Both the position numbers and the translations under genes were made by a program. From assembly GCA_002010045.1 (NCBI GenBank), contig MTMJ01000022.1, positions 18,832 to 82,831 of the forward strand: a DNA stretch of 64,000 bases, read 5' to 3'. This document shows positions 1 through 64,000 of this stretch, in pieces (positions within the stretch are counted from its first letter, which is position 1; each line of letters starts with the position of its first letter). The notes under the pieces were generated by a model. That model worked only from the letters and a program-made list of their open reading frames with translations. It was not told where the DNA came from and ran no database searches. The DNA is from Archaeoglobus sp. JdFR-22. Lineage in GTDB: Archaea > Halobacteriota > Archaeoglobi > Archaeoglobales > Archaeoglobaceae.

Positions 1-45
1 TGGAAGCAAAGAATTTTTAGCAATTTTATCAAAAAATCTTCGATA

Positions 46-285
46 TCAATCCTTCCCCAGTATCTCATCAACGATGTCAAGGAGTTTCTCATCAACCTTC
101 TTCTTAGGTGTACATTTCTCACAAACAGGCAGTGTCTCAACATACTCTTTATAAAGACCTCTACGCTTTACAGCCATGTAGTGAGTGCACTCATCACAGA
201 TAGGAATTTTGCAGAATGAACATCTCCTCCACATAACTTCAAAGTCTTTTTCTTTCAGTTCTCTACCACATTTTGAGCATTTCAT
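46..285 (-). CDS. small zinc-ribbon protein
   Basis: 79-aa ORF with four CxxC pairs (CSKC, CSFC, CDEC, CEKC); family not recognised. Confidence 0.5.
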   Translation of the reverse strand: MKCSKCGRELKEKDFEVMWRRCSFCKIPICDECTHYMAVKRRGLYKEYVETLPVCEKCTPKKKVDEKLLDIVDEILGKD

Positions 286-365
286 ATTAACAGATTATCT
301 GAACAGGATATTAAGTTAATGTCCAAGCACGCAGAAATAAATCAGAAAGAGAAGAAGTAATAAGG

Positions 366-1226
366 CTAAATCAAGCCAGCTCTCTGGAGAAGCAGAATAT
401 CTTCAGTTCCAAGCTTCTCACCATTCTTAAACATCTCATAAACTTTCTTTGCCTTTTTAACAAGCTCTTCCCGTTCTCTTTCTTCCTTGCTCTTGACCTG
501 CTTCGCCTTCAGGGCTTTAATCACCTTGTCAAGGTCTTTAATGTCTTTTCTTATTTTGATAACTTCCAAATGTGATTTATCTGCTTCTTTCTTGCTCTCT
601 ATAAACTTCTCATGGAGAGAATCTGCAGTTGCCCTCTTTTCGTCCACTTCAGCAAATATTCTCGTCATCTCTGCATGATAAACATCAGCCTCTTCAACAA
701 AAGCCAGCATCTGCTGGTGGATTTCTCTCGCCTTATCTTTGAGGTCTCTGATTTTGTTAATAAGCTTTTTAAACTCTTCATGGGTTTCAAGCTGCTCTTT
801 CCTCTCCTCAAGCTCTTTTTTGAGCTTTGCAATCCTCTCAACAAGTGTTCTCTCTTTATCAATTGTAAGGACTGCTGTCTGCTGTTTGAACTCAAGTCTT
901 CTGATTTCCTTCTCAATCTCACCGAGGGGTCTTCCGCCCTTATCGAGATTCTTTCTCAGCTTGTCGAGTTCTCTGTAGTACCTATCGATTTCGCGGTGCA
1001 GAGTTGTCCTCTTTGTTTTTACTTCCTTGGCTTTCTCATTAAGTTCGTCTCTTTTCTCCTTAAGCTCCTTAGCCTTCGCAAGTAAATCCTTTACCTCTTT
1101 ATTCAGCCTGTCTCTTTCCTCTGCATAGTCTTTTGCTGCTCTATTGAGTTCATCCCTCTTTGCAGCAAAATCTTGCAATTCTTTCTCTAACTGGTCTTTC
1201 CTTTCTATCAATTTTTCCAGCATCAT
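366..1226 (-). CDS. archaeal coiled-coil protein (COG1340-like)
   Basis: 286 aa, almost entirely K/E/L/R heptad-like coiled coil; the overlapping + strand ORFs are antisense artefacts. Confidence 0.6.
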   Translation of the reverse strand: MMLEKLIERKDQLEKELQDFAAKRDELNRAAKDYAEERDRLNKEVKDLLAKAKELKEKRDELNEKAKEVKTKRTTLHREIDRYYRELDKLRKNLDKGGRPLGEIEKEIRRLEFKQQTAVLTIDKERTLVERIAKLKKELEERKEQLETHEEFKKLINKIRDLKDKAREIHQQMLAFVEEADVYHAEMTRIFAEVDEKRATADSLHEKFIESKKEADKSHLEVIKIRKDIKDLDKVIKALKAKQVKSKEEREREELVKKAKKVYEMFKNGEKLGTEDILLLQRAGLI

Positions 1227-1417
1227 ATTCCCACAACAGATTTTTTATTGGAATTGTTGTGTTATTGTTGATTTTTCGGTATTCATTCTGGTTATTCGAG
1301 TTGTGATATAAATTTTTCTCCAGTGATAGTGATTAATGCTTTGTGTTCTTTGGAGATTGTTCAGGGTTGAGGCAAATGCATCAAAATTTAAATTTTTCTC
1401 TACCTTGCATTAATCTG

Positions 1418-2701
1418 CTAACAGATATCCGGAAATTTATATGCGGGAGATTCCTCAAAAGTGTATTTTATCATATTGAACTCCTTTTTAAGGTCATAAA
1501 CCTCCTGCCTTAACTGAGATTCTCCTTTTCTGTTACTGACGGCATCATAAATTATCTCAGCAATCCTTTCCATCTCACCTTCTTTCATTCCTATTCTTGT
1601 GACTTCCTGAACTCCAATTCTTATTCCTGAAGGGTTTCTGCTGTCTGAAATGTTGTCCCATGGCAGCAAATTCTTGTTAAGAATCACATTGATTTTCTCG
1701 AGCTTCTTAGCAACAGGGTCTCCACCTCCAAACTCTGTTACATCAACAGCAACCTGATGAGATTCAGTAAACCCAGCACGCTCCCCGATCACGTTAAATC
1801 CGAGTTCTTTCATTTCTTCAGCAAGTCTTTTAGCATTTCTGATAATCTGCCTTGCATAAGCCTTTCCAAATTCTTTCATCTCCATCGCAGCAATTACATA
1901 TCCTGCAAGAGTATTCAGGTGATGGTTGCTTATCACTCCGGGAAACACAGCGGTATCAATTTTCTTAGCCAGCTCCTTTTTGGAGAGAATTATTGCCCTC
2001 TGAGGCCCGAAAAAGGTCTTGTGAGTTGAACCTGCAAGGACATCAGCCCCCTCTTTCAATGGTGCCTGAAACTCCCTGCCTGCAATAAGTCCGAGTACAT
2101 GACTTGCATCGTAAAAAACTCTTGCCTCGATCTCAGAAGCAATCTCAGAAATCTCCTTCACAGGCTGAGGAAACAGAATCAAGCTCGAACCAAGCACAAA
2201 CACCTTTGGTTTCTCTTTCAGTGCAATTTTTCTTGTCTCATCCACATCAATATTAATAACATCATTATCAAATGGATAATATACTACCTTGAGTCCCCTG
2301 ATTCCCGCTGCCGAGATTCTGTCGTGCGATATGTGCCCTCCGCATGGAACAGACATGGACATTATCGTATCACCGGGTTTTGTAAGGGCAAAGAATGCTG
2401 CGATGTTTGCAACAACGCCTGAAATGGGCTGAACATTCACATGCTCCACATCAAAAATCTCTTTCGTGATTTTTATCGCTGCATCCTCAACACCATCGAT
2501 GAAGTAACATCCCTGATAGAATCTCTTTCCGACCTTACCTTCAGCATATCTGTGTCCTAGGTCAGAAATGAAGCATCTTCGCACAGCAATACTTGTTAAA
2601 TTTTCACTGGCAATTAGCGGTATTGACTTCTCAAAAAACCTGTGATGCTGGTCTATTATTTCGAATATCTCCGCAGGAGTGGAATTCTTGAACTCACTCA
2701 T
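1418..2701 (-). CDS. glyA: serine hydroxymethyltransferase
   Basis: 427 aa; LIASENLTS near the N-terminus and the PLP-lysine motif GSTHKTFFGPQ. Confidence 0.9.
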   Translation of the reverse strand: MSEFKNSTPAEIFEIIDQHHRFFEKSIPLIASENLTSIAVRRCFISDLGHRYAEGKVGKRFYQGCYFIDGVEDAAIKITKEIFDVEHVNVQPISGVVANIAAFFALTKPGDTIMSMSVPCGGHISHDRISAAGIRGLKVVYYPFDNDVINIDVDETRKIALKEKPKVFVLGSSLILFPQPVKEISEIASEIEARVFYDASHVLGLIAGREFQAPLKEGADVLAGSTHKTFFGPQRAIILSKKELAKKIDTAVFPGVISNHHLNTLAGYVIAAMEMKEFGKAYARQIIRNAKRLAEEMKELGFNVIGERAGFTESHQVAVDVTEFGGGDPVAKKLEKINVILNKNLLPWDNISDSRNPSGIRIGVQEVTRIGMKEGEMERIAEIIYDAVSNRKGESQLRQEVYDLKKEFNMIKYTFEESPAYKFPDIC

Positions 2702-2784
2702 GATGCTTGCTGAGGGTAAGATTATTTAATAGTTTTTATAACAGACAGAGAGCTTGAGAAAGACACAGAGCTATTTCATTGCTT

Positions 2785-3978
2785 TTATGATACCTCAACA
2801 ATCCTTTCTTCTCTATACCCTGTAATAACCCTGAATTCTCCTCTTAACTCCCTGTCAAGTTCCTCATCCCCTGTATCCACCCGTAATTTATCAATTTTAC
2901 TCAATTTGTTGCGGGTAGAGATTACAATGATATTATCTCTACCAACCTCTCTTATAACTGCGGGACTTATCTGCTGGTTTCCTCTACCAAAAATAAATCC
3001 CTGACCTCCGATAGGAGTAACAATAATTTTTACCTTTTTACCTCGGATAATGGAAAGAATCTGCCCCTCATTAACGTCGCTTGCAATTATTTCACCATTC
3101 TGAGTAATGTCAACTCCGAGCAGGCTTTTATCAATTCCCATTATCTTACCCACTGCGTAAACGGTTGAACCCGGACACATGATGTAAATCTCTTCACCCA
3201 TCAATTCTGAGACATATTTTGCAATCTCATACTGGTTGTCCAATTCCTCAGCGGCAGATACACTTGCGATTTTTCTCGATTGAATGAATTCGGGGTCGTA
3301 AGGAGTTGGAGCATAACCATACAGCTTCGCTGTCAGCCTCCCCTTTCTGAATTCCTCTTCATCAATATCCATCACTTCAACCATACTCAAAGGTAAGCCC
3401 ATTCTGATGAATTTCTCAATTATTCTTACTCCAGCTTCAGGGTTAACAGCAAAAACTCCAGAGTACATCTTGACACCAGAGGGAATTCCCAGAACAGGCA
3501 CATTGTTCTTTAAGCCATTGAGAACATCTCTTGCAGTCCCATCTCCTCCGACAAACACAATGAGATTCACAGACATCTCAGAGAGCTCCGATGCCGCTCT
3601 GACAGTATCCTCAGAAGATGTTTTTGAGGATATTGAACCTACCACCTCTGGCTCAAATCCTGCCTCCACACATTCTTTCTCTCCCATCTCTCCCGGATAG
3701 GTTATCAGTCGAAAGGCATTTTTTAGATGGTGAAGTTTTTTTAAGGTCTCAACAGCCCTCAGAGGAGACACCGGTTTTGCACCCAGTCTGATTGCTTCTT
3801 CAAGTACTCCATCAGTCCCCTTCAATCCAACCCTTCCACCCATTCCTGCTATGGGATTAACAATTAAACCAATTTTCAACCTCTCTTTTGCTCTTGAGTA
3901 ATCTTGATATCCATGAGCAACTCCAAAACAACGCAGAGCTTTGAGGACTTCCTGAACATCATCTTCCATTTTCACCAC
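2785..3978 (-). CDS. ATP-NAD kinase-like protein (COG3199 type)
   Basis: 397 aa; NPIAGMGGRVGLKGTDG and VGGDGTARDV motifs typical of the NAD kinase / diacylglycerol kinase fold. Confidence 0.6.
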   Translation of the reverse strand: MVKMEDDVQEVLKALRCFGVAHGYQDYSRAKERLKIGLIVNPIAGMGGRVGLKGTDGVLEEAIRLGAKPVSPLRAVETLKKLHHLKNAFRLITYPGEMGEKECVEAGFEPEVVGSISSKTSSEDTVRAASELSEMSVNLIVFVGGDGTARDVLNGLKNNVPVLGIPSGVKMYSGVFAVNPEAGVRIIEKFIRMGLPLSMVEVMDIDEEEFRKGRLTAKLYGYAPTPYDPEFIQSRKIASVSAAEELDNQYEIAKYVSELMGEEIYIMCPGSTVYAVGKIMGIDKSLLGVDITQNGEIIASDVNEGQILSIIRGKKVKIIVTPIGGQGFIFGRGNQQISPAVIREVGRDNIIVISTRNKLSKIDKLRVDTGDEELDRELRGEFRVITGYREERIVEVS

Positions 3979-4087
3979 AGTACCTACAGCTTTACACCAC
4001 TATACCCATAATTATAGATTATACTTTTTTCTGGAGATTAAGCTAATAAACATTAACTTTTTAAAGTTTTAGGTTACTCAGTCATCC

Positions 4088-5479
4088 ATGACTACCAAGA
4101 TACTGTTGAGTGAAGAAGACATACCAAAGGAATGGTACAATATAAACCCCGACCTTCCGAAACCGTTGCCACCACCGATCGACCCCGGAACTCACGAACC
4201 CATTAAACCCGAAGTGCTTGAGAGAGTATTTGCAAAAGAACTGTTGAAACAGGAAATGAGTCAGGAACGCTGGATACCGATTCCCGAGGAGGTCAGAGAG
4301 ATTTACCAGATCTGGAGACCAACTCCGCTGATAAGGGCAAAGAGACTTGAAAAACTTCTGAAAACTCCGGCGAAGATTTACTACAAATATGAAGGTGTAA
4401 GCCCTCCCGGCTCCCACAAACCCAATACAGCAGTTCCACAGGCTTACTACAATGTTAAACAGGGTATTGAGAAGCTCACAACTGAGACCGGGGCTGGACA
4501 GTGGGGTAGCTCACTTGCTTTCGCTGGAAAGATGTTTGACATTGACATCACCGTTTACATGGTAAAGATCAGTTACGAGCAGAAGCCATACCGGAAGAGT
4601 ATGATGCATGCATGGGGGGCTGACGTCACTCCAAGCCCCAGCAACAGAACGAATTTTGGCAGAAATATGCTTAAAAAGGACCCTAACCATCCGGGAAGTC
4701 TTGGTATAGCAATCAGTGAGGCAATAGAGGATGCAGTAACACACGACAATGTGAGATACACTCTCGGAAGTGTTCTCGGACATGTACTTCTGCACCAGAC
4801 AGTTCAGGGACTTGAGGCAAAGAAGCAGTTTGAGATGATAGATGAATATCCTGATATAGTGGCAGGTTGTGTTGGAGGTGGAAGCAGCTTTTCTGGATTG
4901 AGTTTTCCATTCTATTATGACAAGATAACTGGAAAAGCACCTAAAGATGTAAAGTTTGTGGCAACAGAACCCACTTCATGTCCAACTCTGACCAAAGGAA
5001 TCTACACTTATGACTTTGGCGACACAGCAAACATGACACCTCTACTGCCGATGTATTCTCTTGGATCTGATTTTGTTCCAGCACCTATCCACGCAGGGGG
5101 GTTGAGATACCATGGAGATGCGCCCTCTCTCTGCCTTATGGTAAAAGAAGGTGTTATTGAGGCAAAGGCGTATGATCAGGTGTCTGTATTCGATGCCGCT
5201 GCAATGTTTGCAATGAGTGAAGGAACCATTCCGGCACCTGAGCCTTCTCACACAATACGGTATGTCATAGACGAAGCATTGAGATGCAAAGAATCCGGGG
5301 AAGAAAAGGTAATTCTGTTCAACCTCTGTGGACATGGACACTTTGACATGGGAGCATATGATGAGTACTTCGAGAACAGACTGAAGCCGTGGGAATATCC
5401 ACAGGAAAAGGTTGAAGAATCGATTAAAAAGCTACAGGAGAAATTTCCGTGGGTTAAAGACCTGCCATACTTAAAATAA
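4088..5479 (+). CDS. trpB2: TrpB2-type tryptophan synthase beta-like PLP enzyme
   Basis: 463 aa; N-terminal [15 protein letters not shown] signature of TrpB2 and a long PLP-fold body; stand-alone, with no trpA adjacent. Confidence 0.85.
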
Positions 5480-5481
5480 TC

Positions 5482-5488
5482 TTTTTTT
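5482..5488 (+). terminator. oligo-T tract after trpB2
   Basis: T7 run 3 nt after the TAA stop; archaeal intrinsic terminators are oligo-T. Confidence 0.4.
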
Positions 5489-5609
5489 ATCTCTCCCCTT
5501 ATCTGTCTGACATTCAGTCTGATGTGAATAGATAATAGAATATCGTTTTCAGAAGGATTCAGGAACTTACTTTCGCCACACTCACTGCCTTTTTTATCAA
5601 CAAGTCAGA

Positions 5610-6137
5610 TTGAGTTCAATGCAATTCAATGTGAGCTGGGTATTGAGATGCCTTAGATGGAGTTATCTCAAGTATATGTATCCTGAAGAGGATATTTTCG
5701 ATGTTGCAAAGCGTGAGTCGGGAATTCTGGCAGAAGCGAGAGCATATGAGTACTTAAAGAAATTCTACCCCCGCAAAGGAAGAAACAGGAAGCTGTATTT
5801 CAGAAATTTTTCTCTTTCGGGAAGACCCGACTTTATACTTAACGGAGCTGTTATTGAGGTGAAAAAATCGAGATTATGGAAGATAAGGCGTGAATGGATT
5901 GCTCAGCTCAATTTATACCTCCTTTTCGAGAAATCAGAGGATGGCTACTTATTTGAAGTTGGAGATAATGGATTCAGGATTACAAAGTATAAATTTAATC
6001 CTGAAATTGTCAGAGGTGCCATTGATTACTTCTCGATTCTTGAAAGGCACATCAGCCGGAATAAAATTCCAGTAAAATCAAACAGCCATTACTGTAAACA
6101 TTGCAGCTACAGACACCTCTGTGAATCTTTTAAATAA
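5610..6137 (+). CDS. Cas4-like / RecB-family PD-(D/E)xK nuclease (DUF83 type), stand-alone
   Basis: 175 aa; GRPDF..IEVKK (D..ExK), QLNLY (QxxxY), one N-terminal Cys plus C-terminal CKHCSYRHLC (C-x2-C-x5-C); TTG start in the track. Confidence 0.65.
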   Translation: MSSMQFNVSWVLRCLRWSYLKYMYPEEDIFDVAKRESGILAEARAYEYLKKFYPRKGRNRKLYFRNFSLSGRPDFILNGAVIEVKKSRLWKIRREWIAQLNLYLLFEKSEDGYLFEVGDNGFRITKYKFNPEIVRGAIDYFSILERHISRNKIPVKSNSHYCKHCSYRHLCESFK

Positions 6138-6169
6138 AACTTAAGTTCTGTGGTGCAGATGAAGAACAA

Positions 6170-6871
6170 ATGAAGCAACGCATGCTTAAGGAAATCATTG
6201 AGGATAGGAAGAGCGGTTCTTCAAGAATTGTAAGAAAGACACTTGAACTCCTTGAAATTGTCGATGAGAGTGAAAGGAGTGATGTCATCAGGGAAATAAG
6301 GAAAGCTCACCCGTCAATGGCTGGGATTTCACAGATTATGAAACTGGCAATGGAGATGGATATAACCGAAATAAAAGAGAAATTTCTGGAAATGGATGAA
6401 AAAACGATTGAGAATCTCAATGACCTTGTCTCCGGTAAAACGGTTGTTGCGATAAGCAGAAGCCATATTACGGAAAAAGGTTTGCTTTCAGCAGGTAGGG
6501 TAATTGTGCTAACTTCAGAACCCGGAGGAGAGGGAAGAGATACTTACAGGTATCTTACAGGTAATGAAGTCGATTCCACTATTGTTTCTGATTCCATGAT
6601 GGGATATGCTGTAAGCGAGTGCGACATTGTGGTGGTTGGAGCTGACACGATTTTGGCTTCCGGTTTCGTGAATAAGGTCGGGACTCTTCCTCTTGCCCTT
6701 ACTGCAAGACACTGCAATAAGGAATTTTATGTCGCAGCCCCTTCCTACAAAATCGCAGACGAATGCGATGTTAGAATGCCATTCGAATTTGTGCCGAAGG
6801 AGTTTGTAACTGCTGTTGTATGTGAGAAAGGAATCTGCAGATTTTGGGATTTATTTAAAAATCATGGGTAA
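6170..6871 (+). CDS. eIF-2B alpha/beta/delta-related protein (short form)
   Basis: 233 aa; VVVGADTILASGFVNKVGT and YVAAPSYK motifs of the eIF-2B/MTNA fold. Confidence 0.6.
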   Translation: MKQRMLKEIIEDRKSGSSRIVRKTLELLEIVDESERSDVIREIRKAHPSMAGISQIMKLAMEMDITEIKEKFLEMDEKTIENLNDLVSGKTVVAISRSHITEKGLLSAGRVIVLTSEPGGEGRDTYRYLTGNEVDSTIVSDSMMGYAVSECDIVVVGADTILASGFVNKVGTLPLALTARHCNKEFYVAAPSYKIADECDVRMPFEFVPKEFVTAVVCEKGICRFWDLFKNHG

Positions 6872-6928
6872 AAATTCTGATTGAAGAATATCTATCTTTA
6901 TTTTCTTATTTTTATCAAGCCAACTTCT

Positions 6929-7888
6929 TTATACCCCAAAATCTTTCAAATCCATCTTGCTGTAAAGGATTTTCACATCTGCAACATTATCATATCCAAG
7001 AACTTTTTCTCTTGTCTCTTCGATCTGACTCTTGCTGCTCGCATGCATCATAAAATATACAGGATATTCCCAGTTCTCCGGTACATTTCTCACAATCAGG
7101 TGTGTTATCTGTGGAAGATCATTCAAAAGTCTCAGCGCAACCTCTTCAGCACTTCCTTCAGGTTTTATAATAGTCATACCATTTTCATTAATTCCTATCC
7201 TTCTTTCACTCAGAACACCGCTAAAATCCCTTACAACACCTTTTTTTATCAGTTCTGCAATCAACTCCACAATCTCTGATTCGCTATAACCATTTTCTGC
7301 AAATTGCATGAAAGGTCTTTCTTTGACTTCAAGATTCTCCAATTCTTTCAACATTTTTGAGTCCAGTCCGAGTTCATCTACAAATGGAATTGTCTCAGGT
7401 TCAATTCCCTTGTTACTCCACGAAATTCCTTTGAAAAGGTCATATTTTACATCCATCTTGTAAACTCTTTTTGTTGGCAGAATTACGTAATCGCAGACGT
7501 TACATGTCTTCATAAGCTCTTTAACCTGTGCAATCACTTCATCTTCAGTCCTTGCCTTAAAGGTGAACCAGACGTTGTAATTCTCATGAGTTCTCCAGAA
7601 ATTATGTTTGGGTCTGGTTCTGTTAATCATCTTTGAAACTTCTTCAATTCTGTTTTCCGGGACAGATGCACCAACAAGTGCTGCCTTACTGACCATTCTG
7701 AACGCCTTGTAGTTGAGATTCGCCCCAATCCTCTTGATAACTCCACTTCCCCTGAACATTTTAACCTTAGCGATAACGAACTCTAAAGGCAAACCAGTAT
7801 TAGTAGAGAGATCATAAAATGGATTCTCAGTGAGAGGGAACTCGTACTGAATTGCCATTAAAAGAGTCTTTTCTTCCTGGCTGAACAT
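6929..7888 (-). CDS. fused Lrp/AsnC-like NirD/NirH-type protein, probable sirohaem decarboxylase AhbA/B
   Basis: 319 aa with two tandem AsnC-like halves; adjacent to a precorrin-2 dehydrogenase gene; c-type cytochromes are encoded in the same window. Confidence 0.6.
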   Translation of the reverse strand: MFSQEEKTLLMAIQYEFPLTENPFYDLSTNTGLPLEFVIAKVKMFRGSGVIKRIGANLNYKAFRMVSKAALVGASVPENRIEEVSKMINRTRPKHNFWRTHENYNVWFTFKARTEDEVIAQVKELMKTCNVCDYVILPTKRVYKMDVKYDLFKGISWSNKGIEPETIPFVDELGLDSKMLKELENLEVKERPFMQFAENGYSESEIVELIAELIKKGVVRDFSGVLSERRIGINENGMTIIKPEGSAEEVALRLLNDLPQITHLIVRNVPENWEYPVYFMMHASSKSQIEETREKVLGYDNVADVKILYSKMDLKDFGV

Positions 7889-7898
7889 AGATTACTCC

Positions 7899-8600
7899 TC
7901 AGAACTGTATTCTTACAAGGCTCTCATCAATTTCCCTTTTTCCGCTGGTATATTCCTCTACAAGCTTTTCTGCAAGGCTTCTCGCTCCCTCAACGTCTTC
8001 ATTTCTTATTAACTCTCTGAATTCTTCATCAGCGCTTATAACAAAGTAAAGTTTCATCCTCATCTGAACAGGCACGTTGATTGCCTTCATGTGTTTCTTT
8101 AGATGGTGCATTGCCTTCAAAAAGTATATTTTCTCATCATCCTCTTCGAGCATTTTCTGGAATTCGTCTCTCACTTTTCTTGCGACAACACCACTCTTGC
8201 CTTCAGTTGTTACAGCGTATCTTATGCCCTCAACATCACCTTCGAACGGAACGACGACTTCAGTCCTGTCTGCGTCATTCGCAAGATTTACCAGAACCTT
8301 GTATTTTCTTGCAAGCTTCTCCACAATGTCATTAATCTTCAGATTCCCGATTGCAACCGTCACAATATTGCTCCATGCAATTAGAGGTTCAAGAGTTTTC
8401 TCATCAAAGGCATCCCCCTCAATAAGTTCGATTTTAGTATCTTTTGATAGTTCCTGAAGTTCTTCAGTGAAATCAAGACTGATTACCTTTACGTTTGCAC
8501 CTGCATCTCTAAATTTCTTCGCCCTTACAGTTCCCACACCTCCACCACCGATGGTGAGGACGTTCTTTCCTTCAAATTCTATGTATAGAGGTATTCTCAT
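7899..8600 (-). CDS. precorrin-2 dehydrogenase / sirohydrochlorin ferrochelatase (SirC / CysG N-terminal type)
   Basis: 233 aa; N-terminal Rossmann motif IGGGGVGTVRAKKFRDAGANVKVIS. Confidence 0.7.
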   Translation of the reverse strand: MRIPLYIEFEGKNVLTIGGGGVGTVRAKKFRDAGANVKVISLDFTEELQELSKDTKIELIEGDAFDEKTLEPLIAWSNIVTVAIGNLKINDIVEKLARKYKVLVNLANDADRTEVVVPFEGDVEGIRYAVTTEGKSGVVARKVRDEFQKMLEEDDEKIYFLKAMHHLKKHMKAINVPVQMRMKLYFVISADEEFRELIRNEDVEGARSLAEKLVEEYTSGKREIDESLVRIQF

Positions 8601-8746
8601 CAGTAGTTCTTCCCTTCAAAACTTTAATAATTTTTCCCCCAACCTGCAGACAGAGATAATTTCCAGAAGAGGTCTACAAACTTATTGTTTCGACGAGTGC
8701 CAGAATCAAAAAAGATCGAGCGGTAGGTAAAAGAATCTCAATGTTC

Positions 8747-9820
8747 TTAGAATGCTCTCAGATGGACCATGTCAAATCCCAGATTCCTCAAAACCCACGA
8801 TATATGCCTTCTATGGCATCTTCTCCAGTCATTCTCTTTGCAGACGAGCATCACTCTACCATGAGAGTAAAGGTCAATTAGTTTATTCATCCCATCAAGA
8901 AAGTCTTTAGTCTTCATATATTCATGAAAATTCTCCCTTTCCATCAATTCAGGAATTTCTACGCTCTCAAAAGGAGTTTCACATCCGAGGTTTACGTAGG
9001 ATTTAATTGAGAGTCTTGGCAGAATCCTCTTGAACTTTTCGCTCCTGAATGCGCTCACTCCAGCGGTAAAAAATTTCATGTCAAGAAGAGCACCTCTGAG
9101 ACTCGAATTGAAAAACCTGTCAGAGAGTATGTTAACATTGCTATTCAAACCCCTTACATACCCGAACCAGTAAACGACATACCCGTCTCCAAATAACTCC
9201 TGATACCTGAGATACTGCTTTTTAGAGTAAAATCTATGTGTTTTTGGGTCACCGAAAAGTGCCTTACTCTCTATCCACTTAACAAGCTTCTCATTAACCC
9301 TCAACGGCTCTGGAAAGAAAAAGTCGGGTGTTTTCTTCTCACCTCTCATCTCATATTCATCCTTGAAATCAATCTCCCTATTCTCCAGCCATACTTTGAT
9401 AATCTTCTCTCCAAGTTTACCCCTCGCAAACTGATGTCTTACAGCAAGAGGAGAATAGATGTAGTCTGTGAAGAGAGATTTCCAGATCAGATACTCAAGT
9501 CTCTCATTATCAACCCTGGAAGGATTCTGTATAGAATTTCTTATTTCCGACTTTGAATATCCTATTGCTTTCAGTAACAGTCTCATTCTCATAACTGGTG
9601 TCAGATCCAGCCAGGGTGGCAACCTTTTTTTAGATTTCCAGTAATTCTCGATAACATTGAGTTTCTGAACAGCAACAGGATGTTTTTTCTTTACCATATC
9701 CACTCTTTTTTGAGATAAAATCGTGAATAAAGCCCCTCTACTGTAAGGAAATCTGTATAAATCTTTAATACTTTTCAATTCCCACCTGAGTTTTTGAAAA
9801 TCTTTTATTCCAATCAGCAA
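8747..9820 (-). CDS. TPD-motif (CDIN1/C15orf41-like) PD-(D/E)xK protein with a DUF488-like C-terminus
   Basis: 357 aa; KKTPDFFF ... KWIESKALFGD (D...ESK), and a C-terminal CKENDWRRCHRRHISWVL matching the C.E....CHR motif of DUF488; TTG start. Confidence 0.45.
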   Translation of the reverse strand: MLIGIKDFQKLRWELKSIKDLYRFPYSRGALFTILSQKRVDMVKKKHPVAVQKLNVIENYWKSKKRLPPWLDLTPVMRMRLLLKAIGYSKSEIRNSIQNPSRVDNERLEYLIWKSLFTDYIYSPLAVRHQFARGKLGEKIIKVWLENREIDFKDEYEMRGEKKTPDFFFPEPLRVNEKLVKWIESKALFGDPKTHRFYSKKQYLRYQELFGDGYVVYWFGYVRGLNSNVNILSDRFFNSSLRGALLDMKFFTAGVSAFRSEKFKRILPRLSIKSYVNLGCETPFESVEIPELMERENFHEYMKTKDFLDGMNKLIDLYSHGRVMLVCKENDWRRCHRRHISWVLRNLGFDMVHLRAF

Positions 9821-9824
9821 CTTT

Positions 9825-10115
9825 TCACCTGTTATTTTTCTTACCTTTAAATCTCAGGGAGTAAACAAATAAGACTCTTACTCTTCCTTCTCTCAAACCT
9901 GCATATTTTGTGCTCATTTTTATCTCAGGTTTTGAATTCTCAGTTCTCTTTAATTTCGACATGAGTGTTCTTGCATCATTCACGTCCGTGATATAAACAT
10001 TGAGACCTTTGTCTGTATCCTCATAATCAAAGCCTGAGCAGTTCTTCTCAACAGCCTTTTTGATTTTATCCTTATCCATTTCTCCTCTTATCTGCAGGAT
10101 TGCTGGATGCTTCAT
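9825..10115 (-). CDS. small conserved hypothetical protein
   Basis: 96-aa ORF ending 4 nt before the downstream gene start, so probably co-transcribed; no confident family. Confidence 0.4.
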   Translation of the reverse strand: MKHPAILQIRGEMDKDKIKKAVEKNCSGFDYEDTDKGLNVYITDVNDARTLMSKLKRTENSKPEIKMSTKYAGLREGRVRVLFVYSLRFKGKKNNR

Positions 10116-10168
10116 TCAGATATATTTGTTTTGTTAAACATTAAATACCTACCGGGTTAAATCCTGAT

Positions 10169-10792
10169 ATGAAAAATTCTATCAGATTGCTGACAATCGA
10201 GTTTGAGTTAAACTACATCAACGTGATTTCAAGAAAAAATTTGAGAGAGCATGCGGCGATAAGGCTTATCCTTTCAGCTTTAGCCAGTCCAGAAGAAATA
10301 AGAAATTTGAGAGGAGTAGATATCAAAAAAGATAGGTCAGACTTTCGAGTGAGACTGAAATCTGCTGGAAAAAGTCGTATCTCGCCGGTAGATGAAAAAA
10401 CATACCTGATTCTGAAGGAACTTTTTAAGAAGGGCGATGACGTTTTCTGTGGGATTGAACTCGACGGAATTGTGGCAAAGTATTCTCCGCCGGGTAGAAA
10501 GTACGATGTCAGTAAGCTAAAGAAGTCTGTAATCGAAATATTAAGAGATTGCCTGTTGATTGGAGATAGAGATCTTGTCCAGGATTTATTAAAAGGGAGA
10601 AATATCGAAAAAGTCTCGGACTTCCTGAGAGACTTTCATCCAATGTATTCCGGGATGTGGGAGCTGGATGATGAAGAAGCAGCAAGAGAATTCCTGATTT
10701 CATACTCGAAGTACACTGGAATTCATGACGTTGCTCTAATTGCAGAAAAAATTGATGAGGATGAGAGGAGGATTCTTGAACTGTTAAAATGA
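10169..10792 (+). CDS. hypothetical protein
   Basis: 207-aa ORF with no antisense competitor; weak resemblance to box I of tyrosine recombinases, without catalytic residues. Confidence 0.4.
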   Translation: MKNSIRLLTIEFELNYINVISRKNLREHAAIRLILSALASPEEIRNLRGVDIKKDRSDFRVRLKSAGKSRISPVDEKTYLILKELFKKGDDVFCGIELDGIVAKYSPPGRKYDVSKLKKSVIEILRDCLLIGDRDLVQDLLKGRNIEKVSDFLRDFHPMYSGMWELDDEEAAREFLISYSKYTGIHDVALIAEKIDEDERRILELLK

Positions 10793-10854
10793 GCTGATGT
10801 TATTGAAATAGTCTTATGTAAAAATTTTTATTAACCTCTTTTTCGCAAAAATCA

Positions 10855-12051
10855 ATGATTGAACTACTGTTCGGTATTTTTATAGGGGCTGTGAGTGGTT
10901 TAACACCGGGCATACATTCCAACACTCTTTCAGCAATGATTATTGTGTATTCAGGATACTTATTAAACTTCTTCTCTCCTGAACAGATTCCAATAATGAT
11001 TTTTTCTGCTGCAATCACCCATACCTTTCTTGATATCGTACCAAGTGTTTTTACGGGAGTTCCGGATGAGGACACAGCGATTGCTGTCCTCCCTGCCCAT
11101 GACATGGTGCTTGATGGTAGAGGTGTGGAAGCAATTTCAATTTCCGCTTTTTCGAGTTTGTTCTCTTTTTTTCTGTCTCTGCCATTATTTTTCATCTTCT
11201 TAACCTTTCTAAATCGAATGAGCGGTTTGGTAGATGTTATTACGATTTATTTCCTGATTTCAATATCTATTTATATTATCATGATGGAGAGGGAGTCATT
11301 CAGCACTTCTATGAAAAAGAAATTTTATGCTTTTTCAGTTTTCACAGTATCCGGAATACTGGGGTTGGTGGCATTAAAGTATTCTCATCTTGCTGAGCTG
11401 ACTCCTGCATCCTCTGTCTTGTTACCCCTTTTCAGCGGTTTATTTGCATCGCCAGCGCTGATTACGAGTATCGTTGAAGAGTCGAGAATCCCTGAACAGA
11501 AGCTCAGTTCCAAACTACCCGGTGTAAAAGAAGTACTGACAGGTTCGCTCTCCGGCTCACTCGTCTCGATATTTCCCGGTGTCAGTTCGGGAGTCGCAGC
11601 TGCGATATCTTCAGCGGGTTCGAGGAAGAGTGAACAGTACATCTCCACAATAAGTGCAGCGAATACATCAAATGCAATGCTCTGTTTTGCGGTATTTCTG
11701 ACATTAGGAAAAATAAGGAGTGGAGCAGTTGATGCCGCTTCAAAATTTTATTTTGAGGTGGAGGCGTTAATCATCGCAGGAGCTCTGACATCTCTTGCTG
11801 CTGCCCTGCTGACAATTCTGTCCGGAATAACCGCATCAAGAATACTTCCGCGGCTCAATTTCACCTTATTCTCCTCCCTTGTACTGATTCTCCTGACCTT
11901 CTTCATTTATTTTTTGACCGGGTGGTTCGGTCTGATGGTTTATGCTATTGCAACTCCCATAGGACTGTCAACTTTGTTTCTACAGGTAAGAAGAATAAAC
12001 TGTATGGGTTGCCTTATCATTCCGGTAATCCTCTTTCGTGCGGGTTTTTAA
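10855..12051 (+). CDS. TctA/DUF112-family integral membrane protein
   Basis: 398 aa, about 10 predicted TM helices; N-terminal GAVSGLTPGIHSN motif. Confidence 0.55.
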   Translation: MIELLFGIFIGAVSGLTPGIHSNTLSAMIIVYSGYLLNFFSPEQIPIMIFSAAITHTFLDIVPSVFTGVPDEDTAIAVLPAHDMVLDGRGVEAISISAFSSLFSFFLSLPLFFIFLTFLNRMSGLVDVITIYFLISISIYIIMMERESFSTSMKKKFYAFSVFTVSGILGLVALKYSHLAELTPASSVLLPLFSGLFASPALITSIVEESRIPEQKLSSKLPGVKEVLTGSLSGSLVSIFPGVSSGVAAAISSAGSRKSEQYISTISAANTSNAMLCFAVFLTLGKIRSGAVDAASKFYFEVEALIIAGALTSLAAALLTILSGITASRILPRLNFTLFSSLVLILLTFFIYFLTGWFGLMVYAIATPIGLSTLFLQVRRINCMGCLIIPVILFRAGF

Positions 12052-12065
12052 CTCACTGCTTTAAC

Positions 12066-13802
12066 CTATACAATCCTACCAATCATCTCTCTGTAGTAGG
12101 AGATAGCTTCTTCAATGTATTCCTTTTTCAGCTTACCCTGGGGGGTTTCTGTTTCAAAGATTCTTTTCGGGATTCTTAGGGAATTCAAGTCGAATCCGAG
12201 CTGCATTTTTAATTTCAGTTTTTCAGCATAAATCTCTTCACCCAGTTTGATGAGCCTGTCCTCTGTGAGTTTAATCCCGAGCGGTTTGAATCCTTCGATT
12301 ATTATCTCGGGAGTAAAAACTCCTCGTGCAAAGAAGCACACAACAAGACTCGACAGGATTTGTCTCCATTGCTCCTCTTTCACAAGCTCGTCAACAAGCT
12401 CTTCTGGCTTCAGTTTCTTCTTCTGGTCAATCGCATAACCGCCACCATCAAGATGGCTATGCCTTAATCCGATGAGGCTGCCTACATGTGTTCCATGGCC
12501 TGTGTGGTAACCTGGCATCTCATTCTTTCCAAAAGCAAGGGCAAATTCACCTCCTCCATAAACTTCTGATACCTTATCAACACCCTGAGCTAAAAGCCTG
12601 TAAAATTCATTGGGTTGTTTGGAGATGTAGCCTGTCGCCCTGATGTACTCCTCACTGTTCCCAAACGCCAGTTTTGTAATCGTGTCATCCTCAGTGATTA
12701 GCCCGGCTTTCAAAGCTTCAGTAGCCCATGCGAGGCAGACGCCAGTACTCATTGCATCAAGACCCAGTTGCTCCACTCTCAGTATCAGTTTGAGTAATCC
12801 ATCTCTTGAGCTAATTCCAAGCATTGAACCGAGTGCGTATATCAGTTCGTAATCATATGATATCATTATTGTTTTGTAAAAATACTCTTTGCCCTCGTAT
12901 GGCTCTCTCAGAACTGCAATGTGGATGCAGGCAATTGGACAGTGGTTGCATGCAATTCTCCTCCCAAGATTCTTATCTGCAAGTTCCTCTCCACTGATTT
13001 CCTCAGCATTCTCAAACTTCGCTGATGTGAGATTTTTTGTGGGTAGACCGCCAAGCTCGTTAAGTGGATTTACGTTTACTGCTGTTCCAATCAGATGATA
13101 CTTCTTCATTGCTCCCGATTCAAGTGCAATCCTGTATATTTTATCATATATCTCTCTGTAACCCTTTCTATTATCAGGAATCTTACTCAATTTCCCGTGG
13201 ACTACCAGGGCTTTCAGCATTTTACTTCCAAATACCGCCCCAAGTCCGAGTCTCCCGAAGTGTCTGTAAGTCTCTGTCATTACACAGGCATACCTCACGA
13301 GGTTTTCTCCCGCACCTCCAATACGCATAACAGTCCTGCTTCCTCTTCCACCCTGCTCTTTTTCGGCAATAATTCTGCCTATAAGTATTGCATCCTCAAT
13401 TCCCCAGATAACTCTCGCATCTTTAAAGTGAACCCTGTCATTCTCTACTACGACATAGATGGGTTTCCTGCTTTTACCTTTGATTACAATCGCTCCGTAA
13501 CCTGCGTTTGTTATTGCTGTAGCTGTCCTTCCTCCTGCATGACTCTCCCCGAGATTTCCGGTAAGCGGGCTTTTGAATAGCGCTACGGTTTTAGAAGCAA
13601 GTGGATATGCTGGCGTAAATGGACCTGTGGCAAGAACAATTGTATTGTCAGGACTTAGCGGGTCAGCATCAGGTTTAAGTTCCTCCTTAAGCAGTTGAAT
13701 ACCAACACCTACCCCTCCAATCCACCGGTTAAAGAGTTTCTTCCTGTCTTCAATTCTGTAGGAATAATCCGATAAGTCAATTGTTAGAACTTTTGAGTTC
13801 AT
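12066..13802 (-). CDS. aor: aldehyde:ferredoxin oxidoreductase family (tungstopterin) enzyme
   Basis: 578 aa; N-terminus of the type (L)xIDLS...GGxGxG and an AOR-like body; overlaps (ATGA) the upstream ferredoxin gene. Confidence 0.85.
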   Translation of the reverse strand: MNSKVLTIDLSDYSYRIEDRKKLFNRWIGGVGVGIQLLKEELKPDADPLSPDNTIVLATGPFTPAYPLASKTVALFKSPLTGNLGESHAGGRTATAITNAGYGAIVIKGKSRKPIYVVVENDRVHFKDARVIWGIEDAILIGRIIAEKEQGGRGSRTVMRIGGAGENLVRYACVMTETYRHFGRLGLGAVFGSKMLKALVVHGKLSKIPDNRKGYREIYDKIYRIALESGAMKKYHLIGTAVNVNPLNELGGLPTKNLTSAKFENAEEISGEELADKNLGRRIACNHCPIACIHIAVLREPYEGKEYFYKTIMISYDYELIYALGSMLGISSRDGLLKLILRVEQLGLDAMSTGVCLAWATEALKAGLITEDDTITKLAFGNSEEYIRATGYISKQPNEFYRLLAQGVDKVSEVYGGGEFALAFGKNEMPGYHTGHGTHVGSLIGLRHSHLDGGGYAIDQKKKLKPEELVDELVKEEQWRQILSSLVVCFFARGVFTPEIIIEGFKPLGIKLTEDRLIKLGEEIYAEKLKLKMQLGFDLNSLRIPKRIFETETPQGKLKKEYIEEAISYYREMIGRIV

Positions 13803-14212
13803 TCTTCCACCTCCACGTAAGCCAGAACCTCATGTGGACAGTAATCGACACAGTACCCGCAATGGATGCAGACTGCAGGCTTCCCATTTCTTCTTTCGAA
13901 GATTGCTCCGATTGTGCAGGCTTCAAAACACATCCCGCATGCAATACAGGCTTTCTCTTTCAGGATGACGCCTCCTCCTTTCTTCGGAACAAGTGCATCA
14001 GTCGGGCAGACCTGAACACAGGGTGGTTCCTTACAGGCTCTGCAAAATATTACGGTAGCACCTCGCTCAAAACCGCTTAAACTTGCAGCGAGAATACCTG
14101 ATGCGTCAATTCCAATTTCAGGATTTCTGGGTCTTCTTCTTGAACATGCGTACATGCAAAGGGAGCACCCCACGCATTTCTCAATATCTTTAATAAAGAG
14201 TTGCTTTACCAT
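13799..14212 (-). CDS. 4Fe-4S ferredoxin-domain protein (AOR partner)
   Basis: 137 aa with CVGCSLCMYAC, CIACGMCFEAC and CIHCGYCVDYCP cluster motifs. Confidence 0.8.
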   Translation of the reverse strand: MVKQLFIKDIEKCVGCSLCMYACSRRRPRNPEIGIDASGILAASLSGFERGATVIFCRACKEPPCVQVCPTDALVPKKGGGVILKEKACIACGMCFEACTIGAIFERRNGKPAVCIHCGYCVDYCPHEVLAYVEVEE

Positions 14213-14319
14213 ACATTTATAAAGATATATACCATTATTTTAATTTTTCTGAGGACAAAAAATTTTGTTAAAAATCACTCAACGGTATAACCTTAAATAT
14301 CTGCCTGAATATTCATACC

Positions 14320-15105
14320 ATGCATCCTTTACTCAAGAAAGAAGGTTTCATCCTCGATATTGATGGCGTTATTGGTAAGGGCGAAACTCCAATTACAGAA
14401 GGTGTCAATGCGGTTAAAAAGTTAAAAAAAGCTGGAAAAAAACTTGTTTTTGTATCCAACAACTCGACAAGGAGCAGAAGTATAATGATAAATAGATTCA
14501 GGAGATTCGGTCTTAATGTTAGAGAGGATGAGATGCTTTTATGCACTTTTGCAACAGCCCGCTACCTCTCGAGAGAGAAGCAGGGGGCAAAGATTTATAC
14601 CACCGGAGAGCGCGGACTGATTGAAGAACTTGAGCTTGCAGGTCATAAAATTGTAGAAGAAGAAGCAGAATACCTTGTCGTTGGCTCAAACAGACAGATT
14701 AATTATGATATAATAACAAAAGCTCTTCGTTACTGCCTCTCCGATGTCAGATACGTGGCAACAAACCCTGACAGAATATTTCCCTCATCCTCAGGTCCAA
14801 CTCCGGGGACTGGAATGCTCGTAGGGGCATTGTACTGGATGACAGACAGAATGCCGGATGTTATTGTTGGAAAGCCATCAGAGGTGATCATGAGAGAGGC
14901 TCTGGATATTCTGGGATTGAGAGCTGATGAGGTGGCTGTTGCTGGGGATCAGATTGAAGTTGATGTAAAGGCAGGGAGGAACATAGGTGCAGAAACACTT
15001 CTCGTTCTTTCAGGAGTGACGAATGCAGACAACATCCAGAAAATGATTCAAAGATTTGGGGAGGAGCCCGATTATATATTGGGTCATCTGGGAGAGTTAA
15101 TTTAA
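14320..15105 (+). CDS. HAD-superfamily hydrolase, subfamily IIA (NagD-like phosphatase)
   Basis: 261 aa; DIDGV nucleophile motif, VSNNSTRS, and C-terminal GD..E.D. Confidence 0.75.
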   Translation: MHPLLKKEGFILDIDGVIGKGETPITEGVNAVKKLKKAGKKLVFVSNNSTRSRSIMINRFRRFGLNVREDEMLLCTFATARYLSREKQGAKIYTTGERGLIEELELAGHKIVEEEAEYLVVGSNRQINYDIITKALRYCLSDVRYVATNPDRIFPSSSGPTPGTGMLVGALYWMTDRMPDVIVGKPSEVIMREALDILGLRADEVAVAGDQIEVDVKAGRNIGAETLLVLSGVTNADNIQKMIQRFGEEPDYILGHLGELI

Positions 15106-16409
15106 ACCGTAAATCTGCTGATATTTGGAATCAGGATTGAAAGGAGAATTGATGCAAATATCAGAAAAGCCATAAATTTCACAATCATTACAGAAATCTC
15201 CTCTCCCCTCTTACCGTATCTTTTCGTCAGGATTGCAGAGAAGGACTCATAAAATACTCTGCCCCCATCCAGAGGGATGGCAGGTAAGCAGTTGAATAAG
15301 CCAACATAAAAATTAATCCAGCCAATCCAGTACAGTGTATTCAGTAGATAGAACAGAACGTTACCCGTATCTGCCCAAATTCCTGTGGGCTCGAAAAGAT
15401 GCATAAAAACTCCCGAAAAACCACCAAAGAACGTGAATGGCATTGAAATTATCATCAACCAGCCTGTAACGGAATTCAGGTGAACTGGAATCTCCTTCAT
15501 AATCACCAGCATATCCAAGACTTCAACTCCCATAAAACCCGAATCTCCGTAAGGATTTTTCGTGAGATTGAGAGTAAATTCGTTAACGTTACCATTTTCA
15601 TCATACGCATAGACTTTAATTAACTCACCCGGTTTTGTTTTTGCCATTCTGTCCTGAAAAGTCTTTAAATCTGGTGTATCTGTTTCATTTATCCTGAATA
15701 TCGCTATGCCGGGTGTGATACCTGCTTCCTGAGCAGGAAAGTCTTTGTATATTCCGGTAACATAAACTCCGCCTGATGAAAGTGAACCAAGAAGGTGCAT
15801 GAATAGCAAAAATGCAATAAGTGCAACAACAAAATTGCTTATCACTCCAGCAGAGAAAATTCTTATTCTCTGCATTCTTGTTGTTTTTTCACTGGTCAGC
15901 TCTTCTTCATCAGGTTCTGCAAAACCACCTATCGGGATTAAAGCGTAAAGAACTCCGAGCGATTTTACTCTGACGCCTTCAACTCTACTCAGAATTGCAT
16001 GGCTGAATTCATGCACAACCAGAGTGACGATTAACCCGATTATTCCCCATACAAGAGGTATAAACTTGTTAACTCCCGGAAGCAGCAGTACATTTCTTGG
16101 TTCTGTTAATTCTGACGGTTCAGGAGGTGTTGTAAACAGAATTATGTCCGTCAGGATAATAAGAACGAACATGAAAATCATGCCTGCAAATACTACTGGA
16201 ACCCCAAGGTTTGCGAACCATCTCCAGAATGTCTTTGCTTTTGATATTTTTTCAAGTATTTCAAGACCTCTCGAAGTCCTGATCATTAAAATTGGTCCAA
16301 ATGTTGATATTCCACGTTTTTCAAGTGTTCCCTTTGCTTTCAATCTTTCCACAGCAGCATAATAGATGAGGAATATAGCAATGACAATTACCGTCCAATT
16401 GACACTCAT
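15102..16409 (-). CDS. site-2 protease (M50 metalloprotease) with PDZ-like insert
   Basis: 435 aa polytopic; HEFSHA (HExxH) and NCLPAIPLDGG motifs. Confidence 0.8.
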   Translation of the reverse strand: MSVNWTVIVIAIFLIYYAAVERLKAKGTLEKRGISTFGPILMIRTSRGLEILEKISKAKTFWRWFANLGVPVVFAGMIFMFVLIILTDIILFTTPPEPSELTEPRNVLLLPGVNKFIPLVWGIIGLIVTLVVHEFSHAILSRVEGVRVKSLGVLYALIPIGGFAEPDEEELTSEKTTRMQRIRIFSAGVISNFVVALIAFLLFMHLLGSLSSGGVYVTGIYKDFPAQEAGITPGIAIFRINETDTPDLKTFQDRMAKTKPGELIKVYAYDENGNVNEFTLNLTKNPYGDSGFMGVEVLDMLVIMKEIPVHLNSVTGWLMIISMPFTFFGGFSGVFMHLFEPTGIWADTGNVLFYLLNTLYWIGWINFYVGLFNCLPAIPLDGGRVFYESFSAILTKRYGKRGEEISVMIVKFMAFLIFASILLSILIPNISRFTV

Positions 16410-16492
16410 CAGAGTTTCTACTTTTGTAAGGTGTTTAAATATCTAATGCAGGAGTGGATTAAATTTTTAAAGACGAGAAATTGATTTCATTC

Positions 16493-16804
16493 ATGTACAT
16501 ATTCGTTTACATAACCGCATCCAGTTTAGAAGAGGCAAAGAAAATTGGAGAAAAGCTACTTGAGAAAAAGCTTGCTGCATGCATCAACATCTTCCCGATA
16601 ACATCAATGTACTGGTGGGAGGGCAGGATTGAAGAAGCCTCCGAGTCTGTTATGATTGTGAAAACAAAGATGGAGAAGTTTAAGGAATTAAGGGAGGAAA
16701 TACTGAATCTCCACAGTTATGAGATACCATGTATATGCGCTTTTGCTGTCGAAGATGGTTTTCGAGGTTTTTTCAACTGGATAGACGACTCTACAGCGGA
16801 TTAA
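16493..16804 (+). CDS. cutA: CutA1 divalent-cation tolerance protein
   Basis: AACINIFPITSMYWWEGRIE motif; start moved to the first ATG inside the TTG-initiated track ORF (16481). Confidence 0.75.
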   Translation: MYIFVYITASSLEEAKKIGEKLLEKKLAACINIFPITSMYWWEGRIEEASESVMIVKTKMEKFKELREEILNLHSYEIPCICAFAVEDGFRGFFNWIDDSTAD

Positions 16805-16813
16805 TCTGAGAAG

Positions 16814-17509
16814 ATGAGGGGAAAAACAGCTACTTTCGGGGGCAGGAAATCCATTTTCTACGACTCAGACCACTGGAATCTACTGTCGGAGAAAAGAAAG
16901 AGGGCTATAGAAGTACTCAATAAACTTTCAGAAGTTTCTGCTGTTGTTTACGGGAGTGTCGCAAGGGGTGATGTTACCGAGTCAAGTGATGTGGACATAT
17001 TTGTCAGCAATTCTGTTCCTTCATACAGACTGGAAGTGGCGCTCGACTCATTCAATATTCTTGAAAGAAGAATAGTTCAGGCAACACCAAATTATGCAAT
17101 CAAAGGTGAGTTTGTGCTCGATGACAACACTACTGTCAGTTTTCCACTCGTGAAAATAAAAGAGAGAGAACTCGAATTTTACAGATTTGGTGGAGCGATT
17201 GATTTCATCAGATTGAAAAAAGACAAGAGAGTAGCGGGTGTTGACAAGAGGCTCGTTTTGATTTTACCTCATGACAGAGGACATGATGAAATCCCCCTGA
17301 ATGAATTGCAGACAAGTGAGTTATCGAGAATACTCGATGTCAGTGTTGAGATTATTGATGAGAGGATTAGAGTTCTTGAGAGGAGGAGAGAGGTTGGCAG
17401 AACAGGAGTATTCATGTTTGAGCCTGTGCCCCCTTTTGAGAGTTTTGAATCAACTCTGAGAGAGGTCGCAAGGAGAAATCCAATTGTTAAGAGGAGGTTG
17501 AATGGTTAA
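16814..17509 (+). CDS. nucleotidyltransferase-domain protein (Pol-beta superfamily)
   Basis: 231 aa; YGSVARGDVTESSDVDIFV (GS-x9-13-DxD motif). Confidence 0.6.
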   Translation: MRGKTATFGGRKSIFYDSDHWNLLSEKRKRAIEVLNKLSEVSAVVYGSVARGDVTESSDVDIFVSNSVPSYRLEVALDSFNILERRIVQATPNYAIKGEFVLDDNTTVSFPLVKIKERELEFYRFGGAIDFIRLKKDKRVAGVDKRLVLILPHDRGHDEIPLNELQTSELSRILDVSVEIIDERIRVLERRREVGRTGVFMFEPVPPFESFESTLREVARRNPIVKRRLNG

Positions 17510-17581
17510 TCATATATCATCACCGTTTACTATAAATATCCATTTCAGCATTGAATATCTCTTCACAAGAGGAATGAAACC

Positions 17582-19072
17582 ATGATAATTCACTGGGCTG
17601 ATGTTATTGCAGAGAAATTACTTGAGAAAAGAAAAGAACACAGGATAGCTACCGGCATATCTCCCTCAGGGCATATTCATCTCGGAAATCTGAGAGAGAT
17701 GATGACCGCAGATGCTGTGAGAAGGGCCGTCCTTGATGCAGATGGGAGTGCTGAAATAATCTATATTGGAGATACCTTTGACCCGCTCAGAAGAAGGTAT
17801 CCTTTTCTGCCAGAAAGATACGAGGAATACATTGGCATACCCCTGAGTGAGATTCCTGACCCTGAAGGATGTCACGAGAGTTACTCAGAGCACTTCCTGA
17901 CCCCATTTCTTGAATCTCTTGATGTTCTTGGCATTGATGTAATGGTTGAGAGAGCTGATTTAATGTACAAAAATGGCAGGTATGTCAATGAGATAAAAAC
18001 CGCTCTGGATAAAAGAAGAGAGATTGCGAGAATAATGGAGGAAATCACCGGTAGAGAACTTGAAGAAGACTGGTATCCATTCATGCCTTTCTGTTCTGAG
18101 TGTAAAAGAATTAACTCCGCAAAGGTAACCGGGTACGATGAAAAATGGATTTACTACAGATGCTCATGTGGTTACGAAGGGAAAGCCTCCTACAGCGGTG
18201 GAGGTAAGTTATCGTGGCGTGTGGACTGGGCTGCAAGATGGAAAATATTGAATATCACATGTGAACCATTTGGAAAGGATCATGCTGCAGCCGGAGGTAG
18301 CTATGATACTGGAGTCAGGTTAGCAAGAGAGATTTTCGGGATTGAGCCGCCTTTTCCCATTGTCTATGAGTGGATACATCTCAAAGGTATCGGAGCAATG
18401 AAATCCTCAAAGGGAATAGTTGTCCCTGTTAAAGACCTTGTAGACGCTCTTCCCCCGGAAATCGTCAGATACATCATAATCAGGTCTAAACCTGAAAAAC
18501 ATATTGAATTCGACCCATCTGCGCTTCTTGACACAATAAACGAGTTTGAGGATGCTTTTAAGGAGGGTGACAGGTCAGCCCGTCTATCAATTGTCTCTGA
18601 CGTTGAATATTCAGATGTTCCATTCAGACATATTATCGTGGTTGGTCAGATTGCCAATTGGGATGTTGAAGAGGTTCTGGAGATTCTTGCAAGAACGGGA
18701 TATGAAATCAGTGAATCTGTTAGAAGGGACGTCATGAGGAAGATAGATTTTGCAAGAAAATGGCTGGAACATTACGCCCCGGAAAGATTGAAATTCGAAA
18801 TAATTGAAGATACTCCAGTGGTCGAGAATGGGGAGAAAAAATTCCTCAAAACCTTCTCGGAATTTCTTAACGAGGAAATGAGTGCAGAAGAAATTCACAG
18901 GCTTGTCTACGATGTTGCAAATGATGTCGGGATGAAACCAAATAAAGCTTTCAAAACAATTTACAGAGTGATTCTTGGAAAGAGCTATGGGCCAAGGATA
19001 GGATATTTTCTGAAATCACTCGGAGCCGACTGGGTTAAAAGAAGATTTCAAAAGGTATATGAGGCGAATTGA
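17582..19072 (+). CDS. lysK: lysyl-tRNA synthetase, class I
   Basis: 496 aa; SPSGHIHLGNLRE (HIGH-like) and MKSSKG (KMSKS-like). Confidence 0.85.
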   Translation: MIIHWADVIAEKLLEKRKEHRIATGISPSGHIHLGNLREMMTADAVRRAVLDADGSAEIIYIGDTFDPLRRRYPFLPERYEEYIGIPLSEIPDPEGCHESYSEHFLTPFLESLDVLGIDVMVERADLMYKNGRYVNEIKTALDKRREIARIMEEITGRELEEDWYPFMPFCSECKRINSAKVTGYDEKWIYYRCSCGYEGKASYSGGGKLSWRVDWAARWKILNITCEPFGKDHAAAGGSYDTGVRLAREIFGIEPPFPIVYEWIHLKGIGAMKSSKGIVVPVKDLVDALPPEIVRYIIIRSKPEKHIEFDPSALLDTINEFEDAFKEGDRSARLSIVSDVEYSDVPFRHIIVVGQIANWDVEEVLEILARTGYEISESVRRDVMRKIDFARKWLEHYAPERLKFEIIEDTPVVENGEKKFLKTFSEFLNEEMSAEEIHRLVYDVANDVGMKPNKAFKTIYRVILGKSYGPRIGYFLKSLGADWVKRRFQKVYEAN

Positions 19073-20051
19073 GGCGGGGAGCTACTATAGTTATCTGACT
19101 GAAGGTTGCAGGCTCTGCAGAAAAGGTTCAAAACTCGTATTTTTCATCACCGGAGAATGCAGACATTCCTGCTTTTACTGCCCCATCTCGGAGGAAAAGA
19201 GGGGTAAAGACGTTGTCTATGCAAATGAGCGGGAAGTTAACAGTAGAGATGATGTGTTAAAAGAAATGGAGCTCATGAGTGCAGAGGGTGTTGCCATAAC
19301 AGGCGGAGAGCCTTTTCTAAAACTGGACAGATTGATTGATTATCTAAAGCTATTTCGTGAGCTCGGGATGCACACGCACATATATACAGCCACCATACCT
19401 GAAAAAAGGGAGCTGATTAAAGTCCTTGAACTGGTAGATGAGGTGAGATTTCATCCTGTCCACCTCAATAAGGTCATCAATCTGGAGGAGGCAATTAAAA
19501 TTTCAAAAGATTATGTGGAAGTAGGAATTGAAATTCCGGCAATCAGGTTCGAACCTGAAATTGTGGAAATAGTAAACAGGTTTGAAATTTTCCTCAATCT
19601 GAATGAGCTTGAATTCTCCTCCACAAACTATAATGAGCTTGTAAAGAGAGGATATTCTGTGGGTGAATTTTATGGTGATGAGGGAAGTAGAAAAATAGCG
19701 GAGAAATATGCGGAAGCTGTTGAAAGGTTCCACTTCTGTACTTCTTTATTCAAGGATAAAGCCCAGTTCAGAAGAAGACTGATTAGAATGGCAATGAACC
19801 ATCCTGAATTTTATGATGTAACTGAAGATGGTACCCTTATATGCGGGCTGATAGAGGGTGATAAAGATTATGTTAAAAAATTGCTCGGAAGACATGGGCA
19901 GGGTTATGTTGAAGTTGACCGTGGCATTGAAACTTCTGCACAATTTGTGGAGAAAGAAGGTGAAAATTTAAAAGCTATGGGATTAAAGGTAAGTATAGTA
20001 GAGAGGTATCCCACATGGAAACGTATTGTGGTTGAAGTACTCCCGTTATGA
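19059..20051 (+). CDS. radical SAM protein (COG2108-like)
   Basis: 330 aa; CRHSCFYCP (Cx3Cx2C); overlaps the lysK stop by 14 nt. Confidence 0.7.
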   Translation: MRRIEAGSYYSYLTEGCRLCRKGSKLVFFITGECRHSCFYCPISEEKRGKDVVYANEREVNSRDDVLKEMELMSAEGVAITGGEPFLKLDRLIDYLKLFRELGMHTHIYTATIPEKRELIKVLELVDEVRFHPVHLNKVINLEEAIKISKDYVEVGIEIPAIRFEPEIVEIVNRFEIFLNLNELEFSSTNYNELVKRGYSVGEFYGDEGSRKIAEKYAEAVERFHFCTSLFKDKAQFRRRLIRMAMNHPEFYDVTEDGTLICGLIEGDKDYVKKLLGRHGQGYVEVDRGIETSAQFVEKEGENLKAMGLKVSIVERYPTWKRIVVEVLPL

Positions 20052-20059
20052 GGTGACAG

Positions 20060-20359
20060 ATGAGTAAACGCGAAATAGAGGTAAGACTGAGAAAATACCT
20101 TGAAAGAGATAAAAAAGGTGTCAGGAAAAAGCTGCTTGAAATATTCCTGCACGGCGAGAAATACACAACTGATGAAATATTCAGTAAATTATCGTGCACT
20201 GAGATGAATATCAGAGGAATCTCAGCCATGGTTGGATTAATGGGTTCAAGACTCGGCATACTGAAAACAGAACTGGGTGAGAAGAACAGGTATTTCATCA
20301 AACCAGAATATGAAGAACTCGTGAAGAGTATTCTTGAAGAGTATAAAGAAAGTGAATAA
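20060..20359 (+). CDS. small conserved archaeal protein (possible winged helix)
   Basis: 99-aa ORF in tight tandem with its neighbours; family uncertain. Confidence 0.4.
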   Translation: MSKREIEVRLRKYLERDKKGVRKKLLEIFLHGEKYTTDEIFSKLSCTEMNIRGISAMVGLMGSRLGILKTELGEKNRYFIKPEYEELVKSILEEYKESE

Positions 20360-20368
20360 AATCTGTTT

Positions 20369-21202
20369 GTGATATTTATGTTAATTCACAAAATTTACGA
20401 AAGGAAGTTGATAAGTGAAATAAGGGGATTGAAAATCCCGAATCATGTAGCAATTATTATGGATGGAAACAGAAGATTTGCCAGACGGAGAGGATTACCT
20501 GTTAGACTGGGCCATATTTTCGGTTCAAGAAAGGCTGAGGAGGTTCTGGACTGGTGCTGGGACCTTGGGATAAGGAATGTCACGATATACGCTTTTTCCA
20601 CTGAGAACTTTAAAAGAAGTGAGAAAGAGAAAAAAAATATCTTCGATGTTGTGGAGAGAGAGCTGAACAGACTCTCAGCGGATTCAAGAGCTCACAGAAG
20701 AGGTGTGAGAGTGAAAGTAGTCGGAAAGACAGAGCTGCTCCCGGAATACGTTACAAACGCAATAAAGTGTGTCGAGAAGGTGACAGAAGCCTATAATAAC
20801 TTCCACCTGAATATCGCACTTGCATATGGTGGAAGGCAGGAACTGATAGATGGTATAAAGGAGATACTCGCTAAAGTTAAGGCCGGTGAGATTGGAAGCG
20901 ATGAGATAGACCACAGACTGATTGAGAAGCATCTTTATGGGGAAGGCGACTACTCAGATGTTGATTTAGTAATCAGGACTGGTGGCGAACTCCGTCTTTC
21001 CAACTTTCTTACCTGGCAGACGGCAAGCAGTGTCGCATATTTCTGCGACATATTCTGGCCCCAGTTCAGGAAAATAGATTTGTTGAGGGCAATCAGGACG
21101 TGGCAGAACTTACTTGAATTGCGGGAGAAGAAGAGAGGGATTCTCAGAAAAAATGGAAAAATTGACATAAAATTAAGGAAGGAATATGAAGTCACTGCTT
21201 AA
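20369..21202 (+). CDS. uppS: cis-prenyltransferase (undecaprenyl/tritrans,polycis-diphosphate synthase)
   Basis: 277 aa; HVAIIMDGNRRFA and RTGGE.RLSNFL motifs. Confidence 0.85.
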   Translation: MIFMLIHKIYERKLISEIRGLKIPNHVAIIMDGNRRFARRRGLPVRLGHIFGSRKAEEVLDWCWDLGIRNVTIYAFSTENFKRSEKEKKNIFDVVERELNRLSADSRAHRRGVRVKVVGKTELLPEYVTNAIKCVEKVTEAYNNFHLNIALAYGGRQELIDGIKEILAKVKAGEIGSDEIDHRLIEKHLYGEGDYSDVDLVIRTGGELRLSNFLTWQTASSVAYFCDIFWPQFRKIDLLRAIRTWQNLLELREKKRGILRKNGKIDIKLRKEYEVTA

Positions 21203-22400
21203 ATATGAATTTAAAAAGAAACTTGAAGACCTTGAAAAAATGAAGGGAAGAGGTACGGAGCTTATAACACTCTACATACCGCCAGATAAGAATATAGCAG
21301 ACATCTCGAATCAGTTAAGGAGTGAATTGAGTCAGGCATCGAATATAAAGTCGAAACAGACGAGGAAAGCTGTCATGGACGGTCTTGAAGCAATCCTTCA
21401 ACGCCTTAAGTACTTTAAAAAGCCTCCAGAACATGGAATGGTCATAATAAGTGGTAACGTTGAATTCAATGGAGCTGAGAAGCGTATTACTGAAATAATT
21501 GAGCCTCCCGAGCCAGTGCCTCTTTATAAGTACCACTGCAACTCCACATTCTTTCTTGAACCTTTGAAGGAAATGCTGATGGAGAAAAAAGTTTACGGGT
21601 TAATAGTGATTGACAGGAGGGAAGCAACCGTTGGTTTGCTGCGTGGTAAGAGAATAGAGGTGCTTAATTATGTTACATCAATGGTTCCGGGAAAGCACAG
21701 GGCTGGGGGGCAGAGCAGCGTCAGGTTTGAAAGGCTAAGGAGTATAGCAATCCATGAATTTTACAAGAAGGTGGGTGAGAGGGCAAGTGAAGCACTACTT
21801 CCACACCTTGAGAACATGCTTGGAGTGCTGATTGGAGGCCCAAGTCCAACGAAGGAGGAATTCTATGAAGGCGAGTATCTTCACCACGAAATCCAGAGAA
21901 AGATTGTTAATATATTCGATGTGAGCTATACTGACGAGAGTGGACTTTATGAGCTGGTTGAGAAAGCAAAGGAAGTTCTGACTGAGCTCGACCTGATAAG
22001 AGAGAAGAAACTGATGGACAGATTCTTACATGAGGTTTCCCGAGATGGTCTGGCTGCTTACGGAGAAGATGAGATAAGGAGATACATTCGCTTAGGTGCT
22101 GTTGACACATTGCTGCTGAGTGAAGATTTAAGATATGAGCATTTGAAATACTCATGTCCTGCATGTGGGAAAATTAAGGAGATTACAGTCAGAGAAGGTG
22201 TTGTTAGCCCTCCCAAGTGTGAACATGACAAAATTGAGATGAATGAAATCGAGAGGAGAGATATAGTCCTCGAGCTGACTGAGATGGCTGAAAGCACCGG
22301 GGCAAAGGTCGAATTTCTCTCAACAGAATCTGAAGAGGGTTCAATGCTTTTCAATGCATTTGGCGGAATAGCGGCAATTTTAAGGTTTAAGCCTGAATAA
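21186..22400 (+). CDS. prf1: peptide chain release factor aRF1
   Basis: 404 aa; NIKS (ASNIKSK) and GGQ (HRAGGQSSVRF) motifs. Confidence 0.9.
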   Translation: MKSLLKYEFKKKLEDLEKMKGRGTELITLYIPPDKNIADISNQLRSELSQASNIKSKQTRKAVMDGLEAILQRLKYFKKPPEHGMVIISGNVEFNGAEKRITEIIEPPEPVPLYKYHCNSTFFLEPLKEMLMEKKVYGLIVIDRREATVGLLRGKRIEVLNYVTSMVPGKHRAGGQSSVRFERLRSIAIHEFYKKVGERASEALLPHLENMLGVLIGGPSPTKEEFYEGEYLHHEIQRKIVNIFDVSYTDESGLYELVEKAKEVLTELDLIREKKLMDRFLHEVSRDGLAAYGEDEIRRYIRLGAVDTLLLSEDLRYEHLKYSCPACGKIKEITVREGVVSPPKCEHDKIEMNEIERRDIVLELTEMAESTGAKVEFLSTESEEGSMLFNAFGGIAAILRFKPE

Positions 22401-22406
22401 ATCTGA

Positions 22407-22982
22407 TTACATTCCCCCAATAAACGGGGTTACAAAAGTCTCGATAAGGGCAGCAAGCAAAAGTACCGGGAAGACTATCCTGAGACACTTTAAAACTGCT
22501 TCTATTATCGCCCTCTTTATCGGTATTTCCTGATTCTTTACAACGTTTCTGTAAAACAGATTTCCAACCCAGAGTCCATAGCTGCAAGCCAGAAGTATTG
22601 CGGGAATCTCAAGAATGCCATGAGGAATCAGGTAGAGCAGAACTTTATAGACTCCCATCTCCATCCCGGCAACGAAAATAACCATCCCTATGATGTATCC
22701 GTTAAAGACGATGAAGAAAATAGGAAAGATACCGAAGAAGAAACCTGTCGCGGTTGCAATCAAAGCCTTCAGTGAGTTATTTAAAAAAATGAAGGCAAAT
22801 ATAAGCAGAGGGTTGAAGTCTTTAATAATACTGAAATCCTCAGAAATCATTTTTACATTCTCCTTTGCAAGATCCGGGTTATATTGAGCATGATAATAAC
22901 CGCCAAAACTCGATAAGATAAATAAGATTCCAAGAAACAGAAAATACCACATTATATTTCTAAAACTCAGATTGTCTGGCAT
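22407..22982 (-). CDS. SpoIIM-like (DUF95) membrane protein
   Basis: 191 aa; FLNNS..., NGYIIG and IPHGILEIPA motifs. Confidence 0.65.
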   Translation of the reverse strand: MPDNLSFRNIMWYFLFLGILFILSSFGGYYHAQYNPDLAKENVKMISEDFSIIKDFNPLLIFAFIFLNNSLKALIATATGFFFGIFPIFFIVFNGYIIGMVIFVAGMEMGVYKVLLYLIPHGILEIPAILLACSYGLWVGNLFYRNVVKNQEIPIKRAIIEAVLKCLRIVFPVLLLAALIETFVTPFIGGM

Positions 22983-23269
22983 AACATATCTTAACTGAAT
23001 TGAATATAAGCTTTTTTTGTTATTATTCAGAAGTTATCCATTTACCCTCTTCCAAGAGTTTCTGATAACTCACTGAAATTTCCCATTTTTATATCAATCC
23101 TATTGGCTTATTTCCCAGAAACATTTTCTCTGTGGTCAAAAATAGATAGAATAAGAGTTACCGATTACCATCATCCTGAAAAGATTTAAAGCCGAGAATG
23201 AAATAAAATAATGAGGTGCCCAAACCTTTCAAGATAAAATATTTATTACGATTAATCATAAAAAAATAG

Positions 23270-24745
23270 ATGATACCGCGAACGATGAGTACACAGCACC
23301 CGGATAACATCAGAATCCCGGATTTTGCTTCCAGAGATATCATCAATGGCGAGGATGAGATTGACGAGGCATACTTTGCTTTTTCCAGATTTGGTATTCA
23401 TGAACAGATGTGGGATTATGAGGGCAAGAGGGTGCTGCCATGGGTTGTTTCCGAGCTTTTAACAAAAAATCCCGAGTTTTTCCAGAAGAGGAGATTGGGA
23501 AGAGATGTATTTCTTACTTTCAGGATACCCAATCCCGAAATAGATAAAATTGAGGCAAAACTGGTTCCTGAAGTGTTGGACAGCATACCCAGATGTCATG
23601 ATACAGCAAAAGCCTTCTATCAGGAAGATTCACCTCCTGTATTTGAAGTAATTTTACCGATGACAACTTCATCCGTTCAACTTGAGCGAATATATTGTTA
23701 TTACAAAAATTATGTTGTAAAACTTGGAAATCTGGAAGTTTTTGATGGTGATGTCAGACTGTCAGAATGGCTTGGTGAATTTCAGCCCGAAAAAATCAAT
23801 GTAATTCCCCTGTTTGAGGATTTCTCATCAATACTGAATTCCAGCAGAATTATTGAGGGATTTTTGGACGGAAAAGATGTTGATTACCAACGCGTATTTT
23901 TAGCTCGTTCTGATCCTGCTTTAAATTACGGGATGTTTTCAGCTGTTTTACTGCTTAATGTAGCTCTTCAACGGTTATATGAACTCGAAAATCAGCTTGG
24001 AATACCTATTTTCCCTATTCTCGGCGTTGGTTCCCCCCCATTTAGAGGTAATTTCAAACCCACAAATGTTGAAAGTATGCTGGATGGTTACAGGAGCTGT
24101 CAGACCCTCACTATACAATCCGCATTCAAGTATGACTGGCCCTTGAAGATTGTTATAAAAGCTGTTAAGAAGGTAAATTCAGCCAGAAGAGGTAAACCTA
24201 TGGATGTTGAGGAAGACAAGGCAATCTATCTTGCTGAAAAAGCATCAAGTGCATATAGAGAGCAGATACCAGAGATTGCAAAACTTGTCAACATGCTGAG
24301 TGAATACATTCCTTCGAGGAGATTGAGAAAGCTACATATAGGCCTCTTTGGATACTCGAGGAATATCGGAGAGATTCACTTACCGAGAGCAATCCCATTC
24401 TGTGCAGCTCTTTACTCAATCGGTCTTCCTCCCGAACTCCTTGGAATGCACTGTCTGAATTCAAAGGACTTTGAACTTCTATCCGAGTTATATCCTTCAC
24501 CAAATTTTGAAGAGGATATAAGAGACGCATTAAGTTTCTACAATCCGGATGTTTTGTCGGTGTTATCACCAAAAATGGGTGAACAGATAAAAAAAACCGT
24601 GAAAACAATAGAAATTGATTACGCAACGAATGCTGAACATCTGGAAATAACATCAGAAATTATTGAATCCTTCCAACACAATCAGAAGTTGTATCTAAGA
24701 GAATTGATTATTGAAGCAGCCAGAACGAGACGATTCCTCGGTTAA
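23270..24745 (+). CDS. ppcA: archaeal-type phosphoenolpyruvate carboxylase
   Basis: 491 aa; N-terminal IPRTMSTQHPDN signature. Confidence 0.8.
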   Translation: MIPRTMSTQHPDNIRIPDFASRDIINGEDEIDEAYFAFSRFGIHEQMWDYEGKRVLPWVVSELLTKNPEFFQKRRLGRDVFLTFRIPNPEIDKIEAKLVPEVLDSIPRCHDTAKAFYQEDSPPVFEVILPMTTSSVQLERIYCYYKNYVVKLGNLEVFDGDVRLSEWLGEFQPEKINVIPLFEDFSSILNSSRIIEGFLDGKDVDYQRVFLARSDPALNYGMFSAVLLLNVALQRLYELENQLGIPIFPILGVGSPPFRGNFKPTNVESMLDGYRSCQTLTIQSAFKYDWPLKIVIKAVKKVNSARRGKPMDVEEDKAIYLAEKASSAYREQIPEIAKLVNMLSEYIPSRRLRKLHIGLFGYSRNIGEIHLPRAIPFCAALYSIGLPPELLGMHCLNSKDFELLSELYPSPNFEEDIRDALSFYNPDVLSVLSPKMGEQIKKTVKTIEIDYATNAEHLEITSEIIESFQHNQKLYLRELIIEAARTRRFLG

Positions 24746-24751
24746 TCAAAA

Positions 24752-25555
24752 TCAGGTTGAGAACGTCATTCTCAATGCATCCCTCAGACCAGGGGCAAGA
24801 CCAAGAACTATGAGGACAAATTTAACGAAATCTTTCATTTCTTCATCTTCCTCTGTCGAATCCAGAACATAGAGAATTACAAGAAACACGATTATCTTGG
24901 CTGGAATCATGACCCACGGGCCAAATGTGTTGATGAGGAATCTGGGAAGAACGTGTAACTCCCAGTATCCCAGATACTGAATTCCCGCAAAGGTGGCAAA
25001 TCCATCAACCATGTGTGAGAAAAATACTGTTCTGCTCAGCATGTTATTCATCCTGCTAAAAATTTTTGACGTACCAAGGCTATAAGCAAGAGTCAGTATT
25101 CCTGCGGCAAGAAATGTTGATGGAAAAACCCACCAGTTCACAGGTTCGAGATTGAGGAAAAGTACAAGCAGAGTAGCGACAGAGAGAATGATTCCAGTCC
25201 CGCCGTAATGAATCCAGTACTTTTCCCCCCTCAATTTTATTGACATGATTAACGCTGGAAAAGCTATTGCGAAGATTACGAAATAGATGAGGGGCGTCAT
25301 GAAGAAATACGAGAAAGGGGGGGACAGAAATTCTGCATCTTCCACAACCCTTACAGAAGAACCAAGAATTATGAATGGAATGTTTCCAGCAGCAAATTTC
25401 TCATCAAATTTAATTTCATATCTCTTCAACATTCTGTATACAATAAGAACAGCAAGAACGAGAATTACTGCCCATGTCAGCGTGTTTACAGGATTATACC
25501 CCTGTTTGTAAATGATTGAATCTATGTAGTATTTTTTGATGAAGTCCCAGACCAT
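24752..25555 (-). CDS. DUF63-family membrane protein
   Basis: 267 aa polytopic; N-terminal QGYNPVNTLTWA motif. Confidence 0.55.
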   Translation of the reverse strand: MVWDFIKKYYIDSIIYKQGYNPVNTLTWAVILVLAVLIVYRMLKRYEIKFDEKFAAGNIPFIILGSSVRVVEDAEFLSPPFSYFFMTPLIYFVIFAIAFPALIMSIKLRGEKYWIHYGGTGIILSVATLLVLFLNLEPVNWWVFPSTFLAAGILTLAYSLGTSKIFSRMNNMLSRTVFFSHMVDGFATFAGIQYLGYWELHVLPRFLINTFGPWVMIPAKIIVFLVILYVLDSTEEDEEMKDFVKFVLIVLGLAPGLRDALRMTFST

Positions 25556-25578
25556 GCTTACCGTCTAAAAACTGATAT

Positions 25579-26964
25579 TTAAATTTTGATTTCCAGCAGT
25601 TTACCTCTGGCAAGTGATGCAAAAATTCCCGTGAAACAGAGTGCAGAAAAAATTAAAAACGAAGTTTTTATGCTTTTCAGGAGTGAAGGGTAAAGTTCTG
25701 GTATGATTTCAGCTCTTCCAACGTAAATAGAAAGAATCAGCATTACCATAGCCATGCTGAGCATCTGTCCAACCGTGCGCATTGTGCTGAGCGTTGCAGA
25801 AGCCACACCCAGAAACTTTCTCTCAACTGAGCCCATTATTGCATTGGTATTCGGTGAGCTGAACAGCGCATACCCAAAACCAAGAAAGATTAAGTTGCCT
25901 ATTATCAGCATTTCGGGAGTATCTGCTTCAATACTCGAGAAAATAAATAAACCAGCAGTCAATACAGCCATTCCCGCGGAAGCAACCACTTTTGGCTCAA
26001 TTTTGTCTGAAAGCCAGCCAGCGAGTGGCGAGAGTAAAGCCATAACAAATGGCTGAAAAATCAGAATAAGTCCTGCGTTCTGTGGTGTTAAACCACGGAT
26101 ATACTGGAGATAAAGACTTAGAAGGAATGTTAAGGCAAATGTTGCGCTGTAATTCAGCAATGCTGCGAGATTCGAGAAAGCAAATGTAACATTGTATCTG
26201 AACAACCTGATTTCAAGAACAGGATGTTCAATTCGAGCTTCCCACAGAACAAAGATGATAAGCAGAAGAATTCCGCTTCCAATCAGAGCTGGATGTGGAC
26301 TTGAGACTCCAAGAGTTATCAGAACAAGCATGGCACAGTAAATTGCTGAACCTGTAAAATCAAAACTCTCTCCTTTTGCCTCAGCCCACTCCTCCTTAAG
26401 CTTCCAGACTACAAGAATTGCTATCAGAATCCCGATGGGAATGTTAAAGAAGAAAATACTCCTCCAGCCAAGATGCTGGGTTAAAAAGCCGCCAAGGAAG
26501 GGTCCGAGAGATAAGCCTGTATACACAGCAGCAACGTTAATCCCGAGGACTTTACCCCGCTGACCGGGCGGGAAAACAGAAGTGAGGATGGCAACGCCCG
26601 TTCCAAAAATCATCGCTGCTCCAATTCCCTGAACAGCTCTGGATAAAATCAACATCTCAGCTGAGATTGATAAGGCAGAGAATAGAGACCCTGCGGTAAA
26701 AATGATATCGCCGGATAAAAAAACGAGTTTTCTTCCTTTAATGTCGGCTACTCTACCAAGCGGAACAAGGGACATTGCAGCAGTGAGTAGAAAAGCAGTT
26801 GCAATCCAGCCCAGCATTACAGCATCAGCGCCAAATTCCTTTCCAATAGATGGCAACGCAATATTGATTGAAGAACCCATGAATGGTGTCATAAAAGCTG
26901 CGAGGGTTGCTGTTATTAACGCTACAATTGTATCACTGCTGAACTCAGGTTTTTTGCTATCCAT
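25579..26964 (-). CDS. MFS transporter (14-TMS DHA2/EmrB-like)
   Basis: 461 aa; GRVADIKGRK loop motif between TM2 and TM3; about 14 hydrophobic segments. Confidence 0.8.
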   Translation of the reverse strand: MDSKKPEFSSDTIVALITATLAAFMTPFMGSSINIALPSIGKEFGADAVMLGWIATAFLLTAAMSLVPLGRVADIKGRKLVFLSGDIIFTAGSLFSALSISAEMLILSRAVQGIGAAMIFGTGVAILTSVFPPGQRGKVLGINVAAVYTGLSLGPFLGGFLTQHLGWRSIFFFNIPIGILIAILVVWKLKEEWAEAKGESFDFTGSAIYCAMLVLITLGVSSPHPALIGSGILLLIIFVLWEARIEHPVLEIRLFRYNVTFAFSNLAALLNYSATFALTFLLSLYLQYIRGLTPQNAGLILIFQPFVMALLSPLAGWLSDKIEPKVVASAGMAVLTAGLFIFSSIEADTPEMLIIGNLIFLGFGYALFSSPNTNAIMGSVERKFLGVASATLSTMRTVGQMLSMAMVMLILSIYVGRAEIIPELYPSLLKSIKTSFLIFSALCFTGIFASLARGKLLEIKI

Positions 26965-27070
26965 AACCTCACTCTCGCTGAACTCAATTTATCAATTATT
27001 ATCCTTATCCGATAACAATGAGTAAAGTTTAAGTATTCTGAATTATCGATCTCATGATGAGGAGATATAA

Positions 27071-27262
27071 ATGGTTAAGATTGTACATGCCCAGACAGTA
27101 TTAGGAGAAGAAATTCTGAATGAGTTGAAGAAGAAGACAGGTGAGAGTGCAACGAAGGATGCAATCGCAAAGGCAATAGAGCATTACCTGATGTGCCCCT
27201 ATACTCATGAGGAACCTCTTGAGAAGAGGCTCGAAGAAGTCCTGAGAAAGAAAAAGAGGTAA
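27071..27262 (+). CDS. small hypothetical protein
   Basis: 63-aa ORF preceded by a GGAG Shine-Dalgarno-like site; no family recognised. Confidence 0.35.
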   Translation: MVKIVHAQTVLGEEILNELKKKTGESATKDAIAKAIEHYLMCPYTHEEPLEKRLEEVLRKKKR

Positions 27263-27263
27263 T

Positions 27264-28145
27264 TCAGTACCTTTCAGCCATATAGATTCCCAGCATCGTC
27301 AGGAATCCACCAATAGCAATGAGAACACCAATTTCTTCTTTCAAAACATAAAACGCCATAATTGCCGTGAACAGCGGAACAAGGTAGACGAACGCCGCTA
27401 CCTCAGTTGTTTCCATTGATGTTAGAGCGGAATACCAAATAACGTATGCAACAACGGAACAGAGTAAAGAAAGGTAGATTAAAGAGATCCATGAGTTAAA
27501 GCTAAGATTGAATGGATTTACAATACCCTCATAGAGGGCAAATGGGAGAAGAAGAACTGAGCCAATCACAAAAACATAGACGGTTAGAACATCAGGACTG
27601 TATTTTTCGAGCATTGATTTGCCAGCGATAGTGTAAATCGCCCATAGAAGACCATCGAAGAGCATTAAAACATCGCCAATTATTGTTTTACTTGTAAAAA
27701 AGTCGAAACTGTAATCTTTTGAGACCACCATAACAACACCAAAAAAAGACATGATGATTCCGGCTATTTTGAGATTGCTTACTTTTTCACCAAGAAAAAT
27801 AGACATTACAGCTATGTAAATCACGCATGTGTTTATTAAAATCGATGAATTGATGGCTGTTGTATAGGTTAGAGCCACAAACTGCACGGCATACAGTAAA
27901 GTTACTCCGGTGAGTGCCAGAATTGTGATTTTGAAAAAATCAGATGAGTCAAACATCTTGAGTTTTCTCTTGAAGATTACAAAGGCAAGTAAAAGTGGGG
28001 ATGCAATGAGAAACCTATAAAATGCTAAATTATACGGTTTAATTTCCTCCAATCCAATTTTTATGAAAACAAATGAGCCAGCCCATATAAGCATTGTAAG
28101 AAACAGTAAAGGAATACAGACATTCACTTTTTTCGTTGTTACCAC
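27264..28145 (-). CDS. EamA/DMT-family transporter
   Basis: 293 aa, 10 TM segments in two EamA-like halves. Confidence 0.75.
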   Translation of the reverse strand: MVTTKKVNVCIPLLFLTMLIWAGSFVFIKIGLEEIKPYNLAFYRFLIASPLLLAFVIFKRKLKMFDSSDFFKITILALTGVTLLYAVQFVALTYTTAINSSILINTCVIYIAVMSIFLGEKVSNLKIAGIIMSFFGVVMVVSKDYSFDFFTSKTIIGDVLMLFDGLLWAIYTIAGKSMLEKYSPDVLTVYVFVIGSVLLLPFALYEGIVNPFNLSFNSWISLIYLSLLCSVVAYVIWYSALTSMETTEVAAFVYLVPLFTAIMAFYVLKEEIGVLIAIGGFLTMLGIYMAERY

Positions 28146-28260
28146 CTCTTGAGTTGTACATAACTTTCCTGAATTTGCATGAGAACAAGTAATTTATGGT
28201 CAGATAACGCAAATTTAAATAAAAAATAAAAAAATAAATTTGGTATTACTCAGATTGTAA

Positions 28261-28455
28261 TCAGTTACCAGTTTCTCCATTTGGCCAGAGATTCTTGGGC
28301 ACTTCTTTGCCTGCTGTCCTCAGTCTGAATCTTTCACATCTCTCATATGTCCCCTTACAGTAGGTTTTTTTCAACACTTCGACAGTTGCCGGTAAATTCA
28401 GGTTATTGAAAAAAGGACATTTCATCAAGAATTTACAGTCTCCCATATGTATCAC
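28261..28455 (-). CDS. small cysteine-rich protein
   Basis: 64 aa; C-x6-C ... C-x8-C pattern (GDCKFLMKCPFF ... YCKGTYERCERF). Confidence 0.4.
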   Translation of the reverse strand: MIHMGDCKFLMKCPFFNNLNLPATVEVLKKTYCKGTYERCERFRLRTAGKEVPKNLWPNGETGN

Positions 28456-28570
28456 CCATCTATTTATAATTACAATAATGTAAATATATTTTACGATTAA
28501 TCACCTCATAACCACTTATGCCTATAATTCATAAAAATTCTCATATGATATATTATTCCTGATAAGAGTT

Positions 28571-30241
28571 TTACATCTTCTCAAGAGGTCTTATTCCAAG
28601 CAACTCAAGTCCGTTCCTCAGAACAATTCTGCTTGCATCCACAATGGCAAGACGATGCATTCTTACCTCCTTTTCAGCTTTAAGTACTGGATGCTGGTTG
28701 TAGAAGTCGTTGAAGTTGACAGCTATTTCCATAACATAATCTGCAAATGAATGCGGTCTTAATTCTCTGACAACCTTTTCCACAGCACTCGAGAACTTGG
28801 AAAGTAGCATAACAAGTTTTCTTTCCAGATGGGTGCAGGTCGTCCCGTTGAACTCCAAATCAGGAAATTCCTCATCGACCGCCTTCCTCAGAATACTGCA
28901 TGCTCTGGTATGAGAATATTGAATATACACAGCGGTCTGCCTCTCAAAATCAAGAGCACTTTTCAAATCAAACGTCATTGCTTTTTCAGGCGCAATTCTG
29001 ACAAAATCATACCTTATCGCACCGGTTGCCACTGCATGAGATATCTCTTTTTTCTCCTCTTTGGAGAAACTTCTGTCTTCAAGGATTTTTTCAGATTCAT
29101 TCAGAATTCTTTCAATGAGCTCATCAGCAGAGATGAATTTACCCTTTCTCGTACTCATTGAACCTTCTGGCAAAGAAACAAACTCAAAAAATACCATTTC
29201 CGGTGATTTAAGTCCCAATATATCCAGAATGTCTGAAAGCTGTTTGCCGATAAGCTTATGGTCCGAACCGAGAATACTTATAGACCTCTCAAAATTTTCA
29301 TTCTTCCACAGGTGATATGCAAGGTCTCTTGTAATGTATAGAGTTGTCCCGTTCTCCCTTCTGACCACAACTTCCTTCTCATGACCGTAATCGCTCAAAT
29401 CTATAAACCATGCTCCATCTTTTCTTAGAATTCCTTTCCTGTCCAGTGTATTCAGAATTCTGGAGACGTAACTGTTCCTTATAAATTCAGATTCCCTGAC
29501 ATAGAGGTCGTGAGAAATATTGAGCTGTTTAAGGGTCTCTTTTATCCCTTCAAGGGCATAATTCACTGCCCTCTCAAATAAAGGAATTGTGTCTTTATCT
29601 CCATTCTCATAATTCTGCATTAATTCTTCAACCTGTCTCTCGATTTGCTCTTTTTCTGCTTCATTCTCTTCCATATACCTGTTTATACCAATGTAAGCAT
29701 CCGCTACTGCGTGATCAGACTTTTTTGATGTATCAATACCGAATTTCTCCATTCCCACAACCGTTAGAGCAACCTGTCTGCCCATATCATTGACGTAGAA
29801 GTGCGTTGTCACATCAACGCCAGCTTTCCTGAATATTCTCGCTATTGTATCTCCTATGACTGAATTTCTTATATGGCCGATGTGCAAGGGCCCATCGGGG
29901 TTTGCAGAGGTGTGCTCAATCAGGATTTTACCATCAAGATTCAGAGAGCCGTAGTTCTCATCAGTGTCGAGAATAACGTTGATGGTATCTTCCAGAAAAT
30001 CATAATCGGCAAAAAAGTTGATGTAGCCGTTTAATGCCTCGATGCTTCCAATATATCCGGAAGGTTCAATCTCTGAAATAATCTCCTCTGCCAGATCCAC
30101 TGGATTCCTTTTTCTCTCCTTTGCAAGCTTGAAAGAGATTGTTGATGCTAAATCAGCATGTTCGCTCTCCTTTAGTGTGCCCTCAACATCATAATTTTTG
30201 AGGGTTTCCATTACATCTTTTCTGAACTGACGGAACATCAA
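28571..30241 (-). CDS. argS: arginyl-tRNA synthetase
   Basis: 556 aa; SANPDGPLHIGHIRN (HIGH) and MSTRKG. Confidence 0.9.
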   Translation of the reverse strand: MMFRQFRKDVMETLKNYDVEGTLKESEHADLASTISFKLAKERKRNPVDLAEEIISEIEPSGYIGSIEALNGYINFFADYDFLEDTINVILDTDENYGSLNLDGKILIEHTSANPDGPLHIGHIRNSVIGDTIARIFRKAGVDVTTHFYVNDMGRQVALTVVGMEKFGIDTSKKSDHAVADAYIGINRYMEENEAEKEQIERQVEELMQNYENGDKDTIPLFERAVNYALEGIKETLKQLNISHDLYVRESEFIRNSYVSRILNTLDRKGILRKDGAWFIDLSDYGHEKEVVVRRENGTTLYITRDLAYHLWKNENFERSISILGSDHKLIGKQLSDILDILGLKSPEMVFFEFVSLPEGSMSTRKGKFISADELIERILNESEKILEDRSFSKEEKKEISHAVATGAIRYDFVRIAPEKAMTFDLKSALDFERQTAVYIQYSHTRACSILRKAVDEEFPDLEFNGTTCTHLERKLVMLLSKFSSAVEKVVRELRPHSFADYVMEIAVNFNDFYNQHPVLKAEKEVRMHRLAIVDASRIVLRNGLELLGIRPLEKM

Positions 30242-30351
30242 GACTCAAATTTGCTCGTGATTTAAATAGTCAACGATAATACTCATACAAAGGATGTTCA
30301 ATTTTTTAGAACAAGATACTATGAAGGACATCGAAGAACCACAACTTTATT

Positions 30352-30389
30352 CCAGAGGTGCAGCTCTGGCTTAAGACGAGCAGGTCTTA
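30352..30389. repeat. twin hairpin motif (CCAGAG-GTGCAG-CTCTGG, TAAGAC-GAGCAG-GTCTTA), with copies again at 31466-31488 and 31549-31565
   Basis: Two adjacent perfect 6-bp stems with related 6-nt loops. The strings CCAGAGGTGCAGCT and TTAAGACGAGCA recur on the other side of the vapBC cassette. Confidence 0.6.
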
Positions 30390-30439
30390 TACCAAAAATG
30401 TTAAATTAATCCACATACAAAGAAAAATTGGTGAATATT

Positions 30440-30679
30440 ATGAAATCAGGAGTAGAAGTTAGAAAGCTGGATAAACAGGGTAGGCTAATTATACCAAAAG
30501 ATTGGAGAAGGAGCGAGCTTAAAGATGTTCAGGAGGTTTTTATCCTGAAAGAGAAAGGTTATTTGAAGATAATTCCCAAGAAAAAAGTTGACTTAAAAAA
30601 ATTCTTTGATAGTGTTGACTTGGGGGAAAACTTGGACGAATGGGATGAGTTCGAGGAGAGATTCCATGAGGTTCCTTGA
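30440..30679 (+). CDS. vapB: AbrB/SpoVT-family antitoxin VapB
   Basis: KLDKQGRLIIPKDWR swapped-hairpin motif; start set at the first ATG of the track ORF. Confidence 0.7.
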   Translation: MKSGVEVRKLDKQGRLIIPKDWRRSELKDVQEVFILKEKGYLKIIPKKKVDLKKFFDSVDLGENLDEWDEFEERFHEVP

Positions 30680-31091
30680 TGCTAATGTTTTTATTTATTC
30701 ATTCTATAAACCTAAAGGCAAACTTTCAGAGAAACAGTTAATGATGAAGAAATCAGCAAAGAAGATAATAGAGAGTATAAACGATGGAAAAGAAGATGTT
30801 ATAACAACAGTTGTTCATCTTTCAGAGGTCGCAAACATACTTAAAAGATCATTAAAATCGAGCGATCTTCAAGAAATTTTAATGTCTCTCTACTTTTTGG
30901 AGAATGTAACAATCCAAGATGTAAGTACCAATGACTATCTTGCTGCTATCGATTTGATTTCAGAACTGGGGCTGGATCCAAATGATTGTCTTGCGGTGAG
31001 AGTTATGAGGGAGAATGAAGTAGATGAGATATATACCTTCGACAAGGGTTTTGAGAGAGTTAGAGGGATAACAAGACTCCCGGAATTCTAA
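30666..31091 (+). CDS. vapC: PIN-domain toxin VapC
   Basis: MRFLDANVFIY N-terminus (first acidic PIN residue) and a later D near the C-terminus (TFDKGF); overlaps vapB by 14 nt. Confidence 0.75.
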   Translation: MRFLDANVFIYSFYKPKGKLSEKQLMMKKSAKKIIESINDGKEDVITTVVHLSEVANILKRSLKSSDLQEILMSLYFLENVTIQDVSTNDYLAAIDLISELGLDPNDCLAVRVMRENEVDEIYTFDKGFERVRGITRLPEF

Positions 31092-31261
31092 TGGACTATC
31101 ATAGAGATGGTATTGCATGCCGTATCATGACTTTCAGAAAGGTCAATCATCAAAATGAGGTGTTAACCATCTACTCGCTCCTTTCGAAAATTTGTGAACC
31201 TAGTAATCGCAGTTATTAGTTTAGGAGAATTACTTCAAGAAATTGTGTTAAGAACTACTAA

Positions 31262-37999: not shown

Positions 38000-39385
38000 A
38001 TGATGGAATGGGATAGGTCAAAAGTTTACACAGAAGATAAATTAAGATTTCTCAAAGAGGATGAGACAATAATCGATTTAGCTTTAGTTATGCTAAAGAT
38101 ACTTTCAAAATACGAGTCAGAACAAAGTACTGGTGTAAAGGAAGAGAGGTATAAGAATATACACGCATGCTTAGAGACTCATTCAGATAAACTCGATGAG
38201 TTTGAAATGATGACAAAAGAACTGCATGGATATTTACAAAAAGCTAAAGAAAGTATCTACAGTAAGTCGTTGTATATCAATCAAGATACGAATATTGAGG
38301 AAGTTAAAAGCTATTTTATTAGAATTTTTAGAGAAATTGCACCATATATCAAAGAAGCGAGAAAAATTATTGAGAATTTGGAGGAATTAAATTCTGAATT
38401 ATTGTACTGCTTTTTTAACCATGAAACGTGGGGTTCGACTTGGTGTATCGAGTTATATATACCAAAAAAGATTTTACTTTCAAGCTCTGAAAAGGAGAGA
38501 CTTGAATTAGTCATAAATAGGATTCTTAACTTTAAGCTTTTTAATCAACCAAAGTTGATTGATTATGTAATATGGGATTATGGCAATGAGCTTTACTATA
38601 AATTGACGCCTGAAGAGTTCGACAATTACATCTTCAAAGATAAAGATTATTTTTCAATAAATTCAAAAATTTGTCATGAGATTTTCAATCATTTGAGAGA
38701 AGTCATAAAAAACCTGAGAGATGCTTGTAGAGTCGTTCTTCGGGAAATAGAAAGGTATAGAAGAGAAGTTGAAACATTTAGTGATGAAGTTTTTAAGAGA
38801 GTCCTAAACAATCTGATGGCTAAGCTAGAATCAAATGAGAACTACAATACAATTTTGCAAAAGAACATAATACTACGTAAAAAATGCATCACACTCATTA
38901 GACTTATTTACGATTACAAAAAAGAGGTAGAAGAAAGTAGATGGAAAGAAACAATGCATTTCAATGATGAGAATGATTTTAGGGATAATCTATTTAATTA
39001 CTTAAATCAGGTCAGAGGAGAAAAAATCTGGGTAATGAAGGAGACTCAAGTATCTCGTGGAAGAATTGATTTACTTATAAATAACGATATTGTTTTTGAG
39101 CTCAAACTCGAAAAAAATCCTGCTAAAATGAATAATTTCTCTGGTTTGTCTCAGATAAAAGAATACATGGCAAGTACCTCAAGTAAAATTGGGTTCTTTG
39201 TTATAATGGATATATCAAAGCAAACTAAGCCGTTAGCAAGCTTAGAAAACTACTTTAATGCGAAGGTTGAAAAAGGTGGTAGATGTGTATCTCATGAAGA
39301 AGACGAACATCCCATAGGTATTATAACTGTTCTAATCTTTGGCGGAGAGAGGGCAAGACCATCAGAATTGAGAGAATCGAGGTGA
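38000..39385 (+). CDS. uncharacterised 461-aa protein with C-terminal PD-(D/E)xK / RecB-like nuclease motifs
   Basis: GRIDLLINNDIVFELKLEK followed by SQIKEY (D...ELK...QxxxY). The helical N-terminal 320 aa has no recognisable family. The gene ends 4 nt before the methylase start. Confidence 0.5.
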   Translation: MMEWDRSKVYTEDKLRFLKEDETIIDLALVMLKILSKYESEQSTGVKEERYKNIHACLETHSDKLDEFEMMTKELHGYLQKAKESIYSKSLYINQDTNIEEVKSYFIRIFREIAPYIKEARKIIENLEELNSELLYCFFNHETWGSTWCIELYIPKKILLSSSEKERLELVINRILNFKLFNQPKLIDYVIWDYGNELYYKLTPEEFDNYIFKDKDYFSINSKICHEIFNHLREVIKNLRDACRVVLREIERYRREVETFSDEVFKRVLNNLMAKLESNENYNTILQKNIILRKKCITLIRLIYDYKKEVEESRWKETMHFNDENDFRDNLFNYLNQVRGEKIWVMKETQVSRGRIDLLINNDIVFELKLEKNPAKMNNFSGLSQIKEYMASTSSKIGFFVIMDISKQTKPLASLENYFNAKVEKGGRCVSHEEDEHPIGIITVLIFGGERARPSELRESR

Positions 39386-39389
39386 TAAA

Positions 39390-42161
39390 ATGAAGGAATT
39401 TCCAATCAAACGTTCATTCATAGAAGAAACTTTTCCCGTAAAAGAAGTAAGCGAGGAGTCAGCGAGAGAGAAGAACATAAGGCACGGACACATCTCAACT
39501 CTCCATATCTGGTGGGCGAGAAGACCTTTAGCCTCATCAAGAGCAACAGCCTATGCAGCTTTAATTCCTGTCCCGGATAGCATTGAGGAAATTGAAAAGA
39601 AGAAGAATTTCATCGCTGAGCTTTGCAAATGGGAGAACTCTTTAAATCCAGCATATATTGAGAAACCAAGGAAAGATATCAGGGATGCGTTAGGTTACAC
39701 GCCAAGAGTTTTAGACCCGTTTGCTGGTGGTGGTGCAATTCCCTTAGAAGCTCTAAGGCTTGGTTGTGAAACTTATGCTTCCGATTACAACCCTGTTGCT
39801 GTCCTGATTCTGAAGGCTGTTCTTGAATATCCTCAGAAATATGGAAAGCGAAGAGGGATTGAAGATTTTGGGAATAAAGAAGAGAGTAGAGAGAATTATG
39901 ACCTCGTAGCAGATGTGAAGAAGTGGGGAGAGTGGGTTTTGAATGAAGCTAAGAAGGAGATTGGAAGATTTTATCCCGCTGAGGAAGACGGCTCAATTCC
40001 AGTTGGCTATATCTGGGCAAGAACAATTCCATGCCAGAATCCTTCTTGCAATGCTGAGATTCCTCTGATGAGGCAGTTCTGGTTAGCAAAGAAGAGTAAC
40101 AAGAAAGTGGCGTTGTATCCTTATGTTGAGGGTAAAGAAGTGAAGTTTAAGGTGGTTGGAAATGGCTATGAAGAGATGCCCGATAACTTTGACCCCTCCA
40201 AAGGGACTGTTAAGGGTGCAATAGCAACCTGCTTGATTTGCGGTTCAACAGTAGATGCAAACACGACAAGAAGGTTGTTTCAGGAAGGTAAGGCTGGACA
40301 GAGAATGGTAGCTGTTGTTTTACATAACAAAAAGAAGAGAGGTAAGTTTTATCGGATTGCAGATGAGAATGATGTGGAAGTTTTCAAGCAGGCTGAGAAA
40401 TATTTGCAAAGAAAGGTTGAGGAGCTGAGAGAAAAATGGAATATTGAGCCGATTCCTGATGAGCCTTTACCTACCCCAGATATGCAAGGATTCAACAGTA
40501 AAGGTGATTTGTTTTGGAATTTTGCTCCAATTGTAGTTTATGGAATGAAAAAGTGGGGGGATTTGTTTAATTCAAGGCAGAAGCTTTCTTTAATCACTTT
40601 TGTGGATAAGGTCAGGGAAGCTTACTTCAGGATGGTTGAAGTTTACGATGAGGAGTATGCAAGAAGTGTTGTTACGTATTTGGGTTTGCTTTTTGATAAA
40701 GTTGTTAGTAAATCAAATTCCCTTGCAAGATGGAATAATATTCCCGAAAAAATTGAGTACATCTTTTCACGGCAAGCCATGTCTATGTTATGGGATTATG
40801 TTGAAAGTAATATTTTCGGGAAATCTGCTGGTAGTTGGCAAGAATATAAAGAATACACTTTGAAGATGATTGATAGTACCTCACAAAGCTCTATAAAGTC
40901 CGCAATACCAATTCAAGCATCAGCTACCGAACTCCCTTTCCCAAACAATTACTTCGATGCAGTTTTCACAGACCCACCATATTACGACAACGTACCTTAT
41001 TCAGACCTATCTGAATTCTTTTATGTATGGCTTAAAAGAACGATTGGTGAACATTATCCTGATTTATTTTCTACTCCTCTAACTCCAAAGTCAAAAGAAA
41101 TCATTGCAAGCTTACCCCTCCTAAGAGGGATGTCAAAAGATAAAGCAGAAAAATTGATTAAAACTACTAAACCTCAAAAATATTTCGAAAATATGCTCAA
41201 AAAATCATTTCAGGAAATCTACAGAATTTTAAAGCCCAACGGCATCGTAGTAATCGTCTACGCCCACAAAACAGCATCCGGCTGGGAAACGCTCATCAAC
41301 TCTTTACTTGACTCGGGCTTGGTCATAACAGCCTCATGGCCAATAAACACGGAGATGAAAGCAAGATTGAGAGCAAAAGAGTCAGCAGCATTGGCATCAT
41401 CAATCTACATTGTGGCAAGAAAAATGCAACGCAGTGAAACAGGCTGGTTCAACGAAGTAAAAGAAGAAATCAAAAATCATCTCTACAAAAAGCTTGAAAG
41501 ATTATGGAAAGAGGGAATAAGCGGTGCTGACTTCTTCATATCGGCAATAGGTTCAGCAATTGAAGTATTCGGGAAATATGAGAAAGTTATGGATTATGAA
41601 GGAAACATAATCAGGGCTGACAGATTGCTGGATTATGTGAGAGAGATTGTGATGGACTACACTGTGAGACAAATCCTCCACAACGGTATAGCTGCTGAAT
41701 TGAGCCCATTAACACGATTCTACATTCTATACAGGTGGAGTTACCAGAATGCAAAGGTTCACTTTGATGAAGCTCGCAAATTAGCTCAGAGTGTTGGTGT
41801 TGATTTGGAAAAGGAGTGGAATAAGGGATTCATTGAGAAGCAGAAGGAGTTTATCTATCTTTTAGCCCCCAATGAGAGGAAACTTGATGAACTGAAAAGT
41901 ACTGAACTGATAGACGTTCTGCACAAAGTTCTGCAGCTTTGGGAGAAAGGAAGAAGAGAAGAAATAACTGAGACACTGCAAGAGACTGGCTTCATGAGGG
42001 ACAGCTTTTTCAGGGTTGCTCAGGCAATTTCTGAGTGCTTATCCATCGATAGCAAGGAGAAGAAGTTACTGGATGGATTTCTGACGGGGAAGGAGAAGAT
42101 GATTAGTGAGGCGAGGGCGAAGGATACGAAGCTTATGGATTTTATTGGTGATGAGGAATGA
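39390..42161 (+). CDS. DUF1156/COG1743-type Zn-ribbon DNA methyltransferase (N6-A or N4-C class)
   Basis: 923 aa; STLHIWWARRPL, DPFAGGGAIPLEA (SAM motif I), CQNPSC...CLICGS zinc ribbon, FTDPPYYDN (motif IV). Confidence 0.85.
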   Translation: MKEFPIKRSFIEETFPVKEVSEESAREKNIRHGHISTLHIWWARRPLASSRATAYAALIPVPDSIEEIEKKKNFIAELCKWENSLNPAYIEKPRKDIRDALGYTPRVLDPFAGGGAIPLEALRLGCETYASDYNPVAVLILKAVLEYPQKYGKRRGIEDFGNKEESRENYDLVADVKKWGEWVLNEAKKEIGRFYPAEEDGSIPVGYIWARTIPCQNPSCNAEIPLMRQFWLAKKSNKKVALYPYVEGKEVKFKVVGNGYEEMPDNFDPSKGTVKGAIATCLICGSTVDANTTRRLFQEGKAGQRMVAVVLHNKKKRGKFYRIADENDVEVFKQAEKYLQRKVEELREKWNIEPIPDEPLPTPDMQGFNSKGDLFWNFAPIVVYGMKKWGDLFNSRQKLSLITFVDKVREAYFRMVEVYDEEYARSVVTYLGLLFDKVVSKSNSLARWNNIPEKIEYIFSRQAMSMLWDYVESNIFGKSAGSWQEYKEYTLKMIDSTSQSSIKSAIPIQASATELPFPNNYFDAVFTDPPYYDNVPYSDLSEFFYVWLKRTIGEHYPDLFSTPLTPKSKEIIASLPLLRGMSKDKAEKLIKTTKPQKYFENMLKKSFQEIYRILKPNGIVVIVYAHKTASGWETLINSLLDSGLVITASWPINTEMKARLRAKESAALASSIYIVARKMQRSETGWFNEVKEEIKNHLYKKLERLWKEGISGADFFISAIGSAIEVFGKYEKVMDYEGNIIRADRLLDYVREIVMDYTVRQILHNGIAAELSPLTRFYILYRWSYQNAKVHFDEARKLAQSVGVDLEKEWNKGFIEKQKEFIYLLAPNERKLDELKSTELIDVLHKVLQLWEKGRREEITETLQETGFMRDSFFRVAQAISECLSIDSKEKKLLDGFLTGKEKMISEARAKDTKLMDFIGDEE

Positions 42162-43196
42162 GAATAGTTGTGCCAGATGTGGGGCATGGAAATTGTGTGA
42201 GTATTTTCAATGATGAGGCATCACTAATAGTAGATTGTGGTGCCGAAAACAATGATAAGGTTGAGAGTTTCTTTAATTTTGTTGAACTAAAGCTAAAAAA
42301 TTCGAAGAAAAGAGAACTGATTATAACGCATTACCATTTTGACCACTATAACCTTTTAAGCAAATTACCTCCAAGTTATTTTGAGAGAGTTTACTTACCT
42401 AAATTACCCCTGAAAGAGAGACGTCAGAGGCAATACGTGAATTTTTGGCTTTATCTATTGTTACAAGGTTCAAGAACTATCCCTTAATTCCTGAAATCTG
42501 GAGAGTTGCAAAAATAATTGTGCCTTAGCTAAGGGTGATAATTTAAGCACTATAAACAGAGAATGGGAAGTTTTATGGCCAGATTACAGTGCTATTGATA
42601 GAAAAAACAAAAGACGCATTAAGAACCTTCGAAAGGAGATTGAAGAAATAAAAGGGATGTTAGATGAGAAGTCTCTGGAAGAATTTGAGTATTGGTATGA
42701 AAAACTTAGCCATGATAATGAGAATTTCGAGTTTGGAGGTTGGATTAAATCCGTAAACGAGAATCAAACAGATCCAAGAATTATAGAATCGTTGGGGAAA
42801 TTAGAAAGAATATTTAGGCCTTTAGCCAACAGAGCATCACTTGTTACAAGAGAGATCCAAGGCGAATTTCTCTTTACAGGAGATGTAGATGGAACTGTGC
42901 TAAATAAACATCTCAATTTTAGTGATCTTGAGTATTTCTTAGTGGAGGCGCCTCACCATGGAGGATTTTATGGCGAGGTTTTCAATAACGTAGAAACAGA
43001 GATATTAGTAATTTCAAGAAAATCTACTTACCGACCAAGAGCAGAATTTTTCCGTGATGTAATTTGGAGAATTCTAATGGATGCTGGAAAACTCGGAACC
43101 TGTATTTTAGAGAAAGGAGTGAAAAAGGGGCGAATCCACGCGATAAACATGAGGAGTGATAAAGCATTTGCCTACTTCTTAATATACTTAATTTAA
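42158..43196 (+). pseudogene. metallo-beta-lactamase-fold hydrolase, disrupted by at least two frameshifts
   Basis: The N-terminal piece has THYHFDHY (HxHxDH) and the C-terminal piece has EAPHHGG. Between 42415 and 42540 the reading shifts through three frames (...YLPKLP / ERETSEAIREFLALSIVTRFKNYPLIPEIWRVAK / NCALAKGDNLSTINREWEVLWP...). The start overlaps the methylase stop (ATGA). Confidence 0.65.
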
Positions 43197-43246
43197 GATC
43201 TCAGTACTCAACATGAGAAAACACAAGATAAGGCATACAGTAGTAG

Positions 43247-44404
43247 TTAGCTCAAAAAGTAATCCAGAGTCCAGTTCAGCGTCTTTCTTGCAGCTTCAAC
43301 TTTTTTAATTTCCTCAGCAACATATCTTTTTCCTGAAACGTAATCCATAACGTTATCGTTCTCAATTTGTTCTCTCAAAATCATTGTTTCTATTGCTATT
43401 TGCTCAGAATTAAGTAGTAGTTGAGCTTTAATCTTCTTGTCGATGGATTCGGTAAAAACGCTCATTGGGATGGAAGAATCTTTAGGATATATCCTTTTTA
43501 GCTCCTTTTGCCCTTCAACTCTGAAATAGCCATAAGTCGCTCTGCTAAATAACCTGAACAAGTTTTTAGCCCTCTCTCGAATTCTTGCCCAGTACTCATC
43601 ATCATTTTTCGGACCTCTAGGACGGATATGTCTGTTACCAAGGCTGTCAACACCAAAACCGTAGGAAAGAATGTCTTTAGCTGGTATTACAGGCTCGTTT
43701 CTTAAAAGTCTTCCCATATTGACATTGAAAGCATGAACGAAAGGAGTAACCTCTTCTTTATAAATTATACGTTGTATCTGTTGCAAGTTCTGAATAAGAC
43801 TTGTAGGCGTCCTTCCCCCAAAATCTATACAGAATGATTGCACTCCTCTGCTAAGATAAAATTCAATGAGTGGTTTTATGAATTCAAATGGTATGTCAAA
43901 TTGAATACATCCCATGACAGGCTTATCACCGAAGGATTCCGCCTTTTCCACAAAATTACTCAGAAATTCCATATGCTTTTCAAAAGCAGCATAATCAGCA
44001 TTCTTTAATTCCTGAAAAGCTGGTACAACAATAAAGTCTGAATACGATTTTTCAGTGGCAATCAGGAATTCCAGCTCAGTATCGGATGGTTTCTCATCTT
44101 TGTAGCTTGCAAGAAAAATATTCACATCCTTTTTATTTGATTTCTTGATTAAACTATTAAACCAATAATTTAATTCTCTTTGAGCTCCATTGTTTTTTAT
44201 TAAATCGCTAAGGTAACCTTTATCGAAGGTTTTGTATATTTCATTTACCTTGGGCTCAGTGTACCTTAGGCTCACCTTAGGCAAAAACTTTGAAAGATCA
44301 AAGGCTTTCACAGGAGTTTTTACTCTCTTTTTACCAACTTTCAATTCGCCAAATCTGAAGAAACTCCTTTTATCAAATGCAATCAGGTTATATTGTGCTT
44401 CCAC
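43247..44404 (-). CDS. uncharacterised 385-aa protein (alpha/beta-barrel-like; weak TGT/DpdA-like motif pattern)
   Basis: Long clean ORF on the opposite strand. Motifs GELKVGKKRVKTPVKAF, CIDFGGRTP, VHAFNVNMG and GFGVDSLGN occur in an order and spacing reminiscent of tRNA-guanine transglycosylase barrels. No Zn motif. Confidence 0.45.
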   Translation of the reverse strand: MEAQYNLIAFDKRSFFRFGELKVGKKRVKTPVKAFDLSKFLPKVSLRYTEPKVNEIYKTFDKGYLSDLIKNNGAQRELNYWFNSLIKKSNKKDVNIFLASYKDEKPSDTELEFLIATEKSYSDFIVVPAFQELKNADYAAFEKHMEFLSNFVEKAESFGDKPVMGCIQFDIPFEFIKPLIEFYLSRGVQSFCIDFGGRTPTSLIQNLQQIQRIIYKEEVTPFVHAFNVNMGRLLRNEPVIPAKDILSYGFGVDSLGNRHIRPRGPKNDDEYWARIRERAKNLFRLFSRATYGYFRVEGQKELKRIYPKDSSIPMSVFTESIDKKIKAQLLLNSEQIAIETMILREQIENDNVMDYVSGKRYVAEEIKKVEAARKTLNWTLDYFLS

Positions 44405-44454
44405 AAAAAAATTATTAAAAAACTTTTTTATAATTGTTTTGGTGATGCAGAAAT

Positions 44455-45060
44455 ATGGAAATTAACGCAGACAAAATCAAAATGAAATTAAGAGAGATTG
44501 ATCCAATCAAAGCTTATATTTTGCTCCTTCTGAGAGAAAAAAATTTTGAAGCCGTGAAGGGTAAGCTATGGTTACAGAAAGAGATGTTTATTATACTTTC
44601 AAATTTAGATAAACTCAAAAACTTCTTGGATTTTGAACCGTACTTCTTTGGACCTCACAGCGAAAGTGTTGATGTAGCACTTGAGCAGTTAGAAAAATCT
44701 GGCCTTGTGAGATTTGAGGGAAACAAGATTTCGCTTACTCACGAGGGGGAGGGGCTTGCAAATGTCCTCGCAAGTAAGGCAAGCAGTGAAAACATTGAGC
44801 TTGTAAGGGAAATCAAAGAGCTATTGAATGACTTATCAAAAGATGAACTGCTGGCATTTGTATATTTCACTTTTCCAGAAATGACCAAAGAATCTTTAGA
44901 AATCGAAAATATCAAGAGGAGAAGAAAGAAGCTTGCACTAAAACTCTACAGAAAAGGAAAGATAAGCCTTGCTAAAGCAGCCGAAATTTCTGGATTGAGT
45001 ATAGAAGAATTTATGAGTATATTAAGAAAAGAGCAGATTGGAGTCCAGATAAATCCATAG
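44455..45060 (+). CDS. antitoxin-like protein: wHTH/Panacea-like N-terminal domain fused to UPF0175 C-terminal HTH
   Basis: 201 aa; the C-terminal KLYRKGKISLAKAAEISGLSIEEFMSILRKEQI is typical of UPF0175; the N-terminal KGKLWLQKEMFIIL...FGPHSESV is reminiscent of SocA/DUF4065. Confidence 0.5.
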   Translation: MEINADKIKMKLREIDPIKAYILLLLREKNFEAVKGKLWLQKEMFIILSNLDKLKNFLDFEPYFFGPHSESVDVALEQLEKSGLVRFEGNKISLTHEGEGLANVLASKASSENIELVREIKELLNDLSKDELLAFVYFTFPEMTKESLEIENIKRRRKKLALKLYRKGKISLAKAAEISGLSIEEFMSILRKEQIGVQINP

Positions 45061-45068
45061 GTGATGTA

Positions 45069-45542
45069 TTGAAGGCTATTCTAGATTCATCAGTACTAAT
45101 AGCCTTTTTTACGGAACTTAAAGACCCTAAATATTTGCTATCACTGACTTATTTTGGTTATGAACTCCATATACCAAATGGTGTCGCTATTGAACTAAAA
45201 AGAGGGATTACATTCCAGCAGTTATCACCATATCTGAGCAATTTTAATCAACTATCAGAAGTTGACCAAATTGATTTGTATCCTTTTAAAAAAAGATTTC
45301 CTTACTTAGCACAGGGAGAACTCGAAGTTCTCTTCTGGGGACTAAGGTTTAAAAGGGGCAAAGAGCAATACATATGCGTGCTTGATGATAAAAAAGCAAG
45401 AAACGCAGCCGAAAAACTTCGGTTAAATTACACTGGAACTATAGGCATTTTGAATCTTCTCGAAGAATTGGACTTCTTAGCTTCCAGAGAGAGAAAAAGC
45501 ATTATTGAGGAACTCAGAAAAGCAGGTTTCAGAGTGCCATAG
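45069..45542 (+). CDS. DUF3368-type PIN-like toxin
   Basis: 157 aa; ILDSSVLIAF, QGELEVL, VLDDKKARNAAEKL, GTIGILN; TTG start 9 nt after the upstream stop. Confidence 0.65.
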   Translation: MKAILDSSVLIAFFTELKDPKYLLSLTYFGYELHIPNGVAIELKRGITFQQLSPYLSNFNQLSEVDQIDLYPFKKRFPYLAQGELEVLFWGLRFKRGKEQYICVLDDKKARNAAEKLRLNYTGTIGILNLLEELDFLASRERKSIIEELRKAGFRVP

Positions 45543-45615
45543 AGATTCAAATAACAGTAGCACTAAGAAAAGTTTTTCTAAGAATTTATATACTACTATA
45601 TAAAAACAAAGTAAA

Positions 45616-48228
45616 GTGATATGTATGAGGCCATTCCACATGATTGCTCTACCTCATAAAGACATACTCGAAGGCAGACTTACAATGGACGTTTTTGCTG
45701 CTGACTTATGGAATGTTTTTAAAGGTGAGGCAGTTGATGATTACAAAAATCCTGATTCTTTCTTTCAAAAAACCTATCCAACCTTTGGATTGAGAAACTT
45801 GCTGAAAATAGCAGGAAAGAGGTTGAGAAGTGAGGGTGGAGACTCTGTCATCCAGATTCAGACTCCTTTTGGTGGAGGTAAGACTCATTCTCTGATCGCA
45901 CTGTATCATGCCTTCTCAACTGGAAAGTACGTTGAGGATGCAATTAAAGCAAATGTTGTCGTAATTGTTGGAACTGCTATCAGCCCAAAGGAGGAGAACG
46001 GGAAGATAACGGGAACAATCTGGGGAGAAATTGAAAGACAGCTTGAAGGTGAAGTAAAAGAGCTTGACCTGTCTGTTTCACCCGGTAGAGATAAGCTTGA
46101 AGAATTGTTCAGAAAACATCAACCACTCCTTATTCTGATGGATGAAGTTCTTCAATATACTACCAAAGCTGCTGGGATAAAAGTTGGAGACTCAAATCTT
46201 GCCTCGCAAACAATGGCTTTTATGCAGGAATTAACAGAGTGTGTTAAGTCCTTGAAGAAAACTCTCCTCGTTCTAACACTACCATCAAGCATTATTGAGC
46301 ACTACGACGAGAGTGCGGAGAAGCTGTTTGTTCAATTGCAGAAGGTTTCGGGAAGAATGGAGAAAATCTACACTCCAGTTGCTGGTGAGGAAATTTACGA
46401 GGTTGTGAGGAGAAGACTTTTCAGGGAAATCGATAATGAAAGAGCAAGAGAAGTTGTTGAAGAATTCGTGAATTATTACGAGAGAGAAGGAATAATTCAG
46501 GAGAAAGCAGAATACAGAGATAAAATGATGAAGAGCTACCCTTTCCATCCTGAAGTTATTGATGTCCTTCACAACAGATGGGGAAGCATTCCAACTTTCC
46601 AGAGAACAAGAGGTGTTTTGAGAATACTTTCTCTTGCAATCTACAGACTAAAGGATTCATCCATACCACTCATACGCCCATGTGATTTGGATTTAACATA
46701 CAGTGAGCTTGCTGAAGAGCTCATCAAACATATAGGGAGAGAATATGAGAGCGTTTTGTCAGCAGATATAACAGGAAGTAATGCTAATGCAAAGAAAGTT
46801 GATAAATCAACTGGAGTTACATACCAAGGCTTAAATCTTGGAACGAAGCTTGCTACTGCCATCTTCCTCTACTCATTCTCAGGTGGAGAGAAAGGAGCAA
46901 GTTTGGGTGACCTCAAACTTGCATGTTCTGACACAAACGTACCATCAAGCGTGATAACTGATGTGATTGAAGGATTGAAGAGCAATCTTTTCTACCTTCA
47001 ATCTGACATTACAAGATACTTTTTCACTTCCCAGCCAAACTTAAACAGCATTCTTGTGACAAGAATGTCCGAAATAGATAACGGAGTGATAAAAGCCGCA
47101 ACCAAATCATTGACTGAGAGGTTCTCAGGTAAGGATATTCCTGTTTACATCTGGCCTTCAAAACCAAAAGATATTCCGGATTCAGAGGAATTGAAGCTCA
47201 TAATACTGCCTGAAAATGATGGAAAGTTGTGCAAGAATATCCTTGAGAATTACGGTGAGAATCCGAGGGTTAACAAGAATACCCTATTTTTCCTGTGCCC
47301 GATGGAGTCTGAGAGATTCTCCTTTGAGAACTGGCTCAGAAAACTGCTCGCATGGAGAAGAATAGATGAAGATAAATCGCTTAATCTTACCGAACTGCAA
47401 CAGAAAGAAGTAAAGAAGAATTTGGGAGAGATGAGCAAAGCTGAAAGAATTCAGCTGAGGAGTTTTTACAGGCTTGTTTATGTTCCATCAAAAGACGGAT
47501 TCAGAGAGATCGATTTGGGAATTCCTGTTTTTGGTAAAACAGAGACATTGAGCAGGGAAGTAATTAACAGACTAAAAGCTGAAGGTGAAATTGTTGAAAA
47601 ACTCTCTCCATTACTGATTTCTGAGAAATACCTGCGAGATAAAGACTATGTTGAGACGGGCAGGCTCTTCAAAGCCATGCTCTCAACCCCGGGAGAACCG
47701 AGAGTTACTAAAAGTAAGTTCATCAGTTCAATCAGAGATGGCGTTAAACAGGGTATTTTTGGCTCTGGAATTCTCAGGGATGGCAGTGTGGAATGTTTGA
47801 AGTTTAAAGAGAATACAGAAGTCCTGCTGAGCGATTATGAAGTGATAATAAGAAAGGAGATTTGTGAGAAGCCCAAAGCGGAAGAAGGAAGGGTTGAAGA
47901 GGAATTAGAAGGATATGAGGAAGTAGAAGAGGAAGAGAAAGAAACTGGTATTCTGGTAGAAGATGAGGATAAGGAGAAACCAAAGCCTCCTGTGGTAATA
48001 CCCAAATTCAAGAAGGTAAAGCTCTCTGTTGAAGTTCCGAGAGGTAAGTTCTCAGAATTTTACACTGGAGTTATCCTGCCCATTGAAAAATCCTTTGGTG
48101 AAGCTGAAATAAAAATTGAAATTGAGGCTAAGAATGGTGAGATTCCAAAGAGTGAGTATGAAAATAAGGTAAAAGAAACACTACTTCAGATTAATGCAAA
48201 ATTTAAGGAAGAAGAGTTGGAGGAGTGA
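45616..48228 (+). CDS. DUF499/COG1483-type P-loop ATPase
   Basis: 870 aa; [10 protein letters not shown]-terminus, [16 protein letters not shown] (Walker A), PLLILMDEV (Walker B), acidic E-rich linker before a C-terminal domain. Confidence 0.8.
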
Positions 48229-48230
48229 TT

Positions 48231-48344
48231 ATGTCTTACTGGCTCTGTATAACAACGGAAGAGAACTGGGATGTTATAAGAAAAAAGAATGTATGGGGTG
48301 TTCAGGAGAAACATCGCAATACGATTGGCCTCATTAAAAGGTGA
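48231..48344 (+). pseudogene. truncated EVE/PUA-like domain gene fragment
   Basis: 37 codons, [37 protein letters not shown], matching the N-terminus typical of archaeal EVE-domain proteins. It is then terminated, and the downstream frames are degraded. Confidence 0.45.
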
Positions 48345-48503
48345 GATTAAGTTATGAAGAACTTCCCCTGTAGAAAATCAAAGCCATATTTTCAGTTACT
48401 TCATCCATACAATGTTTAAGAGAAAGTTTTTTTGTTTTTTGAGAGGGCGAAAATTATATATTCAAATATGACACTATGTCACATAGTAACAAAAGGTGAA
48501 ATC

Positions 48504-49298
48504 ATGAGTGAAATTGGAAAAAGAGTTAGAATCGAGAGAATACTTGACAGAAAAAGTCAGAATACAGTAATTGTCCCGATGGACCATGGCCTCTCAATGG
48601 GCCCAATAGACGGTATTGTGAAAATGACAGATACAATTAATGCTGTTGCTGAAGGCGGTGCAAATGCTGTTGTGATACATAAGGGAATTGTGGGTTTTGG
48701 ACACAGAGGTTACGGAAAGGATGTAGGACTCATCATCCACATGAGCGGTTCAACTTCTCTCAGTCCTGACCCAAACGAGAAGGTACTTGTTTGCAGTGTT
48801 GAAGAAGCGATAAAGCTTGGTGCAGATGCTGTAAGCGTTCATATAAACATTGGCAGTAACACAGAGGCTGAACAGATAAGAAGCCTTGGGGAGGTAAGCA
48901 GAACATGTAAGGAGTGGGGAATACCTCTTCTCGCAATGATGTATCCCAGAGGGAACGGAATAGACCAGTTCAGTGAGAAAGCAGTCTCCCTTGCAGCAAG
49001 GGCAGGAGCTGAACTCGGTGCAGACATAGTTAAAACGAACTTCACAGGAGATAGAGAGAGTTTCAGAAGGGTCACTGAGGGTTGTCCTGTCCCGGTGGTG
49101 GTTGCAGGCGGCCCAAAAATGGGAAGTGAAGCAGAAATTCTCAGGATGGTGGAGATGGCAATTGAGGCAGGGGCGAGAGGAGTTGCGATTGGTAGAAATG
49201 TATTTCAGGCAGATAACCCGATAAAAATGACACATGCTATTTCAATGATTGTCCATAATAACACAAGTGCTGAGGAGGCTTTAAATCTTCTTAAATAA
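48504..49298 (+). CDS. class I aldolase of the DhnA/FbaB family (FBP aldolase or ADH synthase AroA')
   Basis: VPMDHG, Schiff-base region [21 protein letters not shown]; start set at the ATG for MSEIGKRV inside the TTG-initiated track ORF. Confidence 0.8.
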
Positions 49299-49299
49299 A

Positions 49300-50400
49300 T
49301 TAAACAATTTTTATTACTTTCTTTAATTCGGATGTGAAGTTACTGACGACTTCATCATCCACATGTGGCATGACAACAAGTCTGATTGCCTCGGGCTTTC
49401 TTATTGTTGAGATTACCCATCTCCTGCGATAAAGTTCTTCCTTTATTCTGTCCGCATTCCTGCATCTGAAACAGACAACGTTGATGATTGGCTCAATTAC
49501 AGTCTCAAGTCCTATTTGAGACAGTTCTTCAACGAGTATTGAGGTTTTTTCAAGACATCCCTCAGTAATCTTTTTCATTCCTTCAGCGCCGAGATGCTTC
49601 AATACAGCATATGCTGATGCGACTCCAGTTCCCGGTCTTGTGCCCGTTAACGTGTACTGTCTTTCCGAAGTCAGATAAGGCGTCTCAATTTCCAGCGCTT
49701 CTATAAATTTTTTATCTCTGAAGAATATTCCTCCCGCAGGAATTGTAGCCATGCCCATTTTATGCGGGTCGATTGTTATTGATGCTACACCATCGAGTTC
49801 AAAATCAAATGGGATTCTTCTGTTCATGAATGGGAGAATCAACCCACCGAATGCGGCATCGACATGCAGCGGTATGTTTTTTTCAACTGCAAGTTTGGAT
49901 AAATCATCGATAGGGTCTATCTGCCCGAGTTCGGTTGTCCCGGCTATTCCAGTAATTGCCACAGTCTCATCATCCACAAGACTTTCAACATTGTCGATGT
50001 CCACTCTGTAATCTCTGTCAAGTCTGGCACGTCTCACTTCAACACCCAGTATGTCTCCAATTTTCTCAAATGAAAAATGAGCTGACTCAGGAATGACAAC
50101 ATTTCTTCCTTTCAGTATATTCCTTGCTGCCCTGATAGCCTGTATATTCGCCTCTGTCCCTCCAGAACAGATATATCCCTCAGCATTTTCATAATGGAGG
50201 ATTTTTCCGAGTATTGAAATCAGTTTCTCTTCAAGCTCTCTCGTTCCAGTAAATATCCCCGGGTCGCCAAGATTTGTACCTAAGAAAAGATTGTGAGCCT
50301 CTATTGCAACATGATGTGGATAGGTACACATAGAACTCAAAACCCTTGAATACGGAATGTCTCTTGCCCTTATGTTCTTCAGCTCATCGATGACGGACAT
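49300..50400 (-). CDS. mfnA: L-tyrosine/L-aspartate decarboxylase (PLP-dependent)
   Basis: 366 aa; SGGTEANI and the PLP-lysine motif DPHKMG. Confidence 0.8.
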   Translation of the reverse strand: MSVIDELKNIRARDIPYSRVLSSMCTYPHHVAIEAHNLFLGTNLGDPGIFTGTRELEEKLISILGKILHYENAEGYICSGGTEANIQAIRAARNILKGRNVVIPESAHFSFEKIGDILGVEVRRARLDRDYRVDIDNVESLVDDETVAITGIAGTTELGQIDPIDDLSKLAVEKNIPLHVDAAFGGLILPFMNRRIPFDFELDGVASITIDPHKMGMATIPAGGIFFRDKKFIEALEIETPYLTSERQYTLTGTRPGTGVASAYAVLKHLGAEGMKKITEGCLEKTSILVEELSQIGLETVIEPIINVVCFRCRNADRIKEELYRRRWVISTIRKPEAIRLVVMPHVDDEVVSNFTSELKKVIKIV

Positions 50401-50452
50401 AGCTCAACCGCAATAGCAACTGTATTAAATATATCCATTTCAATCAGAGGTT

Positions 50453-51040
50453 GTGGTAAATGTTGCAATACTTGCCGGAGGTACTGGCTCAAGACTCGGG
50501 GGTCAGGACAAGGGATTCATAAAAATCAGGGGAGTTGCGGTGATAGAACTTCTGACCGAAGAATTGAAAGATTTTAAAAAAGTCGTTGTATGCAGAAATG
50601 AGAGTCAGAAGAGCCTGTATTCGCCATATTCAGACGTGATAGTCGATGAATTTGAAGGAATGGGACCTCTTGCAGGAATACACGCTGCTTTAAAGTATTT
50701 CAGAAACACAGTCGTTGTAATCGCAGTTGACATGCCATTTGTAAGAAGAGGGGTCGTAGAATTTCTTTTCAACGAAGCAAAAAGAGGAAACGCAGTTGCA
50801 ATAATTCCAGTCTGGAGTGACGGTAAAAAAGAACCGCTGCTGGCATGCTATACCTTAGAAGCTCTTGATAGAATAGAGAAAAGTCTCCAGAAGGGAGAGA
50901 AAAAAATCATGAATGCCTTAGAGCATAACAGAACAGGATTCTACCCTATCGAGAAATTGAAAAAGTATGACAAAAAATTGCTTTCATTTATTAATCTGAA
51001 TACACTTGAAGATATTAGAAGAGTGGAAGAGATATGTTAA
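50453..51040 (+). CDS. mobA: molybdenum cofactor guanylyltransferase
   Basis: 195 aa; AILAGGTGSRLGGQDKG; GTG start; overlaps moaA. Confidence 0.75.
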   Translation: MVNVAILAGGTGSRLGGQDKGFIKIRGVAVIELLTEELKDFKKVVVCRNESQKSLYSPYSDVIVDEFEGMGPLAGIHAALKYFRNTVVVIAVDMPFVRRGVVEFLFNEAKRGNAVAIIPVWSDGKKEPLLACYTLEALDRIEKSLQKGEKKIMNALEHNRTGFYPIEKLKKYDKKLLSFINLNTLEDIRRVEEIC

Positions 51041-51930
51041 TCGATAGATTTGGGAGATATATAACAAATCTAAGGATTTCAGTCACAAATAAGTGCAATC
51101 TGAACTGTCTGTACTGTCACAGGGAAGGAGAGATTTCTCCCGGAAGAGACATGGATTCGGAGAGGATTGAAATAATCTGCGATGCCTTTTACAGGCTTGG
51201 AATTAAAAAGGTCAAAATTACCGGTGGTGAACCGTTATTGAGGAAAGATATTGTTGAGATAATCCATTCAATGCCCGATTTCAAGGAGATTTCAATGACC
51301 ACGAACGGTATTTTTCTCTCAAAGAAAGCTGACGAGCTGGCAGATGCCGGTTTGAATAGAGTGAATATCAGTCTTGACACTCTGAATGAAGAAAAATACA
51401 GGCACATTACAGGTGGTGATGTTAAAAAGGTCGTTGATGCAATTTACGCTGCATTTAATGCCAATCTAACACCCATAAAAGTTAATATGGTTCTGATGAG
51501 GGATATAAACGTGGATGATGTTCCTGAGATGCTTGAATTTATGTCAGAATTTAATGAGAGTGGAATTAATGTGATTCTGCAGATTATAGAGCTTCTAAAG
51601 TTGTCTGGGCTGGAAAAGTATTATCAGGATATCGCCCCAGTAGAGAAAAAATATTCAGAAATGGCAGAAGCAGTTGTTGTCAGAGAGATGCACAAGAGAA
51701 GGCAGTATGCTATCGGCAAGTTCGTGATTGAGTTCGTAAAACCTCTTGATAATTCGGAATTCTGCATGCACTGTAACAGAATCCGGGTGACCTCAGATGG
51801 AAAAGTAAAGCCCTGTTTACTCAAAAATGATAATCTTATTGATATAAGGTATTTAGAGGGTGAGGAGCTTTTAACAGCAATTAAGAGAGCTGTAATGCTT
51901 AGAGAGCCATTTTTCTGTAAACCAAGTTAG
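51034..51930 (+). CDS. moaA: GTP 3',8-cyclase (molybdenum cofactor biosynthesis A)
   Basis: 298 aa; CNLNCLYCH radical SAM motif and C-terminal CNRIRVTSDGKVKPCL. Confidence 0.85.
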   Translation: MLIDRFGRYITNLRISVTNKCNLNCLYCHREGEISPGRDMDSERIEIICDAFYRLGIKKVKITGGEPLLRKDIVEIIHSMPDFKEISMTTNGIFLSKKADELADAGLNRVNISLDTLNEEKYRHITGGDVKKVVDAIYAAFNANLTPIKVNMVLMRDINVDDVPEMLEFMSEFNESGINVILQIIELLKLSGLEKYYQDIAPVEKKYSEMAEAVVVREMHKRRQYAIGKFVIEFVKPLDNSEFCMHCNRIRVTSDGKVKPCLLKNDNLIDIRYLEGEELLTAIKRAVMLREPFFCKPS

Positions 51931-52003
51931 ACCTGAAAGAAATTGAAGATGTTGAGCCAGCAGAAACTCATGTTTTTATATAACAGGTTACCGAGTTTTA
52001 AAC

Positions 52004-52150
52004 ATGATTGAGCTTTATGTGGATGGAAAAAAAATTCCCATGAACAGTTATGTCAGAAGTGTCTTCACGAAAGTTATTGAGGCAATGGTTTCCACCCTCA
52101 AGGGAGTGAATCAGGACTGGAGTAAGGTTGAAATAAGGCTGGAAAAATGA
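52004..52150 (+). CDS. small ORF (48 aa), hypothetical
   Basis: MIELYVDGKKIPMNSYVRSVFTKVIEAMVSTLKGVNQDWSKVEIRLEK fills the moaA-hisC gap. It is below the 60-aa cutoff of the ORF track. Its stop lies 7 nt before the hisC ATG. Confidence 0.3.
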   Translation: MIELYVDGKKIPMNSYVRSVFTKVIEAMVSTLKGVNQDWSKVEIRLEK

Positions 52151-52157
52151 TGATAAG

Positions 52158-53222
52158 ATGATGGTAAGAGAGAGCATCCTCCATTTGGATGGATACAAGG
52201 CTGGAAAAAGCATAGAAGAAGTCAGGATGAAATATGGGCTTGAAAAAGTGGTCAAGCTGGCTTCCAACGAGAACCCGTATGGGCCAAGTCCGAAGGCGAT
52301 AGAGGCGTTTAAAAGCTTTGACTCGCTCCACATCTACCCTGATCCCGACCCGCTCGATCTGAGAGAGAAAATAGGGGAATATGCGGGAGTTGAAGCTGAC
52401 AGAATAACTCTGGGGGCAGGTGTTGACGGAATCCTCGAGAATATGTTTAAATTATTTGTTGAAGGGGGTAATGAGGTCATAATACCGGTTCCTTCCTTCC
52501 CTTACTACCACATTCTGACGAAACTCAGTGGAGGGGTTGAGGTCAGAGTTAGCAGAAGAGAGGACTTTACAGTTGATGCAACAGAAGTACTCAATTCTAT
52601 CGGAAAGAATACGAGGCTGATTATAATATGTTCACCCAACAACCCCACAGGCAACTCAGAGAACATGAATGAACTCAAAGATATAATCGAAGATGGAGGC
52701 GTTATGATTTTCATAGATGAGGCTTATGCTGAATTTTCCTCAAAGAATTTGCTGGATTTAGCTCAATACAGTAACGTGATTCTGGCAAGAACATTTTCAA
52801 AAGCATTCGGGCTTGCCAATTTAAGAATTGGATATGCAGTAATTCCTGAGGAACTCAGAAAGTATTTTCTCAAGGTATCGACCCCATTCCCGCTTTCCAC
52901 ACCTGCAAAACAGGCTGCAATCGCTGCACTTGACGACAGAGAATATCTGAAAATGGTTGTAGATAGAACAGTAGCTGAGAGGGAAACAATGCTGAGAGAA
53001 CTCAAAAAAATGGGTGTGAGAGCATTCCCTTCAGAATCCAATTTTATATTTATTGAGACAGAATTTGATTCTGCATACATGGTTGAAGAGTTATTGAAGA
53101 GGGGCATAATAATCAGAGATTGCTCTGGCTTCACCGGCTGTAACAGCAATCATGTCAGAGTTAGTGTTGGTAAAAAGGAGGAAAATGATATGTTTCTTGA
53201 GGCTATGGGGGAAATCTATTGA
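52158..53222 (+). CDS. hisC: histidinol-phosphate aminotransferase
   Basis: 354 aa; LASNENPYGPSP and TFSKAFGLANLRIGY (PLP lysine). Confidence 0.85.
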   Translation: MMVRESILHLDGYKAGKSIEEVRMKYGLEKVVKLASNENPYGPSPKAIEAFKSFDSLHIYPDPDPLDLREKIGEYAGVEADRITLGAGVDGILENMFKLFVEGGNEVIIPVPSFPYYHILTKLSGGVEVRVSRREDFTVDATEVLNSIGKNTRLIIICSPNNPTGNSENMNELKDIIEDGGVMIFIDEAYAEFSSKNLLDLAQYSNVILARTFSKAFGLANLRIGYAVIPEELRKYFLKVSTPFPLSTPAKQAAIAALDDREYLKMVVDRTVAERETMLRELKKMGVRAFPSESNFIFIETEFDSAYMVEELLKRGIIIRDCSGFTGCNSNHVRVSVGKKEENDMFLEAMGEIY

Positions 53223-53230
53223 GGTGAATT

Positions 53231-53764
53231 ATGATTGTCGCTCTTACCGGAACACCGGGAGTCGGAAAAAGCACAGTGGCAAAAATATTGAGACAGAGGG
53301 GTTATGAAGTTGAGTCTGTCAGCGAACTTGCAGAAAAGCTTGATTGCATTATAGGGGAGGAGAGAGGTTCCAGAATAGTTGATATCAATTCACTTGCTGA
53401 CAAAATTGAAAGAGAAGGTTTCAGGATAATAGAGGGTCATCTATCACACCACCTCAATCCGGATATTGCTGTTGTCCTGAGATGCAATCCAAAGATTCTT
53501 AAAAAGAGGCTATCTCGAAAGGGCTGGGCTGAGGAGAAAATTCTCGAGAATCTCGAGGCAGAGATTACAGATGTGATTTTAATGGAAGCAATGGATGTTA
53601 AAAATATTTATGAAATTGACACATCGAGAATGGGGGCTGAAGAGGTTGCCAATGCTGTTGATAGAATAATTAACGGCGATACTGATAACTTTACGCCTGG
53701 TAAAATTGACTGGATATTTGATATTGGAGATGAGATAGGGGATTTAATCAGGAGATTTTTTTGA
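53231..53764 (+). CDS. AK6/Fap7-like putative adenylate kinase
   Basis: 177 aa; LTGTPGVGKST P-loop; size and layout of archaeal Fap7 homologues. Confidence 0.7.
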   Translation: MIVALTGTPGVGKSTVAKILRQRGYEVESVSELAEKLDCIIGEERGSRIVDINSLADKIEREGFRIIEGHLSHHLNPDIAVVLRCNPKILKKRLSRKGWAEEKILENLEAEITDVILMEAMDVKNIYEIDTSRMGAEEVANAVDRIINGDTDNFTPGKIDWIFDIGDEIGDLIRRFF

Positions 53765-53811
53765 CTGAACTTGAAATAAAATAAAATTAAAAAATAAAAA
53801 TTTATAAAGTA

Positions 53812-54342
53812 TTATTCAATTTTTATCTTCTTTAAATCGTCCTTTCTGGGATGCCTCTTCTTGAAGATGATTTCAAGCACTCCGTTGTTGTACCTCGCTT
53901 TTGCAGAGTCTGGAATGACCTCACATGGTAAATCTGCTCTTTCATAGTACTTTCTTGTTTCGCCCTCTGCCTTGATTTCAACAGTTGTATCAGATGCGTT
54001 GACATCAATGTCTTCTTTGTTCACTCCCGGCATCTCTGCAATTACATGGACGTCCTCATCCCCTTCCATCACATCAATAAGGGGTTTTCTCTCCTCAATC
54101 CCTTCCTTGCTGATTATTTCAGGCTTGCTGCCAAACTCCTTAATTTCAGGTCTTCCATCGGGACCGATTCTTATCGAGAATCCTTTGACAAAAGGTTTCA
54201 TTTCCCCTTTTGATGCCGATCTGAAAAATTCATCAAGATCCTTGAACATTTTCTCGACTATCTCGTCAAAATAACCGAAACTCCTGCCAAAGAACTCATC
54301 GAAGATGTCGTCCCATTCTCTCCTCTTCTTCTTCCACGTCAT
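53812..54342 (-). CDS. hsp20: small heat-shock protein (Hsp20/alpha-crystallin)
   Basis: 176 aa; alpha-crystallin domain ending in YNNGVLEIIFKK. Confidence 0.85.
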   Translation of the reverse strand: MTWKKKRREWDDIFDEFFGRSFGYFDEIVEKMFKDLDEFFRSASKGEMKPFVKGFSIRIGPDGRPEIKEFGSKPEIISKEGIEERKPLIDVMEGDEDVHVIAEMPGVNKEDIDVNASDTTVEIKAEGETRKYYERADLPCEVIPDSAKARYNNGVLEIIFKKRHPRKDDLKKIKIE

Positions 54343-54357
54343 TTAAACCACCTCCGA

Positions 54358-56553
54358 TTACGCATACATTTTATGAATACCCTCAACAATTTTTTCGTAT
54401 TTTTCAACATCTTCTTTGGTTAAACTAGGTTTTATCTTTTTCATTGCCTCTTCAAAATGCCTCATCTCTATCTTAATATTCTGAGCCACTTCCTTAGCTT
54501 CTTCTCTTGACATATCCGGATTTATGTGCTCTCTTATAACAAGCATTCCTGCTTCTCTGCACACAGCCTCAATGTCCGCGCCACTGTAACCCTCGGACTT
54601 CCTTGCGAGTTCATCCAAGTCCACATCACCGAGTGGTTTTCCACGCAGATGAATGCGGAAAATCTCCTTTCTCGCTTCTCTATCAGGCGGTGGAATATAA
54701 ACATGTCTTTCAATTCTACCGGGTCTTATCAATGCCGGGTCAACCATGTCAGGCCTGTTTGTTGCAGCAACAACAATAACATCCTTCAGCTCCTCGAGCC
54801 CATCCAGTTCAGTAAGCAGCTGACTGACAACCCTCTCGGTAACGTGACTGTCAGCTCCAAGACCTCTACGTGGGGCAAGACTGTCCACCTCGTCAAAGAA
54901 CAGGATTGCCGGTGCAACCTGCCTTGCCTTCCTGAACATTTCTCTGACGTGCTTCTCACTCTCACCCACCCATTTGCTCAATAATTCGGGACCTTTGACG
55001 CTTATGAAGTTTGCGTTACTTTCATTTGCGACAGCCTTTGCAATTAACGTTTTACCTGTTCCCGGGGGCCCATAAAGCAGAATTCCCTTTGGAGGAGCAA
55101 TGTTGACAGTGGAGAAAACCTCCGGAAACTTCATTGGCCATTCCACCGCTTCCTGCATTTCCTGTTTGGCTTTTTCAAGACCACCAACATCATCCCATTT
55201 TACATTTGGCACTTCTACAAGAACCTCACGCATTGCAGATGGTTCTATATTCTTCAGGGCTTCCCTGAAGTCGTCAACTGTAACTTTGAGGTTTTGAAGG
55301 ACTTCCTGAGGTATCTCTTCTGCTTCAATATCAATTTCTGGCAGGGCTCTCCTCAGCGCATGCATCGCAGCTTCCTTTGCAAGTGCTTCAAGATCCGCTC
55401 CAACAAAACCAAGGGTCAAATCAGCAAATTTATCAATATCAACATCTTCTCCGAGTGGCATACCCCTTGTGTGTATCTCCAGAACCTCTTTCCTGCCTTC
55501 CCTGTCAGGAACTCCAATCTCAATCTCCCTGTCGAACCTACCTGGTCTTCTTAATGCCGGATCAAGCGCATCCGGTCTGTTGGTGGCAGCAATCACTACA
55601 ACATCGCCCCTCGCCTCAAGACCATCCATCAGGGAAAGAAGCTGTGCCACCACTCTCCTCTCAACCTCTCCAGTAACTTCCTCTCTTTTTGGAGCGATTG
55701 AATCAATTTCGTCAATGAATATTATTGCTGGGGTGTTTTCACTTGCTTCTTCAAATATTTCTCTCAGGCGCTGTTCTGATTCACCATAATACTTGCTCAT
55801 TATCTCTGGCCCGCTCAATGATATGAAGTGGGCATCAACCTCATTTGCGACAGCCTTTGCAATTAACGTTTTACCTGTTCCCGGAGGCCCATGCAAGAGA
55901 ACACCCTTGGGTGGGTCTATACCAAGTTTCTGGAAGATTTCAGGATGCTTCAATGGTAACTCAATCATCTCCCTCACGAGGCGAAGTTCTCTCTTCAATC
56001 CTCCAATATCTTCGTACGTCACACTCGGAACTGTTCTTCTGACTTCCTCGACCGGTTTCTCTTTAAGTTCAATACTGGTTGTTCTTGATACCATGACAAT
56101 CCCTGAAGGTTTCGTTCCAGTTACCACAAATGTCAGCGTGTGCCCGAAAATCTCAACTCTGATTCTCTGCCCCCTCATTACTGGTCTACCCTCAAGTAAC
56201 CTTAACAGATAGGATTCGCCACCCATCAGCCTTACTGGTTCTGTCGGTGCTACAACGACTTTTTCTGCCCTTTTTGTTTCTGCCTTTCTTACCGTAACTC
56301 TATCATCTATTCCTACGCCAGCATTGTTTCGCAGGTTTCCATCTATCCTTATGATTCCCGTTCCTCTATCTTCCGGGTAACCTGGCCATACTATCGCAGG
56401 AGCGGTGTTCTTACCTTTGACTTCAATTACATCGCCACTCTGAAGCCCGCGCTCTTCCATGACCTCAGGGTCAATTCTGGCTATACCCCTGCCAACATCA
56501 CGGTAATATGCTTCCGTTACCCTCAATACAACATCTTCATTTTTCTTAACCAT
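54358..56553 (-). CDS. cdc48: CDC48/VCP-type AAA+ ATPase
   Basis: 731 aa; N-domain plus two AAA modules, each with [17 protein letters not shown] and DEID/DEVD Walker B. Confidence 0.9.
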
Positions 56554-56577
56554 ATTATCACCTCTTTAATTATATAA

Positions 56578-57246
56578 TCAACATTTTATTCTCCAGTAAA
56601 TTTCATCCCCCTCTTCTTTTTCAACAAGATTTTTACTCTCAAGGCTCTTCAAGGCTTTTAGCACGTCATTGTATGGTATTCCAAAGCTTTCTGAGATTTT
56701 CAATGGAGTGTCTGCACCTTTTGTTATAGCCAGCATCACTATTCTCTCAACTTCATCATCGATTTCCTTCTCAATCTCATCAAGCAATTCTTCAAACATA
56801 TCATTAAATCTTCTTGACACAGCACCAAGCATTTCTGAAAAACATTTTTCTATTTCCTCAACATCCCTTAATGCTCTGAATAAATCCACCATTGAGCCGG
56901 TTGAGGGTTTAAATGCATTCTCAAAGTGTTTCATTAGTTTGTCAAACTCGAGTTCCGGCTCGCCCTTTATCGTACTCGCAAAGAATCTATGAGGTGTGAT
57001 TGAAATTTCGATTCTCAGATTGCTGTTGATGTTGTAGTACCTTCTTCTACCCTCTTCATAGCATCTGACTATTCCAATGTTTTCAAGCTTTTCCAGATGG
57101 TCAAGCACAACTTTTGGTGACATTTTGAGTGAATAGGAGATTTCGCTCACATAACATGGTTTTTTGGAAAGTAGATTCAAAATTCTCCTTCGACTCTCAT
57201 TCCCGAGGACTTCAAGTATCTCCTCAGCCATCGTTTTTCCAGCCAT
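56578..57246 (-). CDS. hsr1: ArsR-like wHTH heat-shock regulator (HSR1/Phr type)
   Basis: 222 aa; N-terminal LGNESRRRILNLLSKKPCYVSEIS wHTH; first gene of the hsr1-cdc48-hsp20 arrangement known from Archaeoglobus fulgidus. Confidence 0.7.
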   Translation of the reverse strand: MAGKTMAEEILEVLGNESRRRILNLLSKKPCYVSEISYSLKMSPKVVLDHLEKLENIGIVRCYEEGRRRYYNINSNLRIEISITPHRFFASTIKGEPELEFDKLMKHFENAFKPSTGSMVDLFRALRDVEEIEKCFSEMLGAVSRRFNDMFEELLDEIEKEIDDEVERIVMLAITKGADTPLKISESFGIPYNDVLKALKSLESKNLVEKEEGDEIYWRIKC

Positions 57247-57295
57247 TTTTGCTTCACCTTTTAATTATTAACCTTCAACTACTTTACTTTTGTTA

Positions 57296-57310
57296 CTAAC
57301 ATTGGGTTAG
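57296..57310. promoter_or_regulatory. CTAAC-N5-GTTAG palindrome (HSR1/Phr-type operator)
   Basis: The exact sequence CTAACATTGGGTTAG lies 50 nt upstream of the hsr1 ATG and 8 nt downstream of a TATA-like box on the gene strand. Confidence 0.6.
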
Positions 57311-57318
57311 TGTAATTC

Positions 57319-57326
57319 TATTTAAA
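57319..57326 (-). promoter_or_regulatory. TATA box (TTTAAATA) with purine-rich BRE for the hsr1 operon
   Basis: The minus-strand reading is CGAAAGC-TTTAAATA; the position is consistent with a transcription start inside the palindrome. Confidence 0.5.
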
Positions 57327-57373
57327 GCTTTCGTTTTCTAACTCATGAATTCCGTTTTTGATGCGAGAAGAGA

Positions 57374-58811
57374 TTGCAGGCAGCAACAGTTACAGTGCCG
57401 GACGACTACCCCAGCATTCAGTGGGCTATAGATAACGCTACAGAAGGAGACACAATTGTCGTGAAGGACGGAGTTTATGTTGAAAATATAGTAGTAAACA
57501 AGCGTTTGACAATAAAGTCAGAGAATGGCTTTGATAACTGTATTGTTAAAGCTGGATTTGGAAATGTAATTACAATAACTGCCGACTATGCAAGCATAAC
57601 TGGTTTTACTTTTGCCGGAGCAGGTGAAAACGAATTCCTATTTGCTGGCATCAGCATCAACGCCAATCACTGCAGAATTACAGACAATCTGTGCTTGAAT
57701 AACAGTGTTGGCATAGCTCTTTACGGAGCAAATGACAACATAATAGCAAACAATAACATCACTAACAACATTTTCGGAGTTCGCCTTTACTATTCAAATA
57801 ACAACTTAGTCTATCTGAATAACTTCATCAACGTCAATAATGTTTATTCTTACGCATCATCAAATTTATGGAACTCACCAGAGCAAATAATCTACCAGTA
57901 CAGTGGTAAAACCTTCATCAACTACCTCGGAAACTACTGGAATGACTATAGAGATGATGAGCCCTCAGAGTTTGCAGGTGAAGATTTGCCACCTAGTGGA
58001 TATATGCCACTAAATAATTATTTAGACCTTGATGACGATGGTGTTGGAGATATATCCTACACAACATATACGGATTCAGATAAAGATTACTATCCACTCA
58101 TGAAGCCTTTTGAGAACTATTTTGTACTTGAGAGGGGACCTGAACTGGTTGATTATGAAATAAGAAATCTTTGGGAGGGCTATTTAAAGCAAATGGAGTC
58201 GGAGAAAGGTAGGTTAGCTGTAGAGTTTTTTATATTAACAAGAATTCTCGTAGCGAATGAGGTGAACTACTTTTGGAGTTTACTAAATGCAACTATTTCG
58301 CATGATGAGATGGTAAAGAATTTATTAGGAGAGATTCAAGATGATTCTGGGAAGAGAGTAGATTCATTTGAAATGAATAAAACAGATGATGGGTTGTTTT
58401 CGAGAGATTTAGTTGGTACCAATGCTCTGAGTGTGATTTATACAATTGCATCATTCTTTGGAGTTGACTTGCCATTTTATAATTTGCCCCAATATTACTG
58501 GACAAATGTAATGATGACTGACATTTCCAGCAACAACTTCACATACGCAGTTGGAGAGAAACTGCCGATTACAAACAATTTACGGCAAGGAATCTGCAAA
58601 TTACACCTTGCAAACAGTATGGTGGAATGATGGCACTTTGATGGATAAAACAATAATAAACGACAGCATTAAAGAAGGGGAGACTAAAACGATTGAAAAG
58701 AGTATTCCTACTCCAACTCCAGTTCCAACACCAATTCCTGAGTTTACACCAGTAGGACTTTTAAGTATAGTTGGATTGCTATTGATTGCAATAAAATTCA
58801 ACAGGGAGTAA
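57374..58811 (+). pseudogene. parallel beta-helix (NosD/PbH1-repeat) surface protein with PEF-CTERM anchor; frameshifted and lacking a signal peptide
   Basis: Two overlapping ORFs (57374..58630 and 58551..58811). The first has NNSVGIALYGANDNIIANNNITNN-type repeats. The second ends PTPTPVPTPIPEFTPVGLLSIVGLLLIAIKFNRE. The only start is TTG, directly after an in-frame TGA. Confidence 0.55.
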
Positions 58812-58828
58812 ATAGGAGGTTAGATTGT

Positions 58829-59134
58829 ATGTCGGTCAAAGAGTTCTTAGAACTGGACAGAAGGAAGATAGGAGTAGTAATTGTAGTGTCAATTTTTTTA
58901 CTATTTTACCATTTTGTTCTTCAAAAAGATATCATCTGAATACGTCCATATCTCTGTGAGCCACCAGTAAAGAGAAATTACAACTGCATAACTCTGTTCT
59001 ACGATCTGGAGGAAGGAAGAGTCACCCACATAACAGAGGACAAGAAGAAGGAAGTATTCAGGAAGCTAAAAGATTTCCTTGAACAAAAGATCAATCTTGA
59101 TAAGATAAAAGCAGCTAAGAATTCGTTTGGCTGA
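58829..59134 (+). pseudogene. 101-codon reading frame interrupted by a single in-frame TGA
   Basis: AGGAGG lies upstream of the ATG. The sequence MSVKEFLELDRRKIGVVIVVSIFLLFYHFVLQKDII is followed by TGA (58937-58939), then 64 further open codons in the same frame. Confidence 0.25.
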
Positions 59135-59198
59135 GTAAATGTAGCAAATTTTCATGTTTGTTTTTAAAAAAAAGGGGAATCCCTTCATTGCCCCATTG

Positions 59199-59260
59199 AG
59201 GGGCTCCGGCTGGGGGGTTATTGGGTGGGGTGGTAGGGTGGTAGTATGGGTGGTAGTTGG
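59199..59260 (+). repeat. G-rich tract with GG(G)TGGTAG repeats (G-quadruplex-capable)
   Basis: G runs at 59200-03, 59212-17, 59223-25, 59227-30, 59236-38 and 59248-50; the GGGTGGTAG-like unit occurs three times. Confidence 0.6.
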
Positions 59261-59515
59261 TATACATTATCATTATAAGATTTAAATCTTTCGATTGTAA
59301 TAACAATCATCATTTTTAATGACTATATATTTAATTTTTTAATTAAATTCAAAATTTTATTCTTAGTTAATAAAAAACAGAAAAAATTTTTTATCGCGAT
59401 TGATATTTTCCCCACTGTATAAAAAACAAATGAGGAAATCAGATTTACCGGGAACGGAAGAAAAACTTAAAAATACAAATTAACATTAAAGATTAAGCCA
59501 TCAATAAGGGCGTAT

Positions 59516-60397
59516 GTGATTGAGATGTTTAAAAGACTCGTAATACCAGAAAATACGAAATTCGAAGAGGGAAGTATTGTAATTGAGAAGGATGCAATTG
59601 TAGGGGCTGGTAGCTCACTGGGTTATGGAATCATAGGGAGAAAAGTTGTTTTTGGAGAGAAATGCACCATCGAGGGAGACATTATCGGAGATGACGTAAG
59701 ACTGGATGCATGGTGTGATGTCAGGGGTAATGTGGTCAGCAAGGGTGATGCATATCTGTCAGACTTCACAACAATAGATGGAAAGCTGACCGTTTATGGC
59801 GACCTTGAGATAGGAAGAAACGTTAAAATTAAAGATGGATTCGAAGCTAAAGGTTTGATAACCATTCAAAGTCCGCTCCCAGTCTTAATATTCGTTTTTG
59901 TTTATCTTCTTGAACTTTTAAGGCTGGGAAGGCTGGAAGAGGCTGAAAAAATCTTTGAAGAAATTGATGAATTTGAGTCTCCTCTAATAATCCCCGATGA
60001 CTCAATACTGAACCTCGAGACAATAAAATCCGAACATGATATTGAAATCTCAGGTAGTAGAGTCCTCGGAAACATCAAAGGAAAAAATGTTTTTGTGGAA
60101 GGCAGTGAAGTATTCGGAAGTATTCGCGGTAATGAAATTCTTATCGACGGTGCAAGAATTCACGGAGCTGTGGAGGGGGCTGAGGTCTACCTCACAAATT
60201 CAACAGAAGTTTTTGGATATGTCAAAGCCGATAAGGTGCATCTTGAAGAGAAATGTACTGTTGAGGCTACGCTCATCGGCAAACGGGGAGTGTGGATTAA
60301 ACCGAGAATCGAAGTCTCAAAGTTTGATGTTATAAAAGAAGAAATTGAGGAAATTGAGGTTAAAGAGAGAGAAGAAATCCAGAAAGATGCTCAGTAA
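59516..60397 (+). CDS. bactofilin-like (polymer-forming beta-helix repeat) protein with a central hydrophobic segment
   Basis: 293 aa; repeated G.V.G.I / V.I...A.V.G pattern in both halves; TM-like PLPVLIFVFVYLLELL in the middle; GTG start. Confidence 0.5.
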   Translation: MIEMFKRLVIPENTKFEEGSIVIEKDAIVGAGSSLGYGIIGRKVVFGEKCTIEGDIIGDDVRLDAWCDVRGNVVSKGDAYLSDFTTIDGKLTVYGDLEIGRNVKIKDGFEAKGLITIQSPLPVLIFVFVYLLELLRLGRLEEAEKIFEEIDEFESPLIIPDDSILNLETIKSEHDIEISGSRVLGNIKGKNVFVEGSEVFGSIRGNEILIDGARIHGAVEGAEVYLTNSTEVFGYVKADKVHLEEKCTVEATLIGKRGVWIKPRIEVSKFDVIKEEIEEIEVKEREEIQKDAQ

Positions 60398-60403
60398 TAC
60401 TGA

Positions 60404-61612
60404 TTGGCTTCTCTGAGCGGTTACCGGGTATGGGGTGGTTTTTTGATTGAGATAGGACTGGCAGGAAAACCAAATTCAGGAAAATCCACTTTTTTCAGGT
60501 CAGCCACCTTAGCGGACGCTGAAATCGGGAATTATCCTTTTACAACAATCCAGCCCAATATTGGAATCGGATACGTGAGAGTCGAATGTGTTTGCAGAGA
60601 ACTTGATGTAGAATGTAAAAATTGCAGAGATGGGTGGAGGTTTATACCTGTAAAGCTCATTGATGTAGCGGGACTTGTTCCCGGAGCACATGAAGGTAGA
60701 GGCTTGGGAAACGAGTTTCTCGATAATTTGAGGCGGAGTGAGGCAGTTATACACATTGTAGATGCTTCAGGTTCAACAGACTTTGAAGGTAACGAGATTG
60801 AAATTGGGGAACATAGTCCAGTTGAGGACGTGATGTTTCTGTACAGAGAACTTGATATGTGGCTGTTTGGAATTCTGAAGAGAAACTGGGATAAAATTAC
60901 ACGACGGATAAGCATGGAGAGAAGAGACCCGGTAAAATTCATCTCAGAACAGCTTGCAGGTCTGGGTTTCGAGGACTGGCATGTAAAGGAGTCTCTCAAA
61001 ATAGTCGGAAAAGACGTATCCGAGTTCTCAAAAGATGATCTGAAAAAATTTTCATCTGAACTCAGAAAGAGAAGACTGAAAATGGTAATTGCCGCCAATA
61101 AGGCTGACAAAGCACCTGAAGAGCTTATCAAAGAGTTATCGAAATTGGATGAGATAATTGTCCCGTCATCTGCATCCCTTGAACTGACCCTAAGAACTGC
61201 AGCCCAGAATAACTACATAAAGTACCTTCCGGGTGATGAGGACTTTGAGATTCTAAAAGAGCTGAATGAAAAGCAAAAAAAGGCGCTTGAGTTAATCCGT
61301 GAGTATATGAGCAGGTTTCATGGAACTGGAGTGCAAAAAGCAATTAATTCCGTGGTTTTTGATTTGCTCAACTACATAGTTGTATATCCTGTTGAGGATG
61401 AGAATAAATATACGGACACAAAGGGCAATGTGCTGCCTGACGCTTTTCTTGTCAAAGAAGGCACAAATGCGAGAGAACTCGCATATCAGATTCATACGGA
61501 TATAGGCAAGAATTTTATCTTTGCTGTGGATGCGAAAAAGAAGATGAGAATCTCGGAAAACCACGCTCTGAAAAATAATGATGTGATTAAAATCGCAAGT
61601 GGAGCGAGGTAA
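60404..61612 (+). CDS. YchF/OLA1-family P-loop GTPase/ATPase with C-terminal TGS domain
   Basis: GLAGKPNSGKSTFF (G1), DVAGLV (G3), NKAD (G4). The real start is probably the TTG at 60443, since no ATG precedes G1. Confidence 0.8.
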   Translation: MASLSGYRVWGGFLIEIGLAGKPNSGKSTFFRSATLADAEIGNYPFTTIQPNIGIGYVRVECVCRELDVECKNCRDGWRFIPVKLIDVAGLVPGAHEGRGLGNEFLDNLRRSEAVIHIVDASGSTDFEGNEIEIGEHSPVEDVMFLYRELDMWLFGILKRNWDKITRRISMERRDPVKFISEQLAGLGFEDWHVKESLKIVGKDVSEFSKDDLKKFSSELRKRRLKMVIAANKADKAPEELIKELSKLDEIIVPSSASLELTLRTAAQNNYIKYLPGDEDFEILKELNEKQKKALELIREYMSRFHGTGVQKAINSVVFDLLNYIVVYPVEDENKYTDTKGNVLPDAFLVKEGTNARELAYQIHTDIGKNFIFAVDAKKKMRISENHALKNNDVIKIASGAR

Positions 61613-61803
61613 TGCTATACCAGAGGGTATTCCAAAATCTTCTGAATTGACCGATACCGAACTGAACTTAAAACCGGGAATAACAAAGAATGAACTGTTA
61701 AATGAGTCGGATGGTACGTCATCCAGCATGCAGAATTGAGAGGGATTTATTCGAGATGAATCAAGAATATATCGATAAAAAATAATAAAAAATTAATTTA
61801 TTA

Positions 61804-62373
61804 TTACTCTGGAAAAGAGAAATCCTCCGGGAATGCTTTACTGTGCTGGTGAATTCTCAGAAAGTCGTCTCCATGACATCCAGTACATCCAACATTGCGG
61901 GGGGTGTGTATAACAAACACATCTCCATTACTGGACTTCAACGGGTCTTCCGCATGACACTGTCCGCAGTGAGGTTTAATAGATATGTCAGTCTGGTGAC
62001 ATGTAAAGCAATCATTATAGATTTCTCCATGTAATGTATGGATGTCTGTTACTATCTGCTCGTTTGACTTCTCTGATGCGTCCTCTACGTGGCAGTAAAT
62101 ACAATCGTCCGATGCATCAAGATGACCCGCAATTACATCAGCCTGTGGTACATACGTCCTGTCTTTGTTATAGTGGCAATTCAAACAGTCCCCATCTATG
62201 GGTTCCTCTTTTTTAACCACCTGTTCGACTGGCGTTGGTGTAGGAGTTGGTTTCTCCTTCAAAGGAGTTGGAACCTCAAACTTATGCTCCTCTGATTCCT
62301 TCTGGGTGCAGAGCGATAAAACTAGTACAGAAGTTAAAATAAAAGCAATAATTAGGTAAGATTTCTGCTTCAT
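61804..62373 (-). CDS. pentahaem c-type cytochrome, lipobox-type signal
   Basis: Five CxxCH motifs (CLNCH, CIYCH, CFTCH, CGQCH, CTGCH); N-terminal hydrophobic signal ending LSLC; PT-rich linker. Confidence 0.8.
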   Translation of the reverse strand: MKQKSYLIIAFILTSVLVLSLCTQKESEEHKFEVPTPLKEKPTPTPTPVEQVVKKEEPIDGDCLNCHYNKDRTYVPQADVIAGHLDASDDCIYCHVEDASEKSNEQIVTDIHTLHGEIYNDCFTCHQTDISIKPHCGQCHAEDPLKSSNGDVFVIHTPRNVGCTGCHGDDFLRIHQHSKAFPEDFSFPE

Positions 62374-62391
62374 AGTGCTTCGCAGCTATTT

Positions 62392-62952
62392 TTACTCCTG
62401 TGCCTCTGTTCCACCATCAGCACTTATGTGCAGCACATTCAGATCCTGAGTGTGGCATACTGTACATGGCTTATCTCTGGGCAGGTGTATGTTTACAAGG
62501 TTCCCCTCACTGGGTTTTACCGGATCAACCGGGTCATGGCACAGTTCACACGATGTGCCCGCAGGCATATCTGCTGCCAACTGTCTGAACTGATCCCCAG
62601 TTATAAATTCTCCTCCAGTTCCGTGGCAAACTCCACATTCCAGATTTGCTGTTCCCTCACCCGTATGTATTACGTGTGGATCGCTTCCGTGGCAGTTGAA
62701 GCAGTACTGGCCACCTTTAACATGCGGAACGTATTCCGTTGATTTTGCATGACACGCATCACAGTCAACAGTTCCTGCTGGAACGGACGGTTCAGGACAC
62801 TCGGGGCATGGAGTTACTTCAGGACATGGTGGACATGCCGTTGCCTCCGGTGTTGCCTCAGGCACTTCTACTGGAGCTTCTTCACCTGCGCATCCTGCAA
62901 ACCAACCTGCTACGACCACTGCCATTAATATTATAAGCATCTTGGTTTTCAT
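62392..62952 (-). CDS. pentahaem c-type cytochrome, lipobox-type signal
   Basis: Five CxxCH motifs (CDACH, CFNCH, CGVCH, CELCH, CTVCH). Start set at the ATG at 62952, preceded by GGAGGG. Signal MKTKMLIILMAVVVAGWFAGC. Linker contains CPPCPEVTPCPECPEP. Confidence 0.8.
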   Translation of the reverse strand: MKTKMLIILMAVVVAGWFAGCAGEEAPVEVPEATPEATACPPCPEVTPCPECPEPSVPAGTVDCDACHAKSTEYVPHVKGGQYCFNCHGSDPHVIHTGEGTANLECGVCHGTGGEFITGDQFRQLAADMPAGTSCELCHDPVDPVKPSEGNLVNIHLPRDKPCTVCHTQDLNVLHISADGGTEAQE

Positions 62953-63135
62953 TGAACTCCCTCCAATTGGATTTGAGTTAGCTGAAATATATATTAGTCT
63001 TTCGGTTTTTTTTGTTTTCAAGTTTTTTGGAATGTAAAGATTTGCAGCAAATAATCATTTAAATTTAGGTGATTTCAGCCAGCCTTATAGACATCAAAAA
63101 GAAAATAAGAATAATAAAAGAATGGAATAAGAAAA

Positions 63136-63864
63136 TTACAGAATGTTGCCAAAGTAATAGTAAACTTTGGGCTTCGTTCCAAGTTCCGGTCTCAATCTTT
63201 CAATCTCGACATTTCTGAGGTACTGTCGTACAACACTGCCTGAATCCATCAAATCACCAAATCTTCTTGCCCCGGTTGGACAGACAAATACACATGCCGG
63301 CTCAAGCCCCCTCTGAATTCTGTGGTAGCACCAGTTACATTTATCTGCAAGACCTCTCAGTTTTTTAACTGAATAGTCATCTGGATAGAGATATCTCGCT
63401 CCATATGGGCAAGCCTGAACACAGTACCCACAACCTATGCATTTATCCCAGTCCATGATAACAACTCCATCCGAAGTGAGATGAGTTGCGTTTACGGGGC
63501 AGACATTGACACATGGCGGATCATCACACTGATTGCATAGTTTCGGTACAAAGAAACCTGTTTTGATGTTTTCCACTTCAGGAGGATGAATTGCATAACC
63601 TTCCTCTCCCATTTCTGGAGAATCGACAATTACCTCTCCATCATTCGTAATCTGGTATCTTTCAACCCACGTTCTGTACTCGCCTTCAGGCACGCTGTTC
63701 TCAGCTCTGCATGCCTGAACACATTTCCCGCAGCCAATGCATCTCGTTAAATCCACAACAAAACCCCAGTAATTTCTTGTGAACTTTGAGGATGAGACAG
63801 TAGAAAGACCGCCAACAACAACCACAGCTTTCAGACCGAGCTTGAGAAATTCTCTCCTGTCCAT
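63136..63864 (-). CDS. Tat-exported 4x[4Fe-4S] subunit (DmsB/PsrB/NrfC family)
   Basis: 242 aa; twin-arginine signal MDRREFLKLG; CIGCGKCVQAC, CNQCDDPPCVNVCP, CIGCGYCVQACP, CNWC...CVFVCP. Confidence 0.85.
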   Translation of the reverse strand: MDRREFLKLGLKAVVVVGGLSTVSSSKFTRNYWGFVVDLTRCIGCGKCVQACRAENSVPEGEYRTWVERYQITNDGEVIVDSPEMGEEGYAIHPPEVENIKTGFFVPKLCNQCDDPPCVNVCPVNATHLTSDGVVIMDWDKCIGCGYCVQACPYGARYLYPDDYSVKKLRGLADKCNWCYHRIQRGLEPACVFVCPTGARRFGDLMDSGSVVRQYLRNVEIERLRPELGTKPKVYYYFGNIL

Positions 63865-63865
63865 T

Positions 63866-64000
63866 TCACTCCCCTCCTGTATACACTATAGACTTTGGAG
63901 GCCATGGATTATGTGGATTGTGGCATTGAGCACACTTCACTCCGGGAAAATGATCATCAAGACCAACTTTAACAAGAACATTCGGTTTGTAGGGGATTTC
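63866..64000 (-). CDS. C-terminal end of a further c-type cytochrome (partial, runs off the window)
   Basis: The last 44 codons read EIPYKPNVLVKVGLDDHFPGVKCAQCHNPHNPWPPKSIVYTGGE, with a CAQCH haem motif. The stop lies 1 nt before the FeS-subunit ATG. Confidence 0.5.
   Translation of the reverse strand, partial: EIPYKPNVLVKVGLDDHFPGVKCAQCHNPHNPWPPKSIVYTGGE

Follow-up and report, generated by a model that had tools for sequence, protein, structure and literature searches.

A predicted nuclease gene abutting a methylase gene

A predicted nuclease gene that directly abuts a DNA methylase gene raises the question of whether the two form a functional pair. This arrangement occurs in the 64,000-nucleotide stretch of Archaeoglobus sp. 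JdFR-22 DNA analyzed here (contig MTMJ01000022.1, positions 18,832 to 82,831; hereafter the window, in whose numbering all coordinates are given), where a gene of 461 codons (ORF461; 38000 to 39385, plus strand) precedes a DUF1156 methylase gene in the same orientation. ORF461 encodes a two-module protein, with a helical N-terminal domain and a C-terminal PD-(D/E)xK domain. An initial annotation, made from the sequence without database searches, put it forward as a candidate for the restriction or effector component that the methylase system appeared to lack, or for its specificity subunit, a proposal that the results below speak against.

The Hma locus and its insertion hotspots

PADLOC identifies the locus in the window as an Hma system, also known as Type-1 BREX-related. 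Its three core genes, assigned by HMM searches and PADLOC, lie on the plus strand: hmaA (33330 to 36614) encodes an SNF2 helicase with a C-terminal NOV_C PD-(D/E)xK nuclease, hmaB (39390 to 42161) encodes the DUF1156 N6-adenine DNA methyltransferase, and hmaC (45616 to 48228) encodes a DUF499 ATPase. The mechanical ORF of hmaA opens at 33153, which overlaps a tRNA, and the likely start is at 33330. The NOV_C domain of the window HmaA is intact (E value of 1.2e-23), and this domain is reported as the experimentally shown effector nuclease of Hma (PMC11232893); because HmaA already bears an effector nuclease, no restriction component is missing from the locus.

The core genes are separated by two insertion blocks. 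The block at the hmaA-hmaB junction (36611 to 39379, plus strand) holds an AbrB/MazE antitoxin gene (36828 to 37262), a PIN toxin gene (37228 to 37638), a frameshifted MNT nucleotidyltransferase gene (37660 to 37785 and 37754 to 37960), and ORF461, while the block at the hmaB-hmaC junction (42113 to 45623, not confined to one strand) holds a split MBL-fold gene (42158 to 42487 and 42657 to 43196), an unknown 385-aa gene on the minus strand (43247 to 44404), a 201-aa UPF0175/DarG-like gene (44455 to 45060), and a PIN gene (45069 to 45542). We looked for direct repeats, whether att-like copies of the tRNA 3' end or other long repeats at the edges of the island or the insert, and recovered none that was convincing. 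Because the MNT gene carries a frameshift in each of the three assemblies of this locus, we rejected the idea that ORF461 has taken over as the toxin partner of the MNT antitoxin encoded upstream; we know of no evidence that MNT enzymes regulate PD-(D/E)xK proteins.

Both junctions are hotspots in related loci. In the loci that we sampled, inserts occupied the hmaA-hmaB junction in 20 of 60 cases and the hmaB-hmaC junction in 22 of 73, with hmaA and hmaB separated by no more than 102 nt in 40 of 60 loci, and the inserted genes include Schlafen-type proteins, OLD-type ATPase pairs, Fic, a protease, and toxin-antitoxin modules. Inserted defense genes have been reported in 66.5% of hma loci (Liu et al. 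2024, PMC11232893). Among the loci closest to that of the window, the site is empty in L019 (312-nt hmaA-hmaB spacer, and 147 nt between hmaB and hmaC), and an AbrB-PIN-MNT-HEPN series occupies the hmaA-hmaB junction of L096, where the intact HEPN toxin gene of an MNT-HEPN toxin-antitoxin pair follows the MNT gene in the exact position of ORF461. Cassette swapping is visible both in this alternation of HEPN and ORF461 and in the occurrence of the same three-gene cassette at different junctions.

ORF461 homologs are absent from 78 of the 80 loci with related hmaB methylases, and a homolog lies upstream of hmaB in only 1 of the 80, as a truncated copy. In that locus (L029) the nuclease part sits directly upstream of hmaB, the whole N-terminal domain has been lost, and hmaB looks frameshifted. 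The L029 copy and P0052 are both 141-aa forms that use a start corresponding to M319, and ORF461 may have an internal start there as well. Between the window and L029, divergence of the nuclease part has kept pace with that of hmaB (72 to 78% nucleotide identity, versus ∼71% overall), and this match implies that the two genes have stayed linked in two lineages, so that a functional coupling is conceivable. An hmmsearch of 81 genes inserted at Hma junctions of other loci with full-length and C-terminal ORF461 profiles recovered no relatives, so that inserts of similar size (446 to 462 aa) belong to another family, the Schlafen-type proteins.

The ORF461 gene and its junction with hmaB

ORF461 is a genuine gene, with an intact, full-length 1,386-nt frame whose sequence is identical in three assemblies. 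Gene calls in two other assemblies begin at the second ATG (38003), which is probably the true start and would yield a protein of 460 aa. The stop codon (TGA, 39383 to 39385) sits within the motif GAGGTGA, and the hmaB ATG follows at 39390 after a gap of 4 nt, a geometry that the initial annotation gave correctly. It also attributed GAGGTGA to the methylase as its own Shine-Dalgarno site, and this holds: the signal (39379 to 39392 with the ATG, plus strand) recurs as AGGTGAT.AAATG in L019, a locus without ORF461, and therefore belongs to hmaB.

Since ORF461 abuts the ribosome-binding site of hmaB, the two genes are probably transcribed together, and the gene geometry makes the co-transcription suggested by the initial annotation plausible. 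The A+T-rich TATA-like elements TTATAAAA and TTTAAATA (37974 to 37993, plus strand) lie 10 to 25 nt 5' of the ORF461 ATGs and could form an archaeal promoter that gives a near-leaderless ORF461 transcript. ORF461 and hmaB may both be transcribed from this promoter, and given the tight junction and probable co-transcription, expression of hmaB may now depend on it. Separately, a AAAATTTAAAT box that resembles TTATAAAA/TTTAAATA was observed upstream of the tRNA at 33079 to 33095 (repeat D12).

ORF461 lies in the most A+T-rich stretch of the window, with a GC content of 0.317 compared to a mean of 0.400 (standard deviation, 0.028) and to 0.40 to 0.41 in the Hma core genes, and the low GC content marks it as foreign to that core. 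The coding part for the first ∼320 residues has a GC content of 0.306, in agreement with its earlier description as very A+T-rich. Comparison with the L029 copy gave a dN/dS of 0.066, which indicates that ORF461 is under strong purifying selection.

The protein had been called an orphan whose first ∼320 residues resemble nothing familiar. Its family is indeed very rare, but precomputed Pfam results include a weak match of ORF461 to PF28130 (DUF8371) as well as matches of its homologs, strong in the case of P0007, so the family already has a Pfam entry, albeit one to which no function is attached, and the N-terminal domain has significant relatives by profile search (E values of 1e-9 to 3e-5). 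The literature that we searched contained no mention of DUF8371, and the sole match in an NCBIfam scan of ORF461 was a subthreshold one to GxxExxY.

The C-terminal PD-(D/E)xK domain

The nuclease core spans residues 319 to 461 (38954 to 39382, plus strand) and was delineated by alignment, AF2 modeling, Foldseek, and Pfam. The AF2 model of residues 269 to 461 (pLDDT 93, pTM 0.89) has an alpha-beta-beta-beta-alpha-beta topology, with helices at residues 324 to 337 and 383 to 392 and strands at 345 to 351, 354 to 360, 364 to 371, and 397 to 404. These elements carry the following residues: alpha1 (E324), beta1 (E348), beta2 (D357), beta3 (E367-x-K369), alpha2 (Q385...Y389), and beta4 (G398...D404). 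The catalytic codons lie on the plus strand at 38969 to 38971 (E324), 39068 to 39070 (D357), 39098 to 39100 (E367), and 39104 to 39106 (K369). The motifs GRIDLLI, VFELKLEK, and SQIKEY are present in the order first described, and E367 and K369 were numbered correctly, but in the numbering of the 461-aa protein the aspartate is D357 and not D356.

In 24 relatives with 23 to 47% identity, E324, E367, and K369 are never substituted, and either D or E occupies position 357 throughout. Conservation of the QxxxY motif is incomplete, with Q385 in 22 and Y389 in 13 of the 24 relatives, and V or T replaces Y389 in the closest homologs. A structure prediction had been suggested as a check for a restriction-endonuclease-like fold, and the confident model and the Foldseek results agree on one: the top PDB matches of the C-terminal domain are nearly all PD-(D/E)xK proteins (DdmD, McrC, Cas4, SfsA, I-Bth0305I, NucS, and AF1548), albeit with weak scores (E values of ≥0.017, TM scores of ≤0.36). 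The fold class is secure, and assignment to a subfamily is not. The nearest Pfam family is PDDEXK_3, matched by 10 of 24 relatives (best E value of 1.8e-6); ORF461 itself scored 19.5 to 20.8 bits against it (cutoff of 22) and 22.5 bits against PDDEXK_9 (cutoff of 25.5). When the C-terminal alignment was used as a profile against PDB sequences, no meaningful match emerged, and a word-index homolog search with the same alignment recovered only two proteins, which added nothing. The C-terminus of ORF461 is predicted to be an active metal-dependent DNA nuclease.

The N-terminal helical domain

The AF2 model shows only helices in the first ∼320 residues, as had been anticipated from the sequence. 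The domain core (residues ∼50 to 280; 38147 to 38839, plus strand) was modeled with pLDDT values mostly of 80 to 97, falling below 50 in the WGST loop, and contains two conserved motifs, F.Y..WGST (residues 138 to 147) and R(D/N)..R (residues 240 to 244). Searches for known sensors, by Foldseek against PDB and BFVD and by comparison with PDB sequences, gave no match in sequence or structure, and in Foldseek searches with the full-length model against PDB and BFVD this domain returned helical noise that allowed no assignment of a fold, while the C-terminus drew only weak PD-(D/E)xK matches.

Both halves of the protein have been shuffled as modules. The N-terminal domain is fused to Schlafen/AlbA_2 in three relatives (P0031, P0035, and P0050) and to a nitrilase in another (P0033), while the C-terminal domain is fused to different N-termini in P0013-16, P0021, and P0026. 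With no known sensor matched, a role for the N-terminal domain can be proposed purely from this shuffling, which suggests that this stretch of ∼300 residues is probably a sensor, autoinhibitory, or oligomerization module. Its occurrence with three kinds of effector makes it a candidate new sensor module. We tentatively entertain the bolder idea, doubtful as it stands, that these ∼270 helical residues with their two conserved motifs are a hitherto undescribed module that senses infection and has been coupled to no fewer than three different effectors (PD-(D/E)xK nuclease, Schlafen/AlbA_2 RNase, and nitrilase-fold enzyme), in proteins whose genes may preferentially lodge in restriction-modification-like operons (Hma here and type I in the case of P0033) and beside pAgo genes. 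More radically still, the domain may dock on a resident methylase/ATPase complex, such that the host restriction-modification-like system serves as its sensor. If the infection-sensing idea is correct, archaea and bacteria would share a new family of immune sensors, defined by this domain, that each consist of one protein.

Homologs occur outside Hma loci

An exhaustive profile search of 1.84 billion clustered proteins found ∼10 full-length relatives; this is a very rare and mostly archaeal family, whose full-length homologs include ones from Hadarchaeota, Thermoplasmatales, and metagenome contigs. If ORF461 were a partner of the methylase, its homologs should always neighbor DUF1156 methylases, a check that the initial annotation itself had put forward. 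In six independent contexts of full-length homologs we detected no DUF1156, DUF499, SNF2, or other methylase gene, though most of these contigs are short and more distant partners could be missed. Methyltransferase domains were likewise not found in the ORFs or gene calls within ∼8 to 10 kb of homologs on L007/L009, L008/L010, and L012. ORF461 therefore lies outside the minimal Hma triad, as had been supposed, since it does not co-occur with the Hma core.

The homologs are scattered with respect to methylases, an outcome that the initial annotation had itself named as counting against its proposal, yet they lie in mobile or defense-type regions. They are found between integrases (L007/L009) and beside transposases (L003, L008/L010, and L012), with no neighbor gene constant across contexts, and the neighbors of ORF461 domain relatives include pAgo genes, an enclosing type I restriction-modification operon, a kinase/ORC gene, and OLD-type ATPases. 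The family is absent from the 2.9 million viral contigs that we scanned.

A probable autonomous cargo gene and the alternatives

We consider it roughly 65% probable that ORF461 is an autonomous, horizontally acquired, single-polypeptide defense-type cargo gene residing in the hmaA-hmaB hotspot, with no need of the methylase. In such a protein, the N-terminal domain would hold the nuclease silent until an infection-associated cue, upon which the activated nuclease would cut invader or host DNA, the latter leading to abortive infection. ORF461 would then be at most an auxiliary or backup effector beside Hma, whose own effector is the NOV_C domain of HmaA. The proposal of a missing restriction or effector component is not supported in view of that domain, the single locus among 80 hmaB loci with a homolog upstream, the six contexts without a detected methylase, and the Shine-Dalgarno site, which is that of hmaB itself and recurs in L019.

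A closer tie to Hma would exist if ORF461 had been integrated in this sublineage as a second, backup nuclease that HmaB or HmaC sets off, or that acts in coordination with either of them, perhaps through docking by the N-terminal domain. The 4-nt junction and probable co-transcription with hmaB, the adjacency of the two genes in two diverged loci (the window and L029) with matched divergence, and the strong purifying selection would all fit, and backup nucleases have been proposed within BREX-related loci (PMC12839542). Against this, 78 of 80 related loci lack ORF461, the closest have nothing (L019) or HEPN (L096) at the site, all other full-length homologs occur without Hma genes, the L029 copy has no N-terminal domain and stands beside an apparently frameshifted hmaB, and the GC content is foreign to the Hma core; we regard such recruitment as unlikely. 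Far less probable is the reading of ORF461 as a methylation-sensitive endonuclease or specificity subunit with HmaB as its cognate methylase, in spite of the PD-(D/E)xK fold and the position of the gene immediately 5' of a methylase gene in the same orientation: homologs stand without a detected methylase within 8 to 10 kb, a situation that the host of an unregulated restriction enzyme would not survive, the gene is almost never found upstream of HmaB relatives, the nuclease is already supplied by HmaA (PMC11232893), and a target-recognition or HsdS-like domain was not detected.

The family might also serve its host elements in recombination, processing of replication intermediates, or maintenance, and not defense, given its location between integrases and beside transposases and the frequency of the PD-(D/E)xK fold in recombination enzymes (Hjc and NucS are among the Foldseek matches). 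We think this improbable, since a scan of 2.9 million viral contigs recovered no member of the family, Schlafen and nitrilase fusions typical of defense carry the same N-terminal domain, the nuclease domain is closest to the defense effectors LmuA and OloB, and domain relatives neighbor pAgo, type I restriction-modification, and OLD-type ATPase genes. Lastly, pseudogenization of adjacent cargo (the frameshifted MNT and split MBL genes) and an unusual composition could mark ORF461 as a nonfunctional remnant or a catalytically dead DNA-binding protein, but the intact frame in three assemblies, the invariant catalytic residues, and the dN/dS of 0.066 leave very little probability to decay.

If ORF461 is autonomous cargo, as we favor, the workings of Hma are unchanged, with the nuclease on HmaA. 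The locus then illustrates in detail how, in lineages of archaea and thermophiles, the hmaA-hmaB and hmaB-hmaC junctions act as hotspots, and it flags a very rare, uncharacterized family whose N-terminal domain is common to nuclease, Schlafen, and nitrilase effectors. It also carries a warning for annotation, in that a nuclease gene beside a methylase gene need not mean a restriction-modification pair.

Comparison with known systems

The description of the C-terminus as RecB/Cas4-like captured the PD-(D/E)xK fold but is imprecise. ORF461 has the motif order of that group (E, D, ExK, and Q...Y in the helix after beta3), and Cas4 SSO0001 and AdnAB are among the weak Foldseek matches; however, the structural similarity is no better than that to McrC, DdmD, or NucS, the HMMs PDDEXK_1 (PF12705) and Cas_Cas4 (PF01930) matched neither ORF461 nor its 24 relatives at E values up to 1, and the C-terminal alignment has no conserved cysteine of the Cas4 Fe-S type. 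Type II restriction-modification would entail a constant cognate methylase, which was not found within ∼8 to 10 kb of the ORF461 homologs on L007/L009, L008/L010, and L012.

The nearest defense model is that of Lamassu LmuA (PDLC03853), to which the C-terminal ∼225 residues of ORF461 are homologous (E value of 1.8e-13). The match is partial, aligning residues 233 to 458 (38696 to 39373, plus strand; helical neck and nuclease core) with model positions 425 to 653 of 655, and LmuA has nothing related to the N-terminal ∼230 residues. This model represents a real LmuC-LmuB-LmuA system, since P0042 is a full-length LmuA in such an operon, with neighbors that match LmuB (4.6e-177) and LmuC (1.9e-68). 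None of 10 ORF461-neighboring proteins matched LmuB, no SMC-type gene was found in the homolog contexts, and the 201-aa UPF0175/DarG-like gene gave two weak matches to LmuC models (E values of about 1e-3). Classification of ORF461 as a Lamassu system was rejected, as both a full-length LmuA match and an LmuB neighbor are absent. Olokun OloB models also share the nuclease domain of ORF461, which by sequence comparison is homologous to the effector domain of one LmuA subtype and not to RecB/Cas4, and in both LmuA and ORF461 the nuclease forms the C-terminal effector of a larger protein.

Shedu (SduA) resembles ORF461 in architecture only, as one polypeptide in which an exchangeable N-terminal module precedes a PD-(D/E)xK domain at the C-terminus. 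Neither ORF461 nor its 24 relatives matched the Shedu DUF4263 (PF14082) and SduA HMMs, Shedu structures are absent among the top 50 Foldseek PDB matches, and the N-terminal domain of ORF461 belongs to a family distinct from that of Shedu. Shedu-type nucleases are reported as embedded in BREX and BREX-related loci (PMC12839542), and PD-(D/E)xK nucleases with variable N-terminal sensors have been described as recurrent auxiliary effectors in BREX-related loci (Rakesh & Krishnan 2026, PMC12839542). The ORF461 family is not named in the portions of PMC11232893 and PMC12839542 available to us; both describe the hmaA-hmaB gap that holds it as an insertion hotspot for cargo genes. HmaA and ORF461 bring two PD-(D/E)xK domains of different families (NOV_C versus PDDEXK_3/LmuA-like) to the same locus, the former fused to an SNF2 helicase and conserved across Hma loci, the latter a sporadic insert.

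Results

The 461-codon reading frame at 38000..39385 (+), ORF461, encodes an N-terminal helical module and a C-terminal PD-(D/E)xK nuclease module; gene callers begin it at the second ATG (460 aa) on two other assemblies with an identical protein. Its TGA stop (39383-39385) lies inside GAGGTGA, and the coding sequence that starts with the ATG at 39390 specifies 923 aa bearing signatures of DUF1156 and of N6-adenine methyltransferases, so the initial annotation had correctly placed the gene just upstream of a methylase. It had also described the coding sequence of the first ~320 aa as very A+T-rich, and no other 1.4-kb stretch of the 64-kb window is as A+T-rich as the one holding the ORF (GC 0.317 versus a mean of 0.400, standard deviation 0.028); because stop codons are expected frequently by chance in such DNA, the open frame is not accidental. 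ORF461 is under purifying selection, with a dN/dS of 0.066 over 141 codons against the one partial orthologue available, in metagenome locus L029.

The C-terminal module was modeled by AlphaFold from a 24-sequence alignment (pLDDT 93, pTM 0.89) and consists of helix 1 (residues 324-337; key residue E324), strand 1 (345-351; E348), strand 2 (354-360; D357), strand 3 (364-371; E367 and K369), helix 2 (383-392; Q385 and Y389), and strand 4 (397-404; G398 and D404). The motifs first read from the sequence (GRIDLLI, VFELKLEK, and SQIKEY) are all present, with the motif aspartate at D357 rather than D356 in the 461-aa numbering. Every sequence in the alignment has E324, E367, and K369, and either D or E at position 357. 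A Foldseek comparison of the model with the PDB gave weak matches (best E value 0.017, TM score 0.36 or lower), though the top dozen were almost all PD-(D/E)xK nucleases (DdmD, McrC, Cas4 SSO0001, SfsA, I-Bth0305I, NucS, and AF1548). ORF461 falls just under the Pfam thresholds for PDDEXK_3 and PDDEXK_9, and PDDEXK_3 is matched by 10 of the 24 relatives (best E value 1.8e-6). The earlier label of a RecB/Cas4-like PD-(D/E)xK C-terminus thus survives as to the fold but not as to RecB/Cas4: ORF461 and its 24 relatives had no Pfam match to PDDEXK_1 or Cas4, there is no cysteine cluster, and the tyrosine of QxxxY occurs in just 13 of the 24. Nor did any of them match DUF4263. The best annotated match to ORF461 is the PADLOC LmuA model PDLC03853 (E value 1.8e-13), over residues 233-458 only. 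That PDLC03853 represents a true Lamassu effector was confirmed through the relative P0042, which matches the model over its whole length (3.6e-131); on a conjugative element, the P0042 gene follows those for LmuC (1.9e-68) and LmuB (4.6e-177). Some ORF461 relatives also touch the Olokun OloB models.

Among 5.8 billion proteins, a word-indexed search recovered only 5 relatives of ORF461, and an exhaustive HMMER search of 1.84 billion cluster representatives gave 50 matches to its profile, ~10 of them full length. The match list divides the protein in two: residues ~270-461 recur as the C-terminus of 365- to 965-aa proteins with unrelated N-termini, and residues ~50-280 recur N-terminally in proteins whose C-termini are Schlafen/AlbA_2 (P0031, P0035, and P0050) or nitrilase-like (P0033). 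The domains of ORF461 are therefore subject to modular shuffling. The N-terminal module is all-helical in the model, mostly at high confidence, and searches of Pfam, NCBIfam, PDB, and BFVD gave no significant match to it; its conserved motifs, F.Y..WGST in a loop of low confidence (138-147) and R(D/N)..R (240-244), recur in the Schlafen and nitrilase fusions. In precomputed Pfam annotation PF28130 (DUF8371) matches ORF461 weakly and its homologue P0007 strongly; a literature search found no paper mentioning PF28130.

ORF461 lies within a helicase-methylase-ATPase (Hma) locus comprising HmaA (33153..36614; SNF2 helicase with a C-terminal NOV_C domain; PADLOC E value 1e-206), HmaB (39390..42161; DUF1156 methylase; 2e-135), and HmaC (45616..48228; DUF499 ATPase; 5e-135). 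The three core genes have a GC content of 0.40 to 0.41, matching the flanking tRNA-synthetase genes, and all inserted genes have 0.32 to 0.38. Both junctions are occupied: hmaA-hmaB by an AbrB/MazE-PIN pair, a frameshifted MNT nucleotidyltransferase, and ORF461, and hmaB-hmaC by a split MBL-fold gene, a 385-aa gene, a UPF0175/DarG-like gene, and a PIN gene. The mechanical start of the HmaA ORF at 33153 falls within a tRNA gene (33137-33223, +) that stands directly upstream of hmaA. ARAGORN assigns this gene to tRNA-Leu(TAA); when the sequence is read by eye, its anticodon loop CTGTTAA and the ~13 additional nucleotides between that loop and the 3' anticodon stem suggest an archaeal tRNA-Asn(GTT) with an intron. 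tRNA genes are classic island integration sites, and the Hma island thus begins right at one; no att-like repeat was found for this tRNA.

The MNT gene is split into ORFs of 41 and 68 aa (37660-37785 and 37754-37960, +), identically in two other assemblies. MNT proteins are the antitoxins of HEPN-MNT pairs, and no HEPN partner lies beside this one. The MBL-fold gene (42158-42487 and 42657-43196, +; pieces of 109 and 179 aa) overlaps the hmaB stop at ATGA and is probably a pseudogene; the 109-aa piece weakly matches the LmuA hydrolase-type PADLOC model PDLC03854 (E value 7e-4). A 38-codon stretch directly 3' of the hmaC stop (48231-48347, +) looks, by eye only, like the N-terminal part of a protein with an EVE/PUA-like domain; an association of EVE domains with systems containing DUF499 has been reported (cited in PMC12839542).

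The Hma triad was named by Payne et al. 2021 (PMC8565338) and re-described as a "Type-1 BREX-related system" by Rakesh & Krishnan 2026 (PMC12839542). Liu et al. 2024 (PMC11232893) showed by experiment that the effector is the NOV_C PD-(D/E)xK domain carried by HmaA, with hmaA alone defending against T4, and they describe gene insertions in 66.5% of hma loci and call the region a defense-gene insertion hotspot. HmaA in the window carries NOV_C (E value 1.2e-23), so the locus lacks no restriction component, contrary to the initial proposal that ORF461 could supply a missing one.

We used tblastn to survey 80 metagenome loci whose HmaB is 45 to 78% identical to that of the window. The hmaA-hmaB spacing is 102 nt or less in 40 of 60 loci, with inserts of 0.3 to 3.2 kb in the other 20, and the hmaB-hmaC spacing is 200 nt or less in 51 of 73, with inserts in 22. 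Inserts elsewhere include Schlafen-type proteins, Fic plus ATPase, a serine protease, and OLD-type ATPase pairs (AbiLi/AriA/HEC-01-like). Only one of the 80 loci, L029, contains an ORF461 homologue, which argues against the proposed coupling to the methylase. Locus L019 is collinear with the window over hmaA, hmaB, and hmaC (68 to 72% nucleotide identity), with a 312-nt spacer in place of 36611-39379 and 147 nt in place of 42113-45623; it keeps the hmaB start signal AGGTGAT.AAATG without ORF461, so the Shine-Dalgarno site belongs to hmaB itself, as had been suggested. In L096, which has the closest hmaB (79.6% nucleotide identity), the order is AbrB-PIN-MNT-HEPN-hmaB. The exact position of ORF461 is thus taken by an intact HEPN toxin gene, and the MNT-HEPN pair is intact there, whereas the MNT of the window has decayed. 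The 385-aa gene (minus strand), 201-aa UPF0175/DarG-like gene, and PIN gene at the window's hmaB-hmaC junction (43247-45542) recur together at the hmaA-hmaB junction of L056 (7654-9977; 33 to 48% identity), and by this sequence comparison they form a recurring cassette that moves between Hma junctions.

L029 is a counter-signal. A 141-aa ORF directly upstream of its hmaB corresponds to residues 319-457 (78% identical), and the window from 38930 to 42112 is collinear with L029 at 70.8% nucleotide identity. The ORF part (72 to 78%) is no more alike than hmaB; this matching divergence indicates that the adjacency is old and persisted in two lineages. L029 lacks the N-terminal 318 residues of ORF461, and its hmaB is broken into four frames. 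At L029 1-620 and 3337-5138, the nuclease-only ORF starts at the M319 equivalent and an OLD-type ABC ATPase pair (AbiLi/PDC-M38/AriA-like) is inserted between hmaB and hmaC. A 141-aa protein similar to that ORF, P0052, occurs in another sample.

Homologues of ORF461 are archaeal, from one Hadarchaeota and one Thermoplasmatales MAG; together with the apparent intron of the tRNA upstream of hmaA, this makes an archaeal origin of the window most likely. Around P0002, P0003, P0004, P0006, P0007/P0008, and P0009, no DUF1156, DUF499, SNF2, or other methylase genes were detected within the available sequence, and the proposed association of homologues with methylases is not borne out. P0002 (L003) lies with Zn-ribbon and unknown genes and a transposase, and P0003 (L004) and P0004 (L006) have unknown genes in convergent orientation as neighbors. 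Two tyrosine integrases flank P0006 (L007/L009, Hadarchaeota), which has a HEPN gene upstream; P0007/P0008 (L008/L010, Thermoplasmatales) stand beside DDE transposases, and P0009 (L012) has a transposase nearby. Domain relatives do occupy defense neighborhoods: P0013 has pAgo and a kinase/ORC-like gene in its vicinity, P0050 adjoins PDDEXK_1 and pAgo, and the nitrilase fusion P0033 starts 3 nt after hsdS in a type I R-M operon, followed by a 280-aa gene and an HNH gene (L014 295-4617). P0033 is thus another member of the N-terminal-domain family lodged inside an R-M-like operon. A HEPN-domain gene (L007/L009 7226-7684) precedes the Hadarchaeota homologue, and the MNT pseudogene precedes the window copy; HEPN/MNT pairs are abundant in thermophilic archaea, and these neighbors could reflect coincidence or an insertion preference for HEPN-MNT modules.

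Discussion

ORF461 has a PD-(D/E)xK fold with its catalytic residues, no conserved partner, and a hotspot context, and we favor, with a probability of about 0.65, the reading that it is an autonomous sensor-nuclease cargo gene. It would be a metal-dependent DNase held in check by the N-terminal helical module, an infection cue would release the nuclease, and the protein would act in parallel to Hma rather than as one of its components. The nuclease domain's homology to Lamassu and Olokun effectors, with the architectural analogy to Shedu, suggests such activity, regulation, and a role in defense, and homologues without a detected methylase argue that the nuclease must be self-regulated.

The same homologues argue against a classical restriction partnership, for which gene order speaks and which we consider very improbable. 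That ORF461 was recruited as an accessory effector of Hma is unlikely but deserves more weight, given the tight junction with hmaB and its co-divergence with hmaB in L029, although the L029 copy lacks the N-terminal 318 residues and stands beside a broken hmaB. The integrases and transposases flanking homologues would fit a housekeeping nuclease of mobile elements, which we regard as a minor prospect, and pseudogenized neighbors would fit an inactive remnant, an explanation we give very little credence.

The general phenomenon is already known: published accounts describe BREX-related loci that contain auxiliary PD-(D/E)xK nucleases whose N-terminal sensors vary, and hotspots at the hma junctions (PMC12839542 and PMC11232893). 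What is new here is the very rare family of ORF461 and an N-terminal domain common to three effector types. By tests of membership ORF461 does not belong to Shedu, Lamassu, RecB/Cas4, or the Hma core. By analogy of architecture ORF461 would work as Shedu does, although it lacks DUF4263, and it resembles a detached Lamassu-type effector, with a partial match to LmuA and neither LmuB nor LmuC.

Follow-up and report, generated by a model that had tools for sequence, protein, structure and literature searches.

Members of the tRNA-guanine transglycosylase (TGT) superfamily have unexpected roles in immunity: DpdA acts on DNA, Cap10 on proteins, and TIM-B is a proposed regulator. The housekeeping enzymes themselves (bacterial TGT, QTRT1 and ArcTGT; PF01702) are basic barrel proteins with an N-terminal three-strand lid, a T-P motif leading into beta1, an aspartate on beta8 and, after beta8, a hairpin plus helical extension. 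DpdA (of the Dpd system, and DpdA1-4 of phages) is a superfamily barrel in a defence or conflict setting and has a long insertion after beta8. It keeps the three aspartates and the zinc site, has no N-terminal sheet (PMC10164549) and is linked to DpdB/DpdC or preQ0 genes. In the TIM-B, or P4 beta protein, family (PF14350) and in Cap10, a TGT-related barrel that does not have the canonical role in tRNA is encoded in a small operon alongside an effector and, in many cases, an HTH protein; a model in which the barrel is a regulator has been proposed for the former and shown for Cap10 of type IV CBASS.

Toxin-antitoxin (TA) pairs and one group of host systems are the other points of reference. UPF0175 (COG2886) and DUF3368 (COG2405) constitute a predicted type II TA pair (PDC-S70), UPF0175 being the known partner of COG2405 PINs (PMC5499597, PMC2701414). 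The toxin DarT is reportedly neutralised by the C-terminal domain of DarG through mimicry of single-stranded DNA (Deep et al. 2023, as cited in PMC11825919). In the Hma, or DUF499-centred, BREX-related type-1 systems, TA-type modules are nested between the core genes, and embedded back-up nucleases, PIN among them, are described for BREX-related systems (both PMC12839542).

The locus considered here lies in a stretch of 64,000 nucleotides from Archaeoglobus sp. JdFR-22 (the window), and its features are as follows.

33153..36614, plus strand: HmaA, SNF2-type helicase with a C-terminal NOV_C nuclease-like domain (PADLOC HmaA, E 1e-206; Pfam)
39390..42161, plus strand: HmaB, DUF1156 N6-adenine DNA methyltransferase (PADLOC HmaB, E 2e-135; Pfam DUF1156)
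43247..44404, minus strand: barrel gene ('fam'), 385 aa, GTG start; predicted TGT-fold (beta/alpha)8 barrel protein, basic, pI 9.1
44405..44454, no strand: divergent intergenic region, 50 bp, AT-rich, between the barrel and antitoxin-like genes; reads aaaaaaattattaaaaaactttttt ataatt...
44455..45060, plus strand: component A, 201 aa; acidic N-domain like the DarG C-terminal domain, and basic UPF0175 HTH antitoxin C-terminal part
45069..45542, plus strand: component B, 157-aa DUF3368/COG2405 PIN-like nuclease
45616..48228, plus strand: HmaC, DUF499 ATPase (Pfam DUF499, E 5e-48)

Helicase, DUF1156 N6-methylase and DUF499 ATPase are thus all present in the window, and they make up the BREX-related Hma set. 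The listed TTG start of HmaA overlaps a tRNA call at 33137-33223 and its true start is probably further downstream. HmaC, directly downstream of the cassette, scores 170.5 bits against NCBIfam DUF499_antiphage, far under the curated cut-off of 1200 bits. The divergent intergenic region presumably holds two back-to-back archaeal promoters.

The explanation that we favour, with middling confidence in its parts taken jointly, is that the barrel gene, A and B form a mobile three-gene TA-like back-up cassette (DarG-like/UPF0175 protein, DUF3368 PIN and barrel). The barrel belongs to an unnamed, mainly archaeal protein family, which would be remotely related in structure to TGTs, with no zinc site and a catalytic pocket rebuilt relative to theirs. 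The cassette behaves like a TA or abortive-infection element: its spread is patchy, it has often decayed, and it is found in defence and TA islands.

The gene at 43247-44404 is real and its ORF intact; it is, as had been observed, alone on the minus strand in the island, with no other long ORF on that strand from about 31.6 to 49.3 kb. The four strings that had called TGT-type barrels to mind are all present in its translation in the order given: GELKVGKKRVKTPVKAF at aa 20-36 of the 385-aa product, CIDFGGRTP at 192-200, VHAFNVNMG at 223-231 and GFGVDSLGN at 249-257, with spacings of 31 and 26 aa. Within them are the family's most conserved positions (T30, P31, D194, N227, G231, G251, D253 and G256), and every family-conserved residue is intact in the window copy except Q168, where proline is usual. 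The description of the gene as an orphan stands to the extent that no Pfam, NCBIfam or PADLOC model for the family was found when the ORF was scanned, but homologues exist, in at least 303 representative clusters at 50% identity (E<=1e-3), mostly archaeal. Neither phmmer with the ORF nor a 93-sequence family profile found a match in the PDB. Barrel proteins of the family are basic (median pI 9.0), and remote branches about 440 aa long exist.

An AF2 model of the barrel, built on a 10-sequence alignment (pLDDT 80, pTM 0.81), opens with a three-stranded sheet at the N-terminus, then runs through eight beta/alpha units into a C-terminal hairpin (strands 284-287 and 292-295), with helices after it. 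This hairpin with helices distal to beta8 fits the description of Ins8 (PMC10164549), and T30-P31 is placed after the N-terminal sheet like the 'TPxFMPV' motif of TGT. When the predicted structure was compared with the PDB by Foldseek, the best 50 matches listed were all TGTs (E 1.3e-6 to 1.7e-5, probability 1.00, TM 0.50-0.60, rmsd 6-8 A), in alignments spanning about 400-440 columns. Since those 50 are all TGTs, the guess of a TGT-type TIM barrel made in the earlier note holds, and a TGT-type (beta/alpha)8 fold with N-terminal sheet and C-terminal hairpin-helix extension is supported by the model. Matches in a viral fold library were weak (best E 4.5e-3); the two best are a phage 'queuine tRNA-ribosyltransferase' (E 5.7e-3) and one unnamed protein.

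The likeness to TGT seen in the structure search did not extend to profile-profile comparison. With hhalign, the family was compared with 31 aligned TGT and ArcTGT sequences, E. coli TGT being the anchor, and the probability came out below 1%, which is not significant; local and global runs left a lone weak local match (S122-D123...MG.IP with EcTGT S136-D137...FGIIQ, E 0.067) that is unfit for residue mapping. PF01702 matched neither the ORF product nor any of the 93 members, and a search of the genome with it at E<=10 skipped the ORF. Because similarity at the level of sequence is statistically undetectable, it is the predicted structure alone that bears the resemblance, and with the profile comparison not significant, common descent, as against convergence on a TIM barrel, is unproven.

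The zinc site of TGT (CxCx2Cx22H) had been reported absent, and so it is throughout the family: CxCxxC occurs in 0 of 93 members, which average 2.65 cysteines per protein. The invariant aspartates taken as reference are Zm D102, D156 and D280, and DpdA D95, D130 and D256; one of the three has a plausible counterpart in the model. No conserved-acid column lies at the ends of beta3 and beta4, where the general-acid and guanine-reading aspartates are expected, so of the catalytic equivalents that had been looked for only the one on beta8 has a candidate. This is D253 (conserved in 91%), the possible equivalent of the nucleophile, which is placed by strand order with by-eye register only and falls within residues 251-266, the single loop to which the model gives low confidence. 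Across the 93 members some 25 polar positions are conserved. Those that are polar and conserved map to the C-terminal ends of the barrel's predicted strands or close by, and D194, N227, D244 and H259 are invariant residues that are new in comparison with TGT. Membership of TGT or DpdA was considered and set aside on sequence, with no PF01702 match, no zinc site and, as far as strand order tells, a single plausible aspartate counterpart. Further unlike TGT, whose genes are housekeeping ones, the barrel of about 385 aa, though of similar size, is encoded in a TA-like cassette, and a TGT and an ArcTGT of the genome's own are encoded at other sites in it.

Component A consists of an N-domain (about 1-145, pI 5.2), similar to DarG's toxin-binding C-terminal domain, and a UPF0175 domain (150-196; Pfam UPF0175, E 9e-12). 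It matches DarG models in two HMM libraries, each over about 140 aa: PADLOC at 2e-6 and NCBIfam NF048014 at 2e-5, the latter with 23.9 bits against a full-length cut-off of 250. The PADLOC model matches five of six A proteins tested (2e-6 to 3e-4). An AF2 model of A (pLDDT 88.7) had a single Foldseek match in the PDB below 1e-3, the DarG chain of a DarTG complex (7yk3_B, E 8e-4, probability 1.00). The likeness is modest (E 1e-3 to 1e-6, TM 0.49) and in part that of a generic winged helix. It extends to charge, the N-domain being acidic, as a nucleic-acid mimic would be, in 12 of 12 proteins (pI 4.3-5.6). Unlike in DarTG, there is no macrodomain match in the 201 aa of A and no DarT ADP-ribosyltransferase among the window's neighbouring proteins scanned with PADLOC; the partner enzyme is a TIM barrel. 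Component B matches PADLOC PDC-S70 (E 8e-16) and, weakly, Pfam DUF3368. Its acidic motifs ILDSS, GELEV and LDD are conserved in an alignment over seven contexts, and DUF3368 is annotated in six of six fetched contexts. The C-terminal domain of A and B together match the UPF0175-DUF3368 pair, in the same order, antitoxin then PIN. Two things set the cassette apart from that pair: the antitoxin has an additional acidic N-domain (about 140 aa), and another gene, for about 385 aa, is always attached. It also differs from the three-component COG2405 systems described so far, which have an HTH protein and a DUF955 protease (PMC5499597).

Related loci were sought with a 10-sequence family alignment, and the linkage counts rest on 39 evaluable, de-duplicated loci. 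Component A (roughly 190 aa) adjoins the barrel gene in 37, usually with the UPF0175 fusion, and a DUF3368 PIN is present in 34-35. The HMM scores co-diverge (Spearman 0.71-0.93), and even the remote 440-aa subfamilies retain all three genes. Four loci (L077, L079, L086 and L087, the last being a second copy in the window's own genome) have the barrel and the A N-domain only, without DUF3368 PIN; so has L078, where there is instead a weak PF01850-type PIN match (E 0.0035, below cut-off). The core pair is the barrel with the N-domain of A. In one locus, L082, some 900 bp interrupt the barrel gene, whereas A and the PIN are intact; it follows, as far as one locus goes, that the barrel is not the PIN's antitoxin. 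The cassette would be accessory and mobile: within the phylum, 29 of 401 genomes and 21 of 121 genera carry the family, and there are several remnants besides.

Nesting among Hma core genes recurs in the clade to which the window copy belongs. The cassette lies between core helicase, DUF1156 methylase and DUF499 ATPase genes in six loci with three arrangements, which requires at least two to three independent nesting events on the tree. In L088-L091 the barrel gene lies directly 5′ of hmaB, in the same orientation and almost without a gap, and in L078 directly 3′ of it; in the window the two are on opposite strands. In the other 33 of the 39 evaluable loci no Hma gene is present in the fetched DNA, many with 1.5-kb flanks only. 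The same cassette is also found outside Hma loci, and in the consulted part of PMC12839542 on the DUF499-centred systems this nested module goes unnamed.

How such a cassette might work can be sketched from its parts. The fused antitoxin A would link two toxin:antitoxin pairs. The PIN RNase would be neutralised by the UPF0175 part of A, and the acidic DarG-like domain would sit in the groove for nucleic acid on the basic barrel protein and so hold the barrel off. Loss or titration of A during infection, or failure of the host system, would release both effectors. The freed barrel could then excise or exchange bases of tRNA or DNA by attacking the bond between base and sugar, with the conserved beta8 aspartate D253 acting alongside D194, N227, D244 and H259; insertion of a 7-deazaguanine self-mark is no part of this proposed activity. 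We infer that the barrel is a nucleic-acid-directed enzyme restrained by the DarG-like domain. More tentatively, this may be a new toxin chemistry for TA and defence systems: a TGT-derived barrel, minus the zinc site and the guanine-reading residues, would be a toxin that excises or exchanges bases in tRNA or DNA, with a DarG-like nucleic-acid mimic as its brake, and the fused double antitoxin would couple it and a PIN RNase into a back-up of BREX-related (Hma) immunity that has two effectors.

Other readings of the barrel have to be weighed against this one. The earlier note suggested a DpdA-like enzyme inserting 7-deazaguanines into DNA, and in such a reading a modified base of this or another kind would be written into host DNA as a second self-mark beside the Hma methylase. 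The TGT-type fold and the basic protein would suit such an enzyme, as would the position directly before hmaB in L088-L091 and after it in L078. The genome carries QueC (on another contig), ArcTGT and a bacterial-type TGT, so that preQ0 is available, and another BREX-related system contains a TGT (PMC12839542). This much of the expectation of preQ0-pathway genes stood, but the precomputed Pfam annotation, which covers six loci, lists no QueC/D/E family; a DpdA would be linked to DpdB/DpdC or preQ0 genes. The zinc site is missing in 93 of 93 members, the ends of beta3 and beta4 carry no conserved acid where TGT and DpdA have invariant aspartates (PMC10164549), and the N-terminal sheet is of TGT type. 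The invariant partner is antitoxin-like and not a restriction component, the other conserved partner is a PIN, the gene decays freely, most evaluable loci are without Hma in the DNA fetched, and the window copy is opposite in strand to hmaB. Modification of DNA by the barrel is, on these grounds, improbable. Against the favoured explanation stands that four loci from the clade of the window copy have the barrel gene abutting the start of the HmaB gene, so that the barrel could work with the methylase and not as a toxin.

A TIM-B-like negative regulator, whose nucleobase-derived product or modification would constantly keep the PIN off until infection interrupts it and the PIN is freed, is a less remote but still doubtful proposition. 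TGT-related barrels are coupled to varied effectors and HTH proteins, and TIM-B has a C-terminal hairpin-helix feature also seen in the barrel model (10.64898/2026.10.19.760177). Cap10, of the TGT family and likewise without the zinc site, acts on a protein partner (10.1101/2025.04.06.647259), and most barrel loci include a PIN. Yet the PIN has its canonical UPF0175 partner at hand, the intact PIN and A beside the disrupted barrel of L082 suggest that the barrel is not the PIN's brake, pairs of barrel and A N-domain occur without any PIN, and DarG-like/UPF0175 and DUF3368 PIN proteins are not among the listed partners of TIM-B. Nor is there sequence or profile similarity: hhalign against a P4-beta profile (118-sequence alignment) was empty, the top viral fold matches include none named P4 beta protein (several are unnamed), and PF14350 had no match in any of 301 genomes from the phylum, among them the window's own and carriers of the family, or in 14 control genomes. 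As it is silent in all 14 controls, only the miss in the genome itself is informative. Least probable of all is that the barrel is an ordinary metabolic enzyme or an inactive scaffold which looks like TGT through generic TIM-barrel likeness and the over-representation of TGT in the PDB. The TM values of just 0.50-0.60 with rmsd 6-8 A, the non-significant TGT profile comparisons and the 10-sequence basis of the model would agree with it. Against this are Foldseek probabilities of 1.00 across about 400-440 columns, the presence together of the TGT-specific N-terminal sheet lid, the TP motif that ends this sheet and the post-beta8 hairpin plus helices, and a TGT-like protein among the two best matches in a viral library that is not saturated with TGT. 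Metabolic genes are not so strictly linked to TA-type genes and to operons for defence, and the conservation of about 25 polar residues among 93 members argues against an inactive scaffold.

Should the barrel of the favoured cassette prove to be a toxin, TA systems would gain their first one on a transglycosylase fold, and the DarG-type neutralising domain a second client. The family would be a third TGT-superfamily lineage of the kind found in immunity, invisible to sequence searches, with fixed, unusual partners and hundreds of archaeal members. Characterised defence systems are few in archaea. Even on a cautious reading, a gene family outside the curated libraries gains a name and a testable operon structure. 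The window's Hma locus holds a nested accessory module of which annotation pipelines would see the UPF0175/PIN pair only.

A truncated EVE gene, said to sit at the island edge, was not reproduced: a PF01878 search of the whole genome (E<=1) was empty. Metallo-beta-lactamase fragments adjoin the barrel gene and were left out of the cassette because they have no counterpart in the other Hma-nested loci. The gene pair to the right, at 44455-45542, belongs with the barrel ORF, a link that the earlier note had missed.

The minus-strand frame at 43247-44404 is open over 385 aa from a GTG start, and the start call is right since close homologues begin MEVYYNLIA... and MEAYYNLIA.... It is indeed the sole minus-strand gene of its island: no other long ORF lies on that strand from the prolyl-tRNA synthetase gene (31614) to the aldolase gene (48432). 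It is not the orphan it was taken for. A word-indexed search gives 10 relatives, and an exhaustive HMMER search 303 representative clusters at E≤1e-3, including 206 at E≤1e-10. Family length is mostly 340–430 aa among the 150 clusters listed, and shorter entries resemble fragments. Neither the protein nor a 93-member alignment has a match in PADLOC, NCBIfam or PDB sequence searches, and Pfam gives the protein one sub-threshold chance match and nothing else.

An AlphaFold2 model made from a shallow 10-sequence alignment (pLDDT 80.4, pTM 0.81) is a barrel with the following parts.

Residues 3-10, 17-23 and 26-30: three N-terminal antiparallel strands
Barrel core: eight beta/alpha units
Residues 251-266: low-confidence loop
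Residues 284-295: hairpin
C-terminus: helical region

The best 50 Foldseek matches listed from the PDB, where tRNA-guanine transglycosylase (TGT) has very many entries, are all TGTs, Z. mobilis TGT and murine QTRT1 among them (E 1.3e-6 to 1.7e-5, probability 1.00, TM 0.50–0.60, ~400–440 alignment columns). The two best matches in a viral fold library are weak, one to an unnamed 379-aa phage protein (E 4.5e-3) and the other to a phage 'queuine tRNA-ribosyltransferase' (E 5.7e-3). Because of these PDB and viral matches, the faint likeness to TGT that the earlier note drew by eye is real at the level of fold. The four strings on which it was based all occur in the order given, and carry the best conserved residues of the family. 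Conservation is of pocket type: across 93 members T30, P31, E55, P128, G165, P168, Y183, D194, N227 (100%), D244, G251, D253, G256, F286, Y291, N332, E339 and K359 are invariant or conserved to 90% or more, and S122, D123, K161, R232, H259, R284 and Y293 are 61–89% conserved.

As family membership the likeness does not hold. TGT and DpdA have in common three invariant aspartates and a CxCx2Cx22H zinc site, while an N-terminal sheet lid is present in TGTs and not in DpdA (PMC10164549). The zinc motif, already noted as missing from the window protein, is in 0 of the 93 barrel-family members. By strand order, no conserved acid stands at the end of beta3, the place of the TGT general acid, or of beta4, that of the guanine-reading Asp; on beta8, D253 is a candidate counterpart of the TGT nucleophile. 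The N-terminal sheet and T-P motif are like TGT and unlike DpdA. PF01702, searched over the barrel's own genome, recovers its bacterial-type TGT, ArcTGT and ArcS-like gene and does not match ORF 43247-44404 even at E≤10, and profile-profile alignment of the family with a TGT/ArcTGT alignment gives no significant match. From these comparisons the barrel is best classed as a TGT-fold protein whose active site has been rebuilt, the residue mapping being by deduction, and as lying outside the TGT and DpdA families proper. [The bacterial-type TGT of this archaeal genome is ~396 aa (PF01702, E 2e-129); TGT/ArcTGT-type genes are listed at C2:41577-42725 and C17:2685-4717 of its contigs, and an extra bacterial-type TGT is found in ~13 of 31 genomes sampled, this one and 30 relatives.]

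The barrel gene has constant partners. Loci were collected by looking up exact proteins, scanning GTDB contigs and searching whole genomes, and their ORFs were scored by HMMs made from the first seven contexts; this gave 43 distinct loci, 39 with sufficient flanking DNA to judge. Component A (~190 aa) adjoins the barrel gene in 37 of these 39, and component B, a DUF3368/COG2405 PIN-like protein of ~160 aa, is also present in 34–35. Most often A, B and barrel follow one another in that order on one strand, their frames overlapping or nearly abutting; in the window's clade the barrel gene is inverted and divergent from A. The triad is kept in remote 440-aa subfamilies, and its three genes co-diverge (Spearman 0.71–0.93 on HMM scores). 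Its distribution is patchy and decaying: carriers include Thermoproteota, ammonia-oxidising archaea, DPANN lineages and one Terriglobia bacterium, and in the window's phylum the cassette is in 29 of 401 genomes and 21 of 121 genera, several with remnants only. One locus (L093, G192:C24, 2564-14778) has a dense array of such TA genes, with at least three more UPF0175-like/PIN-like pairs within 12 kb of the cassette.

B is a match to PADLOC candidate PDC-S70, with the acidic motifs of PINs preserved. A divides into an N-domain of ~145 aa and a C-terminal UPF0175 HTH of 50 aa. UPF0175 is known only next to COG2405 PINs, and is regarded as their antitoxin (PMC5499597, PMC2701414). The N-domain resembles the C-terminal, toxin-binding half of DarG in two independent HMM libraries (alignments of ~140 residues), and the sole significant PDB neighbour of the A model (pLDDT 88.7) is 7yk3_B, the DarG chain from the DarTG complex of M. 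tuberculosis (E 8e-4, probability 1.00), ~100-fold stronger than the next match. The N-domain is acidic in 12 of 12 sequences (pI 4.3–5.6); the UPF0175 part (pI 9.1–10.6) and the barrel (median pI 9.0) are basic. Four loci (L077, L079, L086 and L087) have the barrel and N-domain alone, without a DUF3368 PIN. In L078 they are accompanied by a weak match to a PIN of PF01850 type (E 0.0035, below cut-off) and not by DUF3368, and in L082 (G384:C7) a ~900-bp insertion (3798-4705) splits the barrel gene with A and PIN intact. The N-domain-only loci, L082 and the known UPF0175:PIN pairing point to two pairs, one of N-domain and barrel and the other of UPF0175 and PIN, joined through a fused antitoxin. 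The single disrupted locus suggests that PIN is not restrained by the barrel. [L087, a second, divergent pair in the window's own genome on contig C44, has no PIN; its very divergent 192-aa A-N-domain-like (3463-4041, +) and 390-aa barrel-like (4020-5192, +) proteins, the latter with SP where others have TP, directly adjoin type I R-M hsdS and hsdM genes and a VapBC-like pair.]

In the window the cassette is nested among Hma core genes.

33153-36614: HmaA
39390-42161: HmaB
45616-48228: DUF499 ATPase (HmaC)

PMC12839542 renames the Hma triad as DUF499-centred BREX-related systems, and reports that such loci often carry embedded back-up nucleases, including PIN. Core Hma genes flank the cassette in six loci, in three arrangements. 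That of the window is HmaB, barrel antisense, A and PIN sense, HmaC. In L088-L091 A and PIN are antisense and the barrel is just upstream of hmaB on the same strand with gaps of a few codons; HmaA is on the far side in L088-L090, and none was seen around L091. In L078 the order is HmaB, barrel, A N-domain, another PIN, HmaC. A maximum-likelihood tree groups five of the six nested copies into one clade, which also includes two copies of non-Hma or unknown context, and places the sixth far off; the nesting label needs 3 changes, against 5.7 expected from shuffling. Given the three arrangements and the tree, the association is real and has more than one origin. The cassette is nevertheless autonomous, since the DNA retrieved for 33 of the 39 evaluable loci, in many cases with flanks of only 1.5 kb, contains no Hma gene.

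The cassette may be viewed as a TA-like back-up module, in which the barrel would be a nucleic-acid-directed enzyme neutralised by the acidic DarG-like domain, its chemistry perhaps glycosidic via D253. The earlier note's alternative, DpdA-like marking of DNA with 7-deazaguanine, gains from the tight barrel-hmaB junctions, but the zinc site and, by strand order, the beta3 and beta4 aspartates are missing, no preQ0 genes are listed in the six annotated neighbourhoods, and the partners are of TA type. A regulatory role like that of TIM-B or Cap10, or a generic TIM barrel, are the other candidates to set beside a TA-like enzyme. The UPF0175-PIN pair, its HTH/DUF955 three-gene variants, DpdA and Cap10 are already described, and TIM-B is described in an October 2026 preprint; the barrel family and the triad were not found described in the open-access text searched.

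The window's Hma operon is interrupted at each of its junctions, and other genes lie in or near it.

30428-31091 (+): MazE/AbrB-PIN pair
36828-37638 (+): MazE/AbrB-PIN pair, nested between hmaA and hmaB
38000-39385 (+): 461-aa protein with a weak PD-(D/E)XK and LmuA-like C-terminus, in the lowest-GC stretch (0.30)
42158-42487 and 42657-43196 (+): metallo-beta-lactamase-fold gene after hmaB, 4-bp overlap, seemingly split (109 + 179 aa)

The last has no counterpart in other cassette-bearing Hma loci. ARAGORN places an 87-nt tRNA-Leu(TAA) at 33137-33223 (+), where it overlaps the TTG listed as the start of hmaA; hmaA probably starts after the tRNA, in view of a PADLOC HmaA match that begins at residue 59. 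In the clade with the barrel ahead of hmaB, Hma gene order is fluid: ~1.3 kb separates hmaB from the DUF499 gene in L088 (3453-4823), and in L091 (3311-6256) the DUF499 gene is convergent with hmaB.
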